Origin: Candidatus Eiseniibacteriota bacterium
GTDB lineage: Bacteria; Eisenbacteria; RBG-16-71-46; CAZAMP01
DNA: 64,000 nucleotides
Assembly: GCA_965224245.1 (NCBI GenBank)
Contig: OZ245046.1
Span: forward strand, 5,184,001 to 5,248,000
Reading direction: 5' to 3'
Shown in pieces: positions 1 through 64,000 of the stretch (position 1 is the first letter of the stretch; every line of letters begins with the position of its first letter). Made by a program: the position numbers and the translations under genes. The notes beneath the pieces are model-generated. The model was not told where the DNA came from and did no database searches. It worked only from the letters and a program-made list of their open reading frames with translations.

Positions 1-843
1 GACCAGCGCGCCCGCCGGCGTGTCACCGCAGCGATCGAGGCCGTCGAAGATGCCGTCGCCGTCGCTGTCGAACGGGCAGCCGTCCGCGCTCACGACCGCA
101 CCGCGAGGCGTATCGACACAGGCATCGAGTCCGTCGGGGACGCCGTCCCGGTCGCTGTCGATCGGACAGCCGGCGGCGTCGACCACCGCGCCGAGCGGTG
201 TGTCGGGGCACTCGTCCTTGTGGTCCTTGACGCCGTCGCCGTCGGTATCGGTGCCCGAGGCTCCGAACGCGAACGTGAGTCCGGCGGTGAACAGGAAGTT
301 GTGGTCGTCGGAGTCCGAGCCGGGGATCCACTGAACGGGCTGGCTGACCACGTCGCGGGCGTCGAAGCGCAGGTCGGCTCGGACGCCGCCGGTCTCGCCG
401 AGGCGCACCTTCAGGCCGCCGCCGGCCTCCCACCCCTTCATGACGTAGCGCGTGCCGCCGACGACGTCGTTCTCGAACGCGCTGTCGTGGGTGAGCTGGG
501 CCCATCCCCCGATGATGTATGGGTTGATGGTGGAGTGCGGGCGGAGGCTCACCATCAGATCGACGCCGACGTGCTCCATGTCGGTCTTCCAAGCATCTCC
601 GTAGTTCGTCTCGGTCTCCTCGAGTCCGTAGGTGGCCTCGATGCCGACGACGTGCAAGAAGTTGATGCCGGCCCGACCGCCGAACAGGATCTCGTCCGCC
701 AGGTCGAAGTCGTCATCCCACATCGACGTCCCCACGTAAGGGGACAAGGTCACGTGTGGTCCTCGGATCTCGGCCCCGGCCGTCGAGACGACCAGAGAGA
801 TCCCCAGGATCGAGCAGGCAGCCGCACGCTGGAGTGGGCGCAT
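1..843 (-). CDS. OmpA-family outer membrane protein: beta-barrel plus thrombospondin type-3 (Ca-binding) repeats; runs off the left edge
   Basis: Not in the ORF track; translated by hand from ATG at 843 (GGAGG RBS upstream): MRPLQRAAACSILGISLVVSTAGA signal peptide, barrel strands ending ...FTAGLTFAFG, then repeated DxDxDGVxDxxDxCPDTP units. Confidence 0.85.
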   Translation of the reverse strand, partial: MRPLQRAAACSILGISLVVSTAGAEIRGPHVTLSPYVGTSMWDDDFDLADEILFGGRAGINFLHVVGIEATYGLEETETNYGDAWKTDMEHVGVDLMVSLRPHSTINPYIIGGWAQLTHDSAFENDVVGGTRYVMKGWEAGGGLKVRLGETGGVRADLRFDARDVVSQPVQWIPGSDSDDHNFLFTAGLTFAFGASGTDTDGDGVKDHKDECPDTPLGAVVDAAGCPIDSDRDGVPDGLDACVDTPRGAVVSADGCPFDSDGDGIFDGLDRCGDTPAGALV

Positions 844-1169
844 GGGTTCCCTCCCGGAACGTTTGGCATCTCCGTCGCGACGTGACGTCCGTGTCAACGT
901 ATTGAACCGCAACGAGATAGTATGACATGAGTCGCCCAGCTTGGCGCCTGCATGCTAATCGACCGCCCGGGTCGGCGAAAGTCACATTCGTTTTTCTGGC
1001 CGACCACGTCAGGACCGTGTGACCCGGCGACGCTCGCCGGGTCTGTTCATCAGCGCACCCGCTGCTTTCCGGTGTGCGTCGCGCGTCTGTGATTCCGATG
1101 TGAACCGCGGTCCGTCCCGTGACGGACGACACCGGGCCCCGGGGGTGGGGCCCCGAGGATGGTCAACCC

Positions 1170-1922
1170 ATGTTGGGACGGCTCACGAACGTCCTCAGCG
1201 CGTTGTTCGTGGTCGCGCTCACGGCATGCGGCGTCGCGATGGTGTACGTGGGGTACTCCTCACATGCCGTGATCGAGCAGGGGCTCGAGCGCGCGCTCGG
1301 TGTCGACGCCAGGATCGACGAGGTCGACTACCGACCGCTCTCGCGCCAGCTTCATCTACAGGCCCTGGGGGTCTCGAACCCACGCGGGTACGGCGGCGAA
1401 CATCTCCTCCGGATCGCCGAGGGGTACTGCGAGGTATCTCCCGGCGACCTGGGGCGAAACGTGGTCACGGTACCGAGGCTGACCCTGAACGGGCTGGATC
1501 TCGTCGTCGAGCAGAGCGGTGTCACCACCAACGCCCAGGAGGTCCTCGCGACCGTGAGTGCGGGCACCGCGCGGCTCGATGACCCACGCCTGCGGCTGCT
1601 CATCGGCTCGTTCGTCGCGAACGACGTGGTCGCGCGCGTGTCGCTCGACGGGCCGGCGGCGCCCCTGATCGTCAGTGACGCGTCGCGGTGGGCGCCCGGC
1701 GAAGGTCGGCGGCCGGAACCGTCTCCCGACGGACTCGAGGCCACGGTGAGGCTCGGGCGCATCCAGCTGGCCAACCTCGGTGGTGCCGAGGGAATCGGGA
1801 TCGGCGAGCTGTGCGCGCTCCTCCTCGAGACGCTGCTCGAGCGTCTCGAGTCGAGGGGCATTCCGCTGCCGCGGCCGGACGTCGTCGCCGGCGTCGCCGG
1901 CCCCGAGGGGGTACCCGGCTAG
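1170..1922 (+). CDS. AsmA-like membrane-anchored hypothetical protein
   Basis: N-terminal TM helix, then 'ERALGVDARIDEV...LGVSNPRGY...LTLNGLDLVVEQ...TN' resembling AsmA N-terminal regions; start could be 1119. Confidence 0.55.
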   Translation: MLGRLTNVLSALFVVALTACGVAMVYVGYSSHAVIEQGLERALGVDARIDEVDYRPLSRQLHLQALGVSNPRGYGGEHLLRIAEGYCEVSPGDLGRNVVTVPRLTLNGLDLVVEQSGVTTNAQEVLATVSAGTARLDDPRLRLLIGSFVANDVVARVSLDGPAAPLIVSDASRWAPGEGRRPEPSPDGLEATVRLGRIQLANLGGAEGIGIGELCALLLETLLERLESRGIPLPRPDVVAGVAGPEGVPG

Positions 1923-1966
1923 CGCCGGACCACCGGGATCCGACGGCGTGAGCGTCTCGACGATCT

Positions 1967-3361
1967 CTACACGTCGAACGACTGGCCGCGCCGGGCCACC
2001 GTGACCCGGGAGAAGCCCTGGTCGCGCATCGCCTCGGCGAGCGGCTCGGACTGGTCGGCCTCGCCGTGCACGAGGAACGCGTGCCGGCAGCTCGTCGCCG
2101 ACGGGGCGGCGAACTCCAGAAGGCCCTGCCGGTCGGCGTGGCCGGACAGGCCGTTGATCGCGACCACCGATGCCCGGAGCCGGTGCGGCCGCCCGAAGAT
2201 CTTGACCTCGGGCGTTCGCTCCAGGATGCGCCGGCCGAGCGTGTGGGCGGCCTGGTACCCCACGAACAGGATCGTGGTCCGGGGATCCTCGATGTTGTTC
2301 CGGAGGTGGTGAAGGATGCGGCCGGCCTCGCACATGCCGTTTCCGGCCAGGATGATCATCGGCTCGTCACGGTCGTTCAGCGCCTTGCTCTCGTCGGTGA
2401 GCCGGATGTACCGGAGACCCGGAAAGAAGAACGGGCTCTTCTTCTTCACGTAGAGGTCCGATACGTCGGCGTCGAACGCCTCGGGATGGAGTCGGAACAC
2501 CTGGGTGATGTCGGCCGTCAACGGGCTGTCCACGAACATCGGGATCTCCGGAATGCGACCGGCCTCCCGGAGCTCGCGAATGGTGAAGATCACCTCCTGG
2601 GCACGCTCGAGCGCGAACGACGGGATCAGGATCTTGCCGCCGCGCTCGACGGTGCGATTGATGGCGTCGGCGAAGACGCTCGCCGTGGATGCGTACGGCT
2701 CGTGGGTGCGGTTGCCGTAGGTCGACTCCATGATGAGCACGTCGGCATCCCAGGCCGGGACCGGATCATCCAGAAGCGGCGTCACCGAGCGGCCGACGTC
2801 ACCGGAGAACACGAGGCGGGTCGGCGTGCCGCCCCCCTCCTGCACCGTCATCACGATGCTCGAGGAGCCGAGGACGTGCGCGGCGTCCCGGAACGTGATC
2901 TCGACGCCGTCGGCGATCCGGAGCGGGATCTCGTAGCCGACGGTCACGAAGCGGCCGACCGTCTTCATGGCGTCCCGCGGCGTGTAGAGCGGCTCGATCC
3001 GGCTCGCCTTCCACTTCCTGGCGTGACGGTTGAACCACTTCGCGTCGTTCACCTGGATGTGTGCGCTGTCGGCGAGCATCACCGCCGACAGGTCACGCGT
3101 GGCGTCGGTGGCGTAGATCAGACCCTCGAAGCCCCGGGCGACGAGGCCCGGCAGGTTTCCGGTGTGGTCGATGTGCGCGTGGGAGAGCACCACGCCGTCG
3201 ATCGAGGCGGGATCGAAGCCGAAGTCACGATTGCGCTGGTTCGCCTCGGCCCGGCGGCCCTGGTACAGGCCGCAGTCGAGCAGGATGCGCGTGCCGTTCG
3301 CCTCGACCAGATGCATCGACCCGGTGACGCATCCCGCCGCTCCGAAGAAGTGAACCTTCAT
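1967..3361 (-). CDS. MBL-fold metallo-hydrolase, beta-CASP ribonuclease family
   Basis: VTGS, DCG, SHAHIDH, HVLGS, FSGD, MESTYG, SGHAD, LVHGE motifs. Confidence 0.92.
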   Translation of the reverse strand: MKVHFFGAAGCVTGSMHLVEANGTRILLDCGLYQGRRAEANQRNRDFGFDPASIDGVVLSHAHIDHTGNLPGLVARGFEGLIYATDATRDLSAVMLADSAHIQVNDAKWFNRHARKWKASRIEPLYTPRDAMKTVGRFVTVGYEIPLRIADGVEITFRDAAHVLGSSSIVMTVQEGGGTPTRLVFSGDVGRSVTPLLDDPVPAWDADVLIMESTYGNRTHEPYASTASVFADAINRTVERGGKILIPSFALERAQEVIFTIRELREAGRIPEIPMFVDSPLTADITQVFRLHPEAFDADVSDLYVKKKSPFFFPGLRYIRLTDESKALNDRDEPMIILAGNGMCEAGRILHHLRNNIEDPRTTILFVGYQAAHTLGRRILERTPEVKIFGRPHRLRASVVAINGLSGHADRQGLLEFAAPSATSCRHAFLVHGEADQSEPLAEAMRDQGFSRVTVARRGQSFDV

Positions 3362-3487
3362 GGCGTCCCCGAACGAGTGCGCGTGCGGGCCGCACCGGGA
3401 GAGGGTCTGACCGGTGCGCGGACTGCCGGCGAGGCCGCCGCCGGCCGTGCTCCCGAGCGAACACGGCCGAGCGGTGCCTGGACGCGG

Positions 3488-3991
3488 CTACATCGAGAGT
3501 GGATAGTCGATCGAGTCGCCCATGAGCGCGGGGACCTTCGCCCCCATGATGCGCAGGTAGGTCGTGAGCTGGCCGCGATGGTGGATGAGGTGATCGTGGC
3601 TCCACTCGAGAAACGTGACGGCCGGGAACTCGCCGTAGTTGAAGAACGCGATGGGCTTGGCGAGCTGCTCGCCGGAAAGGCTCTTGGACAGGCCCAGCAT
3701 CTGCTCGTGCATCCCGTTGCAGGCGTCGAGAAGCGCCGCCTTGGTCGTGGGGACATCGACCGTCGGGGTCTCGCCGAACTCGGCCTTGCCCGCCTTCATG
3801 ATCCCGCCGAACCAGAGGTTCGTCCCGTAGATGTGGTGGGCCAGCTCGGCGAACGGGCGGAGCCCGTCGTGGGGCGTGTAGGTGAGCTTCTCGTCCGGCA
3901 CGTGCTCGATCACCGCGCACATGCCCTTGTGGTCGGCGTTGAGCGTGTCGAGGAGCTTGTCGCGCAGCGCGGCGGCTTCTTGCGGGGTCAT
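3488..3991 (-). CDS. DinB/YfiT family protein
   Basis: ELAHHI and HLIHHRGQLTTYLR motifs; start at MTPQEAA after a GGAG RBS. Confidence 0.88.
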   Translation of the reverse strand: MTPQEAAALRDKLLDTLNADHKGMCAVIEHVPDEKLTYTPHDGLRPFAELAHHIYGTNLWFGGIMKAGKAEFGETPTVDVPTTKAALLDACNGMHEQMLGLSKSLSGEQLAKPIAFFNYGEFPAVTFLEWSHDHLIHHRGQLTTYLRIMGAKVPALMGDSIDYPLSM

Positions 3992-4145
3992 GGCTTCGTC
4001 TCCAGGTTGAGAATGCGTGGTCCATCCGGCCCGTCGGCGGGGGATTCTACGAGCTTTGACCGGTCGCGTCGAGCACGAGGATTCGAGGGACCGGGGGAGT
4101 GGTCGCACCCGGAACGCGACCACTCGGAGGGTCGGCGTCCCTGCT

Positions 4146-7100
4146 TCACTTCAGCAGCAGCATCGATCGCGTCAGCCGCTCGTGCTCGGTATGCAGCTCG
4201 TAGTAGTACATGCCGCTGGCCGCCGCGTCGCCGGAACGATCCCGGCCATCCCAGACGACCATGCGTTTGCCGGCGAGGACGGTCTCGTCGACGAGTCGGA
4301 TGACCAGACGTCCCGACACGTCGAACACGGACAGTCGAACGTGCATCGTGCGAGGCACCACGAAGCCGATCCGTGTCGAGGGGTTGAACGGGTTCGGTGC
4401 GTTCGGCAACAGCTGCGGCCGCGCGGACACCGTCGGTGCCGACGTGTCGACGCCGACGATGAAATCGTCTCCGACGCGGACGTCGTCGACGTACCAGCCC
4501 TCCCCCGGGGTCAGTGTCTCGTCGGCGGCGAACACGAACCGACAGTGCAGCGTGTCGTCGAGGAACGCCGCCAGGGCGAACCGCACCGGCTCGAAGTCGT
4601 GCGAGCCGCTGAACAGACCGGTGCCGGCGCCGAGCGGCCCCGTGTAGTCGGCGGGCGTCGAGTACGGGTACCCACCCACTGGGTTCAGGATCGACCAGGA
4701 CTGCCCGTCGTCGGTGCTCACCTCGACCCGACCCCCGTGCGTGGCCTCGGAATCGAGACCGTTCGCGGCATCGATGAAGTGCTGGAACACCAGGTACTGA
4801 TCGGGCTGCACCACGACCGGCGGCATGCGCAGGATGGAGTAGTTCAGCGGGGAGTACGGCCCGGTGCCGAAGCCGCCGCACTTGAACGACGAGTCGCCCT
4901 CGGCGGTCGCGTTCCGGGCGCCGGACATGTGCCACTCGTCGAGACGGTCCACGTCGCCGGCCTCGTGCGTCCAAGCGCCCTGGCCGAACTCGAAATCATC
5001 GTCGAACCCCGCCAGAAGCTCGAGATCGATCGTCAGCGTGCTGTCCGACAGCACGCCCACGCCGCGGACGTGACGCGGACCGAACCCGGCTCCCGCCACG
5101 CGAACGTCGTAGGTGGCCACCGGTACCGATCCCAGGAGATAGGCGCCCTCGGTGTTCGTCGTGTCCTCCACCGCGATCGAGGTCAGGCGGACGTCGATCC
5201 CCGACGTCGGCGACCCGAAGGTCGTGATCGTGCCCGCGACGGCGCCGAGCGGCAGCGCCCGGAGACCGACCGGCTGGTAGAGCATCTCGTCGGTCGCGAT
5301 GACGACGTCGAGTGTATCGGGGATGTCGCCGGCGACGTCGTAGGCGATCTGATGGACGGTTCCCGCCGAGATGAAGAGCTCGTACGACCCATCGGCATCG
5401 CTCATGACCTCCAGCCCGCTGTTCAGGTCGATCACGCGTCCGACGAGCGGACCGGCGTCGGCCGCGTCGACGACCTCCACGCGCAGGTTCCGGAATCCGA
5501 TCTGCCCCCCGACGCCGCCCGTGGATCGGGCCTGCGCGATCAGGTACGCCTCGGTCAGGTCCTCGGCCGGGAACGAGCCACCGAGCGCGGTGCCGTTGTC
5601 GGTGCCGTACGCGATGGCGGCTCCGTAGGGGCCGCCGTTGACCGACAGCGAGACCATGCCGCCCGTGGTATCGCTGGGTACGAGCCGGAGATCGAAGCTG
5701 AACGTCGGAGGCGCGAGCAGCGCCGGACCGAGCGCCCCGGCGATCGCCGCGTCGAAGTCGCCGGCGGCGGCCACGTGCCCCGTGTCGCTGAGCGCGTACC
5801 GGACGAACACCGCCTGGTCGAACAGGTCCGACGGGTCGCCGGTGATGATGAGCGCCGAGTCGCGCTGGGCGGCCGAGACGAGCCCGAACTCGACGACGGT
5901 GGAGTCGACGTCGGACACGTCGAAGAGATCGACCGTCCCGCTCACGTACACGGTGTCGGCGGCCTGGGCGTCGACGGGCACGCTCGCCAGGCGATGGTCG
6001 TGGACCGTGCCGTCCGGATCCACGACGAGCGTGTCGTTCAGGAGCGTGACCACGCCCGTGACCGAACGTAGCCGACCGGCGAGAGTGGCCTGCGGGAGCT
6101 TGATCAGACCCATCGGCTGATAAAGCGTGTCGCGATGGGCCAGGTCGACGTTCGCGAACTCGGTGGGGAAGCCATCTCGCTCGTACGAGATCGTGAGCTC
6201 GAGAAGACCCGGCACCTCGAGCGAGTAGTAGCCGTCGGCGTCGGCCAGCGTGGTCGCGAGCGCGCCGAGGGTCTGGATGCGCGCCGGAAGGCCCTCACCG
6301 TACCCCGGGCGCACGGCCTCGGCCCGCACGTTGCGGAACGTCACCGACCCCCCGGCTCCGCCGACTCCGCGAAGCTGGGCGACGAGGAAGCTCGACGTCA
6401 GGTCCTCGACCGGGAACGAGCCACCGAGGGCCGTGCCGTTGTCGACGCCGTAGGTGATGGGATCACCGTACGCGCCGCCGTCGATGGCCAGCGCCGCGGT
6501 GCCTCCACCACCCGGGGCGGGGATGAGCCGGAGATCGAACGTGAACGTCGGCGAGGCCGGTTGTCCGACGCCGACCCCTCCCGGGAGCGCGGCGTCGAAG
6601 TCGCCGGGAGCCGCGACGCGTCCCGTGTCGGTGAGCGCGTACCTCACGAACACGGCCTGATCGAACATGTCCGACGGTGTGCCCGTGATCACCAGCGCCG
6701 AGTCGCGCTGAGCCTCGGTGATGAGCCCGAACTCCACGACGGTGGAATCGAGGTCGGCCACGTCGTGCAGCGTCACGTTGCCCCGCACGTACACCGTGTC
6801 CGGTGACTGGGCGTCGAACGGCACGTCGCCGATCACGTAGTCGTACGCCGACCCGCCGTCGGGATCCACGCTCAACGTGCTGTCCGGCAGCGAGACCGCG
6901 GCCGAGACGGCGCGCACGCGCCCGCTGATCACCGCGCGGGGACGCTGCTCGAGAGCGAACGTGACCGGCAGCGTCTCCTCGTAGTCGACGCTCACGTGCA
7001 GCGTGTCGGGAAAGCACTGCGGAGCCGACACGATCAGCGTGCGCGGCTCGTACGCCTGGATGGGGATGCTCAGATCCCCGTTCCCGTCGGCCAGAAACGT

Positions 7101-9446
7101 CTCGCTCGTCTCGAACACGTCGACCGTTGCCTGGAGCGAGTGGCCCCAGCCGGGATCGATCGTGCCCGCGCGCACGTTGCGGAAGACCACCGAGGCCTTC
7201 TCGCCGTCCGCCGGGGTCCGGAGCTGCGCGAGGAGGTATGCCTCGCTCAGGTCCTCGGGCGGGTACGACCCGCCGAGCGCGGTTCCGTTGTTGACGCCGT
7301 AGGGATGGCCGGCGCCGTACGGGCCGCCGTCGATGGACAGATAGGCCATGCCGCCGGCCGGACCGTCCGGAACGAGGCGCAACGAGAACGAGAACGCGCC
7401 CTCGACGGGCACCGCCTCGCCCGCGCCGCCGGTGATGAAGGCGGAGTAGTCGCCCGGGCTGGCCACGCGTCCCGAGTCGCTGACCGCGACGCGCATGAAA
7501 ACGGATTGATCGAACATGCGAGACGCGATGCCGGTGGTGACCAGCGCCGAGTCGCGCGCGGCCCGGGTGATGAGGCCGAACTCGACGACCGCGGTGTCCA
7601 CGCGCGTCGCGCTGTTGAGCAGGATCTCGCCGGTCACGTAGGCCTCGCCGGTGTCCTGAGCGTCGATGGGGTCGGTCGAGATGCGGTAGTCGTAGAGCGT
7701 CCCCAGGGCCGGGTCGACGGCGAGGACGGCGTCAGGCAGCTTGGTCATCTCGGTCAGCGCGCGCGTGGGGCCGGCCACGGTGCCGGTGATGGCGCCGGTG
7801 GTGATCAGCGCCTCGTACGCGTTCACGCGGCCGTATCCGTAGTAGATGTCGAAGCCCGGAGTGTCCTCGGCCGGATCGCCCACCTGGTCCTCGGCCGAGA
7901 AGCGCAGCACGTCCAGGACCTGCGCGTTGGTGAGCGTCGGGGCGACCGACCACACCAGCGCGGCCACGCCGGTCACGATGGGGGCGGCGAAGGACGTTCC
8001 GGAGCGGATCATGTAGTCACCGGGGTCGGTCCCGAACGAGCCCGAGATGTCGGCCACCTGGATCAGGATGCCGGGCGCCACGACGTCGAGTTCGGGTCCG
8101 AAGTTCGACGCGGCGCCGTAGACCACCTCGCACGTCTCGTCGTCGGACTGTGCGCGCGTGTCGCAGGGCGTGCTCATGCCCACCGCGACCGTCGTCGAGT
8201 AGGCCGCCGGGTACTCGATGAACGGGTCACCTCCGTTGCCGGCCGACGCGACCGTGAGGCAGCCCGCGTTGGCGGCGTTCTCGCAAGCGGTGCGGATGCC
8301 GGGATCGTCCACGTCGGCCTTCCACGAGAGGTTGATCACGACGTTGTCGAACGCACCCTTCCAGCTCGCGGAGTAGTTGATCGCGTCGGCGCGCGAGGCG
8401 AGCCCGCTGGCCGCGAAGCTGACACGCAGCGGCAGGCCGGTGCATTCCGGTGAGACTCCGGTCATCCCGAGACCGTTGTCGGCGTGGGCCAGCGGCAGGC
8501 TCGCGACCGACGTGCCGTGCCAGTCGCCGAAGAGGTTGAACGGTCCCCCCGTGGAGTCGGGATTGTCGAACGACCAGTCGTGGCCCGGCGGTCGTTCGAG
8601 GAACGCGCCCTCCAGGTCGGGGTGGGTGACCTCGCATCCCTCGTCCACGATCGCGATCAGCACGAGCGAGTCGCCGCGCGTCATCTCCCAGGCCGGCAGG
8701 TACTCGATGTCGGCGCCGACGGTGCCGCCGAACTGGCCGGTGTTCTCGAGCGCCCACTGGTCGGGGAACAGCGGATCGTCGGGGGCGACGAGCCGATCAT
8801 CCTCGCTGCCGAGGACGTCGGGACACGCGAAGTCGACGTCGTCGCGATCGTTGAAGCGAGAGACCGCGCCGAACACGTCCATCGTGGCGGGCAAGCCGAC
8901 CCGGTAGTACCCGGGGGTCCAGAAGTCGTGAAGGACGGCGCATCCGAGGGCGGCGAGGCGCGTGCGTGCGTCGGCATCCGAGACCGACCGATCGAACTGC
9001 ACGATGATCTGACCGGGTGCGGCATGCACGGTCTTGCCGCGATCGGTGACCAGGGCCACGTGAACGCGCGTCGACCGCCCGGCGTCCCGCGACGCCGCAC
9101 CGCGAATGCCGGAGGCGACGTCGGACGCGCCGCGGCGCTCGGTCGGGCTCGCGTTCGTGCGGTAGGCGCCGAGCCGCATGCCTTCCACGTACGGACGGAC
9201 CGGGGTCAGGCCCCACGTCTCGGCGAACGCGGCCCGGTCGGCGTCGGTCCACTCGCCGTCGAAGCGCACGACGATCTCGTCGGAGGAGGGGGCGAAGCGG
9301 TGCTCGATCCGGAACCGGGCATCGGTGTACGTCAACGCGCGCTCGGCGGTGACGGCGGCGACCACGCCGGTGACGACGCCGGCGATCGCGCCCACGCAGA
9401 GGATCGTTCGAAAGGTGTTGCCGAGGGACGCGCGAGCGTTTCGCAT
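4146..9446 (-). CDS. Exported S8 (subtilisin-like) serine peptidase with three ~280-aa internal repeats, carboxypeptidase-regulatory-like domains and FlgD-Ig/T9SS-like CTD
   Basis: Triad motifs IVDEG, HGTSVAS, GTSFAAP; ASAGN oxyanion motif; C-terminal PNPFNPST...WDGRD...SGMYY; start uncertain. Confidence 0.88.
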   Translation of the reverse strand: MRNARASLGNTFRTILCVGAIAGVVTGVVAAVTAERALTYTDARFRIEHRFAPSSDEIVVRFDGEWTDADRAAFAETWGLTPVRPYVEGMRLGAYRTNASPTERRGASDVASGIRGAASRDAGRSTRVHVALVTDRGKTVHAAPGQIIVQFDRSVSDADARTRLAALGCAVLHDFWTPGYYRVGLPATMDVFGAVSRFNDRDDVDFACPDVLGSEDDRLVAPDDPLFPDQWALENTGQFGGTVGADIEYLPAWEMTRGDSLVLIAIVDEGCEVTHPDLEGAFLERPPGHDWSFDNPDSTGGPFNLFGDWHGTSVASLPLAHADNGLGMTGVSPECTGLPLRVSFAASGLASRADAINYSASWKGAFDNVVINLSWKADVDDPGIRTACENAANAGCLTVASAGNGGDPFIEYPAAYSTTVAVGMSTPCDTRAQSDDETCEVVYGAASNFGPELDVVAPGILIQVADISGSFGTDPGDYMIRSGTSFAAPIVTGVAALVWSVAPTLTNAQVLDVLRFSAEDQVGDPAEDTPGFDIYYGYGRVNAYEALITTGAITGTVAGPTRALTEMTKLPDAVLAVDPALGTLYDYRISTDPIDAQDTGEAYVTGEILLNSATRVDTAVVEFGLITRAARDSALVTTGIASRMFDQSVFMRVAVSDSGRVASPGDYSAFITGGAGEAVPVEGAFSFSLRLVPDGPAGGMAYLSIDGGPYGAGHPYGVNNGTALGGSYPPEDLSEAYLLAQLRTPADGEKASVVFRNVRAGTIDPGWGHSLQATVDVFETSETFLADGNGDLSIPIQAYEPRTLIVSAPQCFPDTLHVSVDYEETLPVTFALEQRPRAVISGRVRAVSAAVSLPDSTLSVDPDGGSAYDYVIGDVPFDAQSPDTVYVRGNVTLHDVADLDSTVVEFGLITEAQRDSALVITGTPSDMFDQAVFVRYALTDTGRVAAPGDFDAALPGGVGVGQPASPTFTFDLRLIPAPGGGGTAALAIDGGAYGDPITYGVDNGTALGGSFPVEDLTSSFLVAQLRGVGGAGGSVTFRNVRAEAVRPGYGEGLPARIQTLGALATTLADADGYYSLEVPGLLELTISYERDGFPTEFANVDLAHRDTLYQPMGLIKLPQATLAGRLRSVTGVVTLLNDTLVVDPDGTVHDHRLASVPVDAQAADTVYVSGTVDLFDVSDVDSTVVEFGLVSAAQRDSALIITGDPSDLFDQAVFVRYALSDTGHVAAAGDFDAAIAGALGPALLAPPTFSFDLRLVPSDTTGGMVSLSVNGGPYGAAIAYGTDNGTALGGSFPAEDLTEAYLIAQARSTGGVGGQIGFRNLRVEVVDAADAGPLVGRVIDLNSGLEVMSDADGSYELFISAGTVHQIAYDVAGDIPDTLDVVIATDEMLYQPVGLRALPLGAVAGTITTFGSPTSGIDVRLTSIAVEDTTNTEGAYLLGSVPVATYDVRVAGAGFGPRHVRGVGVLSDSTLTIDLELLAGFDDDFEFGQGAWTHEAGDVDRLDEWHMSGARNATAEGDSSFKCGGFGTGPYSPLNYSILRMPPVVVQPDQYLVFQHFIDAANGLDSEATHGGRVEVSTDDGQSWSILNPVGGYPYSTPADYTGPLGAGTGLFSGSHDFEPVRFALAAFLDDTLHCRFVFAADETLTPGEGWYVDDVRVGDDFIVGVDTSAPTVSARPQLLPNAPNPFNPSTRIGFVVPRTMHVRLSVFDVSGRLVIRLVDETVLAGKRMVVWDGRDRSGDAAASGMYYYELHTEHERLTRSMLLLK

Positions 9447-9828
9447 CTGGGGCCGTGGCCTCCTCCGGACGTCACGCAGTGCTGCCGGCGCGCCGAAGCA
9501 CGCCGAACATCGGTGCAAACCCAGTCATGTGCTCGGTAGAGGAGCGGTGGACCGGTCGGGCGGGCGCGCCACGTCCACTATGCCTCTGAGGGACCACCGA
9601 ACGAGCGAGCGACCAGACGATGACCTGCTCAACGTTGCGAATGATATCACGAGCGGCGATCGGGACTCAAACGCGCCCGGGTTTCCAAGTCGTTCCCCGG
9701 CAACGAATTGGCCGAGCCGAGCCGAAGCCCGTTCTCATCCCGGGGACGGCAAGGCCCGGATCGACCGCGTTTACGCCGCTCGCCCCGACCCGTAAGATCG
9801 GCCGGACGCCGCGCCCGAGGGAGATTCC

Positions 9829-11010
9829 GTGTCGTACAAGCACCTGTTCAAACGGTTCATCGAGGCCGATCCCGAGCGCCGGCACTTCGCGGCTCACAGC
9901 CACCACCTGTGGCCCGACGTGACGTTCGACGCCCAGTCGCGCTGCTGGAACGACGCCGCCCGGCTGGCCGATCACAAGTGGTCGCACGTGTTCGGGCAGG
10001 TGCTGGCCAGCGCCCAGCGCAACATCGCGTTCGCGCTCGGGCTACGCGATCCGAGGACGCTCGCGTTCGCACCCAACACGCACGAGTTCATCGTGCGGCT
10101 GCTCTCGTGCTTTCCGGGTCGCCGCCCGATCCACGTGGTGACCACCGGCAGCGAGTTCCACAGCTTTCGCCGCCAGAGCGAGCGGATGATCGAGGTCGGC
10201 GAGCTCGCGGTGACCGCGGTGCCCACCGAGCCGTTCGACACGTTCTCGAAGCGACTCCTGGCAACCGTTCGCGATCAGCGCGAGCTCGACCTCGTGTTCC
10301 TGAGCCAGGTCTTCTTCGACTCGGGGTTCGTCGTGCCTGACCTCGACCACGTGGTGAAGGCGATCCCCGACGAGGTGATGATCGTCATCGACGGCTACCA
10401 CGGGTGGATGGCGCTGCCCACCGATCTGTCGGCGATCGCGGACCGCGCGTTCTACATGTCGGGCTCGTACAAGTACGCGATGGCCGGCGAGGGGATGACG
10501 TTCCTGCACTGCCCGCCCGGCCACGGCAAGCACCCGGTGAACACGGGCTGGTTCGCCACGTTCGACACGCTCACCACCGAGTCTCCCGGAGGGAGCACGC
10601 GCTATCCCGAATCGGGGGCGCGGTTCCTGGGGGCGACGTTCGAGCCCGTCGGCGCGTATCGACTGAACGCCGTGTTCGAGATGCTCGACGCGAACGGGCT
10701 CACCATCGCGGGGATCCACGCGCACGTGCGGCGACTCCAGACGCGCTTCCTGGATGCGCTCGAGCAAGGAGGTGGCGGCGGACGGCGGTGTCCGATCGGA
10801 CGCGACACGCTGGTGCTGCCGGACACCGCCCCCGATCGGGGCAACTTCCTGGCGTTTCGTCTGTCCGATGCCGGGGAGTGGCACGATCGCCTCGCCGACC
10901 GCGGTGTCGTCACGGACTACCGGCGCGACCGGCTGCGCATCGGGTTCGGGATCTACCACGACGACGCCGACGTCGACGATCTGGCGGCGCTCATCCGATC
11001 GATGAGCTGA
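9829..11010 (+). CDS. PLP-dependent aminotransferase class V (kynureninase/cysteine desulfurase-like)
   Basis: HFAAHSHH, SEFHS, IDGYH, GSYKY (PLP lysine), LRIGFGIY. Confidence 0.85.
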   Translation: MSYKHLFKRFIEADPERRHFAAHSHHLWPDVTFDAQSRCWNDAARLADHKWSHVFGQVLASAQRNIAFALGLRDPRTLAFAPNTHEFIVRLLSCFPGRRPIHVVTTGSEFHSFRRQSERMIEVGELAVTAVPTEPFDTFSKRLLATVRDQRELDLVFLSQVFFDSGFVVPDLDHVVKAIPDEVMIVIDGYHGWMALPTDLSAIADRAFYMSGSYKYAMAGEGMTFLHCPPGHGKHPVNTGWFATFDTLTTESPGGSTRYPESGARFLGATFEPVGAYRLNAVFEMLDANGLTIAGIHAHVRRLQTRFLDALEQGGGGGRRCPIGRDTLVLPDTAPDRGNFLAFRLSDAGEWHDRLADRGVVTDYRRDRLRIGFGIYHDDADVDDLAALIRSMS

Positions 11011-11172
11011 CGCCGGCGGTCGCGCCATCCCCGAGGGCACAACGAGTCGGTACGGGGGCCCGGGGACAATCGCTTCCTCCGTCACGCTCTCTCGATCGGG
11101 TATCATCAGGTCTTCCCCAGAGCTCGAGCCGACGCGCGCCCGGTACGCGCACATGACCGGAGGAGGCTCGAC

Positions 11173-14100
11173 ATGCTCCCTCGACGCACGACGCTCCGAT
11201 GCGTGGCGACGATCACGTGGGTTGCCTCGCTCTCCGCGGCCGACTTCGCGAACGCGGCCGGTCCGCTGGAGAAGTGCGTCGAGCCGCTGACCTCCGACGC
11301 TCGCTCGGAGCAATACGATCCGCCACCCGCCGGCGTGGTGCGCAGCGGGCGCCCCGGCGGCATGAGCGGTCTCGACACGGTCCGGTTCGGTGGACGCGAC
11401 GCCAGTGGTCTGGCGATCGAGGGCGGCGTGTGGGACTTCGAGGACGGCACGCTGCAGGGATGGTGGTCCGAGGACCTGACCGTCGTCGTGCAGGCGGACC
11501 CACCGGGCGATCCGTCGGTGGGCTCCCCCGGGAACACGTACTTCCGCCGTGTCACCGCGGCCGATTTCTCCGGCGCCACGACCATCCCCGTGATGAACGG
11601 CGTAGGCTCACTGTGGGCCGGCGCCAACGACGAGGAGGCCGCAGCGGGCTGCTGGCCGGGCGGTCTCGGCTACGACAACGGCTGGATCGTCGACGCGCGG
11701 AAGACGTTCGTCTACGGCGGCAGCGGTGCGGTCACGATCCAGTTCGACTACTTCACGGACTCCGAGACGCAGTTCGACTACACGTACGTCTACGTCGAGA
11801 CCGACGGCGTGCGCTCGACGCCGCTCAACACGTCGGCGTGGGCGACCGATGAGGGCTGGGGATACTCCGGGGCGACCCTCGAAGGCAGCGCGATCGGAGC
11901 GCCGTCCACTCCGGCTCACGACACGATCGTGATCGATCCGTCGTTTCTGCCCGACGCGTCCGGCGAGGCATTCTGGGTCGTGTTCGAGTTCGACTCCGAC
12001 GTTCTCTACTCCGACGGTCTGGACTCGTTCTTCGGGTACCTGAACTCGCTCTGGGGCCCGTTTGGCATGGACGACTTCAGGATCGAGGGCGTCGGGCTGT
12101 CGGACACCGACACCTTCGAGGTCGACGAGGAGGGCTGGACGTTCGAGTCGGCCGACCCGATCGGCTCGTTTCTCCAGGCGGTCGAGCTGGTGTCGTTGGA
12201 TCCGATCGACGACGGTTGCAGGTGTCCGATCACGCTGGATCCCGAGAACGACCACGTGATCATCGCGGCGGACCACGATGGCTCGATCGCCGGCGGGTAT
12301 CCGCACCCGAAGCGCCAGCACGAGTGGCTCCGATCGAACCCGGTGGTCATCATCGATGGGTCGAACGACGACGGAGAGCAGGTCCACGTCGTCTGGAACG
12401 TGTGGGAGGATATGCCGACGTCGAACGGTGTCGGGTACCGCGTCGCCGTCGACTACTACCCGTGGACGTGTCCGGAGACGGACATCGTCAGCTGGACGCT
12501 GGAGCCGGTCGGCGACCCCGGGTTCATCTGGTCGGGGCTCGGTGGGCCACGCTGTAGCACGCTCCGCGTCAACAACACGGAGTTCATGGCCGAGGCCATC
12601 GCCGGCGGTATCGACTCGCTCCGGATCGTCTTCGAGCTCCTCGGCGACTGCGACGACTTCGGCACCACGAGCTGCACCGGCCCGGAACGGACGAACGCCT
12701 CCCCTTACTGGGACGACGTGCGCCTCGAGCTCGTGACCGACGTCGATGCCCCATGGCTGGCCACCGAGCTCCTGTTCAACGACGTCTTCCCCGACCTCAA
12801 CTCGCTGCTCCCATCGGCCACCGCGAGCGTGAAGTCGTTCTACGACAACAACCGCGCGGACCTCGACCGGACCAACGCGGACATGGGCGACTCGGCCGTC
12901 GTGATCTGCGAGACAGGAGCCGACGTCTACCTGAACTACCGGCTGTACCTGGGGCCGGCGATGTCGGCGTCCGACGTCGGCGCCTTCCTCCTCGAATCGC
13001 GCGCCGGACCGCACGGCGTGGCCGGGGCGGCGGGCTCGATCGGCGACGCGGTTGGTGATCAGGGAAACGGTGAGGATGGACGAGGGCGCTTCGCCTCGTG
13101 TCGCTTGGTCGAGCTCGATCCCGACTCGCGCCCGGGGGAGTTCGCCACCTACTCGGCAGCGAGCGGGAGCAAGATCCTGCCCGACGACGTCCTGACCCCG
13201 GGCGCGACCGTCGAGTACTTCTTCTCGGTGTTCGGACCCACCGGTGAGGTGCGCACCCATCCCGACACGTCGAACGGCGACGACGATTCGTCCACGTTCT
13301 TCTTCCTGGAACTCGAGGTGCTGCCGGGGATGCTCGACGCCGGCGGCGGTGACATCGTGTCGTCGCGCGTACTCTACGTCGATGCGTACAACGCCGGCGC
13401 GCAGCAGCCGATCGAGAACGAGGGGCTTCGCCCCACGCTGGGGGTCGAGATCGACGTCGACGGCATCGCGCACGACCGCTGGGACCGTTACGACTATCTC
13501 GTCGCGTCGTCGACCGTGCCCGCGCCGCTCGCGCGCGAGGCCGCCGGCGACAACGGCATGACGAAGTACCAGTCGCTCGTCTACCGGACGATCCTCTACA
13601 ACACGGGCACGTTCGCCCAGGAGGGCCTTCGCGACGGCGACGCCGAGCTCCTGCTGTACTGGCTCACGACGGTCAGGCCGGACGGATCGGAGTTCAGACG
13701 CGGTCTCTGGCTCAGCGGCAACGGGATCGCGTCGATCCTGAGCCGGACCGGGCGGGCCGACAACAACGCGCTGCTGAGTCAGTACGTGCAGGCGTCGCTG
13801 GTCGGAACTTCGTACCGCTACGAGGCCGGGGATCCGTCGCTCTGCGTGCGACTCGATGCCGACCCCGGGAGCGACGTCAGCGCGCCAGGGAGCTATGCAT
13901 CGGTCCGGGAAAACGGATGCCCACTGGAGTACGACTTCGACGTCCTCGGGGTCACCGGAGACGGCGCAGGCGATCTCGTCTACGTGGATCAGGACGCGGG
14001 CGAGGGCGCGACACCGTTCGCATCCGTGTCGAGCGATCAATCGCCGACCTCGACCGGTCGTCGCGTCGTCCTCGACGCGTTCTCGCTCCACTACCTGCGG

Positions 14101-14583
14101 GCGACCCCCGACGGATGGCTCGGTGACGGGGAGTACGCGTCGCACCCGGGAGACGGCGTGCCCTGTGCGGACTACGCGATCCTGGAGAGGGTTGCCGACG
14201 TGTTCGACTTCCTCGAGGCGCCGACGGCGGCGACCGCCCTCGCGCCGGTCGCTCCGCTGATCATCGGGATCGACGACGGTGTCGCTCACGGTCCGCCGGC
14301 GCCGCGCACCGCGCTCTACGCGAGCAGCCCGAACCCGTTCAGCCCGACGACGAGCGTCCGCTACCGGATCGGCCGCGAGCTGGACGTGCGGCTTCGTGTC
14401 CACGACGTCGCCGGACGCCTCGTGCGGACGCTGGTTCACGAGGTGCAGGTGCCCGGCACGTACCAGGTGCAGTGGGACGGCACGGCCGAGTCCGGGGAGA
14501 ACGCCTCGGGTGGCGTCTACTGGGCGCGGCTGACCACGTCGGACGGCTTCTCCGCGTCGACGAAGCTCGTCGTCCTACGGTGA
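11173..14583 (+). CDS. Large exported protein of unknown function with FlgD-Ig/T9SS-like CTD
   Basis: GGAGG RBS, signal-peptide-like N-terminus, acidic Trp/Cys-rich body, CTD PNPFSPTT...HDVAGRLVR...WDG...GGVYW. Confidence 0.8.
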   Translation: MLPRRTTLRCVATITWVASLSAADFANAAGPLEKCVEPLTSDARSEQYDPPPAGVVRSGRPGGMSGLDTVRFGGRDASGLAIEGGVWDFEDGTLQGWWSEDLTVVVQADPPGDPSVGSPGNTYFRRVTAADFSGATTIPVMNGVGSLWAGANDEEAAAGCWPGGLGYDNGWIVDARKTFVYGGSGAVTIQFDYFTDSETQFDYTYVYVETDGVRSTPLNTSAWATDEGWGYSGATLEGSAIGAPSTPAHDTIVIDPSFLPDASGEAFWVVFEFDSDVLYSDGLDSFFGYLNSLWGPFGMDDFRIEGVGLSDTDTFEVDEEGWTFESADPIGSFLQAVELVSLDPIDDGCRCPITLDPENDHVIIAADHDGSIAGGYPHPKRQHEWLRSNPVVIIDGSNDDGEQVHVVWNVWEDMPTSNGVGYRVAVDYYPWTCPETDIVSWTLEPVGDPGFIWSGLGGPRCSTLRVNNTEFMAEAIAGGIDSLRIVFELLGDCDDFGTTSCTGPERTNASPYWDDVRLELVTDVDAPWLATELLFNDVFPDLNSLLPSATASVKSFYDNNRADLDRTNADMGDSAVVICETGADVYLNYRLYLGPAMSASDVGAFLLESRAGPHGVAGAAGSIGDAVGDQGNGEDGRGRFASCRLVELDPDSRPGEFATYSAASGSKILPDDVLTPGATVEYFFSVFGPTGEVRTHPDTSNGDDDSSTFFFLELEVLPGMLDAGGGDIVSSRVLYVDAYNAGAQQPIENEGLRPTLGVEIDVDGIAHDRWDRYDYLVASSTVPAPLAREAAGDNGMTKYQSLVYRTILYNTGTFAQEGLRDGDAELLLYWLTTVRPDGSEFRRGLWLSGNGIASILSRTGRADNNALLSQYVQASLVGTSYRYEAGDPSLCVRLDADPGSDVSAPGSYASVRENGCPLEYDFDVLGVTGDGAGDLVYVDQDAGEGATPFASVSSDQSPTSTGRRVVLDAFSLHYLRATPDGWLGDGEYASHPGDGVPCADYAILERVADVFDFLEAPTAATALAPVAPLIIGIDDGVAHGPPAPRTALYASSPNPFSPTTSVRYRIGRELDVRLRVHDVAGRLVRTLVHEVQVPGTYQVQWDGTAESGENASGGVYWARLTTSDGFSASTKLVVLR

Positions 14584-15558
14584 CGGCCACAGCATGGCGG
14601 CTCCGCGGACCCCGCTGGAGTCGCCGTGCGCGTTCCGGACGATCGGCGTGACGAACGTGTCCGAGAACACGTGCCGGGCCACCGCGCGGACGCCCTCGCC
14701 GTAGAGGGCGTCGATGGCCGAGAGCCCGCCGCCGAGGACGATGCAGTCGGGGTCGAGCACGTCCACGACGCCGGCGAGGCTCCGGCCGAACCGGTCGAGG
14801 TAGGCTCGCATCGCCTCGCCGGCGGCATCGTCGTTCGCAGCGCGGCCCGCGTCGCCTGTGTCGCCCACGGCGCGACCGCCTGCGTCGCCCGGGGTGCCTG
14901 CGGCGCGGTCGCGCGCGGCGTCGGTGGCGATGTCGGTTGCGCGGCGTCCCGGGGCGCCACCGCGCGCCTCGTAGTCCCGTTCGAGCCCCGGTCCGGACAG
15001 GAACGTCTCCACGCACCCGCGATCCCCGCAGTAGCAGGGCGGTCCCTCCGGATCGATCGACGTGTGACCCCACTCGCCGGCGATGCCGTTCGGGCCCTCG
15101 TGCGGCACGCCGTCGATCACGACGCCGCCCCCGACGCCGGTGCCGAGGATGACGCCGAACACGATGCGATGGCCCCGCGCCGCGCCGTCGATCGCCTCGG
15201 AGACGGCGAAGCAGTTCGCGTCGTTGGCCATGCGGACTTCTCGACCCAGGGTTCGGACGAGATCGTCGAGAAGCCGTCGGCCGTTCAGGGACGTGGTGTT
15301 GCAGTTCTTCATGGTCCCGCTGGCGCGAGAGAGAGATCCCGGGGTGGCGATCCCGATCGTGCAGTCGTCGCCGGCATCGGTGCGGACGCGATCGATGACC
15401 TCGGCGATCGCGGCCAGGATCTCGTCGTAGTCGTGGGACGGCGGCGTGGGGATGCGATGCCGGGCGACGATCACCGCCCGGGCGTCCATGCGAACGGCCT
15501 CGATCTTCGTCCCGCCGAGGTCCACGCCGATGCGCCAGGTCGGTCTCGTCACGATCAC
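14575..15558 (-). CDS. ROK family sugar kinase (fructokinase/Mak-like)
   Basis: GVDLGGTKIE, ANDANCFA, GTGVGGG, GEWGH, CYCGDRGCVE; GTG start overlaps the upstream TGA (GTGA). Confidence 0.9.
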   Translation of the reverse strand: MIVTRPTWRIGVDLGGTKIEAVRMDARAVIVARHRIPTPPSHDYDEILAAIAEVIDRVRTDAGDDCTIGIATPGSLSRASGTMKNCNTTSLNGRRLLDDLVRTLGREVRMANDANCFAVSEAIDGAARGHRIVFGVILGTGVGGGVVIDGVPHEGPNGIAGEWGHTSIDPEGPPCYCGDRGCVETFLSGPGLERDYEARGGAPGRRATDIATDAARDRAAGTPGDAGGRAVGDTGDAGRAANDDAAGEAMRAYLDRFGRSLAGVVDVLDPDCIVLGGGLSAIDALYGEGVRAVARHVFSDTFVTPIVRNAHGDSSGVRGAAMLWPSP

Positions 15559-16226
15559 TCTCCGTCGGGGACGAGGTTGATGTGGGGATCGAGATCGTCC
15601 GAGATCGCGTCGGCGTTGCCGGCCTCGAACGCACGGAATCCGAACGCGCTGGCGGCGTACACGCACTCGACGTCGTCGTCCACGTAGCCGATCTCGTCGG
15701 GCGGCACCTCGAGGCGATCCATGACGGCATCGAACGCGGCCTCGTCGGGCTTGACGGCGCCGATCTGACACGAGAAGAGCACGTGATCGAACAGCGCCAG
15801 CACGCCGGCGTATCGATCCCGCCAGACGGCGGCGTGAACGGGCGTCGCGTTGGTCAGCGCGACCAGGCGCACCGACGTCGCGAGCCGTTCCAGGAGCTCC
15901 ACGATACCCGGGTACGGATCGCCGGACGCGGCGGCGACGGCCGCGGCCAGCGTATCCGGCGAGACCGGCGCGAGTCCCTCGGCCGCCGGCTCGATCCCGA
16001 CCCTGGACCCGATCTCGGTCTCGAGCTCGGCCGGGAGCTCGGAGGTGTCGAGGCGCCCGTCGCGGGCGCGCGCGATCGCGTCCGATGCGGCCAGGATCGC
16101 TCGCACCCGGTCCGCCGCGAGCCCGAGCGACCCGGCCAGCGAATGCGCGAGCACGTCGGCGTCGAATGGGAAGACGACATCGTCGAGATCGAAGACAATC
16201 GCGTCCAGCGGGTTGTAGGATTGCAT
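15555..16226 (-). CDS. HAD-superfamily hydrolase (YihX-like phosphatase)
   Basis: VFDLDDV, LTN, KPD, YVDD motifs. Confidence 0.85.
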   Translation of the reverse strand: MQSYNPLDAIVFDLDDVVFPFDADVLAHSLAGSLGLAADRVRAILAASDAIARARDGRLDTSELPAELETEIGSRVGIEPAAEGLAPVSPDTLAAAVAAASGDPYPGIVELLERLATSVRLVALTNATPVHAAVWRDRYAGVLALFDHVLFSCQIGAVKPDEAAFDAVMDRLEVPPDEIGYVDDDVECVYAASAFGFRAFEAGNADAISDDLDPHINLVPDGE

Positions 16227-16363
16227 GAGCGCGGAGCCCGCTCCGTTCGGTTCCGAGACGCGCCGGGGAGGGCGCCTCGCTCCAGAGCCAGACACGTTCC
16301 GGGTTTCGATTGCGGATCCTAGCACCTCGGGTCCGCGCGGCAACGCCGCGGAGAGGGTTCTGC

Positions 16364-16885
16364 ATGCCGGCACCTCGCGTTCGCGAGATGACGCCCGCCG
16401 ACTGGCCCGACGTCGTGCGCGCCTACCTCGACGGCATCGCGACCGGGCACGCCACGTTCGCGACGAAGGCGCCCGAATGGTCCGAGTGGGACGCGGCGCG
16501 CCACCGCCACTCCCGCCTCGTGGCCGTCGACGTGGACCCCGACGCACCCGACCGCGCGGTCGGCTTCGCCGCGCTGTCGCCGACGTCGCGGCGCAAGGTC
16601 TACGCCGGCGTCGCGGAGGTGATGATCTACGTCGGCGCCGCGTGGCGTGGACGCGGGATCGGGGCCGCCCTGATGGCCGCCCTGATCACGTCCTCGGAGG
16701 CCGCCGGCATCTGGACGCTCCAGGCCGGCGTGTTCCCGGAGAACACGGCGAGCATCGCGCTGCACGAGCGCTTCGGGTTCCGGGTCCTCGGCCGGCAGGA
16801 GCGCGTCGGGTGCATGGACGGGTGGTGGCGGGACGTCGTGTTGTTCGAGCGCCGCAGCGCGGTGGTGGGGGGGGATCCGTTCTGA
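16364..16885 (+). CDS. GNAT N-acetyltransferase (phosphinothricin acetyltransferase-like)
   Basis: ATF, YAGVAE, RGRGIG, FPENTASIALHERFGF, WRDV. Confidence 0.9.
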   Translation: MPAPRVREMTPADWPDVVRAYLDGIATGHATFATKAPEWSEWDAARHRHSRLVAVDVDPDAPDRAVGFAALSPTSRRKVYAGVAEVMIYVGAAWRGRGIGAALMAALITSSEAAGIWTLQAGVFPENTASIALHERFGFRVLGRQERVGCMDGWWRDVVLFERRSAVVGGDPF

Positions 16886-16927
16886 TTCGCCGACGTTCTT
16901 GTCGTGTTTCTCGGGGCTCGTTCCGCA

Positions 16928-17064
16928 TCGGCGAGGGTGGGGCGCTACGTCGCTCCGGCTGCCGGCGTCACCGCGAGACCGGGTGGTGGCATCATTTCGT
17001 GCGGGAGAGGCTCCGCGGTGCTTTCGTGTCGCACAAGTCGCGACTCCGGCCCCACCCTCGTCGA
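16928..17064. repeat. Copy 1 of a stem-closed 92-nt repeat element
   Basis: Core 16950-17041 aligns ungapped with the reverse complement of 17369-17460; flanked by CGAGGGTGGGGC (16932-16943) / GCCCCACCCTCG (17049-17060). Confidence 0.75.
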
Positions 17065-17341
17065 CCCTGGGCCGAGGTCGTGTGATCAACCCCGGGGTCG
17101 TCGCGGGCACGGATCGCCCCGGGGGGTAGCCGCGGGGATGACGTGGGGGCGACGAGTGGCGGTGGGTGCGTGTTCACTCGCGTCAGTTCGATACCCGGGT
17201 ACGGACTGCATCACGCGCCGGCGGTTGACGGTGCGTTGCGGTGCCGCATGATCGTCCCCGTCACCCCTTCCACACCCAACCCCCAGGCAACACCCGGGTG
17301 TCATTCCCGGTGACGTGCCCGCCGCCGCGCCCGATCGCGCA

Positions 17342-17485
17342 GGGGACGGTGGGGGTGGTGTCGTCGCAGCGACTGATGCGACACACGAGCACCCCGAAGC
17401 CGCTCCCACACGAAATGATGCCCCCGACTGATCTCACGGCCACGCCGTCCGCCGGAGCGAAGACGACACCACCCCCACCGTCCCC
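17342..17485. repeat. Copy 2 (inverted) of the stem-closed 92-nt repeat element
   Basis: Perfect 24-bp inverted repeat GGGGACGGTGGGGGTGGTGTCGTC (17342-17365) / 17462-17485 encloses the core. Confidence 0.8.
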
Positions 17486-17544
17486 GGAGCGCCCCGAACG
17501 CCGAGGCGAACGTCACGCCCGAGAAACACCCGGGAGTCGCCGTC

Positions 17545-18801
17545 TCAGACGGTGGCTTCGGCGAACTCCGGCACCCACTCGCCCCGGCGCATCAGCGGCT
17601 CGCGTGCACCGTCGGCAGAGATGCCGTCGATGTCCAACTCGCCGGACCCGATCATGAAGTCGACGTGGATCAGGCTCGTGTTGCCGCCCATCGCGTTGAA
17701 GGCCTCGTCGGTGGTGCCGGTGGCGCCCTCGCAGCACGTCCGGTACGCCTTGCCCAGCGCGAGGTGGCTGGACGCGTTCTCGTCGTACAGCGTGTTCAGG
17801 AACAGGAGGCCGGACTGCGAAATCGGTGAGCTGTGAGGCACCAGCGCCACCTCACCGAAGCGCGCGGCACCCTCGTCGGTGCCGATCATCCGCTGGAGGA
17901 TCTCGTCTCCGCGACCCGCTTGCGCCTTCACCACACGGCCGCCCTCGATCTCGAAGTGGAAGTCGTCGATCAGGGTGCCGCCGTAGTTGAGGGGCTTCGT
18001 CGAGCGGACGGTTCCCTCGATCCGCTCGCGGTCGGGCAGCGTGAAGACCTCCTCGGTGGGCAGGTTGGGCACGAACGGGTGACCGCTCTGCGTCATGCCG
18101 CGTCCACCCAGCCAGACGTGTCCGTCCGGCAGGCCCACGCGGAGGTCGGTGCCGGGCCCGGAGTAGGCGAGCTCGCGGTAGCGCTTCTCGTTGAGCGTGG
18201 TCCGCCAGGCGGCCAGGTTCGCGATGTGCGACTCCCAGGCCGCAATCGGATCGGGCTGATCGGCGCGCACGGCCTTGAAGATCGCGTCCCACAGAAGCGC
18301 CGTGGCCTCGTCGGCCGACGCGGCGGGGAACACGCGCTGGGCCCACGCGGGGACCGCCGCGGCCACGACGGTCCAGTTGATCGCGTTGCTCATGACCTTC
18401 ACCGAGTACTCGAGCGTGTAGCGCTGGATCGCCTGGTGCATCTCGGTGACGCTCTCCGGATCGAAGCCCGCGAACGCGTCCGGATCGGCCGCGTAGACCG
18501 ACGTGACCGCGCCGCCCCGGGCGAGGTTCTGCGTCAACGAGTCGCCTCGCCACTCCGAGATCATCGACAGCGTGTCCTTCGGCGCGTGCTGGAGGCGCAC
18601 CCGCGCCAGCGGATCGTGCTTCCAGATCGCGTCGACGAACGGCGAGCCCGCGGCGTAGGCGTGCTCGGCCACCCGCTCGACGAACGGCGCGGCCTCGAGC
18701 GGCGTGTTCAGGAGGAGCTGCTGGCCCGGTCGGAGTCCGAGCCCGACGTGGACGACGAGCTTCGCGTAGTTGTCGAGCTTGTCGTCGAATGAGAGTGACA
18801 T
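17545..18801 (-). CDS. Aminopeptidase, M29 family (AmpS/PepS-like)
   Basis: PNLPTEEVFT, TKPLNYGG, GEVALV, NTLYDENASSHLALG, SLIHVDFMIG. Confidence 0.93.
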   Translation of the reverse strand: MSLSFDDKLDNYAKLVVHVGLGLRPGQQLLLNTPLEAAPFVERVAEHAYAAGSPFVDAIWKHDPLARVRLQHAPKDTLSMISEWRGDSLTQNLARGGAVTSVYAADPDAFAGFDPESVTEMHQAIQRYTLEYSVKVMSNAINWTVVAAAVPAWAQRVFPAASADEATALLWDAIFKAVRADQPDPIAAWESHIANLAAWRTTLNEKRYRELAYSGPGTDLRVGLPDGHVWLGGRGMTQSGHPFVPNLPTEEVFTLPDRERIEGTVRSTKPLNYGGTLIDDFHFEIEGGRVVKAQAGRGDEILQRMIGTDEGAARFGEVALVPHSSPISQSGLLFLNTLYDENASSHLALGKAYRTCCEGATGTTDEAFNAMGGNTSLIHVDFMIGSGELDIDGISADGAREPLMRRGEWVPEFAEATV

Positions 18802-18863
18802 CAGAGACCTCGCGTGTCGTGGGTGTGGGTCGTTTCAGCGGCGGAAAGCGTACCAGACCGGAC

Positions 18864-19799
18864 TCAGCGCGACCACGCCGCTTCCACCGGCAGGGTCCGG
18901 GGCAGGACGTCGTAGCGGACCGGCAGCCGCCCCAGGGGCTCCCCGTCGGTCTCGACGGGGCACTCCGCCGAGGGATCGGCGCACGAAACCTCGAGCGTGC
19001 GGGAGCGGAGCATCGACACGTAGGGGAGCGCGCCGTGCGTGCCGGCATACAGGCGGCCGCTCTGCCGCACGAACGTGAGGACGCTGATGTCGCCCACGAT
19101 CGTCACGTCCAGCGCGCCGTCGGTCAGGTCGGCGTCGGGCGCGATCATCATGCCGCCGCCGTAGAAGCGGGCATTGGCGACGGCGATGCTGTTCAGGCGC
19201 GCGACGGGCAGCGGCCCCCGGTCCGTCGCGACGCGGAGCTCGAGGTTGCGCGAGGCCAGAAGGCCCCGGATGGTCCCCAGATAGAACGACACCTTCCCGC
19301 CCAGCCACTTCGGCATCTCCTCGACGCAGCTCGTGACCCGGGCGCTCGCCCCGAGGCCCGAGACGTTCACAAAGAGCCGCCGCACCGTCTCGCCGGACGG
19401 AGCCCGGGCCGCGACGCGTCCGACGTCGACCCGCTGCACCGTCACGACCTCGCGCGAGCCGGGACCCTCGCCGAGGCTCCTGACGAAGTCCGACCCGGTT
19501 CCGACGGGGTGGATGGCCAGGGTCGCGCCATCGGACACCGGGGTCTCGAGATCGGTGTCGAAGAAGCCGTTCACGGCCTCGTTGATGGAGCCGTCGCCTC
19601 CCACGACGACGACGCGCTCGGCCCCGGCCCGGAGCGCGGCCCGGACACGCGTCGTGATGTCGCGGGGTCCCTCCGACAGCACGAGCTCGGTGACGCCCCA
19701 CGCGCGTGAGAGCTCGGACTCGATCGCCCGGCGGCCGCGGGCCACCCGACCGGCGGACGCGCGTGGATTGGCGATCGCGAAGGTGCTCCGCTCGCTCAT
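18864..19799 (-). CDS. Diacylglycerol kinase family lipid kinase (YegS/DagK-like)
   Basis: ANP, GGDGSINE, PVGTGSDF, NARFYGGGM, ETDGE; ATGA overlap with the upstream gene. Confidence 0.9.
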   Translation of the reverse strand: MSERSTFAIANPRASAGRVARGRRAIESELSRAWGVTELVLSEGPRDITTRVRAALRAGAERVVVVGGDGSINEAVNGFFDTDLETPVSDGATLAIHPVGTGSDFVRSLGEGPGSREVVTVQRVDVGRVAARAPSGETVRRLFVNVSGLGASARVTSCVEEMPKWLGGKVSFYLGTIRGLLASRNLELRVATDRGPLPVARLNSIAVANARFYGGGMMIAPDADLTDGALDVTIVGDISVLTFVRQSGRLYAGTHGALPYVSMLRSRTLEVSCADPSAECPVETDGEPLGRLPVRYDVLPRTLPVEAAWSR

Positions 19800-20554
19800 G
19801 GCGCGTCCAGCCGGCCCGCCACGACCGCATACGCCGCCGAGTGTCCCTCGAACCCGGGCGTGAGCACGTTGAGCACGACGATGAGCTCGGTCTCGTCGAT
19901 CAGTCGCACCTCCTCGATCCGGTAGTCGAGGGCGCAGACGCCGGGCGGGGCGAAGTCGTCCACGAGCACGCGCGGACGGTCGCCGGTATGCAGGACGAGG
20001 TCGACCGAGAGCGCCTCGCCGAAGAAGTGGCAGTCGCGTCCGAGCGGCTCGGGGGCGAGCTCGATGCTGAGCTCCCGCCAGCGCATGCCACCGAGCGCGG
20101 GGTGGGTGGCCACGTGCACGCGATGATCGTCGACTCCGAGATCGGTTCGGGGATGCCAGAGAAGGCGACGGCCCACACGCTCGGGGTCGATCCCGAGCGC
20201 GGTCAGCTCGATCGCCGCCCGGTCCCGCAGCTGCCGCCGTACGACGTCCACGCCCACCGTCGAGTTCTCCGGCTCGACGCGGCGCCAGGCCGGCCGGAAC
20301 GCCTGGTTGGTCGCCGTGTCGAACACGTGAACGGAGGCGATCGCCGAGCCGCTCCCGTCCATCACGCCGTACTGCTCGAACGCGGCATGACGCCCGTCGG
20401 GCGAGGTGCCGAGGAAGTGGAAGGTCAGGTGCTCCCCCGCGAGAGCCGCCGTTGCCGACATCGCCGTCATGAACGCGCACGCCGCGATCGACGCCGCGAC
20501 GTCGCGCGCGACCGACCGGAGGGTCGGCCTGGAAACCGATCGCGACGCGTGCAT
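19796..20554 (-). CDS. DUF2259-like exported protein
   Basis: Signal peptide, then FLGTSPDGRHAAFEQYGVMDGSG, recalled as DUF2259-like; start uncertain. Confidence 0.65.
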   Translation of the reverse strand: MHASRSVSRPTLRSVARDVAASIAACAFMTAMSATAALAGEHLTFHFLGTSPDGRHAAFEQYGVMDGSGSAIASVHVFDTATNQAFRPAWRRVEPENSTVGVDVVRRQLRDRAAIELTALGIDPERVGRRLLWHPRTDLGVDDHRVHVATHPALGGMRWRELSIELAPEPLGRDCHFFGEALSVDLVLHTGDRPRVLVDDFAPPGVCALDYRIEEVRLIDETELIVVLNVLTPGFEGHSAAYAVVAGRLDAP

Positions 20555-20676
20555 GCGGTTGACTCCGGCGGTTGTCTCGACTATTTGATAGCTATGCGCG
20601 GGCGGCAGGCACGCGTGAACGCGCGATGGACTCGCATTGTACTCGACGGTGTTGGGTCACGCACCTGGAGTCACCG

Positions 20677-21156
20677 ATGGCACCTCGACGCTACTGGCTC
20701 ATGAAGAGCGAGCCGGATGTCTTCTCGATCGACGACCTCGCCCGGGACGGGCGCACCTGCTGGGACGGCATCCGGAACTACCAGGCCCGGAACTTCATGC
20801 GCGACGAGATGCACGTCGGTGACCTGGTTCTGTTCTATCACTCCAACGCGAAGCCGCCCGGCATCGCGGGGCTGGCCCAGGTGTGCCGCGAGGCGTATCC
20901 CGACTACACGGCCTGGGACACCCGGAGCGCGTACTTCGACGAGCGCTCCACGCCGGACAACCCCGTCTGGATGATGGTCGACATCGAGTTCGTGGAGCGA
21001 TTCCCCGAGGTGCTCAGCCTCGAGGAGCTGAAGTCCACCCCGGCGCTCGCGGACATGAAGGTCGTCCAGAAGGGCCAGCGCCTGTCCGTGCAGCCGGTCT
21101 CGGCCGCCCACATGGACGCCGTCCTCGAGATGGCGGGAGCGCGGCACACGATCTAG
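20677..21156 (+). CDS. EVE domain protein (Thy28-like)
   Basis: YWLMKSEP, WDGIRNYQARNFM, GDLVLFYHS, RLSVQPV. Confidence 0.93.
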   Translation: MAPRRYWLMKSEPDVFSIDDLARDGRTCWDGIRNYQARNFMRDEMHVGDLVLFYHSNAKPPGIAGLAQVCREAYPDYTAWDTRSAYFDERSTPDNPVWMMVDIEFVERFPEVLSLEELKSTPALADMKVVQKGQRLSVQPVSAAHMDAVLEMAGARHTI

Positions 21157-24100
21157 ATCGAGCCTCCATCCGACGGCCTCTCCGACTCTGTCCGGGAGCC
21201 CCGCGGAACCCGGAGAGCACGGAGCTCCTGGATTCTCTGGGCCAGGTCGGATTCTCTGTCCGCGCCCAGCTTCTCGGCCACCGACTCCGCCTCGGCAAGC
21301 GCGGCTCGGGCCGCTTCCACGTCTCCAAGCCTCATCTCGAGAGTGCCGATTGCACACAGCGCCTTCCCGAGCTCGACGTGATCACGCACGTCTCGCAGGA
21401 TGCCGGTGCCGAGGGCAAAGTACCGACGCGCCTCGACCAGACGATCCTGCTCTGCGTGTAGTGCACCCAGGCTGCAGAGCGTGTCTCCCTCCGACGATCG
21501 GTTCCCCGTCGCGCGATTGATCGTCAGTGCCCGCTCGAGGTACTCCTGGGCCAGCTTCATCCGACCGTGCTCCATGCAGAGGGTCCCGAGGTTGCTCAGC
21601 ACGATTCCCTGTCCAAGCAGTTGATCGATCTCACGATAAATCGCCAGGGCTTCATCCCCTGTCGCGATTGCGCGGTCGAGGTCTCCGAGGGAGGCGTGGA
21701 AGTTGACCAGGTTCGCGAGCACGGTTGCCTCGGATCGCCGGGCACCCACCTCGCGAGTCATCGCCAGGGCCGCATCGTAGTGGAGGCGCGCTTCCTCGGT
21801 GTGACCGGCTCTGAAGTGCAGGATGCCGAGGCCGCCGAGCAGGACCCCCTCCAGCAGCCGATTGCCCGTGTCACGATGCGCAGCGAGCGCCGCTTCGTAG
21901 CATTCTCTCGACTCCTCCAGGCGGCCCTCGTTGGCGGCGAGAGCGCCGAGGTTGCCGAGAACGACGCCTTCCAGACGCCGGTTTCCGGTCTCTCGGTGAA
22001 CGGCCAGGGCCGCCTCGTAATGCGAACGCGCCTCCTCCCGTCGACCTTGCTGCTGACAGTGTGCGCCGAGATTGCTGAGCGTCGTGGCTTCGGAGGAGCG
22101 GTCACCGACGCGCCTCTCGATGGCCAGCGCCGCCTGGTAGCGGCGGTATGCGTCGGCCGGGCGATCCTGGATCGCGTCGAGATCGCCCAGCAGCCGGCTG
22201 GCCGCCGCCTCACGTCGCCAATCGCGTCCGCGCTGGCTGATGGAGAGTCCGGATTCCGCGTGGGCCCTCGCCGCGTCCATCTTCCCGGCGAGCTGCTCTG
22301 CCCAGGCCACCGACACGAGCACCCGACCGCGTGGCCCGGATTCGGAGATCGACTGAAGTACCTCGTTTCCGAGTCGAACCGCGGTCGAGAGCGGTCCTCG
22401 CAGGGTCAGCACCGCGTTCGCAGCCGCGAACGCATTCGCGGCTAGCGAATCGTCTCCTCTCGCCAGGGCCCGTCGGCATGCCACCAACAGGTTCGAAAGC
22501 TCCAGCGCCAGTGCCGCGCGTCTGGAGACGCCCCGATGCCGGTGAAGCCGCTCGATGGACTCATCGCTACCCATCCCGGCGTAGTATGCACAATGGCGCG
22601 TCTCGACCCCGCACGAGCACCGATCGCTCGACGCGAGCCGGGCGGCCGTGTACTCGCGAACGGTCGCGTACATGCCGAACCTCAGCACACCGTGCGTCAC
22701 CCACGTTCGCAACCAGCTCTTGTCGATCAGGGCCTGAAGCACGTCGAGCACCGGCGGCACCGCAGTGCCATCACCCGGGTCGATCACGGATTCCCCAGCG
22801 TCCAGCGTGAAGCCACCCTCGAAGACAGAGGCTTGCGAGATCGCCAGTCGCTCCCCTCGATCGAGCAGATCCCACGACCAGTCCAGCGTTTCCCGGAGCG
22901 TGGAGCCGTGGTCATCGCCGTGTCCGGTGTCGATCCGGAAGTGTCTGCGGAGGCGATCACGAAGCTGAGCCAGATCGAGCCGACGAAGACGAGCCGCCGC
23001 GAGCTCGATTGCCAGGGGCATTCCTCCCAACCGACGGACGATGTCCGCGGCGATCGAGTGGTTGCGTGCCGTCAGGCGAAAGCCCGGCTGGTACCCGATC
23101 GCCCGCGCCTCGAACAGCGTCGCCCCAGAGGTCATCGGGTCGAGGGGCTCCAGCTCGATCGCGACCTCCTCGGGCATCTGAAGCCGTGCCCGGCTGGTGA
23201 TCACGAACACGGCACTCGTCGCCATCTGGAGCCAGACCCGCAGGACCTCGGTCGAGCCCGGGGCCCTTGGATCCAACCCGTCGAGGATGACCAAGCATTC
23301 GGCACGCGCGGCGATGGCGTGGCCGATTCTCTCGATGGGGTCGTCGCGGTCGAGAACGATGTCCAGCACGGTGGCGACCACGCGCGCCAGGTCGTCGGCG
23401 TCGAGCGCCTCGCTCACATCACAGAACCAGACGCCGCCCGGCCAGACGTCGAGGCTCCGCCACCCGTGGTGTTGAGCCAGGCGCGTCTTGCCGATCCCTC
23501 CGGGCCCGTGAACGGTGAAGAGCCGCGATGACGATGCCCGCGCTCCCGGCGAGAACTCCGCGAGGAGGTCGAGCTCGCCTTGGCGACCGACGAACACGTC
23601 GCGCTCGGCGGGTAGAGACCTCGGAGTCTCCCGGCTGGCGACCGGGCGCCCTTCGATGACGCGAATGGCATCGCCCGCGGTGGCGGGACGGCTCTCCGGG
23701 TCCTCGGCGAGGAGCAGACCAACCGCGTGATCCCACCTCGCATCGACTGGTACGAAGTCCGTGACCCGCGGACGCGGCTTGTCGAGACACGCCCTTGCGG
23801 CCTCGACCGAGGTGGCTTCCGGAAACGGGAGGCGACCGGTCGCCATCTCGAACAGCACGACGCCAAGAGCGTACAGGTCGCCACGCGGTCCCGATGTCTT
23901 GCCTCGGAGCTGCTCTGGCGCCATGTGTGTCGGCGTTCCCGCGACTCTCGTGGGCTCCGGCGCGTCTGGCGGCGTCGCGATCGTTCCGGTCACCGATCTG
24001 TCAGGACCGGCGTCGTGATCGCCCGAGGGGACGCCGTACTCGAATGCCCTTGCGAGTCCGAAGTCGGTGATGACCGTGCGATCGCCTCCGTCCACACGCG

Positions 24101-24782
24101 TGAGCATGATGTTGGCGCTCTTGAAGTCGCCATGAACGATCCCCGAGCGGTGCGCGGCGTCGAGGCCGTCCGCAAGCTGATACGCCAGGGCCAGCGCCTG
24201 GTCGGCGTCGATCGGCCCCTCCCGTCGAATACGACTTCGGAGAGTCTCTCCTCGCAGGTAGTCCATGACGAGAAAGAGCAGCTCTCCCACCGCATTCTGG
24301 TGTCGGCCGAACTCGTAGATCCTGCAGATACCGGGATCGAACACGGAGCGCGCCGCGAGAAACTCTTGCTTGAAGCGATGGAGGACGGCCGCGTCCAGCG
24401 CGAACTCCGACCGTAGCGTCTTGACCGCCACCTGGACCCGGAGCCGGGTGTCCCTCGCGAGATAGACCTCTCCCATTCCTCCCCGGGCGATGAATCGCAC
24501 GATACGATATCGGCCGGCAACGACTTCGTCGATCCTGAGCCGCGGAGCTGACGGCCGGCGTAGCTTCGGCCGAAGTGCCTCCGTGATCGCGTCATCGATC
24601 GAATCGTGTGGCAGATCGGACCGTCGAATCAGGCGTTGCGCGAGCAGCGCCAGCTCGGGATCTCGCCGGGCGAGCTCCGACAGCCGATCGGAGCGTTCAC
24701 GGGGAGGGCGATCGAGAAGGTCGAGCACGATCGAACGCAGAGTGGCGAATCGAGACGGCGAGAGAGGAGACGGTGGGATCAT
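21153..24782 (-). CDS. Ser/Thr protein kinase fused to a STAND/NB-ARC-like ATPase and TPR repeats
   Basis: RGGMGEVY, VAVK, HGDFKSANI, DFGLA, GTPTHMAPE; Walker A GPGGIGKT; GMPLAIELAA; C-terminal TPRs (…LGNLG…). Confidence 0.9.
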   Translation of the reverse strand: MIPPSPLSPSRFATLRSIVLDLLDRPPRERSDRLSELARRDPELALLAQRLIRRSDLPHDSIDDAITEALRPKLRRPSAPRLRIDEVVAGRYRIVRFIARGGMGEVYLARDTRLRVQVAVKTLRSEFALDAAVLHRFKQEFLAARSVFDPGICRIYEFGRHQNAVGELLFLVMDYLRGETLRSRIRREGPIDADQALALAYQLADGLDAAHRSGIVHGDFKSANIMLTRVDGGDRTVITDFGLARAFEYGVPSGDHDAGPDRSVTGTIATPPDAPEPTRVAGTPTHMAPEQLRGKTSGPRGDLYALGVVLFEMATGRLPFPEATSVEAARACLDKPRPRVTDFVPVDARWDHAVGLLLAEDPESRPATAGDAIRVIEGRPVASRETPRSLPAERDVFVGRQGELDLLAEFSPGARASSSRLFTVHGPGGIGKTRLAQHHGWRSLDVWPGGVWFCDVSEALDADDLARVVATVLDIVLDRDDPIERIGHAIAARAECLVILDGLDPRAPGSTEVLRVWLQMATSAVFVITSRARLQMPEEVAIELEPLDPMTSGATLFEARAIGYQPGFRLTARNHSIAADIVRRLGGMPLAIELAAARLRRLDLAQLRDRLRRHFRIDTGHGDDHGSTLRETLDWSWDLLDRGERLAISQASVFEGGFTLDAGESVIDPGDGTAVPPVLDVLQALIDKSWLRTWVTHGVLRFGMYATVREYTAARLASSDRCSCGVETRHCAYYAGMGSDESIERLHRHRGVSRRAALALELSNLLVACRRALARGDDSLAANAFAAANAVLTLRGPLSTAVRLGNEVLQSISESGPRGRVLVSVAWAEQLAGKMDAARAHAESGLSISQRGRDWRREAAASRLLGDLDAIQDRPADAYRRYQAALAIERRVGDRSSEATTLSNLGAHCQQQGRREEARSHYEAALAVHRETGNRRLEGVVLGNLGALAANEGRLEESRECYEAALAAHRDTGNRLLEGVLLGGLGILHFRAGHTEEARLHYDAALAMTREVGARRSEATVLANLVNFHASLGDLDRAIATGDEALAIYREIDQLLGQGIVLSNLGTLCMEHGRMKLAQEYLERALTINRATGNRSSEGDTLCSLGALHAEQDRLVEARRYFALGTGILRDVRDHVELGKALCAIGTLEMRLGDVEAARAALAEAESVAEKLGADRESDLAQRIQELRALRVPRGSRTESERPSDGGSI

Positions 24783-25432
24783 GAACGTGGCGTTCCCCCG
24801 TCGTCCTCGTTACGACGTCCGGAGTCTCCCTCGCTGGCCTCTCGCTGGGGCCGGGTCTCGTCGATCTGATCGAGTAGCCACAGCCGCGCGACTTGCCAGT
24901 CGTTGGTGACCGTTCGCCTCGACACTCCCAGGACCTCGGCGGTCTCGGTCTCGGTCAGCCCGCCGAACACCCGGAGCTCGACGACGCGCGCCATGCGGGG
25001 ATCCATCACCGCGAGCTGCTCGAGGATCTCGTTGACCTCGAGAACCTGCTCGGCGTCATCGATCGCGAGCTCGAGCAGACCATCGAGCGGAACGCGCTGC
25101 CGTGGCCCGCCGCGCTTCTGCGCCGTCTTCCGTCGCGCGTGCTCGACCAGGATCTGGCGCATGGCGCGTGTGGCGATCCCAAAGAAGTGTGCCCGGGACT
25201 GCCATGGAACCACCGCGTCACGCGTCAGCCGAACGTACGCCTCGTTCACGAGCGCCGTCGGTTGGAGGGTGTGATCCTCGCGCTCCCGCGTCATGAGGCG
25301 GTTCGCGATTGCGCGCAGCTCACGGTAGGCGGTCGAGAAGACGACGTCGGTCACCGCTCTCGTGGGAGGTCGGGTCCCGAGGTCCAGGAGGATCGCCGTG
25401 ATCTCCTGGCTGGGCTTCGAGGACGAGGACAT
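24779..25432 (-). CDS. ECF sigma-70 factor of the kinase-associated type (TIGR02999-like)
   Basis: HTLQPTALVNEAYVRL, SRAHFFGIATRAMRQILV, KRGG, ELRVFGGL, DWQVARLWL; stop overlaps the kinase start (ATGA). Confidence 0.92.
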   Translation of the reverse strand: MSSSSKPSQEITAILLDLGTRPPTRAVTDVVFSTAYRELRAIANRLMTREREDHTLQPTALVNEAYVRLTRDAVVPWQSRAHFFGIATRAMRQILVEHARRKTAQKRGGPRQRVPLDGLLELAIDDAEQVLEVNEILEQLAVMDPRMARVVELRVFGGLTETETAEVLGVSRRTVTNDWQVARLWLLDQIDETRPQREASEGDSGRRNEDDGGTPRS

Positions 25433-25643
25433 CGTGGTTCTCCCGAAAACCCCGATCTTATCACAGGTGAACCTCGAAAACGGCGACCGGTCTGGATCAT
25501 AAGTTGCACAAAGGCAATATGTTACAACCGAGAGGGAGGATCCAGACCTTCGTTGGACGAGACAGCGCTGCGCAATCCGTCGCCGTCTTGCACATCTCGA
25601 ATCAGGAATCCGATCCAGTCGATTCGATGCAGGAGGGCCACAG

Positions 25644-28600
25644 ATGAATCTCAGAATCGGACGCCCAGTCCTCGTCGTGCTTGCCGCAATCACTTCGGTC
25701 GCGGCGATGACCTCGGCTTCGGCTCCGCTCACCGGCGGTGGGGATCGAGCCGCATGCTGCAACCAGTCGCACGATGTCGGACTCGACTTTCGCCGGGACA
25801 GCCCGGGAGCCGTCCCCGAGGCGGTCTCCGGATTCCAGCTTCCCATGGACAACCATCACTACGGTCTTTGCTACAAGCTCTGCGAGGCCGTGGACAGCTG
25901 TCCGGGCACGACGTTTCACCCCGGCGTCGATTTCAACGGGCCGGGTGACGGCGATGCGGATTGCGGTCTCGACGTGCGATCCGTCGCGACCGGACTCGTC
26001 CGCTGGGTCGACACCACGACCTGGGGCAGCATCGTCATCGAGCATCTGTATCAGGGACAGACGTGGTACTCGCAGTACGGCCACCTCGAGATCGCCGACG
26101 TCGTGGTGGGTCAGGCGGTTGCCCGCGGCGACAAGATCGGCGAGGTCGGCAAGGTCGGCGCCACGTCGTGCCATCTCCACTGGGAGATCCGCGAGTCCGA
26201 CCATCCAGCCCCAACCTATGGTCCTTTCTGGGACTGCAACGGCTTTCAGAGCCAGACGACGATCGAGGACTGGTACGAGGATCCGGAGGCATTCGTCGCC
26301 GGGCATGGCCCGTACGGAGAGAGCATCGTGGTGAGCGATCCCCTCGCGGTTTCGCCCACTCGGACCGATCCCATGACGATCTTCGCGCTCCCCGACGAGT
26401 ATGCCGGTGGCTTTCCCGAGGGAGGCGAGCGGAACCTCCTCGTTGGCTTTCGGCTCCGAAACGACGGCCCGGCGGACGTCCTTCTCGACAACTACGGCGT
26501 CGAGGTGTTGAAGGGCGGAGTCCATCAGTTCTTTCTCAGGCGCGATGCGTCCGTGTGGCTCCCGTCCGGCGGTGAGACGCCTGTCTTCGACATGAGAGGG
26601 TGGATCACCGACGACCGCCTGGACGGTCTCTCCGCTACCGAATTCGGCGCGATCGTGCAGTACCAGAAGGGAGGCGAGTGGTTCGACGCTGGTGGCGATG
26701 ACGCGACCGCAACGTTCACCGTGTTCCCGCGGCCGCCCTTGGCGGACCGCATGCTCGTCAAGCGTCCGCGAGCCGAGGGCGAGACCGATCCCGAGACCGC
26801 TCGCATCCATCATCATCAGCATGGATTCAAGTGGTGGATAACCAGCTCGACCACCGCCGACAACCTGTTTCCGGGCTGGAGCCAGACGTTCTACGTCTAC
26901 CCGTCAGGTGAAGTCACCGCGCTCGCGGTCCCTCGACACCCCGACCACGACGGCACCACACCGGTCGTCGCCGGGCGGAATCTCCTGGTGATCCGAGAAG
27001 GCTCTCCGACCGTGTACATCCTCGAGCCCGAGCCGAGCGGTGGACCGTTGCGACTACGGCCGTTCGCCGACGAGGCGGCCTTCTGGGCCTATGGGTACGA
27101 TTCCACGGGCCCCGATCACGACCTCGTCACGCAACCCATCCTCGTGGAGCACGGCTGGTCGTGGCTGGAGGCGGCCTACCCCGTCGGGTCCACGATCGAA
27201 CCACCTGCGGAGGACCCGATCCTCTCGGTAACCCCCGACCACCAAGACGTCGACTGGCCATCGGGCAACGGGTTCTTCGACGTCTGGAATCAGGGCGGCG
27301 GCGAGATGACGTGGACCTCCGAGGTGATCGTCGGCGCGGAGTGGCTCCACATCATCGGTGGAAGCACGGGAGTCGACGGCGGGACCATCAGCTTCCTTGC
27401 CGACGTCAACCCGGTCACCGCACCGCGATCGGGGACGATCCGCGTAACCGCGCCCGGCGCCGCCGGCAGCCCGGCCGACGTGGTCGTCAATCAAGCCGCT
27501 GGCCCCGGGACGAGCGTGCTCTACGTCTGTCCTGACGGCACTGCCGAGTACGCGACCATCCAGGACGCGATCGACGCCGCGATCCCCGGCGACGTCGTCC
27601 TGCTCTGCGACGGCGTGTACAGCGGTCCCGGCAACCGGACCGTCCAGTTTCGCGGCAAGGACATCACCGTGCGATCCGAGAGCGGTGATCCGTCCACCTG
27701 CGTCATCGACGTCGGAGGCGCCACCGGATCGGACACGGGTTTCTACTTCGGCGAGTTCGAGTCCGACGCAGCCGCTCTCGCGTACGTGACGATCACCAAT
27801 GGCGGCTGGGCAACCGCGGGGGCGGTCTGGGTGGCGTACTCCTCTCCGGTCATCGAAGGCTGCGTGTTCGAGGGGAACTTCGCGTCGGAGCGAGGCGGCG
27901 CGGTCAACATCGCCGGCGACAGTGAGTGCAGGATCGAGGGCTGCGTGTTTCGCGACAACGAGGCGGTGGGCTGGGGCGGTGCGATCTACCTCTCCGGAAG
28001 TTCCGCCACGATCGTCGGGAACGTGTTCGAGGACAACTCCGCCGACTTCGGTGGTGCCATTCGTGTGTCCGCATCGGCCGACGGGTCGGTCATCGCCGGC
28101 AACGTCTTCCGTCGGAATCGCGGCAAGGGGGCTGCCCTCTGGGTCGGTGCCAACGAGGTGTTGATCGAGGACAACGTGTTCGATCGGAATGGACCGGTCG
28201 CCGGGGGAAGTGACAAGGGCTCGGTGTTCGTCGGCATGGCGTCGCCGACGCTCTCCCGGAACACGTTCGTGAACAGCCGGGGCACCGCGGTCTGGTGCTC
28301 GTGGGAGGCGGATGCGGTCGTCGAGGCCAACATCATCACCGGGTCGGCCGCATGGGGCATGGTCTGCGAGCCCGATGGTGTTCACCTCCCGGAGCCGACC
28401 ATCCACTGCAACGCGTTCTGGGAGAACGCGAGCGGAGACTTCTGCGGCATCGACCTGGGTGGAAACTTCCACCTCGACCCTCAGATCTGCGTGGGAGACA
28501 CGACGTCGTACGGACTGGCCGACACGTCCCCGTGCCGGCCCGGCCAGCACCCGGACGGCATGGCATGTGGTCGCATCGGTGCGAGCGACTCCGTCTGCGT

Positions 28601-28904
28601 ACTGCTCGACGTCCACTCTCCGCCAGAACGGCCGCAAGCGGTCGTGTCCGTATGGCCGAATCCCGTCCGGGGTCAGGTGCGGATCGCGGGCCCCATTCTG
28701 GACGGTACACCTGCCCGATCGTCCGTCTACGACCCCACCGGTCGTCGCGTGTGCTCGCTGGACGTCACCGAGTCTCCAGACCGGGCCAGCGCAATCTGGG
28801 ATGGGTGCGATGATTCGGGACGCCCGGTGCCGCCCGGGGTCTACTTCCTGCGCTGGGGATCGGCTGAGAGAGGGACCTCGGCGCGGATCGTCTTGATCGA
28901 GTGA
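25644..28904 (+). CDS. Exported M23 metallopeptidase + BACON + right-handed beta-helix + FlgD-Ig/T9SS-like CTD
   Basis: HPGVD (HxxxD), YGHL, HLHWEIR (HxH); BACON '...RSGTIRVTAPGA...VVVNQAA'; 'YATIQDAIDAA..GD' and F..N.A..GGA repeats; PNP...YDPTGRRV...WDG...PGVYF. Confidence 0.85.
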   Translation: MNLRIGRPVLVVLAAITSVAAMTSASAPLTGGGDRAACCNQSHDVGLDFRRDSPGAVPEAVSGFQLPMDNHHYGLCYKLCEAVDSCPGTTFHPGVDFNGPGDGDADCGLDVRSVATGLVRWVDTTTWGSIVIEHLYQGQTWYSQYGHLEIADVVVGQAVARGDKIGEVGKVGATSCHLHWEIRESDHPAPTYGPFWDCNGFQSQTTIEDWYEDPEAFVAGHGPYGESIVVSDPLAVSPTRTDPMTIFALPDEYAGGFPEGGERNLLVGFRLRNDGPADVLLDNYGVEVLKGGVHQFFLRRDASVWLPSGGETPVFDMRGWITDDRLDGLSATEFGAIVQYQKGGEWFDAGGDDATATFTVFPRPPLADRMLVKRPRAEGETDPETARIHHHQHGFKWWITSSTTADNLFPGWSQTFYVYPSGEVTALAVPRHPDHDGTTPVVAGRNLLVIREGSPTVYILEPEPSGGPLRLRPFADEAAFWAYGYDSTGPDHDLVTQPILVEHGWSWLEAAYPVGSTIEPPAEDPILSVTPDHQDVDWPSGNGFFDVWNQGGGEMTWTSEVIVGAEWLHIIGGSTGVDGGTISFLADVNPVTAPRSGTIRVTAPGAAGSPADVVVNQAAGPGTSVLYVCPDGTAEYATIQDAIDAAIPGDVVLLCDGVYSGPGNRTVQFRGKDITVRSESGDPSTCVIDVGGATGSDTGFYFGEFESDAAALAYVTITNGGWATAGAVWVAYSSPVIEGCVFEGNFASERGGAVNIAGDSECRIEGCVFRDNEAVGWGGAIYLSGSSATIVGNVFEDNSADFGGAIRVSASADGSVIAGNVFRRNRGKGAALWVGANEVLIEDNVFDRNGPVAGGSDKGSVFVGMASPTLSRNTFVNSRGTAVWCSWEADAVVEANIITGSAAWGMVCEPDGVHLPEPTIHCNAFWENASGDFCGIDLGGNFHLDPQICVGDTTSYGLADTSPCRPGQHPDGMACGRIGASDSVCVLLDVHSPPERPQAVVSVWPNPVRGQVRIAGPILDGTPARSSVYDPTGRRVCSLDVTESPDRASAIWDGCDDSGRPVPPGVYFLRWGSAERGTSARIVLIE

Positions 28905-29044
28905 TGCGGGTTCGACACGACCCTGCGCGGGCCCCGACTACGGCCGAGCCTCCCGCGCCGGGTCCTCGGTCTCCCGGGACGCCAGCCGGCCGGAGCCGAG
29001 GCCCGATTGACTCACGACGTCCATCGAAGGTGGAAGGAGGGCAC

Positions 29045-29767
29045 ATGTCCACGTGGCAGAAGGCGAGCCTGGTCGGATCGGGGATCGTGGTCGCAGCCTT
29101 CTTCGCCCCCTGGGCAGGACCCCGGATCGGACTCCATGTCGTCGTCGTGTCGCTTCAGATGCTGGAGCGCCATGGCCGAGACTGGATCCTGGTCGGAGTC
29201 ACCAACATGCTGTTCATACTCCTGCCCCTGGTCTGCCATTCGCTCAATCTGCTCGGCCGTGCAAGACGTCGCGTGAGAAGCCTCGTCCTCGTTTCGATAC
29301 CGCTCGCGTTCTGGATACTGGTCTTCGTCTACGCCTCGGCGGGCGCCGGGCGGTCGGTCCTTCCGGCCTCGCAGGAGGTGATGACGAGCCCTGGTTTCAT
29401 GGCCACGCTGCTGGGGCAGCTGGTCGCCGTAAAGGGAGGTTTCATGACGCAATCGGCAACCGAGACCGGGGGGAGCGAGATTCGAACCTCCCCGGCCCGA
29501 GAGATCGATGCCGGCGCGCCCGGCAGGTTTCGTGTACCGGTCACGGTTTTCGTCATCGCGGCGGTCGTCCTGATCGGCAGCGTCATCTGGAATCAGGTCG
29601 CGCAGGACGCGTATCGAGAGGCGTTCTGGAGCTGGGGTGGTGCCGGCGAAGAGAGCGCCAAGCTACAGGTTCAGGTCTCCAGGGTACTCCAGTACGTCGG
29701 GGGCGCGGGGGCGGCGCTGGGGCTGATCCTCGCCATCTTGGCTGCGGCTGGAAGGAGGGAGACCTGA
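29045..29767 (+). CDS. Hypothetical integral membrane protein
   Basis: About 6 hydrophobic segments; GGAGG RBS before ATG at 29045. Confidence 0.55.
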   Translation: MSTWQKASLVGSGIVVAAFFAPWAGPRIGLHVVVVSLQMLERHGRDWILVGVTNMLFILLPLVCHSLNLLGRARRRVRSLVLVSIPLAFWILVFVYASAGAGRSVLPASQEVMTSPGFMATLLGQLVAVKGGFMTQSATETGGSEIRTSPAREIDAGAPGRFRVPVTVFVIAAVVLIGSVIWNQVAQDAYREAFWSWGGAGEESAKLQVQVSRVLQYVGGAGAALGLILAILAAAGRRET

Positions 29768-29904
29768 CCGCCGGGTCCCGGGCACAGACTGCTCGCGGAC
29801 CTCGATCTCCTCCGTCGCCCAGAAGTCGTGTACCCTCCTGGGGGGTCGAGGCCGACTCGACCCCCGACCCGCCCACACATGACACCCTATCCCGGAGGGG
29901 ACCC

Positions 29905-31966
29905 ATGAAGAAGATGCTCGTGGCCGCGACGATGCTCGCGACATGGATGGCGTCGACGTCCGCGCTCGCGGAGCCGCGCATGGTGCTCATGGAGAAGCTC
30001 ACGAACACCGCTTGACCGACCTGTCCAGGAGCCAGCCGTGCGCTGGAGGAGATTCTTTCCAAGCATCCGGATACGGTCACGTCCCATTGCCTACCACACC
30101 TGGTGGCCCAGCTCGGCAGACCCGTACTATCAGTACAACGTCCCCGAGAACAATGCGCGCATCAACTACTACGGCGCCGTCTTCACCCCGCACGTCTACA
30201 TCGACGGTCTGATCGACGGCGGATCCGGAGGCGATTGGGAGTCCGTGGTCCTCGACCGGGCGGCCGTCGAGAGCCCGCTCCGGATCGAGCTGTCCGGTGA
30301 CCCCGGTGCCAGCACCATCACCGCGGTAATCACGAACACGAGCGCCGGACTGGTGTCCGGGCAGCTCCGGTTCGTGCTGATGGAGAACGGGCTGTTCCAC
30401 TCGGGCAACCCGCACGACCGGGTCATGCGCGACTTCTTCGCCCCGTCGAGCACCACGGGTGAGTCGATCCTGCTCGCGCCGGGAGAGGAGATCACGCGGG
30501 TCGAGACCTTCTCGGTGGACCCGATCTTCGTCGAGGACGAGCTCCAGTGCGTCGTCTACGTTCAGAACGACGGCACCAAGGAGATCCACCAGGCGGCCAC
30601 GATCTACTTCCAGCTCGACGAGCCCGAGCTGGCGGCGTCCACGATCTCCACCGACGATTCGGCCGGCGGCGACGGCAACGGGCGACTGGACCCGGGCGAG
30701 ACCGCCGACGTGGCCGTCGATCTCTTCAACCTGAACCCGGTCGACGCCAGCGCGGTGACGGGCGTGCTCTCCTCCACCGATCCGGCGCTCACGATCGGCG
30801 ATGCGGCGGGAAGCTGGCCGGACATCCCCGGGGGCACCTCGGCCGACAACGCGGCCGATCCGTTCGGCGTGTCGGTCGACGGCGAGACGCCGTGGGGCTA
30901 CGAGATCCCGGTCACGCTGACCGTGAACGCAAACGACGGCTACGTGAAGGAGATCGACCTCGACCTGCCGGTGGGCTCCCCGACCCACCCGATGGGTCCG
31001 GACGCGGGTCAGTACTACACGTACGAGGACCTGGACCCCTATGACCCGTCACCGGTGTTCGACTGGATCGAGATCGATCCGACCCTGGGCGGCCCGGGCA
31101 CGCTGTTCACGCTGGGCGACGACCAGACCCGCACGACGACGATCCCGTTCGCATTCCAGCTCTACGGCGTCAGCTCCACGACGCTGTCGATCTCGTCGAA
31201 CGGCTTTCTCGCGGTGGGCGCGACGTCGAACCGCGACAACAGTCCCGGCGAGATCCCCGGTCCCGAGGGTCCGCCGAGCATGATCGCCGGCTACTGGATG
31301 GACCTGAACCCGGTCGCCACGGGCGGCGGCAAGGTCTATACGTATGACGACGCGGCCAACGATCGCTACATCGTCGAGTTCTCCGGCGTCGAGCACTACG
31401 ACGGCGCGGGACTCGGACCGGCCGAGACGTTCCAGTTCATCCTGTACGATCCGTCGGTGTACCCCACGCCGACCGGTGACGGCCAGATCGTCATCCAGTA
31501 TCTCGTGGTCAGCGACCCGTCGCGCTGCGCGGTGGGCATCGAGGACCAGACCGAGACGATCGGCACGCAGTACCTGTCGGTCGGTCACCTGAACGCCGCC
31601 GCCCACGGCCTGGCCGCAGGGCGGGCGATCAAGTTCACGACGATCCCGCCGGACGGCTTCGTCTCGGTGGATCCGATCCTGCCGCCACCGAGCGCCGCGA
31701 TGCTGGCCGCGCGCCCCAATCCGTTCCGATCGGGGGCGACGATCCGCTACTCGCTCCCGGTGGCCGGTCACGCCACCGTGCGCGTGTACACGCTCGGCGG
31801 GGCACTGGTCCGGACCCTCCTCGACGGGGAAGTCGGCGCCGGCTGGGGTCAGCTGTCCTGGGATGGCACCGACCGCCGCGGCGTCGCATTGCCCGCCGGC
31901 ATCTATCTGTACGAGATCGAAGGAGCAGGCTACGAGGCGTCGGGACGCCTCGTGCGGCTCCGCTGA
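29905..31966 (+). CDS. Probable selenoprotein: exported Omp28/thioredoxin-like UxxC protein with FlgD-Ig CTD; in-frame UGA at 30013-30015 and a +1 frameshift near 30082
   Basis: MKKMLVAATMLATWMASTSALA signal peptide, RMVLMEKLTNTA-TGA-PTC, then (after removing one base) PIAYHTWWP..DPYY..N..ENNARINYY...TPHVYIDG, typical of Omp28-like domains. Confidence 0.75.
30032..30046 (+). promoter_or_regulatory. Candidate bacterial SECIS hairpin
   Basis: CCAGC-CGTGC-GCTGG starting 16 nt after the UGA, G in second loop position. Confidence 0.5.
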
Positions 31967-31984
31967 TCGACCCTCACTCGACCT

Positions 31985-32014
31985 CGCCGGGCGAGCCGAC
32001 ACGCTCGCCCGGCG
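31985..32014 (+). terminator. GC-rich hairpin after the Omp28-like gene (no U-tract)
   Basis: CGCCGGGCGAGC-cgacac-GCTCGCCCGGCG, 12-bp stem. Confidence 0.35.
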
Positions 32015-32045
32015 GGGCGCTGGCACGTCGAGTGACCGCTCCCAG

Positions 32046-32095
32046 GTGGTGGCAATCCCCGGGTGTCGGTAATCCCCGGCGTTGGCATCACCGAG
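32046..32095 (-). repeat. Short array (2-3 units) of the 17-bp repeat, inverted relative to the 33433-33806 array
   Basis: Reverse complements read CCGGGGATTGCCACCAC (32046-32062) and CCGGGGATTACCGACAC (32063-32079). Confidence 0.7.
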
Positions 32096-32479
32096 CGCTG
32101 GCGGCCACCGAGTGCATCGGATCCCGGGGCGTACCCGTCGTTCTGCGGCGGGTGACCGTCGCCGTCGTGGGGCTTGCGGTCGTCATCGTCTTCCGCGGTG
32201 CTACCGATGCGGTACCCGGGTATGAGAGACGCTCCGGACTGCGGGCGGTTCGGTCACAAGGTGCGGGCGAGGGATCCGTGCCGGCGCGCACGATGCGATC
32301 CCCTCGCCAGCCGCCGCTGTTCCCCGACCGCCGCGTTCGCTCCGAACATCCCCGTCGTGAGTGTGCCATGAGCCGCTGTCACTTCGCCGTCCGCCCCGAC
32401 ATCGCACTCGGTCGACGTGACGTCGAGCGCGATCGACGTCGCGCATGCCGCCGCCTCGAACGCGTGCAGTGCGTCGAGG

Positions 32480-33364
32480 GTCGCGCCGGCATCGCGGTGG
32501 CGCTGACCTCGGATTCGGCGGCTCGCTGGATCGAGCTCGCGTCGACGCTCTCCCGGCGGGCACTCGAGCAGCGCATCGCGGAGGCGAGGAGCCGGGCCCG
32601 GCGCGTCGCCGCGGATGACCCCGGACAGGCGGCGATCGGTGTCGGGGAGTCGGCACCGCTGGAGCCCGTCGGGGTCCTCGAGACGCGCGCGGAGCCGAGC
32701 CGGGTCTCGAGATCGACCGACACCGCACCCTCCGACGCAGAGGCGAGCGTTCCCGAGGTGGAGGTCGAGCTACGCGTAACGCTCGATCCCGTCACGCATG
32801 CGCATGCGGAGGCCGCGTGGGCGCAGGCGAGCGTACGGCTTTCGCGGGTCGAAGGCGGAGTTCGTGGCGGCTGCGATGTCGGCGTACGCGGCGAGCTTGG
32901 CCTCCGCGGGAAGGATCGAGACGGATACCAGGCCCGAGCGCAGAGAGGTCGCGACTCCCGAGACGTCATCGTCCGTGGGCGGCACGGCAACGCCGACGGT
33001 GCCTCGGTCGACCTATCGGATCGTCGTGGTCGAGTGCCCATCGTCTCGCCGGGCCCGCGTCGGGGACCGACCGATCTCCGAGTCTGCGCGGCGGGCCATC
33101 TTCTCCGATGCCGACGTCGTCGACGACCGAGGGCGCCGCCGTGCCACGATCCCGCCGAGGCTCAGGCGGCGTGTGCTTTGGCGCGACGGGCATCGATGCA
33201 CGATACCCGGGTGTGAGAATCGACAGCACCTCGCCATTCACCACCGGGTCCCGGTCGAGCTCGGCGGATGAAACACGCCCGAGAGCCTGACGACGCCGTG
33301 CTGGCGGTGTCACGCGTCGCTTCACGCGATGCCGGACGCCGTCGCCCGGACCGTGCGGTTATGA
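32480..33364 (+). pseudogene. Degraded HNH endonuclease (DUF222-like architecture)
   Basis: 'ARWIELASTLSRRALEQRIA', frameshift near 32830, then TIPPRLRRRVLWRDGHRCTIPGC...IHHRVPVELGG*NTPESLTTPCWRCH with an in-frame TGA at 33269-33271; 5' boundary approximate. Confidence 0.8.
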
Positions 33365-33432
33365 CCGCCGCCTCGTGAGGACACGCGCCGTGGCAACATG
33401 AGCGGGTGAGTGTGGGTAGTTGACGATCACGG

Positions 33433-33806
33433 CGGGGGATAGCCGACACCCGGGGATTGTCAGCACCCGGCAGTTGCTGAGACCGAGGAGTTGCGAAGCC
33501 CCGGGGATCGCCAGCACACGGAGATCGCCAACACTCCGGAGCAGCGAAGCCCTGGGCGAAGCCCCGCGGATTGCGAGTCCCCGGGGATCGCCAACACCCG
33601 GGGATCGCCAACACCCGGGGATCGCCAACACCCGGGAGTTGCGAGGACCCGGGAGTTGCGAAGACCCAGGAGCTGCGAAGGCCCGGGGCAAAGCCCCGAG
33701 GCAAAGCCCCGAGGAGTGGCAGAAACCCCGGGGACTGCAAGACCTCCCGGATTGCGAGGACCCGCGGATCACCAACACCCTGGATCACGCACACCGAAGG
33801 ATCGCC
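33433..33806 (+). repeat. Degenerate 17-bp tandem array (~22 units, subtypes CCGGGGATCGCCAACAC and CCGGGAGTTGCGAAGAC, plus short CCGGGGCAAAGCC-type units)
   Basis: Three exact copies at 33581-33631; the non-triplet period argues against coding. Confidence 0.85.
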
Positions 33807-33850
33807 TGGACCGAGGGATCGCGTCGACCGGGATTGCCTGTGCTCGTGTA

Positions 33851-34246
33851 TCAGTCGCGGTCCGTGTCGCCGCCGGACGTGATCGGTCGCAGGAACGCTC
33901 GCGCCTTCATCTCGTCGATGGGTCGGGTCAGGTACACGAACCCGTTCTGCCCCGCGCGATGCTCCACCACCGGATGATCGTGCGGGGTCACGACCCCGAT
34001 GTGCGCGCCGGGATGGCGCAGCTTCAAGTCGGAGGCCAGGGACAGCCCGTTCCGGCCGCGCATCGTGACGTCCACGAGGACGACGTCCAGCGAGCGACAG
34101 TGTGAGGCCCGCTCGATCGCCTCGTCCGCGTTCCGGGCGGTGATGACGTCCCACGCGGGCAACGCGTCGCGCACGATGTTCTTCAGGAAGTCCCGGGCCG
34201 AGAGGCTCTCGTCGACGACGAGGGCGGTTCCGGGCGATTCTGCCAT
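33851..34246 (-). CDS. Stand-alone response-regulator receiver domain (atypical)
   Basis: LVVDES, VLVDVTMRGRNG, VVT, YLTRP (canonical KP replaced by RP). Confidence 0.75.
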   Translation of the reverse strand: MAESPGTALVVDESLSARDFLKNIVRDALPAWDVITARNADEAIERASHCRSLDVVLVDVTMRGRNGLSLASDLKLRHPGAHIGVVTPHDHPVVEHRAGQNGFVYLTRPIDEMKARAFLRPITSGGDTDRD

Positions 34247-34591
34247 GATGCTCTCCGCTGTGATGACGGTCGTGCACGCGGCGCGCGATCCCTGCCGGGC
34301 ACGGGTGCGGTGGCTCGACCATGCGGCTCGGACGTGCGTCGCGCGTCCGGGGAGTACCCGGGTACGAGAGGTGCCCCCGTGAGAAGCGATCGACCAGTAT
34401 CCGGTCGGCTTGAGCCTCTCGGACCCGCTCCCGATCCAGCGGCCGATTTCGGATCACACCGCGCGCCCGAGCCGTTAGACTCTCGAAACGACCGTCGCGT
34501 CCCGCGAGCGTGTCCGCCTCGTCATGGGGGCCGCACGGGGCCGCGCACGCCCGTCGCGCCGCGCGCCGCGGCGTTTCACCGGAGCCCGCGC

Positions 34592-35761
34592 ATGTCCCTC
34601 GATCCGTCGAAAGCGCCCAACACGTCCCTCGGCGCGGCCGAGATCGACCGCTACAGCCGACACCTGATCCTCCCCGAGGTCGGCATGGAGGGGCAGAAGC
34701 GCCTCAAGAGCGCCAGCGTGCTCCTGATCGGTGCCGGAGGACTGGGGTCTCCGCTCGGCATGTACCTGGCGGCCGCCGGGGTCGGCCACATCGGCATCGT
34801 CGACTTTGACTACGTGGACGGGAGCAATCTCCAGCGGCAGATCATCCACGGCACGAAGGACATCGGACGCTCGAAGCTGGAGTCGGCGCGCGAGACGATC
34901 GCCGACATCAACCCGCACGTCGAGGTCACGACGTTCGAGGGGGCGCTGCGCTCGGAGAACGCGCTCGACGTTCTCGCCGACTACGACATCGTCATCGACG
35001 GCACCGACAACTTTCCCACCCGCTACCTCGTGAACGACGCGTGCGTACTCCTCGGAAAGCCCAACGTGTACGGCAGCATCTTTCGGTTCGAGGGGCAGGC
35101 GTCGGTGTTCTGGGCGGAGAAGGGGCCGTGCTACCGGTGCCTCTACCCGGACCCGCCCCCGCCGGGACTCGTGCCGAGCTGTGCCGAGGGCGGCGTCCTC
35201 GGCGTGCTGCCCGGCATCGTCGGGTGCATGCAGGCGACCGAGGCGATCAAGCTGATCCTCGGACACGGAGAGCCCTTGATCGGGCGGCTGATCGTGTTCG
35301 ATGCCCTGACGATGACGTTCCGCGAGCTCCGGCTCCGGCGCGATCCGGAGTGTCCGGTCTGCGGCGAGGACCCCACGCTGACCGATCTCATCGACTACGA
35401 CGCGTTCTGCGGCGTCGGCCAGACCGGCGAGCCCGAGCCGGCGGCGTCGGACCTGGCGCCCGCCGAGGTCCAGGAGCGCCTCGAGCGCGGCGATCGGCTC
35501 GTGCTCCTGGACGTGCGCAACCCGGTCGAGTGGGAGATCTGCCGCCTCGATGGCGCCACCCTGATGCCGCTCTCGGTGCTGCCCGCCCGGATGCACGAGC
35601 TGGATCCGGACGCCGAGATCGTCGTCTACTGCAAGGTGGGCATCCGCAGTGCACACGCGGCACAAATCCTTTCTGAGAATGGTTTTACGCGTGTACACAA
35701 CATGGCGGGCGGCATCCTCCGCTGGTCGTCCGACGTGGACCCGTCCGTCCCCCGGTACTGA
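34592..35761 (+). CDS. moeB: Molybdopterin/thiamine-type sulfur-carrier adenylyltransferase with rhodanese domain (MoeB/MoeZ)
   Basis: RYSRHLILPEVG, GAGGLGSP, SNLQRQ, DGTDNF, CYRC, CPVC, rhodanese DVR...YCKVGIRS. Confidence 0.93.
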   Translation: MSLDPSKAPNTSLGAAEIDRYSRHLILPEVGMEGQKRLKSASVLLIGAGGLGSPLGMYLAAAGVGHIGIVDFDYVDGSNLQRQIIHGTKDIGRSKLESARETIADINPHVEVTTFEGALRSENALDVLADYDIVIDGTDNFPTRYLVNDACVLLGKPNVYGSIFRFEGQASVFWAEKGPCYRCLYPDPPPPGLVPSCAEGGVLGVLPGIVGCMQATEAIKLILGHGEPLIGRLIVFDALTMTFRELRLRRDPECPVCGEDPTLTDLIDYDAFCGVGQTGEPEPAASDLAPAEVQERLERGDRLVLLDVRNPVEWEICRLDGATLMPLSVLPARMHELDPDAEIVVYCKVGIRSAHAAQILSENGFTRVHNMAGGILRWSSDVDPSVPRY

Positions 35762-35951
35762 TCGCCGCGGATTCGGGAACCGCGTACTGCAATACCACGT
35801 GCGCGCGCGACGGCAGGTGCTATCATCACGGGCCGAAAAAACGAGGGCGCGCATCGACCAGCTCGAGCGCGCCCGATCGCGTACCCGGCCACGGGTGGTT
35901 TCCGTGACGCCGGTACGCCGAGAGACGCCCTACAGCACGGTGTGAACAGCC

Positions 35952-37100
35952 ATGATCGTCGGAGTACCCAACGAAACCGCTCCTCGTGAGCGTCGCGTCG
36001 CGGTCACGCCCGACGCCGTCAAGAAGTTCGAGAAGCTCGGTCTCCAGGTGGTCGTGGAGAGCGGCGCGGGGGACTCCGCGTCCTATCCCGACAGCACCTA
36101 CGAGGCGGCCGGCGCCCGGATCGTCTCCGGTGACGAGGCGTTCGGGGCCGACGTCGTCCTCAAGGTCGCGTGTCCGCTCGAGGCCGAGATCGCACGGTAC
36201 AAGCCGGGCGCACTCGCGGTGTCGCTGATGGACGTGTTCGGCCGTGGCCCCGACATCATGCGTCGGATGGCCGCGGCCAAGATCGACGCGATAGCGATGG
36301 AGCTGATCCCGCGCGTCACCCGCGCTCAGGCGATGGACGTGCTCTCGTCGCAGGCCAACCTGGCGGGGTACAAGGCCGCCATCGAGGCCGCGCACCACTT
36401 CGGTCGCCTGATCCCGATGCTGATGACGGCGGCGGGCTCGGTGCCGCAGGCTCGCGTGGTCGTGCTCGGCGCCGGCGTGGCCGGACTCCAGGCGATCGCG
36501 ACCGCGCGCCGACTGGGCGCGCAGGTCGAGGCCTACGACGTGCGGCCGGCGGTGCGCGAGGAAATCATGTCGCTGGGGGCCCGTTTCCTCGACATCCAGC
36601 TCCACGAGTCGGGCGCCGGCGAGGGCGGCTACGCGCGCGAGCTCACCAAGGACGCCCAGCAGCTTCTGATCGACGCGCTCACCGAGGAGCTCCCCAAGCG
36701 CAACATCATCATCAGCACCGCCCAGATCCCGGGCAAGCCCGCGCCCACGCTGATCTCCGAGGAGGCCGTCCGCCGGATGGCGCCGGGCTCGGTCATCGTC
36801 GATCTGGCCGCGGGGTCGGGTGGTAACTGCCCGCTCTCGGTGGCGGACGAGGTGGTGGAGCGCCACGGTGTCACGATCGTCGGGCACACCGACTATCCGT
36901 CCCGGCTGGCGCACCACGCGAGCCTGTTCCTGGCCAAGAACATGGTCAACCTCCTGGGCCTCGTGGCGAAGAAGGAGGACGAGAAGACGACGTTGTCGTT
37001 GGATCTCGAAGACGACATCATCTCGGCCGCTCTGGTGACGCTCGGCGGCGAGATCCGATGGGAAGGCGCGCGGCAGGCGGCGACCGAGCAGGTCAGCTGA
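35952..37100 (+). CDS. pntA: NAD(P) transhydrogenase alpha subunit, part 1 (dI)
   Basis: [44 protein letters not shown]. Confidence 0.95.
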
Positions 37101-37123
37101 CCGCGAAACGACGGAGCTGCAAG

Positions 37124-37405
37124 ATGTCCCCAGTCATGGCGAGCGTGTTCGTGTTCGTGCTCGCGTGCATCGTCGGATACCACGTCATCTGGAACGTCAC
37201 GCCGGCGCTGCACACGCCGCTGATGTCGGTGACGAACGCGATCTCGGGCATCATCCTGGTCGGGTGCATGCTCGTGTGTGGCAGCGAGGGTAGTCCGCTC
37301 TTCGCGAAGGTGCTCGGCTTCATCGGCATCGTCCTGTCGTCGATCAACATCTTCGGCGGGTTCGCGGTCACCCAGCGCATGCTCGGCATGTACAAGCGTC
37401 GATAG
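37124..37405 (+). CDS. pntA: NAD(P) transhydrogenase alpha subunit, part 2 (membrane)
   Basis: [32 protein letters not shown]. Confidence 0.95.
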
Positions 37406-37416
37406 GAAGTCGAACC

Positions 37417-38841
37417 ATGACCCCGCATGCTGACGGTTCGGCGAGCGTGATGTCCGAAGACCTCTTCGCGCTCGTCTACCTGGTGGCCTCGGTCTTCTTC
37501 ATCTTCGGTCTCAAGGGTCTCAGTCATCCATCCACCGCGCGGCGCGGCAACCTCCTGGGGATGGTGGGCATGGTCCTGGCGGTCGCCGCCACGTTCTTCC
37601 GCCCCGAGATGAGCCCCCGCAACTTCGGGTGGATCTTCGGTGGGCTCGCGGTCGGCGCTGCGATCGGCCTGCCGCTGGCGATGCGCATCGCGATGACGTC
37701 CATGCCCGAGCTGGTGGCCATCCTGCACAGCTTCGTGGGAATGGCCGCGGTGCTCGTGGGCATCGGCTCGTTCGTGCTGCACGAGGCCACCGGCGCGCAT
37801 ACCGCGGGCGTCGTCCGCGTCGAGACCTTCATCGGCGTGTTCATCGGCGCCATCACGTTCACGGGCTCGGTGATCGCGTTCGGCAAGCTCAGCGGACGCA
37901 TGGGCTCGGCGCCCCTGATCTTCAAGGGACAGCACCTCCTGAACCTGGTGATCTTCCTGGCCATGATCGGTCTGGGCATCGGGTTCGCGGCCACCAGCAA
38001 CATCGTGCTCCTCTACGCGATGACGGCGCTTGCCCTCATTCTCGGCTACACGCTGATCGTACCCATCGGCGGGGCGGACATGCCGGTCGTGGTGTCGATG
38101 CTGAACTCGTACTCGGGCTGGGCGGCCACGGCCACCGGGTTCATCCTGGGCAACAACGTGCTGATCGTGACCGGCGCCCTCGTCGGCTCGTCGGGCGCGA
38201 TCCTGTCCTACATCATGTGCAAGGCCATGAACCGCTCGATCATCAACGTGCTCCTGGGCGGCTTCGGCACCGGCGACGACGTCGCCGCCATCGCGCAGAC
38301 CAACGGCAAGCCGTACCGGGCAGCTGCGGTCGAGGACGTCAGCTTCATGATGAGGAATTCGTCCTCGGTCATCATCGTACCCGGGTACGGGATGGCGGTG
38401 GCCCAGGCCCAGCACGCGGTGCGCGAGCTGACCGACCTCCTGGTCGAGAACGGCGTCGACGTGAAGTTCGCCATCCACCCGGTGGCCGGCCGGATGCCCG
38501 GCCACATGAACGTCCTCCTGGCCGAGGCCGACATCTCGTACGACCGGGTGCTCGAGCTGGAGGACATCAATCCCGAGTTCGGCCACACCGACGTGGTCCT
38601 CGTGATCGGGTCCAACGACGTCATCAACCCGGCCGCGAAGACGGACAAGGCGAGCCCGATCTACGGGATGCCGATCCTGGACGCCTACAAGGCGCCGCTC
38701 GTGTACGTCATCAAGCGATCGATGAAGCCGGGCTACGCGGGGGTCGACAATGAGCTCTACTACGCCGACAATTGCAACATGGTCTTCGGAGACGCCAAGA
38801 AGGTGTGCGAGGAGCTCGTTCAGGCACTCAAGGCCGGCTGA
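37417..38841 (+). CDS. pntB: NAD(P) transhydrogenase beta subunit
   Basis: MPELVAILHSFVG, IGGADMPVV, VPGYGMAVAQAQH, HPVAGRMPGHMNVLLAEA; start may be 37450. Confidence 0.96.
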   Translation: MTPHADGSASVMSEDLFALVYLVASVFFIFGLKGLSHPSTARRGNLLGMVGMVLAVAATFFRPEMSPRNFGWIFGGLAVGAAIGLPLAMRIAMTSMPELVAILHSFVGMAAVLVGIGSFVLHEATGAHTAGVVRVETFIGVFIGAITFTGSVIAFGKLSGRMGSAPLIFKGQHLLNLVIFLAMIGLGIGFAATSNIVLLYAMTALALILGYTLIVPIGGADMPVVVSMLNSYSGWAATATGFILGNNVLIVTGALVGSSGAILSYIMCKAMNRSIINVLLGGFGTGDDVAAIAQTNGKPYRAAAVEDVSFMMRNSSSVIIVPGYGMAVAQAQHAVRELTDLLVENGVDVKFAIHPVAGRMPGHMNVLLAEADISYDRVLELEDINPEFGHTDVVLVIGSNDVINPAAKTDKASPIYGMPILDAYKAPLVYVIKRSMKPGYAGVDNELYYADNCNMVFGDAKKVCEELVQALKAG

Positions 38842-38893
38842 TCGTGCGACAACGCGCGCGCCCGCGCGCGCGACTTCGAAAGCGAGCGGACCC

Positions 38894-39658
38894 ATGTCCG
38901 ACACGGGGAGCCGCCCGCCCCTCGTCCCATCCGACATCGACGGAATCACGTTCGACTTCGGCAACACGCTGATCGAGTTCTCGCCGCGCCAGCTGGACGC
39001 GCTGGACACGGCGCTGGCCGGATTCCTCGAGGGCCGCTTCGGGCCATTGGACCACGAGCGGCTGCGGGCCATCCGACAGCACGACCGCGAATCGCCCTAT
39101 CACGGAGATCCCCCCACCTATCGCGAGAACGATCTCCGGACGATGACGATCGACATGTTCGAAGAGATCTACGGCCGCACGCCCACCTCGGGCGAGGTGG
39201 ACGAGATCGTCGCGTTTCGCCGCCGCGCGTTCGTGGGCGTCATGGCCCCCTGGGACGAGCTCCGCGAGGTGCTGGAGCGACTGCGCGCGCGCTACACGCT
39301 GGGGATCCTGTCGAACTACCCCGACGGGGGCGCCATCCGGGAGGCGCTCGCGACCCTCGAGATCGATGACCTCTTCTCGGCGGTGGTGGTGTCCGCGGAT
39401 CTGGGCGTGATCAAGCCGCATCCGGACACGTTCGCGGAGATCGTCCAGCGTCTCGAGATCCCACCGGCACGGCTTCTCCACGTGGGCGACAACTGGCTGG
39501 CCGACGTGCAGGGAGCGAAGCGAGCGGGGCTCCATGCGGTGTTCCTCCGGAAGTGGGCGCCCCCGGAGCCGGAGCGGCGATCGGACGACGACGTGGAGCC
39601 GGATCGGTCGGTGGTGAACCTGACCGAGCTGGCCGCGTGGCTGCTGGAAGAGGCGTAG
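38894..39658 (+). CDS. HAD-superfamily hydrolase
   Basis: FDFGNTL, LSN, KPHP, HVGDNWLADVQGA. Confidence 0.88.
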   Translation: MSDTGSRPPLVPSDIDGITFDFGNTLIEFSPRQLDALDTALAGFLEGRFGPLDHERLRAIRQHDRESPYHGDPPTYRENDLRTMTIDMFEEIYGRTPTSGEVDEIVAFRRRAFVGVMAPWDELREVLERLRARYTLGILSNYPDGGAIREALATLEIDDLFSAVVVSADLGVIKPHPDTFAEIVQRLEIPPARLLHVGDNWLADVQGAKRAGLHAVFLRKWAPPEPERRSDDDVEPDRSVVNLTELAAWLLEEA

Positions 39659-39718
39659 GATGCCTCCAGCCGGCTCGATGCGGCCGATGCCGACATTCGC
39701 GATCTGAGAGCCACGCCG

Positions 39719-39901
39719 ATGATCGTGGCGTGGAATGTGTACTTCGCCAGGCTGCGAGACGTCGGCGCGTTCCAGGGCGGCAGCGCGATCGGCGATGGGA
39801 ACCCCTTCTACGAGGCCGGCGGCACCGTCGAGGTCCGTGAGCTCCCGAGAGACGGATGGCGGAAACGAATACCGGGTGTAGGCGGTTCGGCGAGCGCGTG
39901 A
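39719..39901 (+). pseudogene. Possible internally deleted YCII-like remnant
   Basis: 'WNVYFARLR..GAFQGGSAIGDG' joined directly to 'NPFYEAGGTVEVRELP', recalled as the N- and C-terminal parts of small YCII-like proteins. Confidence 0.4.
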
Positions 39902-39925
39902 CACCCGGGTACAGGCCCTCGAGCG

Positions 39926-41974
39926 TCAATCCGTGAGCACCAGCCGGTGTGACGTGAGCTGCCCGCCCGCCCCCAGCGCCAGGAAGTAGACTCCGGGGGC
40001 GACCCGCCGCCCGGCCCCGTCGCGCCCGTCCCAGCTCACGATGGACCGCCCCACGCGCTCGTCGACACGCAGCCGTCGCACGCGGCGGCCTCCGACGTCG
40101 AAGACGTCGTGCACGTCCAGGACCGGTGCCCCCAGCACCTCAACCCGGAACCTCGGCGCCGGATTGGCGAACGCCCCCACGCGATAGGCGGCGCTCGATG
40201 CCACGTCTCCGGTCCCCAGGAGCGCCCAGTCGGTGATCGGAAGCACGAGATGACTCGGATGCAGAACGTCCGCGTAGACCCCCACCGTTCCCTGGACGCT
40301 CGGCCCGCCCCAGCCGAACGGGTTGCCGTCCTGCGGATTGACCGCGAACCGGGGGTAGTTGCTGTTGGTCACCGTGACCACGATGCGGTGGCCCACGTCG
40401 AACGCGATGGCCGTGGACCAGAGATCCACCTCGTACTCGGCCACCGTCCACGGCGTCACGGGCTCCTCGACCTCGAAGCCGTTCCGGAAGCGCGCGCGCA
40501 GGACGCCGTCGGTCACGAGCATCTCGCGACCGTCCGGATACCTGTCGATGAGCTTCACGCACCAGTCGATGTCGCGCGTGGAGACCTCCGCCCAGAAGTG
40601 GAAACGGACCTTGCCCATGATCGTCAGCGGCACCGTCATCGCGTCGCTCTGGAAGCGGACACCGTCCGTGCGACCCGCGTGGGCCGGGACCTGGTCCATC
40701 GGGCCGGCCGGGATGTTCAGGTTGCGGCCGCCGCGGGTGGAAACCGGGTCCGCGGGGTCGTTCTCGTACCAGGCCGTGTCGTACTCGAGCTCGGGCGGGT
40801 AGCTCTGGAGCGTGCGCGGCTTGTCGGCGTCGGGGCCGTGCAGATAGAACGGCGTGTCCCAGGCCGCCTGGGGAAACGTGTCGGAGAAGCGCCACTCGTT
40901 TCCCGCGCTGAACGGCGCGCCGGGATCGCCCATCACGTACACCTGAGCCGCCGGCTCGTCCTCGATCCCGTTCTCGACGCCCTTCACCCAGCGGTCGTAC
41001 CAGCGCCAGATGACGCTGTCGGCCTCGAAGCCGGCGTGAGGTGGGTACGTGAGCTCGCCCTGAACCGTCTCGCCGATCCCGAAGTGCGTCCATGGTCCGA
41101 GCACGAGCTTCTGCCGGCCCGCCGCGCCCGGGCCGCCCTCGGACTGCAGGTATCGAAACGCGTCGACCGCCGACTCGCCGAAGATGTCGTAGTGGCCGCC
41201 CACGTGGAGGATCGGTACCGTCACATCCGACGCCCGCGTACGAAGGTCGAGCGCGTCCCAGAACGGGTCGTGCGTCGGATGTGCGAGGAAGAACGGCAGC
41301 ATCTCCTCGGAGCCCTGATCCTCGAACCAGCCTTCCACCAGTGACTCGCGATACGCGCCGCCCTGGAAGAACGCCTTCTGGTAGAAGTCGTCGCACGCGA
41401 TGGTCGACACGCACGCCTTCAGCGCGGGGGGGACCGCACCCGCGGCCAGGTACTGGACGATGCCGCGCGCCGATTCCCCGACCATCCCCACCGCGCCGTT
41501 GCTCCAGGGGCGGGTCGCGATCCACTCCACGGTGTCGAAGCCATCCTGGTTCGCGCCCCACGCGTCGGTCCAGAACGTGGAGTCGGCACCCTCGGAGGCG
41601 TAACGCCCGCGCATGTCCTGCGCGACGTACGCGTAGCCGCGACTGCGCGCCTCCTGGATGAACTCGGGGTCGATCGCGCGCGGGTCGGTGGCCTTGTTGT
41701 ACGGCGTTCGCATCAGGATCGCCGGCCACGGTCCCGGTGACGTGGGCAGATAGACGTCGGTCGCGAGAAGGGTTCCGTCGCGCATCGGGACCGACGCCGC
41801 GATGTCCTGCCCGCGTGCGGACGTCGTCGCGGTCGCGGTCAGCACGAGGCCGACGAGCGATGCCAGGGCGGCGGTCCCGCGACCGACCGGGAACGCGTGT
41901 CGAAATGGAGCGAGACCCGAACGGAAGCGCCTCGCGGCGCGGCCCCCGGGCGGGCTGGGCGCAGTGTTGATCAT
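39926..41974 (-). CDS. CocE/NonD (S15) family hydrolase with FlgD-Ig CTD
   Basis: PMRDGTLLATD, RTPY, QDMRGRYASEG, GESARG nucleophile, GPWTH, SNYPRF; WDGRDGAG..VAPGVYF; start uncertain. Confidence 0.88.
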   Translation of the reverse strand: MINTAPSPPGGRAARRFRSGLAPFRHAFPVGRGTAALASLVGLVLTATATTSARGQDIAASVPMRDGTLLATDVYLPTSPGPWPAILMRTPYNKATDPRAIDPEFIQEARSRGYAYVAQDMRGRYASEGADSTFWTDAWGANQDGFDTVEWIATRPWSNGAVGMVGESARGIVQYLAAGAVPPALKACVSTIACDDFYQKAFFQGGAYRESLVEGWFEDQGSEEMLPFFLAHPTHDPFWDALDLRTRASDVTVPILHVGGHYDIFGESAVDAFRYLQSEGGPGAAGRQKLVLGPWTHFGIGETVQGELTYPPHAGFEADSVIWRWYDRWVKGVENGIEDEPAAQVYVMGDPGAPFSAGNEWRFSDTFPQAAWDTPFYLHGPDADKPRTLQSYPPELEYDTAWYENDPADPVSTRGGRNLNIPAGPMDQVPAHAGRTDGVRFQSDAMTVPLTIMGKVRFHFWAEVSTRDIDWCVKLIDRYPDGREMLVTDGVLRARFRNGFEVEEPVTPWTVAEYEVDLWSTAIAFDVGHRIVVTVTNSNYPRFAVNPQDGNPFGWGGPSVQGTVGVYADVLHPSHLVLPITDWALLGTGDVASSAAYRVGAFANPAPRFRVEVLGAPVLDVHDVFDVGGRRVRRLRVDERVGRSIVSWDGRDGAGRRVAPGVYFLALGAGGQLTSHRLVLTD

Positions 41975-42106
41975 GCGTGGATTCTAGGCGATCGGCTCCG
42001 ATGGGGGGAGACAATCCGGCGCTCGCCGCTGCGCGGGCCGCGAAGCGGGCCGGCGGGGCACGTGCGGCGAGGTCGATCGTGAACGGATGTTCGGGTACGG
42101 TCGGTT

Positions 42107-42976
42107 TCAGCCTCCGGGGGCTTCCCGGGCGAGGTACGGGGGACGCCAGGACGCCCTCGGCCCGGACGATCGGAGGAACCACACGAGCCAGGGTACCCCG
42201 ACCCCCGCGCCCACGGCGCCCAGCCACCATGCGGCGCGGAAGCTCTCGAGGGAGTCGGTCCTGGGCAGGTAGGCGTCGGCGGCGATCAGCACCAGAACGA
42301 GTGCGTTGTTGCCGGCGTGTACGAGCATGGGCACACGCAACGAGCGCGTGCGAGCGTAGAGCACGACCTGCACGAGGCCGAACGCGAACCCCCCGATCAT
42401 GTCGGCGTGCAGGACGGCGAACGTGGCCGCGGAGCCGAAGATCCCCACGTCCGGTCCGTACCGATGGGTCCACCGGGTGAAGACGACACCGCGGAAGACG
42501 AGCTCTTCGACGACGGGAGCCAGCACCACGAGCAGGACCGCGTTCGCGACCGCGATCAGGGGTCTGCCGGCCGGAAAGAGATCCGGGTCATCGAGGAGAA
42601 ACGACTCGACGAAGCCCGGGAACGGGAACGAGAGCGGCACGTAGCAGAGGAACACACCCGCCAGCGACAGCGCCACGAGCGGCAAGACGGTGCCCAGCGC
42701 CACGCGCGCGCTCGCACGATCGACCGGAGGACCGACGAGCCGGTTCAGCTGAACGCCGTACGTGTGAGCGACCCCCGAGAGCAGCACCCCGAGCACGGCG
42801 TACCCGATCGCCTGCGCGAACGGGTCGTCGAGGGCTGCCGGGATCGCGACCCCGAGCGCGCGCTCGCTGATCGCGGACACGAGCGTGAGGGCGAGCCAGG
42901 TGGCGAGGCCCGCGAGCAGTGCGATCAGAAGACACAGACGCGCGGTCAGCCGGTCGAATGGATTCGCGGTCGACAC
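42107..42976 (-). CDS. CPBP (CAAX protease/Abi) intramembrane glutamic endopeptidase
   Basis: APVVEELVFRG, FAVLH, HAGNN; multiple TM helices. Confidence 0.88.
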   Translation of the reverse strand: MSTANPFDRLTARLCLLIALLAGLATWLALTLVSAISERALGVAIPAALDDPFAQAIGYAVLGVLLSGVAHTYGVQLNRLVGPPVDRASARVALGTVLPLVALSLAGVFLCYVPLSFPFPGFVESFLLDDPDLFPAGRPLIAVANAVLLVVLAPVVEELVFRGVVFTRWTHRYGPDVGIFGSAATFAVLHADMIGGFAFGLVQVVLYARTRSLRVPMLVHAGNNALVLVLIAADAYLPRTDSLESFRAAWWLGAVGAGVGVPWLVWFLRSSGPRASWRPPYLAREAPGG

Positions 42977-43149
42977 GCGGCGTCCCTTCGCGGTGGAGGT
43001 CCACAAGTGGTGGATGTTCAGTGACTTGTGGATCTCCCGGGGCGAGGATGATGAGCGAGCTGCGTGATGCTACCACAACTCACGCTCTACACCGGTAGAT
43101 GACCACATCGAGACGGACGAACGGCGACGGACGACCAGGAGGTATCGAG

Positions 43150-43878
43150 GTGGGCAAGGTGAGCGCGCTCGACTACGCGTTGATGGCCAACGCGGTGTAC
43201 GAGAATGACCAGGCCAGCGCGGCCGTGGCCGGCTGGAGCGTCGGCTCGTTCTACGAGGGACGGTCGTGGGGCGGCCTGAAGGCCGATGGGTTCCAGGGGT
43301 GCTTCTACGTCCGCGAGTCCACCAAGGAAGTGGTGGTGGCCTTCCGCGGCACGCAGCCGACGAGCTTCAACGATCTCACGGCCGACCTGAAGATCGCGAT
43401 CGGACTCCTGCCCAATCAGTGCAGCTCGGCGTGGCGGCTCTTCGAGCAGACGCTCGAGCAGTACGCATCGTACGACATCACGCTGACCGGGCACTCCCTC
43501 GGAGGTGCGCTGGCCCAGGTGGTCGGTCACTGGAGCGGCCGCCCGTTCTGCACCTTCAACGCGCCGGGCATGTGGGGCGACATCCAGAAGTCGAAGATCA
43601 ACGTGCTCGCGCCCCAGAAGATGTGGCGGTCGCTCAAGGGAACGTTCATCGGCTCCGCGACCGCGAAGCAGTCGGCGAACACGGGGCGGAACTTCCGGAA
43701 CATTCTCGATCCGGTCAGCGCCTACGGCATGCACTACGGGCCGGTCACACGGTTCTACAACGCGGGCGTGCACTCGATGTCGGACATGGTCGAGTACGTC
43801 CGCCGCTCCCGGTGGGCCGACAAGAACCCCTTCGCGCACCGGGAGTGGGGCGAGCTGGGTAGCGGCAAGAAGCTGTGA
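43150..43878 (+). CDS. Lipase class 3 / Mbeg1-like alpha/beta hydrolase
   Basis: VVAFRGT, TGHSLGGALAQ, TFNAPG, DPVS, H near C-terminus; AGGAGGT RBS before GTG 43150. Confidence 0.85.
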   Translation: MGKVSALDYALMANAVYENDQASAAVAGWSVGSFYEGRSWGGLKADGFQGCFYVRESTKEVVVAFRGTQPTSFNDLTADLKIAIGLLPNQCSSAWRLFEQTLEQYASYDITLTGHSLGGALAQVVGHWSGRPFCTFNAPGMWGDIQKSKINVLAPQKMWRSLKGTFIGSATAKQSANTGRNFRNILDPVSAYGMHYGPVTRFYNAGVHSMSDMVEYVRRSRWADKNPFAHREWGELGSGKKL

Positions 43879-44820
43879 CGAGACGAAGGAAGATCGGCGA
43901 GCTCGGCTCGGTGGTGGGGGCCAACCGTCCAGCTGGGCCGAGCCCGCCTCGGGCATGTATGTGGGCTCGGAGGTGCCGGCGGGCGCCGGTGAAGGCGCGT
44001 CGCGCCGTGTGAGGCGCAACCGCGTCATCCCGGCGGCGGGCGCCTCTTCGCACTCTCCGAGCCCGAACGCTCCGATCCGATCACCACAGGGGCTCGTGCC
44101 TGGCAAGCACGGCGAGTCGGCACTTGGAGCGTGTATCCCTCCGGTGTCCTGTCCCGCGACCAATAGGCGACGGCACAGCCGATGAGCGCGAGATCGGTGG
44201 CTTCTCGCAATCGGGCTGCACCGTCGCCACACCTGTCGAGCTCACCCCGAGCACGCGTCGACGGGGTGGTCTCCCACGACTTCGACGAACTCGTCGTGGC
44301 ACGCGACGTTGTCCCGAGGGACGCGGTCCCGGACGACGAGTTCGCCGTGAAGCAACCTCGACTGCGCCCGTCATGACGAGGTTGCGTTCAATCGAACGAG
44401 GGCGCGACCCTCTCCGAGCGATCGGGCACGCCGATCGGGACGACCCCTTCGGGTCGTGACGATCACTGACGACCGCCACCGCGATCCGAAAGCGTGGCCA
44501 CGAGCCCCAGGCTCGTTCCCATGACGTCGAGGGAACCGATCCGGTGCCCGTGACCCCGTGGGGTCGCTCGGGGTGCTCGGCGCGGCGGAGCCCATGCCGC
44601 ATGGAGCGTCTCGCCGGACGGATCCGCCTCTGGTGGATCGCGGTGGCGTCGGGGCGGAGACGACCTATGGCACTATGGTCCGACTCCGCTCACGGGACCC
44701 ATCGTGACCCCGGGCAACCGAGCCACGCCATGATGCGTTTGCATCATTTGCCGCTCGCACCACGCGGCCGGGGAGGTACCGCCGAGGCGTGATGGCGCCC
44801 CACGTTCCGGCCCCGATCCG

Positions 44821-47016
44821 TCAGCGACGCGAGAGCTTTCGCACCAGCGTGCCCCGATCGGACGTCGCGCGGAGGAAGTAGACGCCGCTCGGCACGTCGG
44901 ACGCCAGCGTGTCCCATCGGAACTCGGCACGTCCGTTCACGACCGGAACGTCGCCGAGCCGCGCCACGAGCCGGCCGCTCACGTCGTGCAGCGAGAACGC
45001 GGCGCGCGAGGCCCCCGGCAGCCCGAGCGTGATCGTGGCCGACCGGTGGACCGGATTGGGCGCCACCGTCAGCGAGCTCATCGCCTCGACGACCGTCGGG
45101 GCCGTGGCCACGATGTCGCCGGTGACCTCTTCGGTCAGCCAGGCCGCGCTCTCGGGGGAGATGAAGATGTGCTCCTCGTTCGCGTCGGGCACGAAGCAGC
45201 GCACGAACGGCGTCGAGGCGCCGGTCACGTCCATGAACGGATCGTCGGTCTCGAGGCCGAGCGCGCTCACGGTAGGAATGAAGCAGTGACTCGGATGAAG
45301 CGCGACGATGTCGCCGAACGGAGCCGACACGGCGTCCATCTGCGCCATGCTGGGGCGAAGCCCGCCCGGCGCGTTGTCCCAGGGGCTGGTGCCGGACACG
45401 GTGACGTTCTGGACCTCCGCCGGGAGCCCGAGGATGTCGAGGAGGCCCGCGAAGATCAGCTGCGACGAGCCGTCGGGCAGCGCCCAGACGTTGCCGGTCA
45501 GGTCCACCAGGAAGCTGGAGTACTCCCAGCGGATGATCTGTGCGCCGGGACCGTAGCCCTGATCGGCGCCGATGCCACTTCCGTTCGAGACGCACACGAG
45601 CCGCGGCCCGGAGGGATAGTCCCCGAGCGCGGCCAGCTCGGCGACGAGCACATCGCGAAGCGGATCGGGCTCGCCGGTGGTTCCCGCCGGGCTCGTGTGG
45701 TGGTAGCGCAGCATCTGCCGCGCACCCGGTGAGTCGAGCGACTCGAGGAAGGATGCCGCGTCCGCCGAGTCGTCGGCGAAGAAGGCCACCCAGTACTGGA
45801 TGCCGAGCGGGATGTTCGCGCCGGTCTGCGGAGCGTCGAACGAGATGAACGTGCGCACGTTCGCGTCGAGGTCGTTCGCCTCCATGTAGGCCAGCGCATA
45901 GCGACAGCAGAGCCCGCCCATGCTCGCCCCGACGAGGACGAGATCCTGGTCCGGCGCGATCACTGCGTTCACCTGGGCCAGGAGCTCCATGACCAGATAC
46001 GCGTTTCGCTGGATGTAGGTCGTGGGTGACACGAAGTCGAGGACCACCGCGTCGTAGCCGAGCGCCCGCAGCGACTCCAGCAGATTCTCCTGGTTCAGCA
46101 GGAGGTACAGGTCGTCCCAGTCGAGGTTGTCCTCGAGATCGAAGCCCTCGATCACGACGATCGGGTTCGTGATCTCGGTGTGACCCTCGGCGAGGTATAC
46201 GTAGGCGTCACCCGACGCGACGTCGCCCGCGTACGCGACCGTGCCGGTGACCGACAGGGTATCGTCGGGCAGGGGCACCCCGAGGCGCGTGACCTCGAAC
46301 GTGAACGACGCGTCGCGCTCGACGCCGCTCGCCGTGGTGTGTCGGACTCGCACGTGGCGAGTGCCGGGGTGCGTGTAACGGGCCACGACCGAGCGACCGG
46401 GGCTCAGCGCCCGGAACCCGAGGCCGTCGCCGGGATCGATCCGGACCGACTCGATCGGATCGTCGGCGTTGGTCGCGATGAGCCGCGGATCGAGAACGAA
46501 CCGTACGGCCTCGCCGCCGCTCGTCGCGTCGCACGTGGCCGCGGCGGCGAACGCGTGTCCCGACACGACGTCTGCCCCGGACGCCGCCACGTGTCCGGCT
46601 CCGTCCGTCACGATATCGCCCGATGCCACACGCGACGGATCGAGTCGGTCGTAGATCACGTCGAGGATCGCGACCGGCACGTCACCGCGTCGCTCGTGCT
46701 CGCGTGCGATCGCTCGCATCTCGTCACGCGATCGCCAGGGAACCGGGCCCGTCGCCGCGCGCTCGAGCTGATGGCGCATCTGCTGGAGCACACCGTACGT
46801 GATCGGCGTCTCGCCCGGTCGTCCGGTTTGCTCGGCCAGGTCGACGATGGGCAGCGCGCGATCGGCCAGGATCCCCGACGGAACGGCGCTCGCCGGAACG
46901 TGCTCGAGCGCGTCGTGCAGGGCGTCGCCGGCCGAGGCGTGGGCGCCGAGCCCGACGCCGGAGACGGCGAGGACGCCGAGCATCATCAGAGCGCGGCTGA
47001 TCGAGTGGCGAGACAT
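44821..47016 (-). CDS. Exported alpha/beta hydrolase with FlgD-Ig CTD
   Basis: Signal peptide, IVVIEGFD, GASMGG nucleophile, DAPQTGANIPLGIQ, HCFIPTVSAL, PNP..HDVSGRLV..WD..SGVYF. Confidence 0.85.
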   Translation of the reverse strand: MSRHSISRALMMLGVLAVSGVGLGAHASAGDALHDALEHVPASAVPSGILADRALPIVDLAEQTGRPGETPITYGVLQQMRHQLERAATGPVPWRSRDEMRAIAREHERRGDVPVAILDVIYDRLDPSRVASGDIVTDGAGHVAASGADVVSGHAFAAAATCDATSGGEAVRFVLDPRLIATNADDPIESVRIDPGDGLGFRALSPGRSVVARYTHPGTRHVRVRHTTASGVERDASFTFEVTRLGVPLPDDTLSVTGTVAYAGDVASGDAYVYLAEGHTEITNPIVVIEGFDLEDNLDWDDLYLLLNQENLLESLRALGYDAVVLDFVSPTTYIQRNAYLVMELLAQVNAVIAPDQDLVLVGASMGGLCCRYALAYMEANDLDANVRTFISFDAPQTGANIPLGIQYWVAFFADDSADAASFLESLDSPGARQMLRYHHTSPAGTTGEPDPLRDVLVAELAALGDYPSGPRLVCVSNGSGIGADQGYGPGAQIIRWEYSSFLVDLTGNVWALPDGSSQLIFAGLLDILGLPAEVQNVTVSGTSPWDNAPGGLRPSMAQMDAVSAPFGDIVALHPSHCFIPTVSALGLETDDPFMDVTGASTPFVRCFVPDANEEHIFISPESAAWLTEEVTGDIVATAPTVVEAMSSLTVAPNPVHRSATITLGLPGASRAAFSLHDVSGRLVARLGDVPVVNGRAEFRWDTLASDVPSGVYFLRATSDRGTLVRKLSRR

Positions 47017-47168
47017 GCAGACCTCCGATTCGACGTCAGACCGGATGCCGGGGCGGCGGGCGGAACGTGCGGCGTCCGGTCGTGATGAGATGGTGCGAGC
47101 CCGGCGCGTGCGATGACGTGGAGAATCGTGCCCGACGGAAGCGGTTCGCGTCAATCGGCGCCGGAGTC

Positions 47169-48479
47169 TCAGGAGTCGCCGGAGTCGCCGGAGGCTCCGG
47201 TGGCGCCCGCGGCGATGGCCGCGTTCGACGCGGCGCGGAGGCCCGACGCGACGTCCGCTCCGGTGGGCAGCTGGAACACGCGCAGGCCGAACTCCGGAAT
47301 CACCGCGATCAGATGATCGAAGATGTCGGCCTGAATGTCCTCGTAGTTCGCCCAGCGCTGGTCCTTGGAGAAGACGTAGATCTCGATGGGGATGCCGCGC
47401 TCGGTGGGCGGCAGCTGGCGGACGAGAAACGTCAGGTCCGGGTGGACCTCCGGGTGCGCACGGAGATAGGCCTCCACGTAGTGCCGGAACGTGCCCAGAT
47501 TCGTCAGCCGGCGGCCGTTGATGATCTCGTCGTCGTCACCGAAGCCGCGCTCGGCGTTCCACGCGGCGATCTCGTCGAGCTTGCGGTCGATGTAGTCGTT
47601 CAGGAGCGAGAAGCGTCGCCAGCGTTCGATGGTGTCGGTGTCGGCGATGCGCACGGTGGTCATGTCGATCGCGATCGAACGCTTGATCCGCCGCCCCCCG
47701 GACTCGGACATCCCGCGCCAGTTCTTGAACGACTCGCTGACCAGGGCATACGAAGGGATGCTGCTGATCGTCTTGTCCCAGTTCTGAACCTTGACGGTGG
47801 TCAGCGAGACGTCGATCACGTCGCCGTCGGCGTCGTACCTGGGCATCGAGATCCAGTCGCCCACCATCACCAGGTTGTTGGCCGAGATCTGGATGCCGGC
47901 CACGAGTCCCAGGATGGAGTCCTTGAAGATCAGCATCAGGACCGCGGTCAGCGCCCCCAGACCGCTCAGGAACGCGATCGGTGACTGTCCGAGGACCTTG
48001 GAGAGCACGATGACGGCGATGATGAAGAACGCGATGATCTTCACGAAGTCGAGGACGGTCTTGGCGGGGAAGCGCTGGGCGATCGGGTACTGACGGTAGA
48101 TGATCAGCATCGCGTTGAGGGTCGCGTTCACCACCATCGCGCCCACGACGAGCATGTAGATCTGGGTGCCGCGGAGGACGAGATCGACGACGCGCGGGAG
48201 GTCGAAGAGCGCAAGAGGCGCCAGAAGCTGGACGATGATCGCGGGGGCGAGGTGGGCCAGGTGCCGGAACACGCCCTGGCCGACGAGCGTGTCGTCCCAG
48301 TCGGTCTTCGAGTGCTTCGCCAGGCCGACCACCGACCGGAGCAGGAGCCGGCGCGCGACGGCGTCCACAATCCAGGCCAGGATCGCGACGCCGAGGCACA
48401 GCACCACGTGAACCGTTCCCCGGGCCATGGTGTCGCTGAGTCCCTGCTGGATCAGCCAGCTCTGGGCGGTATCGAGCAT
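47169..48479 (-). CDS. MscS-family mechanosensitive channel (YbdG/MscM-like)
   Basis: GLGALTAVLMLIFKDSILGLVAGIQ, VKVQNWDKT, NWRGMSESGGRRIKRS, QADIFDH. Confidence 0.93.
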   Translation of the reverse strand: MLDTAQSWLIQQGLSDTMARGTVHVVLCLGVAILAWIVDAVARRLLLRSVVGLAKHSKTDWDDTLVGQGVFRHLAHLAPAIIVQLLAPLALFDLPRVVDLVLRGTQIYMLVVGAMVVNATLNAMLIIYRQYPIAQRFPAKTVLDFVKIIAFFIIAVIVLSKVLGQSPIAFLSGLGALTAVLMLIFKDSILGLVAGIQISANNLVMVGDWISMPRYDADGDVIDVSLTTVKVQNWDKTISSIPSYALVSESFKNWRGMSESGGRRIKRSIAIDMTTVRIADTDTIERWRRFSLLNDYIDRKLDEIAAWNAERGFGDDDEIINGRRLTNLGTFRHYVEAYLRAHPEVHPDLTFLVRQLPPTERGIPIEIYVFSKDQRWANYEDIQADIFDHLIAVIPEFGLRVFQLPTGADVASGLRAASNAAIAAGATGASGDSGDS

Positions 48480-48679
48480 GCGTGACGTCTCCGGGTTCCT
48501 GGTGAGAAGAGCCGACCATTCTGCCGATCCGGGTGGCGCGCGACAACCCCGCAGCCCACACCGCGCGCGAATCGCGCACGCATCGCGGTCGTGTATACTG
48601 CCACGCGGTTCGTTCGACCGTCCGTTTCGGGGGGTGTCCCGCGTGCTGGGGGCTCCGTCCCGGGTCCGAGTGGAGTCGC

Positions 48680-49735
48680 ATGGCGAAGCCCCCGTCCACG
48701 CACGCGTACTGCCCGAACTGCGGCAACGAGATCCTGGATCGGCGATACTGCGCCGAGTGCGGTCAGGAGAACGTCGCCGACGTCTATTCCGTTCGCGACA
48801 TGTTCCGGAGCGTCCTCGACGAGGCCCTGTCGCTGGACTCCAAGGTGGTCCGGAGCATGGTCCCGCTGCTCGTCAAGCCCGGCTTTCTGACCAACCAGTA
48901 CGTCGCGGGTCGCCGGGCGCACTTCGTGCGCCCACTGCGTCTCTATCTCGTGTCGAGCCTCCTGTTCTTCCTCGTGCTCTCGCTGACGAGCCAGGACAGC
49001 GGCATCCTGACGCTGGGATCGGCCGGCTCCCCCGAGGAGGAGGCCGCGCGCGACGCGCGGGCGGATTCGCTGGCCGCCGCGGTCGCGGACTCGCTGCGCG
49101 CCGAGGGGATCGTGGTCGCCGCCGACCAAGACGAGACGATCGGCGAGATCCTCGGCTCCACGGACCGCGCCGCGCCGCGGGCGGACCGGCCGGACTCGTT
49201 CCTCGCCGACTCCACGCACACCGGCGCGAGCACCGACGACGACGGCACCGACGACGACAACCTGACGGTCGACATCGGTGACGCGGGTGACATCCCGCTG
49301 ATCGGCGCGCACATGGTCGCTCAGAAGGAGAGGATCGAGTCCTTGACCGTGGACGAGCTGCAGACCGCCTTCGGGCGCACGTTCCGCCGCCACCTGCCGA
49401 AGACGGTGTTCGTGCTGGTGCCCGTGTTCGCGCTGATCCTGAAGCTCCTGTACGTGCGGCGCCGGCGCTACTACATCGAGCACCTGGTGTTCGCGTTCCA
49501 CGTGCATGCGTTCCTGTTCCTGATCTTCACCCTGATGGTCGTGAACCCCTGGACGCCGCTGGACGTCCTGCTGCTGATCTCGACGGTGGTCTATCTGTTC
49601 GTCGCGATACGCCGCGTGTACCGTCAGTCGTGGCCGAAGACGGTCCTCAAGTTCGTGATCCTGCAGAGCGCGTATCAGTCGGCGCTCGCGATGGCCCTGA
49701 TCCTGACCGCGCTGGTCACGGCGCTCACGATATGA
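48680..49735 (+). CDS. DUF3667 domain membrane protein
   Basis: CPNCG...YCAECGQ, LLVKPGFLT..YVAGRR..FVRPLRLYL, EHLVFAFH. Confidence 0.85.
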   Translation: MAKPPSTHAYCPNCGNEILDRRYCAECGQENVADVYSVRDMFRSVLDEALSLDSKVVRSMVPLLVKPGFLTNQYVAGRRAHFVRPLRLYLVSSLLFFLVLSLTSQDSGILTLGSAGSPEEEAARDARADSLAAAVADSLRAEGIVVAADQDETIGEILGSTDRAAPRADRPDSFLADSTHTGASTDDDGTDDDNLTVDIGDAGDIPLIGAHMVAQKERIESLTVDELQTAFGRTFRRHLPKTVFVLVPVFALILKLLYVRRRRYYIEHLVFAFHVHAFLFLIFTLMVVNPWTPLDVLLLISTVVYLFVAIRRVYRQSWPKTVLKFVILQSAYQSALAMALILTALVTALTI

Positions 49736-50490
49736 GACCCGACGCGGCGCCGGGGAGTCGCGGCCTCTCGCTGTCACCGCGGCTGGCGGCGATCGTGGAC
49801 CTCGTCCCCGATTCCGGCTCGGTGGCCGACGTGGGCTGCGATCACGCGCACGTCGCGATCGCCCTGGCCGCCCGCGGTCACCGGCACGTGATCGCGTGCG
49901 ATCGGGCCGAGGGGGCGCTCGCGATGGGACGAGAGCAGGCGCGCCGGTTCGGGATCTCCGGGATCGACTTTCGGCTGGGCGACGGGCTCGAGCCGCTGCG
50001 GCGCGGCGAGGTCGAGATCCTCCTCCTGGCGGGTGTCGGACATCTCACGATCCTGAACGTGCTGGGGCGCGCGCCCGCCGATGCGCTGGGCGCGAGACGC
50101 CTCGTCGTGCAGCCGACGACGGCGATTCCCCTCGTCCGGCGCGATCTCGGGCGGCGTGGTTGGCGATGCGTGGACGAGACCCTGGTTCGCGACCGGGGAC
50201 GGTTCCACTGGACGCTCGCGTACGAGCGGGATCCGTCGATGGCCGGGGCGGATCTCCCGTGGGACGATGATCCCTACACCGTGCGCGAGTGGGCGGTGGG
50301 CGAGGTCGTCGGTGAGTCGACGCACGAGATCTACGCCGCGTGGCTGGGCGCCGAGCGCACGCGCGTGAGCACGTGCCTTCTCAGAATCGCCAACGGGCGG
50401 GCGCCCGAAACTAATCGCAACCGGTTTCTGGCCTACCGGCGTATCCTGGACGCGGAAGTGTCCCGTCAGCAAGCGGAGGCCCGAACGTGA
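49732..50490 (+). CDS. trmK: tRNA (adenine22-N1)-methyltransferase, TrmK family
   Basis: LSPRLAAI, VADVGCDHA, RLGDGL, AGVG, LVVQP; ATGA overlap. Confidence 0.8.
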   Translation: MRPDAAPGSRGLSLSPRLAAIVDLVPDSGSVADVGCDHAHVAIALAARGHRHVIACDRAEGALAMGREQARRFGISGIDFRLGDGLEPLRRGEVEILLLAGVGHLTILNVLGRAPADALGARRLVVQPTTAIPLVRRDLGRRGWRCVDETLVRDRGRFHWTLAYERDPSMAGADLPWDDDPYTVREWAVGEVVGESTHEIYAAWLGAERTRVSTCLLRIANGRAPETNRNRFLAYRRILDAEVSRQQAEART

Positions 50491-51554
50491 ACTACGACTC
50501 CTGGATGCGCCCGCTCCTGTTCCGGCTTCCGCCGGAGAGGGCGCACGAGGTCGCGATGTCGTGTCTCTCGCTCGGCGCGTCGCTGCCCGGCGTCCGGTCG
50601 TGGCTGGCCAGCCTGTGCGATGCCGAGTGGCTCGACACCGAGGTGGAGGCGTTCGGGCTCCGGTTCCGGAACCCCGTCGGCCTGGCCGCGGGCTTCGACA
50701 AGAACGGACGACACCTGCACCTGATCGACCTGATGGGGTTCGGCTTCATGGAGGTCGGATCCGTCACCGCGAAGCCGACCATGGGCAACCCCAAGCCGCG
50801 GTTGTTTCGCCTCGCGTCCGACGGCGCGCTGATCAATCGCATGGGGCTGAACAACGACGGGGCACAGGCGATTGCGGCCAGGCTACGCGCTCGCGACACC
50901 GCGCCGCGGGGGCCCGTCTTCGTGAACGTCGCGCGGACGCCGTCCGTGGTCCTCGACGAGTCGGCCGGCGTGGACGACTACGTCGAGTCGGTCGTGCACG
51001 TCCGGTCGGTGGCCGACGCGGTCGTGCTCAACGTGAGCTGCCCGAACACCGGTGATGGACGCACCTTCGAGGAGCCCGGCGCGCTGGATCGCCTTCTGGG
51101 GGCGGTACGCGCGGTCCTCACGGCCGAGGATCGCCCCCCGCTTCTGGTGAAGATCTCCTCGGACGTCGACGACGCCGCGATCAGCGAGATCGTCAACGTC
51201 CTCGGACGGCACGCGATCGCCGGCATCGTGGCCGTCAACACCACGGTGGATCGTTCGGGACTGAAGCACGCCGACGCGGCCGCTCTGGAGGGCATCGGCC
51301 CCGGCGGGCTCAGCGGCGCCCCGCTTCACGAGCGCGCCCTCGGGACGGTTGCCCGGCTCCACGAGCTGACGTCGGGCACGCTGCCCATCATCGGCGTCGG
51401 CGGCATCGTGGACGCCGCCGGCGCGCGCGCGATGTTCGACGCGGGCGCGACGCTGATCGAGCTGTACACCGGTCTCGTCTACGAGGGCCCTCGCGTCGTC
51501 CGCCGGATCATGACCGGCCTGAAGGCCCGTGCCGCGGAGGTCGTCGCGACCTGA
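50487..51554 (+). CDS. pyrD: Dihydroorotate dehydrogenase (quinone), class 2
   Basis: NPVGLAAGFDKNG, GNPKPRLFRL, INRMGLNN, NVSCPNT, GGLSG, IGVGG, LYTGLVYEGP. Confidence 0.95.
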   Translation: MNYDSWMRPLLFRLPPERAHEVAMSCLSLGASLPGVRSWLASLCDAEWLDTEVEAFGLRFRNPVGLAAGFDKNGRHLHLIDLMGFGFMEVGSVTAKPTMGNPKPRLFRLASDGALINRMGLNNDGAQAIAARLRARDTAPRGPVFVNVARTPSVVLDESAGVDDYVESVVHVRSVADAVVLNVSCPNTGDGRTFEEPGALDRLLGAVRAVLTAEDRPPLLVKISSDVDDAAISEIVNVLGRHAIAGIVAVNTTVDRSGLKHADAAALEGIGPGGLSGAPLHERALGTVARLHELTSGTLPIIGVGGIVDAAGARAMFDAGATLIELYTGLVYEGPRVVRRIMTGLKARAAEVVAT

Positions 51555-51604
51555 CGGACCCGGCGCTCGACGTCGGACACGACGACAGGCGATCCCGGGG
51601 AAGC

Positions 51605-52627
51605 CTAGGCGTCGCGCTCGCGCCCGAGCCGGGCCACCAGGGTCGTGGCCAGCACCCCCGCCAGCACGAGGCCGACGGCGCCGGCGGCCTCGAACGTGCC
51701 GGGGCGGAAGAACGCGGTGGGATAGTCCTCTCGATCGAACTCGTGGAGGGTCTCGGCCGTGACCACGCGGCCCTTGATGATCGTCTCCCCGAGCGTGGGC
51801 TCGAGCGTCTCCTGAAACGGCCAGAGGCCCACCACTGCACCCACGAGGAGGCCCAGCAGCACGCCGAGTGTGGGCCCGGCGTGACGGGCGAGAAGCCACT
51901 TCAAGAGATTGCTGATCCCCACCACGCCGACGACGACCCCGAGCCCGACCGGCAGCACGACCCGGAGCCCCACGTCCAGGATCGCACCGGCATCGCGGGC
52001 CTCCAGCGCGAGCTTGAACGCGTCGACTCCCGAGAGGATCGGGATGTACATGCCCATCACGAGGAGCAGGTATCCGCCCGAGACGCCGGGCAGGATCATC
52101 GCGCTCGCACCGGCCACGCCGGCGAGTGCGAACATGATCCAGCCGGCCTCGGCCCCGCCGGCCGCCGCGGCGCCACGCTGCTGGGCCAGCGCGAGGAGGG
52201 CCATCCCGACGAACCCGACGGCCGCACCCGCCCACACGCGGCCGTCGACCGGGGCCGCGAGTCGCCAGACGACCGGAACGCCGCCCAGCGTCAGGCCGAT
52301 GAAGAGGCTGTACATGACCCAGCGGTGGTCGACGACCAGGTCCTTGATGATGCCCGCGCCGAGCAGCACCGCGACCATCGCGGCCAGCACGACCGAACCG
52401 AGGACGACGAGCGATGGCCGGTTGAGCCGGAGCGTCGTGACGTCGGCCACCGCCTGGATGAAGCGCGGATACACGCCGGCGGCCAGGAGCATCGTGCCCC
52501 CGCTGATCCCGGGCACCAGGTTCGCGAGTCCCATCAGGACGCCGCCGACCGACCCGCGAGCGGCGAGGGCCGGCAGCGCGATCGACGCCGCGTCGCGGTC
52601 GGGCGTGGCGGGTCGGGGAACGGACAC
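51605..52627 (-). CDS. DUF368 membrane protein (undecaprenyl-phosphate translocase family)
   Basis: MGLANLVPGISGGT and AMILPGVSGG motifs; LWPF. Confidence 0.9.
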   Translation of the reverse strand: MSVPRPATPDRDAASIALPALAARGSVGGVLMGLANLVPGISGGTMLLAAGVYPRFIQAVADVTTLRLNRPSLVVLGSVVLAAMVAVLLGAGIIKDLVVDHRWVMYSLFIGLTLGGVPVVWRLAAPVDGRVWAGAAVGFVGMALLALAQQRGAAAAGGAEAGWIMFALAGVAGASAMILPGVSGGYLLLVMGMYIPILSGVDAFKLALEARDAGAILDVGLRVVLPVGLGVVVGVVGISNLLKWLLARHAGPTLGVLLGLLVGAVVGLWPFQETLEPTLGETIIKGRVVTAETLHEFDREDYPTAFFRPGTFEAAGAVGLVLAGVLATTLVARLGRERDA

Positions 52628-52717
52628 GGTCAGCCTCCGGTCGGGTTGGTGACGTCGGGACGGGTCTCGGGTGTGCGCGTGACGATCGAGATGGTCGATC
52701 GACCCTGCTCGTTTACC

Positions 52718-53065
52718 TCACATGAGGCGCAGGCCGCAATCGGGACACTCCTCGGTGCCCGACGGAGATCGATGCTGGCACGCGGGACACGTGATCTCCG
52801 GTGCGTCGTGATCGATGAACGCGGCCGCCGCGGCGCGCTCCTCCTCGGAGGCCTGCTCGAGCCAGTCCGACTCGATGAGCGACATGGCCGACTGTGCGTC
52901 GTGGCTCGCGACCGCGAGCCAGACCTTGGTGCCTCAGGAGTTCGCGGCCGACGGCGGGGCGACCAGCTCCGCGTCGACGCCGGCGCCCCGGAGGCGGGCT
53001 CGGATCGGCTTCAGATCGGGCAGGCGCCCTTCCAGCAACACGACGATTTCCGGCTCTTCGGTCAC
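52718..53065 (-). CDS. Probable selenoprotein (115 aa, Sec44) with C-terminal CxxC-x10-CxxC zinc ribbon; absent from the ORF track
   Basis: GAGGA RBS 7 nt before GTG 53065; MTEEPEIVVLLEGRLPDLKPIRARLRGAGVDAELVAPPSAANS-TGA(52936-52934)-GTKVWLAVASHDAQSAMSLIESDW...CPACQHRSPSGTEECPDCGLRLM*. Confidence 0.85.
52902..52921 (-). promoter_or_regulatory. Bacterial SECIS element
   Basis: UGGCUCGC-GGUC-GCGAGCCA perfect 8-bp hairpin beginning 12 nt after the UGA; spacing and GGUC apex resemble the E. coli fdhF SECIS. Confidence 0.8.
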
Positions 53066-53092
53066 GATGAGATCCTCATGAAACGCGGCGGC

Positions 53093-53126
53093 AAAAAGCG
53101 ACCCCACCTTCTCGAGGTGGGGTCGC
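53093..53126 (-). terminator. Rho-independent terminator downstream of the LanC-like gene
   Basis: Minus strand GCGACCCCACC-tcgagaa-GGTGGGGTCGC-TTTTT. Confidence 0.8.
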
Positions 53127-53192
53127 GGGCCCCGATTGGTGCCTCCGGGACACTACCCCGGCCGGTCGACCGGCCCGGCCGGCAGCGGTCGA

Positions 53193-55121
53193 CTACCTCA
53201 GAATTGTAACCCGGATCGGCCGGTCCGTGACGGGATTCCCTCGGGCGTCCATCGGTCTCGCGAAGTACGTCCCCTGCGGCACGCGCCCGCCGATCTCGTT
53301 GCGCCCGTCCCACGTCCACGCCGCGCCGCCGACCGGGGGATCCAGCAGCGTTCGGACGAGGCGGCCCCGCACGTCGAAGACGTCGACGCGCGCGGCATCA
53401 GCGGGAGTCGTGATCGCGACCGTCGCACGAGACGGGTTCGGCCGCGCGCTCGCGACGACGTCCGCGACGCGGGCCACTGTCTCGTGCAGCGAGGATCGGC
53501 CGGAGCCCCCGCCGGTCAGGTCGTACTCGAACTGCCAGACGAGCCCGCCGGCCTCGGGCGCGGCCGCGTCCTCGGTCCACTGGAGCGCGTCGACGTACAT
53601 CGACAGCGCGGGTTCGATGTACACGAGGCTCGGGATCGAGTCGTAGAACAGGTTGGTCAGTCCCGTGAAGCCCCAGATCATGTCGGTTCGGTTGGCCACG
53701 GGATCGGAGATGTTTGACGGGAACATCCGGCCGACCTCGAACGGGATCATCTGATCGGCCAGCCACTGCGCGGCACGCAGGAAGCCGAGGCCGTGATTGA
53801 CGTCGCCGGTCACGTCGTACGCGTCGCCGAGGAAGTTCATCGGTCCGATGTGCCCGACGCACCAGTTCGTCCAGTCGAAGTGCGCGGTCCAGTCTAGCGT
53901 CCCGGCCGGCGTGTCGGTGTTCCCCTCGTGCAGCACGTAGTTGGCGGCGCCCTCGACGAACTCGAGGTAGCGGGCGTCGCCCCACGCCTCGTAGGCCGAG
54001 AGGAACGCGCGTCCGATCCCGGCGGCGCCGTTGCCGGTGATCACCGAGTAGGTCTCGGTGCCCGGCGCGACGTCCTCGCGACCCGGCCAGCGATACGCCG
54101 GCTGATACGGCGATTCGGGGACCTCCTCGGACATGTTGATCAGGTACTTCAGGGCGCTCCGGGCCAGCATCTCGTACTCCGGGTCGTCCCAGGTGATCGC
54201 CATCTCGATCAGGAACTCGGCGATGCCCGAGACGCCGGCGCAGAACGACGTGCCGTAATAGCCGCTCAGCATCGGGGAGAACACGCCCCACTTGAGGCCC
54301 CCGTTCCCGTCGTCCTCGGCGAGCTCGAGATAGCTCTGGGCCACGCAGCGTACGACGTTCTCGGCCTCCGCGCTGCCGGTGGCCCGGAACACCTCGACCG
54401 CGCCGCGGCCCACCGCGGCCACCCCGTAGGAGCCGATGTTGTAGAAGTGCGGGTGCTGGAACAGCTCGAAGAACACGCACCCCTCGGCGTCCGCGTACTC
54501 GGGGAACCACGTGGCGAAGTAGCTGAGCGGCACCTTCACCGCGTCGAGCCACACCATCGCGTCGTCGGCCATGTCCCGGTAGGCATCGGCCTGGGCGGTG
54601 GAGCCGCCGGCGGCCAGGACGCGGAGATAGCCCTCGGCGAACGCCATCGCGTTCCACGCGGTGGACGCCTTGGCGATCTGCTCGTAGTAGGGCGTGGCGT
54701 TCTCCCAGCCCGGCCACGCGTGCCCACCCTCGGGCTGGGGCTGCGCACGCGTCGCCATCCAGTCCAGTGCCCCGGTCCAGTACGTGTCGCTTCCGACGTA
54801 GTTCGCATCCATGAAGAGCTGGGCCACCGCGCCCATGCTGACGATCCCGTGCGCGCGCCACTGGGTGTAGTCGGTCTCGTCGTCGGGCAGGCTGCTCGGG
54901 CTCGCGACCACGTCGACGCCCGTGATCGCCGTGTGCCCGGTCGATTCCTGATACGCGCGAATGGCGGTCTCGATCTCCTTGGGGATCGGGGCGTGAGGCA
55001 CGTTGGCGCAGTCGGTCGCGGGCGATGGTCCGATGCCACACGCGATCGCGACACCGGTGGTGATCACGACCAGCCCGGCGGGTGTCAGCGTGGACCACAG
55101 CGCAAAATGGGTTCGACGCAT
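53193..55121 (-). CDS. Exported LanC-like (alpha/alpha)-barrel protein with FlgD-Ig CTD
   Basis: Repeated GxxG helix-loop motifs (SYGVAAVG, SFCAGVSGIAEFL, GNGAAGIG, NWCVGHIG, IWGFTG); CTD PNPSR..FDVRGRLVR..WDGRN..QGTYF. Confidence 0.7.
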   Translation of the reverse strand: MRRTHFALWSTLTPAGLVVITTGVAIACGIGPSPATDCANVPHAPIPKEIETAIRAYQESTGHTAITGVDVVASPSSLPDDETDYTQWRAHGIVSMGAVAQLFMDANYVGSDTYWTGALDWMATRAQPQPEGGHAWPGWENATPYYEQIAKASTAWNAMAFAEGYLRVLAAGGSTAQADAYRDMADDAMVWLDAVKVPLSYFATWFPEYADAEGCVFFELFQHPHFYNIGSYGVAAVGRGAVEVFRATGSAEAENVVRCVAQSYLELAEDDGNGGLKWGVFSPMLSGYYGTSFCAGVSGIAEFLIEMAITWDDPEYEMLARSALKYLINMSEEVPESPYQPAYRWPGREDVAPGTETYSVITGNGAAGIGRAFLSAYEAWGDARYLEFVEGAANYVLHEGNTDTPAGTLDWTAHFDWTNWCVGHIGPMNFLGDAYDVTGDVNHGLGFLRAAQWLADQMIPFEVGRMFPSNISDPVANRTDMIWGFTGLTNLFYDSIPSLVYIEPALSMYVDALQWTEDAAAPEAGGLVWQFEYDLTGGGSGRSSLHETVARVADVVASARPNPSRATVAITTPADAARVDVFDVRGRLVRTLLDPPVGGAAWTWDGRNEIGGRVPQGTYFARPMDARGNPVTDRPIRVTILR

Positions 55122-55441
55122 GGCGGTACTCCCTCATCGCGGGATGGACCGGGACGCGCTCCGGATCGGGCACGCCACCGGTCGTCCTGGCGCTCGGTCG
55201 AGTCGCGGCGATGCGCGCGCTCGGGCCGAGAGCACGAATGATCCGGTCATGGTGCGGGCGAGCATTGCTCTCGGAGCGAAGGCGGGCGAACGCCGGATAC
55301 TGTCCACCGCCGGGCGCTCACGCGGCGGTGCGAGCGGGACGGGACCGGACGGGTGTCGTTCGATGCTCCGAGATCGGGATTATCGCACGAGGGCCCCGAG
55401 CGGACAACGAGAAGGCGTCGGCGTCGTACGGATGGCCTCGA

Positions 55442-56248
55442 TCAACGTCGACGTCGGCGCTTGGGTGTCTCCTCCGTCTCGTCGTCGTCGTCGTTCTCGT
55501 CCACGAACACCGGGCCATACCCCTCGCGCACGATCGTGAGGCCGCCCGTGGACTGATGCACCCGGAGGTAGGACCGATCCGCGGCGGACACCGTGAAGTC
55601 GAGCTCCACGTCGTCGATCCCCACCACGAACGAGAGCGTCTCGACGTCGGCGCCGTTCAGCTGTCCGGTAGCGGCGGTGACGCCGGGCTTGACCTCGATC
55701 TCGGTGGCGTGCGGAGGGCCGAGCTCGGCGACCGGGAACGTGCGGGACGAGGACGGATCGTCGAACCAGCCCGACCGCTCGAGTCGCCGGAGAAAGATGC
55801 TCGCGTGCTGGCACATGAAGCGATTGCTGATGATGGCGTCCTCGGGCATCTCGATTGTCATGTTCATCGACTGTCCGCCCATCGTGGCCTCGATGGCGAG
55901 CGAATCGCCGTCGCGCTTGCCGATCACACGGACGGGCGTGGTCTGGCCCGCGCGGGTGATGTCGCCGTTCACGTCGATGCCCTGCACGACCAGGCCGTCG
56001 CCGCTGACGACGGTGCGAGCCGTCGAGGACACCTTCGTCCCCGACATGTCCGCCTCGATCTTGCTCTTGTAGACCTCCTCACCTTCGGCGGTCTTCGCCA
56101 GGCTGACGGTCTCCACGCCGACGCTGTCCTGCCCGACGTACATGATGTAGCTGGTCCGGACGGCCTGCGCGTGCGCCGGGAGAGACGTCACGGACATCAG
56201 GGGTGCCAGCGCGGCGGTGAGCACCAGGAGGACTGCGGTCGTGTTCAT
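55442..56248 (-). CDS. Exported hypothetical protein (beta-rich)
   Basis: GGAG RBS, signal peptide ending AHA, host-like codon pattern. Confidence 0.7.
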   Translation of the reverse strand: MNTTAVLLVLTAALAPLMSVTSLPAHAQAVRTSYIMYVGQDSVGVETVSLAKTAEGEEVYKSKIEADMSGTKVSSTARTVVSGDGLVVQGIDVNGDITRAGQTTPVRVIGKRDGDSLAIEATMGGQSMNMTIEMPEDAIISNRFMCQHASIFLRRLERSGWFDDPSSSRTFPVAELGPPHATEIEVKPGVTAATGQLNGADVETLSFVVGIDDVELDFTVSAADRSYLRVHQSTGGLTIVREGYGPVFVDENDDDDETEETPKRRRRR

Positions 56249-56743
56249 GTCGGTCTCCAGGGATCGGGACACGTTCGAGGATCGACGGAGTGTACCGCCC
56301 CGCGCGACGTACATTCACCCGCGACCGGAATTCGTCTTGATTCCGTGGTGGTCGGCGTTCGAGCATGACCGGACGGCGTTCGGGGCCTGTCGCTCCGATG
56401 CCACACTACACCATGGTGGGCGATATCATGGTGGGCGATGGGGCGCGGCGTACGCTGGCGGCTCGCTCGCGGGCAGGGCTCGACGTCGTCCCCGATGTGT
56501 GCCACTGCCGTGTACACGCGACCACCGGGCCTGCCCGCGCGATGCGCGGGCGACCATGCGGCCTTCCCGTCCCGTTCGTGGGGGTGACGTGTCCGATCGA
56601 CGTGATCTGGTGGTCGACACGTCCCCCGAGAGCGCCGAAGCGTGTGCCGCTGCGATCCAACGACGACTCGACACCGGTCCCCCGGGGGTCGCGTTTCACC
56701 GCCTGGTCCGCGGGTGAATCTGTCGATGGGCGGAGGTGTTGCC

Positions 56744-57262
56744 GTGGATGTTCGAGCACTCGGGGACGAGGATCGATCACACGTGTGCGAGCGACTGACC
56801 GAGCGATGGGGATCGCCCGTGATCGTCTCCCGGGGTACCGTCCATCGTGCGGCGGAGCTGCCCGGATTCGTGGCCGTCGAGGGCGGGCGACTCGTCGGAG
56901 CCGCGCTCGTCTCCTGGACCGATCGCGAGTGCGAGATCGTCTCGCTGGACTCCTGGATGTCCGGTCTCGCCGTCGGAACGGCGCTGGTGGACGCAGTGCT
57001 GAGAGAGGCGGAGCGCACCCGGGTACGGCGCGTGTGGCTGGTGACGACCAACGACAACACGCGGGCGCTTCGCTTCCATCAGAAGGTCGGATTCCGACTG
57101 GTCGCCCTGCACGCCGACGCGATCGCGCGCTCGAGGATGCTCAAGCCCGAGATCCCCGACGTGGGGTGCGACGGCATTCCGATCCGGGACGAGATCGAGC
57201 TGGAGATCCGTCTCGACGCACGGTTGCCCCGAGCCCGCGCCGAACGACCGCCGACGAGTTGA
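56744..57262 (+). CDS. GNAT N-acetyltransferase
   Basis: CEIVSLDS, GTALV, WLVTTNDNTRALRFHQKVGF, GIPIRDEIELE; GGAGGT RBS before GTG. Confidence 0.88.
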   Translation: MDVRALGDEDRSHVCERLTERWGSPVIVSRGTVHRAAELPGFVAVEGGRLVGAALVSWTDRECEIVSLDSWMSGLAVGTALVDAVLREAERTRVRRVWLVTTNDNTRALRFHQKVGFRLVALHADAIARSRMLKPEIPDVGCDGIPIRDEIELEIRLDARLPRARAERPPTS

Positions 57263-57368
57263 TGCGGGCGGGAACCCGAGCGTGTATAACCCTCGGAGAC
57301 TCGCTGAGACCCGCTGGGCGTCACCGCGCATGCCACGGAGGGATCGGGACATCGCCAACCTGTCGGCC

Positions 57369-57980
57369 ATGGAGTCGCTCGAGCGACTGCGAGAGGGAAA
57401 CCGGCGCTTCGTGCTCGGGACACCGTCGGACGAGCCCCTCACCCATCACATACGGCGGAGCGAGCTGGTGTCCGGCCAGGCGCCGTTCGCGATCATCCTC
57501 GGCTGCTCGGACTCGCGCGTCCCCGCCGAGCTCGTCTTCGATCAGGGGCTCGGCGATCTGTTCGTGATCCGGGTGGCCGGCAACGTCGTGGCGCCGTCCC
57601 AGGTGGGCAGCGTCGAGTTTGCCGCCGACCGGTTCGGCACGCGTCTCGTCGTCGTGCTGGGCCACTCCATGTGCGGCGCCGTCGAGTCGACGCTCGCGGA
57701 GCTGGCGCGCCCCTCGACCAGCCGCTCGCCGAACCTCCGCTCGATCGTCGATCGCATCCGGCCCGCGGTCGAGCCGCTCGTGGAGGCCGAGCTTCCCCGC
57801 GATCCCGCCGAGCTGATGACGGCCGCCGTTCGAGCGAACATCCGCGCGTCGGTCGATCATCTCCGACACGGATCGGAGATCCTCGAGCAGCTGATCCGCG
57901 ACGACGGTCTTCTCGTCGTGGGGGCCGAGTACTCGCTGGAGACCGGTAGGGTCGAGCTACTCGACGACGTCTCCGGCTGA
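57369..57980 (+). CDS. Beta-class carbonic anhydrase
   Basis: LREGNRRF, GCSDSRVP, RVAGN, LGHSMCGAV; start uncertain. Confidence 0.93.
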   Translation: MESLERLREGNRRFVLGTPSDEPLTHHIRRSELVSGQAPFAIILGCSDSRVPAELVFDQGLGDLFVIRVAGNVVAPSQVGSVEFAADRFGTRLVVVLGHSMCGAVESTLAELARPSTSRSPNLRSIVDRIRPAVEPLVEAELPRDPAELMTAAVRANIRASVDHLRHGSEILEQLIRDDGLLVVGAEYSLETGRVELLDDVSG

Positions 57981-58071
57981 GCCGATCGAGCGTACCTGTG
58001 TCAGCCGAGCCGGGTCGCCGCCGCTGCCCTCCGCGGCGCGGCCCGGCGTGGACCTCACACCGGCGCCGCGG

Positions 58072-59079
58072 TCAGAGCGAGACCGTGCGGCCGGTCCCCG
58101 AGGCCAGAACAGCGGCCGCGACCGCGACGTCCTGCGCCGCCGTGCCGACGGAGTCGAAGAGCGTCAGCGCCCATCGATCGTCGGTCCCGGTATCGGGCGT
58201 CACGCCGCCCGACCCAGTCGCATCCGCGTTGCCGACGAGCAGGTCGCCCAGCGTGACCCATGTCGCCGGATCGGTCGCACCCACGGCGATGGCGGCGACC
58301 AGCTCGCCGGCCTCGGCTTCGGCTCCCTCGCGCGTGTCGACGACCACCCGTGAGCGCGCGACGGTCGCGACCTCGATCTCACGCATCGTGGGTCGAAAGC
58401 TCCCGAGCGCACAGATCACGCGGGCCGACTCGAGTGCGGCATCGGAGACGACGGGCGTTTCGGACGTGGTGGCGGTCACGACCACGTCGCACCCCTCCAC
58501 GCACGACGCGGCCGTCGGGGCCGCCTGGACCGACGTCGACGCCGTGGTCTCGGCGCGCTTCACGAACGCCGCCAGGCGGCACCGATCTCGGGCGTAGACG
58601 CGGATGTCGACGACGCCATCGATGGCGTCCAGCGCCGGGACCAGCGCCTCCGCGAGACCGCCCGCGCCGATCAGCGCGACGCGGGTGGGGTCGGGGGTCA
58701 GGGTCTCGATCGCCAGCGCGGCGGTGGCGGCGGTGCGCCACGCGGTCAGGAACGTGCCGTCCAGGATCGCCGACGGGACACCCGTGACCGGATCGATCGC
58801 GATCGCGAGACCGGACGTGGTCGGAATTCCACGGTCGCGGTTGCCGGGCACGACCGAGACGAGCTTGGCTCCCACCGCCCACGGAAGCACCGCCGGTTTG
58901 ACGAGGAGGTGGCCCGATCCCCCGGTCCCGGACGTACCCGGTAGCGGAAGGCTCAGACGGACCGGAACGGTGGCGCGGCCGCCAGACAGCGACTCGAACG
59001 CCGGCCGCACCGCGTCGATTGCCGCGCGCATCGGCAGCGCGCGGCGGATGTCGTCCGCGCCGAAGATCCGGAGCTCCAC
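58072..59079 (-). CDS. Ornithine cyclodeaminase/mu-crystallin family; likely delta1-pyrroline-2-carboxylate reductase by context
   Basis: GAKLVSV, LTAWRTAA, IGAGG, VTAT, EAGEL, FDSVGTAAQD. Confidence 0.85.
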   Translation of the reverse strand: MELRIFGADDIRRALPMRAAIDAVRPAFESLSGGRATVPVRLSLPLPGTSGTGGSGHLLVKPAVLPWAVGAKLVSVVPGNRDRGIPTTSGLAIAIDPVTGVPSAILDGTFLTAWRTAATAALAIETLTPDPTRVALIGAGGLAEALVPALDAIDGVVDIRVYARDRCRLAAFVKRAETTASTSVQAAPTAASCVEGCDVVVTATTSETPVVSDAALESARVICALGSFRPTMREIEVATVARSRVVVDTREGAEAEAGELVAAIAVGATDPATWVTLGDLLVGNADATGSGGVTPDTGTDDRWALTLFDSVGTAAQDVAVAAAVLASGTGRTVSL

Positions 59080-59236
59080 TCCCGCCTCCCTCGGTCGTCG
59101 TCCACGAGCCACGGTCCATTCTGGACGCTCGGTGCGGTCGGCGCGAGTCCGTTCCGTGCAGGCGTGGAGAGGGACGGAGGAGAGAGTGCGGACCGCGCCG
59201 GGGCGCGGCCCGCGAGAGGGGTCTGGCCGTACCGCG

Positions 59237-60289
59237 CTAGTGAGATTCCGATGGGGTGACGACGTTCTCGGCGGCGTCCGTCGCGCCCCCGGCTGCCACC
59301 GCCTGCTCCTTCATGGCCGCGAGCTTCTCCTGGAGATTCTCGACGCGGACGTAGGTCGCGTGGTCGCGCGGGATCTCGTCGATGAGCAGCGGCGCCGAGC
59401 GTCCGTCGAACAGCTCGATCGATCCGTTGGCGTCCAGCTCGAGCGTGAGCCAGGCCACGTACTGACCGCGTGTGCCCGGGCGCACGACGATCGCGTCGCC
59501 AACCTGCGAGTGGGTCTGACGCAATCCGCCCTGGTGCGACATCAGCACCACGTCGATGCCCGGGACCTCGCCGAGGAGGCGCTCGATCTCGTCGACCTCC
59601 ATCCTGGCCAGCAGCACGACGACGTCGCAGCCCTGGACCTCGAGCTCGGCCAGGGTGCGGATGGCCGACTCCGTGACGTCGTCGGCGACCAGGCCGACGC
59701 CGTCCAGTGCGGCCTGCGAGCCGGCGAGCACGTTCGGGCTCATGAGCGAGAACACGCCGACCCGGGCATCGCCGACGTCACGCGTCAAGTACGGCCGGCC
59801 GACTCGCGCCCCCGACTCGGTCCTCAGGTTCGATTCGATCACGGATGGGAGCGTGGTCCCGTCGCTCAGCGGAGCAAACTCGGCGGCCTGGGTGTGGTGG
59901 AAGCTCCCGTCCGGACCCGCGGCCTGTGCGTTGATCTCACGCACACCGATCGACATGGCGTCGTATCCCATGTCGGCCATCGTCCGCACGATGAACCCGT
60001 TGGTGAGCGGGGCGGTCAGCGCCTGGCTCGAGGCCCAGTTGCCGCCGTCGATCACGAGCGTGCTCGCGCACTCGGCGCGTAGCGAGTCGATGAAGCCCGC
60101 TCGCCACGCCAGGCCGCCCTTGGGATCCTTCTTGCATCCACACTGGTCGATCTCGCCGTTCCCGTGCGCGGTGAAGATCAGCTGCACGGACGTCCGGCCG
60201 TCGGTGCCCGTGCAGGGCGCGGTCGCCGACGGTCCCGCCATCACCCCGAGCGCGACGATCGCGCCCAGTACTCCAAAACGAAGATGCAT
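59237..60289 (-). CDS. Exported UshA-like (5'-nucleotidase N-terminal-like) protein with CGC motif
   Basis: Signal peptide, FTAHGNGEIDQCGCKKDPKGGLAWRA, IDGGN, MGYDAMSIGVRE, PGIDVVLMSH, PGTRGQYV. Confidence 0.75.
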   Translation of the reverse strand: MHLRFGVLGAIVALGVMAGPSATAPCTGTDGRTSVQLIFTAHGNGEIDQCGCKKDPKGGLAWRAGFIDSLRAECASTLVIDGGNWASSQALTAPLTNGFIVRTMADMGYDAMSIGVREINAQAAGPDGSFHHTQAAEFAPLSDGTTLPSVIESNLRTESGARVGRPYLTRDVGDARVGVFSLMSPNVLAGSQAALDGVGLVADDVTESAIRTLAELEVQGCDVVVLLARMEVDEIERLLGEVPGIDVVLMSHQGGLRQTHSQVGDAIVVRPGTRGQYVAWLTLELDANGSIELFDGRSAPLLIDEIPRDHATYVRVENLQEKLAAMKEQAVAAGGATDAAENVVTPSESH

Positions 60290-60447
60290 CGATGCTCTCC
60301 TTGCCAAGTTCGCGTGTCGAGGTCCAACGCGAGCATTATCGGACATCTGCGACTTCTCGTGGGTAAAGGGTGGGTAAAGGGCGAGATGCGCCGGCGAGAG
60401 GTGTCGCGAACCCGGTACGTGACCGGTCGCGCTCGGCCACGGGATCG

Positions 60448-61479
60448 TCAGCGCAGCCTGAAGCCCCCGACCAGCGGATCCTGAGGATCGATCAGAAACG
60501 TGTGTCGGCCGGTGAGGTGCGCGGAGCCGCCAACCTCGGGGATGATCGCATCGATCTCTCCGAATGTGGTCGTCTGGAGAATACGTCCCTCGAAGACGCT
60601 GCCGATGATGCTCTCGATCGCGATGGTCGTGCCGACCTCGAGGTCGCCGCGGTGATGGAGGAGCGCGAGCCTCGCGCTGACGCTGGTGCCGGTGGGCGAC
60701 CGATCCACCTCGCCGTCGGCGAACACGCAGACGTTGCGCGAGTGACGAGCGCGATCCACCGGAGGTCCCACGAAGACGACGCCGTAGAGGAACGACAGGT
60801 CCGGCTCGACCGGATGGAGTACGGGGCGGTCCGCGATCACGGCGGTCTTGATCAGGCGTCCCAGGCGTGCGAGCTCGGAGGCATGATCGCGATCGAGTGG
60901 TACGCCGATGACCGACGCATTCACGTAGGCGTAGAAGGCGCCGCCGAACGCGAGGTCGTAGCCGACGCTTCCCACTCCCTCGACGTTCACGCGACAGTCC
61001 GTGTCGAGAACGAAGGATGGCACGTTCTGGAACGCGACGCGGGTGACCCGGCCGTCGTCAATCTGTGCCGTGGCCGTGACCAGGCCCGCGGGGGTGTCGA
61101 TCCGGAGTGTCGCCGGTGAGCCCGTCACCGGCCACATCCCGGTCTCGATGACGGCCGTCGTCACGCCGATGATGCCGTGACCACACATCGTGCTGAAGCC
61201 CTCGTTGTGCATGAACACGACGCCGAAGTCGGCCTCGTCGGAGACGGGGTCGGTGAGGAAGCACCCGTACATGTCCGCGTGTCCGCGCGGCTCGAGCATC
61301 AACGTCCGTCGCACGTGATCGAAGCGTGTCTCGGCGTCTCGACGGCGTTCGAGCATCGTCGCGCCCCGCAGCGAGGGCAGTCCGTCGACGACGACCCGAA
61401 ACGGCTCCCCGCCGGTGTGGGCGTCGATCGTGTCGATCCGGATGTGGGGTGGAAACGATCTGGGCGGCTGGAGCGGCAC
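60448..61479 (-). CDS. Proline racemase family; Cys/Thr type, likely trans-3-hydroxy-L-proline dehydratase
   Basis: DAHTGGEP, EPRGH, MCGHG, DRSPTGT (Thr in place of the second catalytic Cys). Confidence 0.85.
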   Translation of the reverse strand: MPLQPPRSFPPHIRIDTIDAHTGGEPFRVVVDGLPSLRGATMLERRRDAETRFDHVRRTLMLEPRGHADMYGCFLTDPVSDEADFGVVFMHNEGFSTMCGHGIIGVTTAVIETGMWPVTGSPATLRIDTPAGLVTATAQIDDGRVTRVAFQNVPSFVLDTDCRVNVEGVGSVGYDLAFGGAFYAYVNASVIGVPLDRDHASELARLGRLIKTAVIADRPVLHPVEPDLSFLYGVVFVGPPVDRARHSRNVCVFADGEVDRSPTGTSVSARLALLHHRGDLEVGTTIAIESIIGSVFEGRILQTTTFGEIDAIIPEVGGSAHLTGRHTFLIDPQDPLVGGFRLR

Positions 61480-61483
61480 GCCG

Positions 61484-62380
61484 TCATCCCCAGGTCGGGC
61501 GCGCCGCGAGCTGCGCGCGCACGATGGCCAGCGCGTCGCGTCGCTCGGCGCCGTCCAGGGGGAGCCGTGGCGGGCGGACGTGCTCGGGATAGCCGTCCAC
61601 CTCGTGCGCCACCAGCTTGATGAGCTGGACGAACTTCGGAACGGTGTCGAGCCGCAGGAGCGGCAGAAACCACTCGTACAGCGTGCGGACCTCGTCGGTG
61701 CGTCCGGCGCGGGCGAGCTCGAACAGACGAACCGATTCCTCGGGCAGCGCGTTCACGAGTCCGGCGATCCAGCCGACGGCGCCGGCTGCGACGCCCTCGA
61801 CGATCACGTCGTCCACGCCCACGAAGAGCGCCAGTCGATCCCCGACGTGTTCGCGAATCGCGGTGAGTCGCCGCACGTCGGTGCTCGACTCCTTCACCGC
61901 ATCGAGGTTGTCGTGCGCCTCGGCCAGCTCCTTTATCTGGTGGGGGAGAATGTCGGTCCCGTAGGCGATCGGGTTGTTGTAGAGCATGCACGAGAGCGAC
62001 GTCGCCGCGATCACGGCGCCCAGATGGGCTCGTGTCTCGCGCCAGTCGCCGCGATAGACGTACGGCGGCAGCACCATCAGCCCGCGGCATCCGACGCGCT
62101 CGGCGTCGCGTGCCAGGTCGACCGCCTCCGCGGTGGACATGCCCGAGACGCCGGCCACGATCGGGCACCGCCCGCGCGTGCGCTCGCAGAGACGCGACAG
62201 CACGGCGATCTTTTCGTCGTGCGTCAGCGTGGCCGCCTCCCCGAGCGAGCCCAGCGGAACCACGCCCCGCGAGCCGGCCGCGACGAGCCGCTCGACGTGG
62301 GCGTCGAACGCATCGAAATCGAGGCCGCCGTCGGCGTGAAACGGCGTCGTGACCGCCGGAAACACCCCTTCCCACTGCAT
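61484..62380 (-). CDS. DHDPS-family protein; likely delta1-pyrroline-4-hydroxy-2-carboxylate deaminase
   Basis: WEGVFPAVTTPF, GSLGE, LYNNP, VKESS, GVDD, GWIAGLVNA, FVQLIKL. Confidence 0.85.
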   Translation of the reverse strand: MQWEGVFPAVTTPFHADGGLDFDAFDAHVERLVAAGSRGVVPLGSLGEAATLTHDEKIAVLSRLCERTRGRCPIVAGVSGMSTAEAVDLARDAERVGCRGLMVLPPYVYRGDWRETRAHLGAVIAATSLSCMLYNNPIAYGTDILPHQIKELAEAHDNLDAVKESSTDVRRLTAIREHVGDRLALFVGVDDVIVEGVAAGAVGWIAGLVNALPEESVRLFELARAGRTDEVRTLYEWFLPLLRLDTVPKFVQLIKLVAHEVDGYPEHVRPPRLPLDGAERRDALAIVRAQLAARPTWG

Positions 62381-62386
62381 GTTCGA

Positions 62387-64000
62387 TCACGTCCTTTCGA
62401 TCGAGGAGCCCGGATGATCTCGCTCGGCAATCAGCGTCGCCAGCGACGCGGGCGTCGACGGGGATCGCACGGCATCACGCGTCCACCCGAAGCGGTCGGA
62501 CAGGAACGTGCCGCAGACGCGTCCCTGGCAGGGACCCATTCCGACCCGACAATAGAGCTTCGCCTGCCGCGTCGTCCAATCGGGATCCAGCTCGCCCAGG
62601 CGCACGTCCTCGCAGCGGCACACGAGCTCGTCCACGCCCGCGAGCGCCAGCACCTCGTCACGGGGGGCGAAGGTACGCTCCAGCCGGTCCGCGAAGCGGC
62701 GGCCACGCGCCGCGAGTCGCCGGAGCGCCGACGCCTCGTTCGCCACGCGAGACGAGAGGGACCGACCGGCGTCGGCCGCCGCCGCGAGTCCGGCGAGCTG
62801 GCCCTCGACCAGCGCGGCGTCGACGCCGGCCACGCCGGTGGTCTCTCCGGCCACGAAGGCCCCGGCGACGTCGGTCCGTCCGTCGGCGTCGGCGACGACA
62901 CGTCCCCGGTCGATCCCGCATCCCACGAGGAGCGCCAGCTCGACGTTGGGCACGAGCCCGTATCCGACGAGCGCCAGGTCGACGGCCTCGCGGCGCTCCC
63001 GTCCCGCGAAGCGGATGCTCACCTCCTCGAGACGGTCGTCCCCGTGGGCGGCGCGCACCCACGAGTCACCGATCAGCTTCGCCCGTCCCATCGAGGCGAG
63101 GTAGCCGGCGGCTTGCGCGAGCTTCCACGGCTCGGGCAGCAGCGAGAGCGCGAAGCGGCGCAGCGCTCCGCGGGACACCTGCTCGACGACGACTCTCAGA
63201 TCGGCGCCCCGTCGCGCCAGCATCGCGGCCACCGGGAGCAGCAGGGGGCCGGTGCCGCCGACCACGACGCGCTTCCCGGCCACGTCGAGTCCCGCCTTCA
63301 TCAACGCCTGTCCGGCGCCGACGCCCATGACCCCGGGCAGCGTCCACCCGGGAAACGGCACGAAGCGCTCGCGCGCTCCGGTCGCGAGCACGAGCGCGTC
63401 TGCGTGCAGGACGAGAGCGCCGTCGGCCGTCTCGGCGGTCACGACGAATGCGGGATCCCCGGACGAAGCCGCTCCCCGGGATCGGGGAACGTGTGCGACG
63501 TCGACGACACGGGTCGAGGGAACCGTGCGAGCACCCGATCGGTCGAGCCGATCCAGCCAGGCCCGCGCGTCGGCCCAGCGGCGCCGTGTGACCGGAAGCT
63601 CGCGACGCTCGCGGTGGCGCCATATCTGTCCGCCGACTCCCGGGGACTCGTCGAGCAGCACGACGTCGAGACCGTGCTCGGCGGCGCGGGCCGCCGCGCC
63701 CACCCCGGCGGGGCCGGCGCCGATCACGACCACCGCGGTCGAGAGGTACGTGGCCTCGGGTGCCGGATCGTCGCCTCGCACCGCGGGCGCGGTCGTCTCG
63801 ATGCGAAGGCCGTCGCGACACGTCACGAGGCATGCACGTTGATGCGCCCGGCCGTCGATGGTGACGCGGCACTCGTGACACACGCCCATCGCGCAGAGCG
63901 GCCCGCGTCGTTGACCACGGACGCTCGTTCGCAGCCCGATGCGACCCGCGTTGATCAGCGCGGCGGCCACGCTGGCCGTGGGATCCGCCTCGATCTCGCG
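62387..64000 (-). CDS. Fused 2Fe-2S + FAD/NAD(P)-binding oxidoreductase + BFD-like domain (D-hydroxyproline dehydrogenase/opine-oxidase-like); 5' end beyond the window
   Basis: CAMGVCHEC...AC, GAGPAG, GGQI, LATGARERFVPFPGWTLPGV, VCRCE, GMGPCQGRVC; frame stays open to base 64000. Confidence 0.85.
   Translation of the reverse strand, partial: REIEADPTASVAAALINAGRIGLRTSVRGQRRGPLCAMGVCHECRVTIDGRAHQRACLVTCRDGLRIETTAPAVRGDDPAPEATYLSTAVVVIGAGPAGVGAAARAAEHGLDVVLLDESPGVGGQIWRHRERRELPVTRRRWADARAWLDRLDRSGARTVPSTRVVDVAHVPRSRGAASSGDPAFVVTAETADGALVLHADALVLATGARERFVPFPGWTLPGVMGVGAGQALMKAGLDVAGKRVVVGGTGPLLLPVAAMLARRGADLRVVVEQVSRGALRRFALSLLPEPWKLAQAAGYLASMGRAKLIGDSWVRAAHGDDRLEEVSIRFAGRERREAVDLALVGYGLVPNVELALLVGCGIDRGRVVADADGRTDVAGAFVAGETTGVAGVDAALVEGQLAGLAAAADAGRSLSSRVANEASALRRLAARGRRFADRLERTFAPRDEVLALAGVDELVCRCEDVRLGELDPDWTTRQAKLYCRVGMGPCQGRVCGTFLSDRFGWTRDAVRSPSTPASLATLIAERDHPGSSIERT

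Follow-up and report, generated by a model that had tools for sequence, protein, structure and literature searches.

Selenoproteins of an Omp28-related kind that carry a UxxC motif are already known. They were described as GOS_C by Zhang & Gladyshev (2008; PMC2398784), whose account gives a thioredoxin-like fold, the UxxC motif, 74 sequences with selenocysteine (Sec) and 312 homologs with Cys, and they are curated today as NF045500, which the table of a 2026 review (PMC13188914) lists as ‘hypothetical protein GOS_C’ with motif UxxC and one Sec. Among cysteine-containing proteins there is HBP35 of Porphyromonas gingivalis: according to the respective reports, the recombinant protein has thioredoxin activity, which is abolished when two active-site cysteines are mutated (PMC2907840), and its export depends on Por secretion (PMC3120885). 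[quoted passage not shown]

In the present study a locus of Candidatus Eiseniibacteriota was analyzed, which lies in a stretch of 64,000 nucleotides (G000:C1:5184001-5248000; hereafter the window) of a genome of 6.94 Mb and 97% completeness. A preliminary description made from the sequence of the window had proposed an exported Omp28/thioredoxin-like selenoprotein at this place. A new type of family is not at hand, since NF045500 (‘Omp28-related selenoprotein’, i.e. GOS_C) already covers UxxC Omp28-like selenoproteins, and NF045500 is also the best NCBIfam match both of the 58-aa N-terminal piece of the window protein and of its orthologs. The scores, however, stay far below its cut-off of 200 bits (68.5 for the Cys ortholog P0008, 58.6 for the ortholog L025, 48 for a paralog in the same genome, and, for the two pieces of the window protein, 26.3 and 16.2), and no locus of the genome reaches it. 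Judged by sequence comparison, the proteins of the window lineage are a remote and expanded subfamily of the NF045500 kind, with a putative T9SS sorting domain and outside the equivalog. We read the locus as an ortholog within a Sec-encoding family of exported thioredoxin-like proteins, the copy in the window having been recently inactivated, and give this reading a probability of roughly 0.68.

Structure of the locus

The features of the locus, all on the plus strand and counted from the first base of the window, are as follows.

29894..29898, plus strand: GGAGG, Shine-Dalgarno-like, six bases before ATG 29905 (read directly)
29905..30012, plus strand: frame A, codons 1-36, aligning with the N-termini of orthologs (translation)
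30013..30015, plus strand: in-frame TGA where CxxC has its first Cys (U-P-T-C), corresponding to the Sec codon of the family
30016..30084, plus strand: frame A after the TGA, PTCPGASRALEEILSKHPDTVTS, predicted first helix of the thioredoxin fold
30032..30046, plus strand: SECIS-like hairpin CCAGC-CGUGC-GCUGG, 16 nt past the UGA
30083..30085, plus strand: CCC run with, most simply, one surplus base, +1 frameshift (three-frame translation, ortholog DNA alignment)
30086..30661, plus strand: frame B, remainder of the Omp28/HBP35-like domain (IAYHTWWPSSADPYY...), predicted rest of the thioredoxin fold and beta-sandwich
30662..31714, plus strand: frame B, Ig-like domain, then all-beta module of about 220 aa (AF2 model)
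31763..31924, plus strand: FlgD_ig-type C-terminal domain, putative T9SS-type sorting domain (Pfam)
31964..31966, plus strand: terminating stop, again TGA

Translated from ATG 29905, frame A reads MKKMLVAATMLATWMASTSALAEPRMVLMEKLTNTA, next the TGA at 30013-30015 and next PTCPGASRALEEILSKHPDTVTS, which is colinear in alignment with PGCPAASRVLDQIVANHPEMVAT of the orthologs. Codons 1-36 comprise a signal-peptide-like N-terminus, MKKMLVAATMLATWMASTSALA, and the first strand, RMVLMEKLTNTA; the hydrophobic part ends in ALA-EP and was judged by eye to be a putative signal peptide. The hairpin is composed of CCAGC (30032-36), CGTGC (30037-41) and GCTGG (30042-46). All of these elements, i.e. GGAGG, the start codon, the signal peptide, the TGA followed by P-T-C and the hairpin, were located correctly in the preliminary description, but its assumption that the motif AYHxWWP..DPYY continues the frame of the ATG and the TGA had to be abandoned. 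The motif belongs to frame B, an ORF of 30038-31966 that contains IAYHTWWPSSADPYY... and is shifted by +1 relative to both codons. The last base of frame A is 30084, frame B picks up at the ATT of 30086, and past 30084 frame A turns into arginine-rich nonsense, so that the gene has two interruptions, the TGA and a one-base frameshift. A scan of 29600-32300 for promoters and terminators returned no sites.

The in-frame TGA in orthologs and relatives

Nine orthologous DNA copies from five genomes and two metagenome contigs were compared with the window (one each from G032, G001, G012 and G062, three in tandem from G060, and two from the contigs). Identity of orthologs to the window protein was 52-59% where measured, and that of frame B to intact orthologs, which are 679-693 aa long and have a FlgD_ig-type C-terminal domain, was 55-59%. 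In each of the nine copies TGA occupies the Sec column and is followed by P/G-x-C, and a signal peptide precedes it without a change of frame. More distant loci of the family are divided at this column, eight with TGA and eight with Cys. In the window copy and in 17 other loci examined the codon at the Cys column is TGA and never TAA or TAG. The Cys form occurs furthermore in the full-length ortholog P0008 (686 aa, 55% identity, ...FSNTSCPYCPAAS...) and in a relative from a Bacteroidetes MAG (L055). The placement of the UGA where a CxxC of the thioredoxin type has its first Cys, proposed from the window sequence, is hence borne out by a family that alternates between TGA and Cys there, and Cys, which the preliminary description had expected homologs to show in this column, was found in P0008 and eight family loci.

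A search of the genome contigs for related loci yielded eight, with no ortholog among them, and a scan of metagenomes only two. When 206 genomes of the phylum were scanned with a family profile, matches at E<=1e-10 turned up in 50. A single genome can have as many as 13 family matches, and the three Sec-encoding copies of G060 stand in tandem. By hand count, 82 among the 150 matches listed contain a single TGA in frame (in one case with a TAG in addition) and 68 have no stop, the window's own partial match included; there are 74 further matches beyond these 150, and the position of the TGA in the column was verified only in the loci named individually. Besides P0008, the databases contain about 40 orthologs with lengths of 622-651 aa, and the nine of these that were examined begin 7-25 residues past the U column, as is expected from gene callers that stop at TGA.

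The genome possesses the machinery for Sec, the lack of which would have spoken against the proposal according to the preliminary description. A tRNA-Sec gene was detected both with Rfam (RF01852, 71.9 bits, cut-off 47) and with ARAGORN (tRNA-SeC, anticodon tca), and SelA (515.8 bits, cut-off 267.9), SelB (324 bits, cut-off 242.25; 353.4 bits with a second matched stretch in frame) and SelD (378.4 bits, cut-off 125) are all present, the SelD gene having one in-frame TGA itself.

It could be argued that TGA has its usual meaning here, as a nonsense or stop codon, and that the family does without Sec decoding, its members being pseudogenes or separate short ORFs. The weakness of the window hairpin (see below) and the behaviour of gene callers, which treat the TGA as a stop, would agree with this. 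It is nevertheless extremely improbable in view of a TGA that falls exactly on the Cys column in the window and 17 loci to the exclusion of TAA and TAG, of the single TGA in 82 of the 150 phylum matches listed (one also with TAG), of a signal peptide that always precedes it while the remainder of the domain follows in a single frame, and of a complete Sec machinery together with two related families that are curated as selenoproteins. Reassignment of TGA was considered as well and is ruled out, because TGA also terminates the window gene and the paralog in the same genome. An in-frame TGA that aligns with Cys of homologs and is kept in orthologs is a mark of a selenoprotein gene, and the reading of this TGA as a Sec codon holds for the family; at the UGA itself Sec is probably inserted.

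The hairpin downstream of the TGA

The hairpin, which had been noted together with the UGA, is not stable beyond chance. The 40 nt from the window UGA fold with a z of +1.12, 176 of 200 shuffles folding at least as well, and 60 nt gave a z of 0.31. Rfam, run at a lax threshold on 29000-32500, returned five sub-threshold chance matches and no SECIS family. The block GCCAGCCGTG[T/C]GCTGGA, however, is invariant in ten out of ten sequences (window and nine orthologs), synonymous sites included: Ser, Arg and Leu within it are encoded solely by AGC, CGT and CTG in all ten, whereas conserved residues nearby (Val -10, Thr -4, Asn -3, Cys +3, Pro +4, Pro +18) use two to five codons each. The loop variant of the window, CGUGC, is shared with three intact orthologs. 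Since the stem never varies in the ten sequences, covariation was not found in the window-type stem, and the block appears to be conserved at the level of RNA without covariation. The significance of the hairpin is therefore solely comparative, the fold in the window being no better than shuffles and the block being invariant. Close relatives that all have TGY and no conserved hairpin, named in the preliminary description as the sign of a mere nonsense mutation, were not encountered; it is TGA that is found in all nine orthologous DNA copies, next to an invariant block. With its distance of 16 nt from the UGA and its CGUGY loop, the hairpin presumably conforms to the bSECISearch model.

The paralog in the same genome (C1:2704614-2703832, 260 aa) has the same U-x-x-C and no frameshift. 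Its hairpin is longer than that of the window and folds better than all 200 shuffles (z -3.67), and in the short subfamily to which it belongs compensatory changes were observed in two of nine stem pairs.

The one-base frameshift

Alignment of the DNA with three orthologs revealed exactly one surplus base in the window. The aligner set the gap at window base 30081, although this is ambiguous within 30079-30085, and the simplest assignment of the base is to the CCC run of 30083-85. If it is ignored, HPDTVTS and the adjoining IAYHTWWP of the window are colinear with HPEMVAT and IAVHAWWP of the orthologs. The shift lies 24 codons past the TGA and is followed by 626 codons of frame B; an uninterrupted reading frame, the TGA aside, is consequently not found in the window. 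A protein of ~686 aa, as suggested in the preliminary description, cannot be made from the window copy as it stands, the +1 frameshift having been overlooked there. Apart from it, frame B is open over the 626 codons and aligns with orthologs from end to end, an observation that is also compatible with a functional gene carrying one erroneous base.

Four public sequencing runs contain the stretch, three of them from one sample (X1-X3) and the fourth (X4) from another. X1 and X2 both contain every one of the 541 31-mers that were sampled from window 28000-33000. Contigs that span the frameshift were obtained from X1 (16.6 kb, depth 9), X2 (16.2 kb, depth 12.4) and X3 (348 nt, depth 2), each with 0 differences and 0 gaps, while X4 has no contig over 30037-30272 and is uninformative on the frameshift. 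As these contigs match the window across the site, the extra base did not arise during assembly or polishing. It may still stem from a sequencing error or from a mixed population, because X1-X3 represent one sample, possibly the source of the assembly itself, and contigs hide minority variants.

An intact and functional gene from which the full selenoprotein of ~686 aa is made, with the extra C at 30083-85 as a sequencing or consensus error or as a variant of a minority or strain, is accordingly to be weighed, and we regard it as unlikely. It would explain well that frame B is open and aligned to the orthologs through the C-terminal domain, and that the Shine-Dalgarno-like sequence, signal peptide, UGA and hairpin are undamaged; the common origin of the supporting runs, perhaps in the sample behind the assembly, and the loss of minority variants from contigs leave room for it, and a split ortholog that is also seen in the long-contig genome G012 hints at indel errors in such assemblies. 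Opposed to this are the separately assembled contigs of three runs, base-identical at the site without gaps at depths of 9, 12.4 and 2, and the run itself, as a homopolymer of three bases is an atypical site of sequencing errors.

Programmed +1 ribosomal frameshifting at UCC-C could likewise restore the frame, and expression would then require two recoding events, Sec insertion and the +1 shift. What is needed is indeed a +1 shift, with a C following the UCC codon, and UCC is also where the shift occurs in the antizyme site. This is nonetheless very unlikely, given that none of the nine orthologs is shifted and that no frameshift stimulator is present at the site: all nine copies read straight through the CCC site in one frame, CAU in the A site is neither a stop nor an obviously slow codon, and a Shine-Dalgarno-like stimulator is missing just upstream.

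The window copy is thus most likely a recently frameshifted pseudogene. Its recent inactivation is likely, since the insertion parts the signal peptide and the active site in frame A from the 626 codons of frame B, and function would presumably have been lost with it.

Protein fold and domains

The N-terminal fold was modelled on an ortholog with 58% identity rather than on the window protein. The AF2 model of its N-terminal 250 aa (pLDDT 86.9) places a strand (27-33) and a helix (40-53) on either side of C37 (U) and C40, so that the UxxC/CxxC motif is predicted to lie after strand 1 and at the N-terminal end of helix 1, as belongs to a thioredoxin fold. Foldseek returned HBP35 (5y1a) as the top match of the model (E 3.3e-12, TMq 0.75, 252 columns), further structural matches being 2axo (DUF1223 thioredoxin-like) and 2r2c (Omp28 domain). 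The family profile likewise matches 2r2c (E 7.6e-6) and puts the CxxC on the CPHC of thioredoxin 1fo5. With Pfam Omp28 (PF11551, cut-off 34.9) the window ORF 30038-31963 scored 29.2 bits at nt 30161-30601 and remained below the cut-off, which was passed by P0008 (57.7 bits), the paralog in the same genome (49.4 bits) and the relative L028 (35.8 bits).

The middle region of the window protein was modelled with a pLDDT of 90.9 as an Ig-like domain and a larger all-beta module. Its residues 1-105 match generic Ig/MG-like domains (VIA-align, Z about 10); for the region as a whole there was no Foldseek match at E<=0.001 and no Pfam family.

Export

The C-terminus of the window protein is recognized by Pfam FlgD_ig above the cut-off (33.3 bits, cut-off 27) and by TIGR04183 Por_Secre_tail below it (20.6 bits, cut-off 23). 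As a tblastn query the C-terminal domain gave hundreds of matches. PorU (469.6 bits, cut-off 420) and SprA (540.1 bits summed, cut-off 200) are present in the genome, and a PorV-like gene adjoins PorU (92.8 bits, below the cut-off of 250). Export through a FlgD-Ig C-terminal domain, as proposed beforehand, is consistent with the domain and with both of these components. Intact relatives are probably exported by the T9SS, to judge from analogy with HBP35, and by the same analogy they may have a redox role at the surface.

Discussion

Taken together, the locus of 29905-31966 would be an ortholog of a conserved exported family, whose members would begin with a signal peptide, continue with a thioredoxin-fold domain of the Omp28/HBP35 type that has U-x-x-C as its active site, and then carry an Ig-like domain, the all-beta module and, at the C-terminus, a putative sorting domain of the T9SS type. 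Sec would be encoded by UGA and directed by the small conserved hairpin 16 nt downstream. Intact relatives probably cross the inner membrane by the Sec pathway before type IX export, and once on the surface of the cell they could serve as selenol/thiol-disulfide oxidoreductases, as the activity of the CxxC of HBP35 in vitro suggests. In the window copy, one extra base in CCC 30083-30085 severs the parts in frame A from frame B.

A second case of UGA with a hairpin in the window (52721-53107, minus strand) has its best match in NF049953, ‘(seleno)protein DG’, with 74.9 bits and a cut-off of 130. A crude GC3-based scan of the whole genome for in-frame TGA added further UxxC redoxin-like UGA candidates to SelD and the pair of Omp28-like genes. 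It gave 113 sites, which are mostly gene junctions, missed both Omp28-like genes and hence provides no count of the selenoproteome. The suggestion of a selenoprotein-rich genome gains from SelD, the two Omp28-like genes and the additional candidates, and the richness as such is plausible. Somewhat more tentatively, the lineage might have expanded surface UxxC selenoproteins that are sorted by the T9SS and lie outside NF045500, amounting to an extracellular selenoproteome with at least two SECIS designs and with birth and decay of genes; we hold this to be possible, though somewhat less probable than its opposite. If it is true, the frameshifted window copy is an example of decay within the turnover of selenoproteins in this lineage.

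Nearly all members of the family are cut at the UGA by gene callers and hence enter databases as ‘hypothetical proteins’ that lack signal peptide and active site; the N-terminus is included in one of about 40 database orthologs. With naturally occurring Sec and Cys forms of a thioredoxin scaffold that is secreted, and with a SECIS of very small size, the family may be useful for asking why selenium is put into exported proteins. The UGA is real biology at the level of the family and the window copy is probably dead, which is why the latter ought to be left out of any tally of working selenoproteins unless reads confirm it.

Comparison with known systems

Like NF045500/GOS_C, for which the motif is taken from the papers mentioned above, the family has an Omp28-like thioredoxin fold, a UGA-encoded UxxC and many Cys homologs. 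It differs in the Ig-like domain, the beta modules and the FlgD_ig C-terminus that follow the domain here, a comparison made with NF045500 by score and description only. HBP35 of P. gingivalis (5y1a) is the best structural match of the N-terminal domain of the ortholog, yet it has CxxC instead of UxxC, shares 15% identity and is devoid of the Ig-like or beta modules of the window family. To the Omp28 family of outer-membrane lipoproteins (PF11551, NF033782; 2r2c) the likeness consists in the beta-sandwich half, which is covered by Pfam Omp28 in P0008 and in the window ORF, whereas NF033782 reached 58.7-67.3 bits for two orthologs with a cut-off of 150, and a lipoprotein signal was not seen. 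The window hairpin, finally, resembles a bacterial SECIS such as that of E. coli fdhF in being a stem-loop soon after the UGA with a G in the apical loop; it is set apart by a stem of only 5 bp that is thermodynamically undistinctive, and by resting on invariance rather than covariation.

Modules and surroundings of the UxxC selenoprotein gene

The following features lie within or beside the frameshifted gene of the predicted exported Omp28/HBP35-like UxxC selenoprotein (29905-31966):

25644-28904, plus strand: gene of a 1086-aa protein, the upstream neighbour
28901-29767, plus strand: 288-aa ORF after the gene of the 1086-aa protein
residues ~115-335 of segment 30662-31714, plus strand: all-beta module of ~220 aa, with a confident structure model
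31975-32020, plus strand: GC-rich inverted repeat, CTCGCCGGGCGAG ... CTCGCCCGGCG, directly 3' of the stop codon

The all-beta module in the middle of the protein carries a conserved S-x-S-N-G-F/W motif and was also encountered in proteins bearing M14 and C25 peptidases and T9SS-type tails. Searched within its segment, it matched neither a Pfam family nor a known structure; one relative, P0055, bears the precomputed label NIDO (PF06119). Upstream, the 1086-aa protein combines Peptidase_M23, BACON and a right-handed beta-helix with a weak tail of the sorting domain family FlgD_ig, and for the 288-aa ORF no family match was obtained. The inverted repeat at the 3' end is devoid of a T run, and no terminator was reported there by the terminator scan.

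Paralog and orthologs

An intact paralog of 260 aa was detected in the same genome (G000):

G000:C1:2703832-2704614 (L021:833-1615), minus strand: intact paralog

It possesses a signal peptide, the active-site context FTNYA-U-GIC and a strong SECIS-like hairpin; a FlgD_ig domain is absent, and forms of 260-263 aa end with the motif W-[GS]-x-[IL]-K-x-x-Y in place of the C-terminal sorting domain. Among orthologs in other genomes, three in tandem (G060:C9:66710-73369) are all Sec-encoding, each with the TGA and the same hairpin block, and that at G012:C4:605967-607863 (L027/L066/L081) is divided into two reading frames around residue 340-440, which represents either a second broken copy or an assembly indel.

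Further in-frame TGAs

Redoxin-like contexts (FFASW-U-VGCGP, GSIT-U-PYCG, FFASW-U-PVCGP and GHAT-U-GYC) surround four TGAs on contig C1 of G000 (0-based coordinates):

index 4156963 and 4437670, plus strand: in-frame TGA
reverse-complement index 1531003 and 6131512: in-frame TGA

Together with two C-G-U-K contexts at in-frame TGAs, they mark candidate selenoprotein genes. An ORF with the context GLAWRATM-TGA-FKECMTFA, present in four identical copies (three on C1, one at C10:9435), is probably a repeated mobile element with the gene ending or being recoded at the TGA. The SelD gene (G000:C1:4218184-4219107) contains one in-frame TGA and therefore encodes a Sec-containing SelD.

A second UGA case within the window, reported in the preliminary description, corresponds to a gene with an in-frame TGA:

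52721-53107, minus strand: gene of a 129-aa zinc-ribbon protein, TGA at 52934-52936

The TGA lies in the context PPSAANS-U-GTKVWLAV. In Pfam the protein yielded weak zinc-ribbon matches only, and its top NCBIfam match was NF049953, 'zinc ribbon-containing (seleno)protein DG', with a score of 74.9 bits, below the cut-off of 130.

Follow-up and report, generated by a model that had tools for sequence, protein, structure and literature searches.

The question raised by this locus is whether a minus-strand frame interrupted by a single TGA, lying in an apparent gap between two annotated genes, encodes a selenoprotein. The window (the whole stretch of 64,000 nucleotides that was analysed) carries on one side of the gap a DUF368/VCA0040-like gene (51605-52627, minus strand, 135 bits) and on the other a LanC-like/FlgD-Ig gene (53193-55121, minus strand), so that both flanking genes named in the initial annotation were borne out. 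Judged from the sequence, positions 52718-53065 of the minus strand very probably contain an unannotated gene for a 115-residue selenoprotein with selenocysteine (Sec) at codon 44, a short form akin to the predicted family of the zinc ribbon-containing (seleno)protein DG. The features of the locus are as follows.

52718-53065, minus strand: predicted selenoprotein coding sequence of 115 residues, with GTG start, Sec-TGA at codon 44 and final TGA at 52720-52718
53073-53077, minus strand: Shine-Dalgarno-like GAGGA, 7 nt 5' of the GTG, read directly from the letters, with a putative function
52934-52936, minus strand: in-frame TGA, predicted Sec (U44) from conservation of the column in short forms and one long form
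52902-52921, minus strand: putative SECIS hairpin with an 8-bp stem and the loop GGUC at 52913-52910, within the codons for W-L-A-V-A-S-H
52919-52914 paired with 52909-52904, minus strand: conserved 6-bp core of the SECIS, from pairing across 13 sequences
52868-53041, minus strand: DUF2007-like alpha/beta domain, residues 9-66, from hhalign, an AlphaFold2 model and a structural match to 2hfv
52736-52789, minus strand: C-terminal Cys4 zinc ribbon, CPAC at residues 93-96 and CPDC at 107-110, with putative zinc binding
53088-53126, minus strand: intrinsic terminator-like hairpin of 12 bp followed by a T-run, given as context and outside the selenoprotein gene

The sequence readings of the initial annotation were all reproduced. 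The frame from 53065 to 52718 holds one in-frame TGA at codon 44 (52936-52934) ahead of the final one, the GAGGA at 53077-53073 is separated by a 7-nt spacer from the GTG at 53065-53063, the product ends in CPAC-x10-CPDC (residues 93-110), and the hairpin UGGCUCGC-GGUC-GCGAGCCA starts 12 nt past the UGA, at 52921-52902. The N-termini of five 115-residue homologs line up with the GTG at 53065, and a contiguous Cys form, P0006, spans positions 1-115 of the profile (E=1.1e-34), which denotes full-length homology. The terminator-like hairpin at 53088-53126 closes the upstream LanC-like gene just before the ribosome-binding site of the selenoprotein gene; two such sites were found, compared with 0.2 expected in shuffled sequences. 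A search for sigma-70-like promoters at the locus returned none. The same DNA also holds a long, open plus-strand ORF of 488 aa (51743-53209), which might be the real gene with the minus-strand frame as its shadow. This ORF has no Pfam match and overlaps the minus-strand DUF368 gene with its 135-bit score, while the minus-strand frame has 516 database relatives; long antisense ORFs are moreover frequent in GC-rich DNA, and we give this reading practically no credence.

At position 44 both TGA and Cys were found among homologs, with TGA in all short Sec-type loci. The codon-44 column held TGA in 13 of 13 short-form genes, namely the host gene and 12 loci from other genomes, and these genes share 42-53% identity with both halves conserved. 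In a same-class sample, 6 of 60 relatives had a full-length homolog (42-52% identity) with one TGA each, in the same column. Scanning one genome per species gave 31 loci, with TGA at the column in 12 and Cys in 8; the remaining 11 had neither within the stretch read, and their records bear titles such as Anaeromyxobacter/Anaeromyxobacteraceae, Proteobacteria, delta proteobacterium or Myxococcales. Of the 96 database representatives that cover the Sec column, 66 have Cys there and the other 30 neither Cys nor Sec, which speaks against a catalytic residue that the protein could not do without. The initial annotation mentioned deltaproteobacterial relatives in which a Cys/Gly-rich loop precedes KxWLAV; such sequences do exist, for example GDGCGSCAPKLWLAVAS in the Cys form L043. 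An observation that bears on the redox inference concerns a second loop Cys, which lies at most 10 residues upstream of the column in 62 of the 66 Cys forms; 6 of the 13 short Sec forms, the host protein included, have no such residue, and it is missing from one of two long Sec forms.

These data also bear on two simpler explanations of the TGA. A base-call or assembly error for TGC or TGT seems scarcely credible, since contigs of three sequencing runs cover the codon without a differing letter (all from one sample, perhaps the source of the assembly) and twelve other genomes have TGA in the same column; the contig of a fourth run covers only 52906-52937, at lower likeness. The TGA could also be a true stop, leaving a decayed gene or two ORFs of 43 and about 55 aa, with the hairpin as a by-product of the LAVAS codons. 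Gene callers do split the frame in this way, four database matches are 67-69 aa long, and 31 of 149 database representatives start just past the Sec column. Such late starts are, on the other hand, the pattern that cut-off Sec genes show, and a true stop does not agree with a TGA column that all 13 genes retain at identities of 42-53%, nor with contiguous Cys forms that cover both halves. In the 43 codons ahead of the TGA, five sequences showed no indel, and codon position 2 was the least changed there in 10 of 10 pairs. Furthermore, the first start codon past the TGA is that of M61, so that translation of a separate second ORF would lose the conserved strand.

The hairpin was compared with the bacterial SECIS criteria as worded in the legend of Fig. 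2 of PMC13188914: a loop of 3-9 nt, a stem of 4-16 bp, G in the first two loop positions, a spacing of 16-37 nt and MFE <= -7.5. The hairpins of 13 of 13 short Sec forms lie within the four published bSECIS criteria, with a 4-nt loop containing GGU, a 6-8 bp stem, a UGA-to-loop distance of 20 nt and MFE values from -7.8 to -14.5 kcal/mol. Across the 13 sequences, 78 of 78 cells of the 6-bp core are paired, and one core pair, formed by two synonymous wobble sites, occurs as CG (8 sequences) or UA (5 sequences) and never as a mismatch. The covariation score of 0.188 (0.110 in shuffles) was reached by 1 of 500 shuffles, although such statistics overstate the support because these Sec forms share common descent. 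In the core, the peptide L-A-x-A-S dictates four of six pairs; for the larger part of the stem, pairing therefore cannot be told apart from conservation of the protein, and a 6-bp hairpin occurs at the same place in one Cys form as well, L043. The folding energy of the 66-nt stretch is unremarkable for GC-rich sequence (z = -0.29), and the weight therefore rests on conservation, not on energy. The peptide-dictated pairs and the ordinary folding energy count in favour of a true stop at codon 44, but those stem and loop positions that are free to vary are identical in 13 of 13 sequences, and the peptide together with the codon usage of the genome would yield a 6-bp stem and RGUY loop only 3.6% of the time. 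Taken with the conserved column, this leaves termination at codon 44 very improbable.

Chance occurrence was counted over the 1325 TGA triplets of the 64-kb window on both strands and in any frame. Only 2 of the 1325 are followed 16-37 nt 3' by a perfect tetraloop hairpin of at least 8 bp with G in the first two loop positions, and both are the same palindrome of the selenoprotein gene, one on each strand; at a stem of at least 6 bp the count rises to 11 of 1325. An Rfam search of the window gave no family at gathering score. The apical loop of E. coli fdhF is also GGUC, with an essential GU. Unlike the fdhF/bSECIS model, the short forms have a conserved stem of only 6 bp, whose sequence is bound to the LAVAS peptide, and they show neither a conserved lower stem nor a bulged U. 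This peptide is near-fixed in Sec forms and variable in Cys forms, possibly because the codons of the beta strand also have to form the SECIS.

The host genome contains all four components of the Sec machinery that were searched for: tRNA-Sec (71.9 bits, anticodon TCA), SelA (427.6 bits), SelB (wing domain 59.5 bits, in a 671-aa frame) and SelD (378.4 bits), the SelD gene itself having one TGA. SelA was present in 5 of 5 tested carriers of the TGA form and, in a second count, in 4 of 4 carriers, three Cys-form carriers among them; hence its presence does not distinguish Sec-form from Cys-form carriers. The proposal of Sec decoding is thus supported by the machinery, the conservation of the TGA column, the covarying SECIS and the Cys homologs. 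Codon 44 would be decoded by the standard bacterial route, in which SelB brings Sec-tRNA(Sec) to the UGA. SelB would be recruited by the SECIS, a 6-8 bp stem whose GGUC loop starts 20 nt past the UGA, and this element lies within the coding sequence itself, where its letters are the codons for the following beta strand (W-L-A-V-A-S).

The wider family is already named and predicted as a selenoprotein, and is therefore not new. 'Hypothetical protein DG' appears among the selenoproteins predicted by deep-Sep in 2025 (PMC12013277), and a table of the 2026 review PMC13188914 lists DG with the Sec motif GUxG. The NCBI model NF049953, "zinc ribbon-containing (seleno)protein DG", matched the 115-residue protein with E=1.3e-20, covering positions 54-171 of a profile of 172. 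Its 74.1 bits (70.2 on DNA) fall below the curated cut-off of 130 bits, whereas DG long forms reach 182-224 bits. Both have the DUF2007-like domain, the Sec/Cys loop, the helices and a C-terminal CPxC...CPxC ribbon, and both are predictions from sequence, but the N-terminal zinc ribbon of DG (profile 1-53, about 53 residues) is absent from the 115-residue protein. The in-frame sequence upstream of the GTG contains no CxxC pair and holds the terminator instead. The low score and the absence of the N-terminal ribbon identify the protein as a short-form variant of DG.

Short and long forms differ in further respects. The published GUxG motif does not occur in the 115-residue protein, which reads S-U-G-T and has a loop without a second Cys; the long-form loop reads CGKGCCG in 45 of the 67 long forms parsed. 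Among the long Sec forms, that of genome G458 carries Sec in the short-form column with the loop GU at the same distance (+25/+26), while that of G635 reads G-U-G-G, in agreement with GUxG, with Sec one column earlier and the SECIS elsewhere. In a quick tree, the short forms fell across a well-supported split from the long forms (SH-aLRT 95). Record titles of short forms name Eisenbacteria, Nitrospirota and others, those of long forms Thermodesulfobacteriota and Desulfobulbus-type names. In one order, 260 of 301 sampled genomes had a long form scoring above the cut-off, and Sec-bearing long forms came up only once the order was sampled; among 301 genomes sampled from the phylum around G061, 9 long-form members turned up, all of them lacking TGA. 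Literature searches under the name 'selenoprotein DG' and for DUF2007 together with a zinc ribbon returned nothing.

The DUF2007-like N-terminal domain proposed in the initial annotation was recovered by profile-profile comparison with hhalign (probability 95.7%, E=9.5e-9), with residues 9-66 aligned to positions 4-65 of 66 over 58 columns. Direct comparison of the 115-residue protein with PF09413 gave no Pfam match even at E<=1; the same model matched 6 of 103 family members at E<=0.01 (best E=2.8e-6), and NF040569 (DUF2007_rel) matched the relative P0093 (E=9.2e-6). An AlphaFold2 model of the domain-bearing protein (mean pLDDT 93.2) predicts the order beta1-alpha1-beta2-loop-beta3-alpha2; Sec falls within residues 36-46, the loop between beta2 and beta3. 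In DUF2007 (PF09413, 'putative prokaryotic signal transducing protein') the aligned sequences have no conserved Cys in this loop. The expected C-terminal zinc ribbon was also supported, its residues being nearly invariant across 103 sequences (C93 and P94 invariant; A95, C96, C107, P108 and C110 at least 90% conserved), with weak Pfam zinc-ribbon matches.

Comparison with solved structures was less informative. Foldseek against the PDB gave 0 matches at E<=0.001, and searching solved structures by sequence gave a best E of 0.023, which is not significant. The structure 2hfv, which we take to represent DUF2007, aligned with Z 6.7, a range classed by the tool as a common arrangement, at rmsd 4.9 A over 69 residues with 19% identity. 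The beta-alpha-beta-beta-alpha arrangement is shared with PII/GlnK, ACT and EscJ/PrgK domains: the ring-building PrgK gave Z 8.8 (rmsd 1.8 A, 57 residues), and PII-like 1o51 (Z 4.8), SbtB (Z 4.5) and GlnK (Foldseek E 0.07-0.3) gave weak structural matches only. In PII the T-loop is a beta2-beta3 loop carrying the functional residue. This modelled likeness to PII, ACT and ring-building domains does not indicate sequence kinship or a function.

The DUF2007-like domain would present Sec44 on an exposed beta2-beta3 loop, followed by two helices and the Cys4 zinc ribbon, and the most likely function is that of a redox-active or metal-binding selenol. In the redox case, the loop chalcogen would be a nucleophile forming a selenenylsulfide with a thiol partner, the loop pair of the Cys forms would be equivalent, and the ribbon would serve structure or docking; we put this at slightly under an even chance. 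Alternatively, the loop selenol could be a ligand of a soft metal (Cu, Hg, Ni, Fe or an Fe-S cluster) in a metal chaperone or sensor, not a redox protein. The loops of the Cys forms are Cys/Gly-rich, with CGKGCCG in 45 of 67 long forms and the second Cys in 62 of 66 Cys forms, and 40 of 103 members gave weak matches to the nickel metallochaperone HypA (best E=5.5e-6). According to the 2026 review, where it turns to newly found families, Sec may act as a metal ligand in several of them (PMC13188914). The HypA match, however, covers the zinc-ribbon part (residues 62-111 of the 115-residue protein) and no metal site, the single loop chalcogen of the host protein is poor for chelation unless the protein oligomerises, and no metal transporter or regulator is among the conserved neighbours. 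We consider metal ligation somewhat unlikely.

By analogy with the TusA- or DsrE-type proteins, the loop chalcogen might also be a persulfide or perselenide carrier. In the model the reactive Cys or Sec is exposed, on a loop of the small alpha/beta domain; the long form occurs in 260 of 301 genomes of one order, and database members of that form bear names such as Desulfobulbus and Desulfocapsaceae. Against this, neither sequence nor fold comparisons linked the protein to TusA, DsrE or rhodanese, the common neighbour of the long forms reads like HslU, and no sulfur-metabolism gene is conserved beside the family, so that a carrier role appears improbable. Gene neighbourhoods were analysed by stop-to-stop ORFs, which are noisy in GC-rich DNA. 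At the 31 loci no neighbour was common across phyla or indicated a pathway by its conservation, and none of the neighbours seen here (DHO dehydrogenase, DUF368, LanC-like) occurred within 4 kb of a homolog; at the long-form loci a common neighbour reads like HslU.

A further, rather unlikely reading suggested by the sequences is that the short form is a distinct, widespread and unannotated subfamily, which would have gained Sec apart from the DG long forms. The partner Cys, nearly obligatory elsewhere, would then be dispensable, and the lone selenol, placed on a beta2-beta3 loop resembling a T-loop in a 'signal-transducing' DUF2007 domain, could sense redox state or a metal with this single residue and relay the signal to a partner via the zinc ribbon.

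For a short-form selenoprotein of the DG family, the results mean that the gene escapes standard annotation pipelines. Gene callers routinely truncate the short form, and 31 of 149 representatives appear in the database as fragments of about 68 aa. NF049953 would not rescue the short form because its score is below the cut-off, while a dedicated short-form model would recover genes in lineages titled Eisenbacteria, Nitrospirota and others. If the short form is indeed a distinct subfamily, at least 31 clusters at 50% identity are known solely as truncated calls. That the codons of a conserved beta strand double as the SECIS may be of note to selenoprotein specialists, and the Cys pairs and lone Sec found across the forms constitute a natural comparison of Sec acting alone.

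The initial annotation had placed a small selenoprotein with a zinc ribbon on the minus strand, in the gap between a DUF368 gene and a LanC-like gene, and had described it by GAGGA-N7-GTG, a TGA at codon 44, CPAC-x10-CPDC at the C-terminal end and a GGUC hairpin at +12. Every one of these features was found in the sequence; the finding is real and the reading right. Translated with U at position 44, the product has 115 residues. The elements of the region are:

53193-55121, minus strand: LanC-like/FlgD-Ig gene, upstream neighbour of the selenoprotein gene (domain search)
53126-53098, minus strand: 12-bp terminator-like hairpin with T-run, ending the LanC-like/FlgD-Ig gene
53077-53073, minus strand: Shine-Dalgarno-like GAGGA, 7 nt before the GTG (read from sequence)
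53065, minus strand: GTG start (read from sequence)
52936-52934, minus strand: in-frame TGA, codon 44, the single internal TGA of the frame
52921-52902, minus strand: 8-bp perfect hairpin with loop GGUC, starting 12 nt past the UGA
52720-52718, minus strand: final TGA stop (read from sequence)
Downstream neighbour, minus strand: DUF368/VCA0040-like gene (domain search)

The 642-aa protein encoded upstream (53193-55121, minus strand) has a weak LanC-like match (29.6 bits) together with an FlgD Ig-like domain at its C-terminus (32.8 bits), which is an unusual combination. On the plus strand, an open frame of 488 aa (51743-53209) runs antisense to both the DUF368 and the selenoprotein genes; it had no match in Pfam and probably represents a shadow ORF of GC-rich sequence.

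The reading of the codon-44 UGA as Sec is well supported. Of 60 genomes sampled from the same class, 6 had a full-length homolog with 42-52% identity, each with exactly one internal TGA, and the remaining matches in these genomes were partial stretches or weak zinc-ribbon matches. The TGAs of the homologs share one alignment column (hereafter the column), in N[ST]-U-[GS][TPV]K..LAVAS, and the protein is conserved on both sides of it. A scan with one genome per species yielded 31 loci, 12 with TGA and 8 with Cys at the column; in the other 11, whose titles are all Anaeromyxobacter/Anaeromyxobacteraceae, Proteobacteria, delta proteobacterium or Myxococcales, the stretch inspected had neither. 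An exhaustive profile search gave 516 relatives at E<=0.001, and among the best 150 of these Cys occupied the column in 66 of the 96 representatives covering it, the remainder having A, G, R, W, L, P and other residues. Both Cys and TGA, for which homologs were to be checked at position 44, were recovered. Proteins of about 68 aa starting right after the column made up 31 of 149 representatives and have the look that truncated Sec genes would have; all four matches of the first protein search were such proteins. The 43 codons before the TGA were kept without indel in five genes, and in this part codon position 2 changed least in 10 of 10 pairs. Contigs of three runs span the TGA codon with 0 differing letters, which adds little because they come from one sample, possibly the assembly's own source.

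At 52894-52937, further contigs from that sample and from a second one (records 4, 8 and 11) matched just the TGA and its hairpin, differing in 2-4 letters; they probably stem from homologous genes in other members of the communities. Three relatives (P0012, P0041, P0079; e.g. GGWGTQFWLAVAS) have Trp at the column, which could be real Trp or TGA read as Trp under another code by the gene caller.

The initial annotation had further proposed a search of the genome for selA, selB, selD and tRNA-Sec, and all four are present. The tRNA-Sec scored 71.9 bits, exceeding the Rfam cut-off, and was called by ARAGORN as tRNA-SeC with anticodon TCA; SelA scored 427.6 bits, the SelB-specific winged-helix domain 59.5 bits within a 671-aa frame, and SelD 378.4 bits. 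The SelD gene (L027, G000:C1:4218184-4219107 of the same genome, outside the window) has one in-frame TGA of its own and probably encodes a Sec-containing SelD. SelA was present in 5 of 5 TGA-form carriers tested and also in three Cys-form carriers, so the choice of Cys is not explained by missing machinery.

For the bacterial SECIS, a 2026 review (PMC13188914) gives as criteria a loop of 3-9 nt on a stem of 4-16 bp, a G within the first two loop positions, a UGA-to-loop distance of 16-37 nt and an MFE of -7.5 kcal/mol or lower. The hairpin of the window, initially called a textbook SECIS, fits all four (8 bp, loop GGUC, spacing 20 nt, MFE -14.5), as do those of 13 of 13 short Sec forms, i.e. 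Sec forms of the ~115-residue type, where the hairpin always stands in the same register. Among 1325 TGA triplets in the window (both strands, any frame), only 2 have, at SECIS distance downstream, a perfect hairpin of at least 8 bp whose tetraloop bears an early G, and the two are a single palindrome, the present one, seen from opposite strands; the hairpin is out of the ordinary for the window. The folding energy of the GC-rich hairpin region was not unusual by itself (z = -0.29).

The hairpin coincides with the codons x-L-A-V-A-S, whose peptide by itself dictates four of the six core pairs; the informative positions are the free ones. In the 13 short Sec forms, the codon before Leu always had a wobble G, though its residue was W, Q, L, R or S, and the Ser of the hairpin was always AGC where the residue is Ser. 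The wobbles of Leu and the second Ala paired as CG in 8 and UA in 5, with 0 mismatches, the two states being mixed within both Eisenbacteria-titled and Nitrospirota-titled loci; the loop was GGUC in 11, GGUU in 1 and AGUU in 1, and the common Val codon GTG was never used. All six core pairs formed in 78 of 78 cells, and the two outer pairs were not conserved (7/13 and 2/13). The covariation score was 0.188 versus 0.110 in shuffles and was reached by 1 of 500 shuffles. From the peptide and the codon usage of the window's genome, 3.6% of draws would be expected to yield a 6-bp stem with an RGUY loop. In all these figures independence is overstated, the 13 sequences being related. Against the hairpin being exclusive to Sec forms counts the Cys-form locus L043, which has the same LAVAS peptide and, at the SECIS position, a 6-bp hairpin GCUGGC-UGUG-GCCAGC (L043:4121-4174) in which two stem pairs differ from those of the Sec forms at both partner bases; this locus may have switched from Sec to Cys recently. 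In the closely related L042 the hairpin has 4 bp, and no hairpin was found in three other Cys forms.

Pfam gave nothing beyond weak zinc-ribbon matches for the window protein. In NCBIfam it matched NF049953, 'zinc ribbon-containing (seleno)protein DG' (E=1.3e-20, 74.1 bits), below the cut-off of 130 bits and along profile positions 54-171 of 172 only. The 2025 deep-Sep paper (PMC12013277) lists 'hypothetical protein DG' as one of nine new predicted selenoprotein families, predicted in two Desulfosediminicola genomes and with TGA- and Cys-containing homologs, and the 2026 review gives DG with NF049953 and the motif GUxG (PMC13188914). The long forms, profile-search proteins of 172-176 aa, scored 182-224 bits across the whole model, and short Cys forms 65-71 bits from position 56 or 58 on, like the window protein. 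Model positions 1-53 correspond to an additional zinc ribbon at the N-terminus, which the long forms show, whereas the frame upstream of the window gene is without it. Of 301 genomes sampled from one order, 260 had a long form above the cut-off, and database members of this type are named e.g. Desulfobulbus, Desulfocapsaceae, Electrothrix and Thermodesulfobacteriota. A quick tree of 113 rows and 111 columns, in which many forks were unresolved, had a split of SH-aLRT 95 that separated 13 of 13 short Sec forms, grouped with short Cys forms, from the long-form clade including its two Sec members; its well-supported branches require at least 2 Sec/Cys switches. On the partial match below the cut-off and the short/long split, we do not count the window gene as an NF049953 member but class it as a related short-form variant of DG.

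The two long Sec forms differ from each other. The one in genome G458 (L127, G458:C35; ...CSSSC-U-GSTFYLQV) shares the Sec column of the window gene and also the position of the loop GU, +25/+26, on a stem of different sequence. The other, in genome G635 (L126, G635:C94; ...SRSG-U-GGPDLQLEV), fits the published GUxG, with Sec one column earlier and a 7-bp hairpin in another register (GU at +21/+22). Adjacent Sec columns and differing SECIS registers suggest that Sec was gained separately within one family.

In 28 of 39 long-form loci (L061, L067-L074, L096-L125), the DG gene stands directly after a same-strand gene whose product would be, by the look of its sequence, an HslU-like AAA+ ATPase; 10 loci have a DnaE-like gene downstream, on the opposite strand. 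The arrangement may be inherited synteny, all loci being from one order.

An AlphaFold2 model from 103 sequences was confident (mean pLDDT 93.2, pTM 0.72), with the lowest confidence, 87, in the block holding the U44 loop. Its elements are:

Residues 7-14: beta1
Residues 15-27: alpha1
Residues 32-35: beta2
Residues 36-46: loop with U44
Residues 47-53: beta3
Residues 54-71: alpha2
Residues 74-81: alpha3
After alpha3: ribbon strands

Of the DUF2007/PII-like N-domain proposed initially, the DUF2007 part is supported: profile-profile comparison with a DUF2007 profile of 21 domains from the window's genome and relatives gave 95.7% (E=9.5e-9; residues 9-66 versus positions 4-65 of 66), PF09413 was matched directly by 6 of 103 family members, and NF040569 (DUF2007_rel) by one relative. 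For the PII-like part there were matches at Z ~4.5-5 only: in a wide structural aligner EscJ/PrgK ring-building domains came top (Z 8.2-8.8) and 2hfv fifth (Z 6.7), ahead of ACT and PII-like domains. Foldseek with the predicted model gave nothing at E<=0.001, and the structure searches yielded generic small alpha/beta folds only.

In the model, the Sec/Cys column sits on an exposed loop. A second Cys lies at most 10 residues upstream of the column Cys in 62 of 66 Cys forms, at a spacing of 1, 3, 4 or 5 in 59 of the 62, and the long-form loop consensus is CGKGCCG. Such a partner is missing in 6 of the 13 short Sec forms, the window's included, these forms being partly close relatives, and in one of the two long Sec forms. 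The loop Cys pair suggests dithiol/disulfide chemistry or soft-metal binding, and its absence from forms that have Sec instead would fit a nucleophile cycling with an external thiol. A redox-active selenol is our tentative reading of the biochemical role; that the residue would act as a metal ligand appears less likely, and a sulfur or selenium carrier improbable. Neither Cys nor Sec stands at the column in 30 of 96 representatives, and no conserved gene neighbour was found across phyla, both of which weigh against any strong role claim, that of a redox-active selenol included.

The wider DG family is already published as a prediction of 2025, with an NCBIfam model, and the deep-Sep authors may have had short forms among their homologs already. 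What is new is modest: a short architecture missed by the NF049953 cut-off, its occurrence in records titled Eisenbacteria, Nitrospirota and the like, by which the window's organism may be one of the Eisenbacteria, a SECIS written within a conserved beta strand, and the contrast in the Cys partner between Cys forms and Sec forms.
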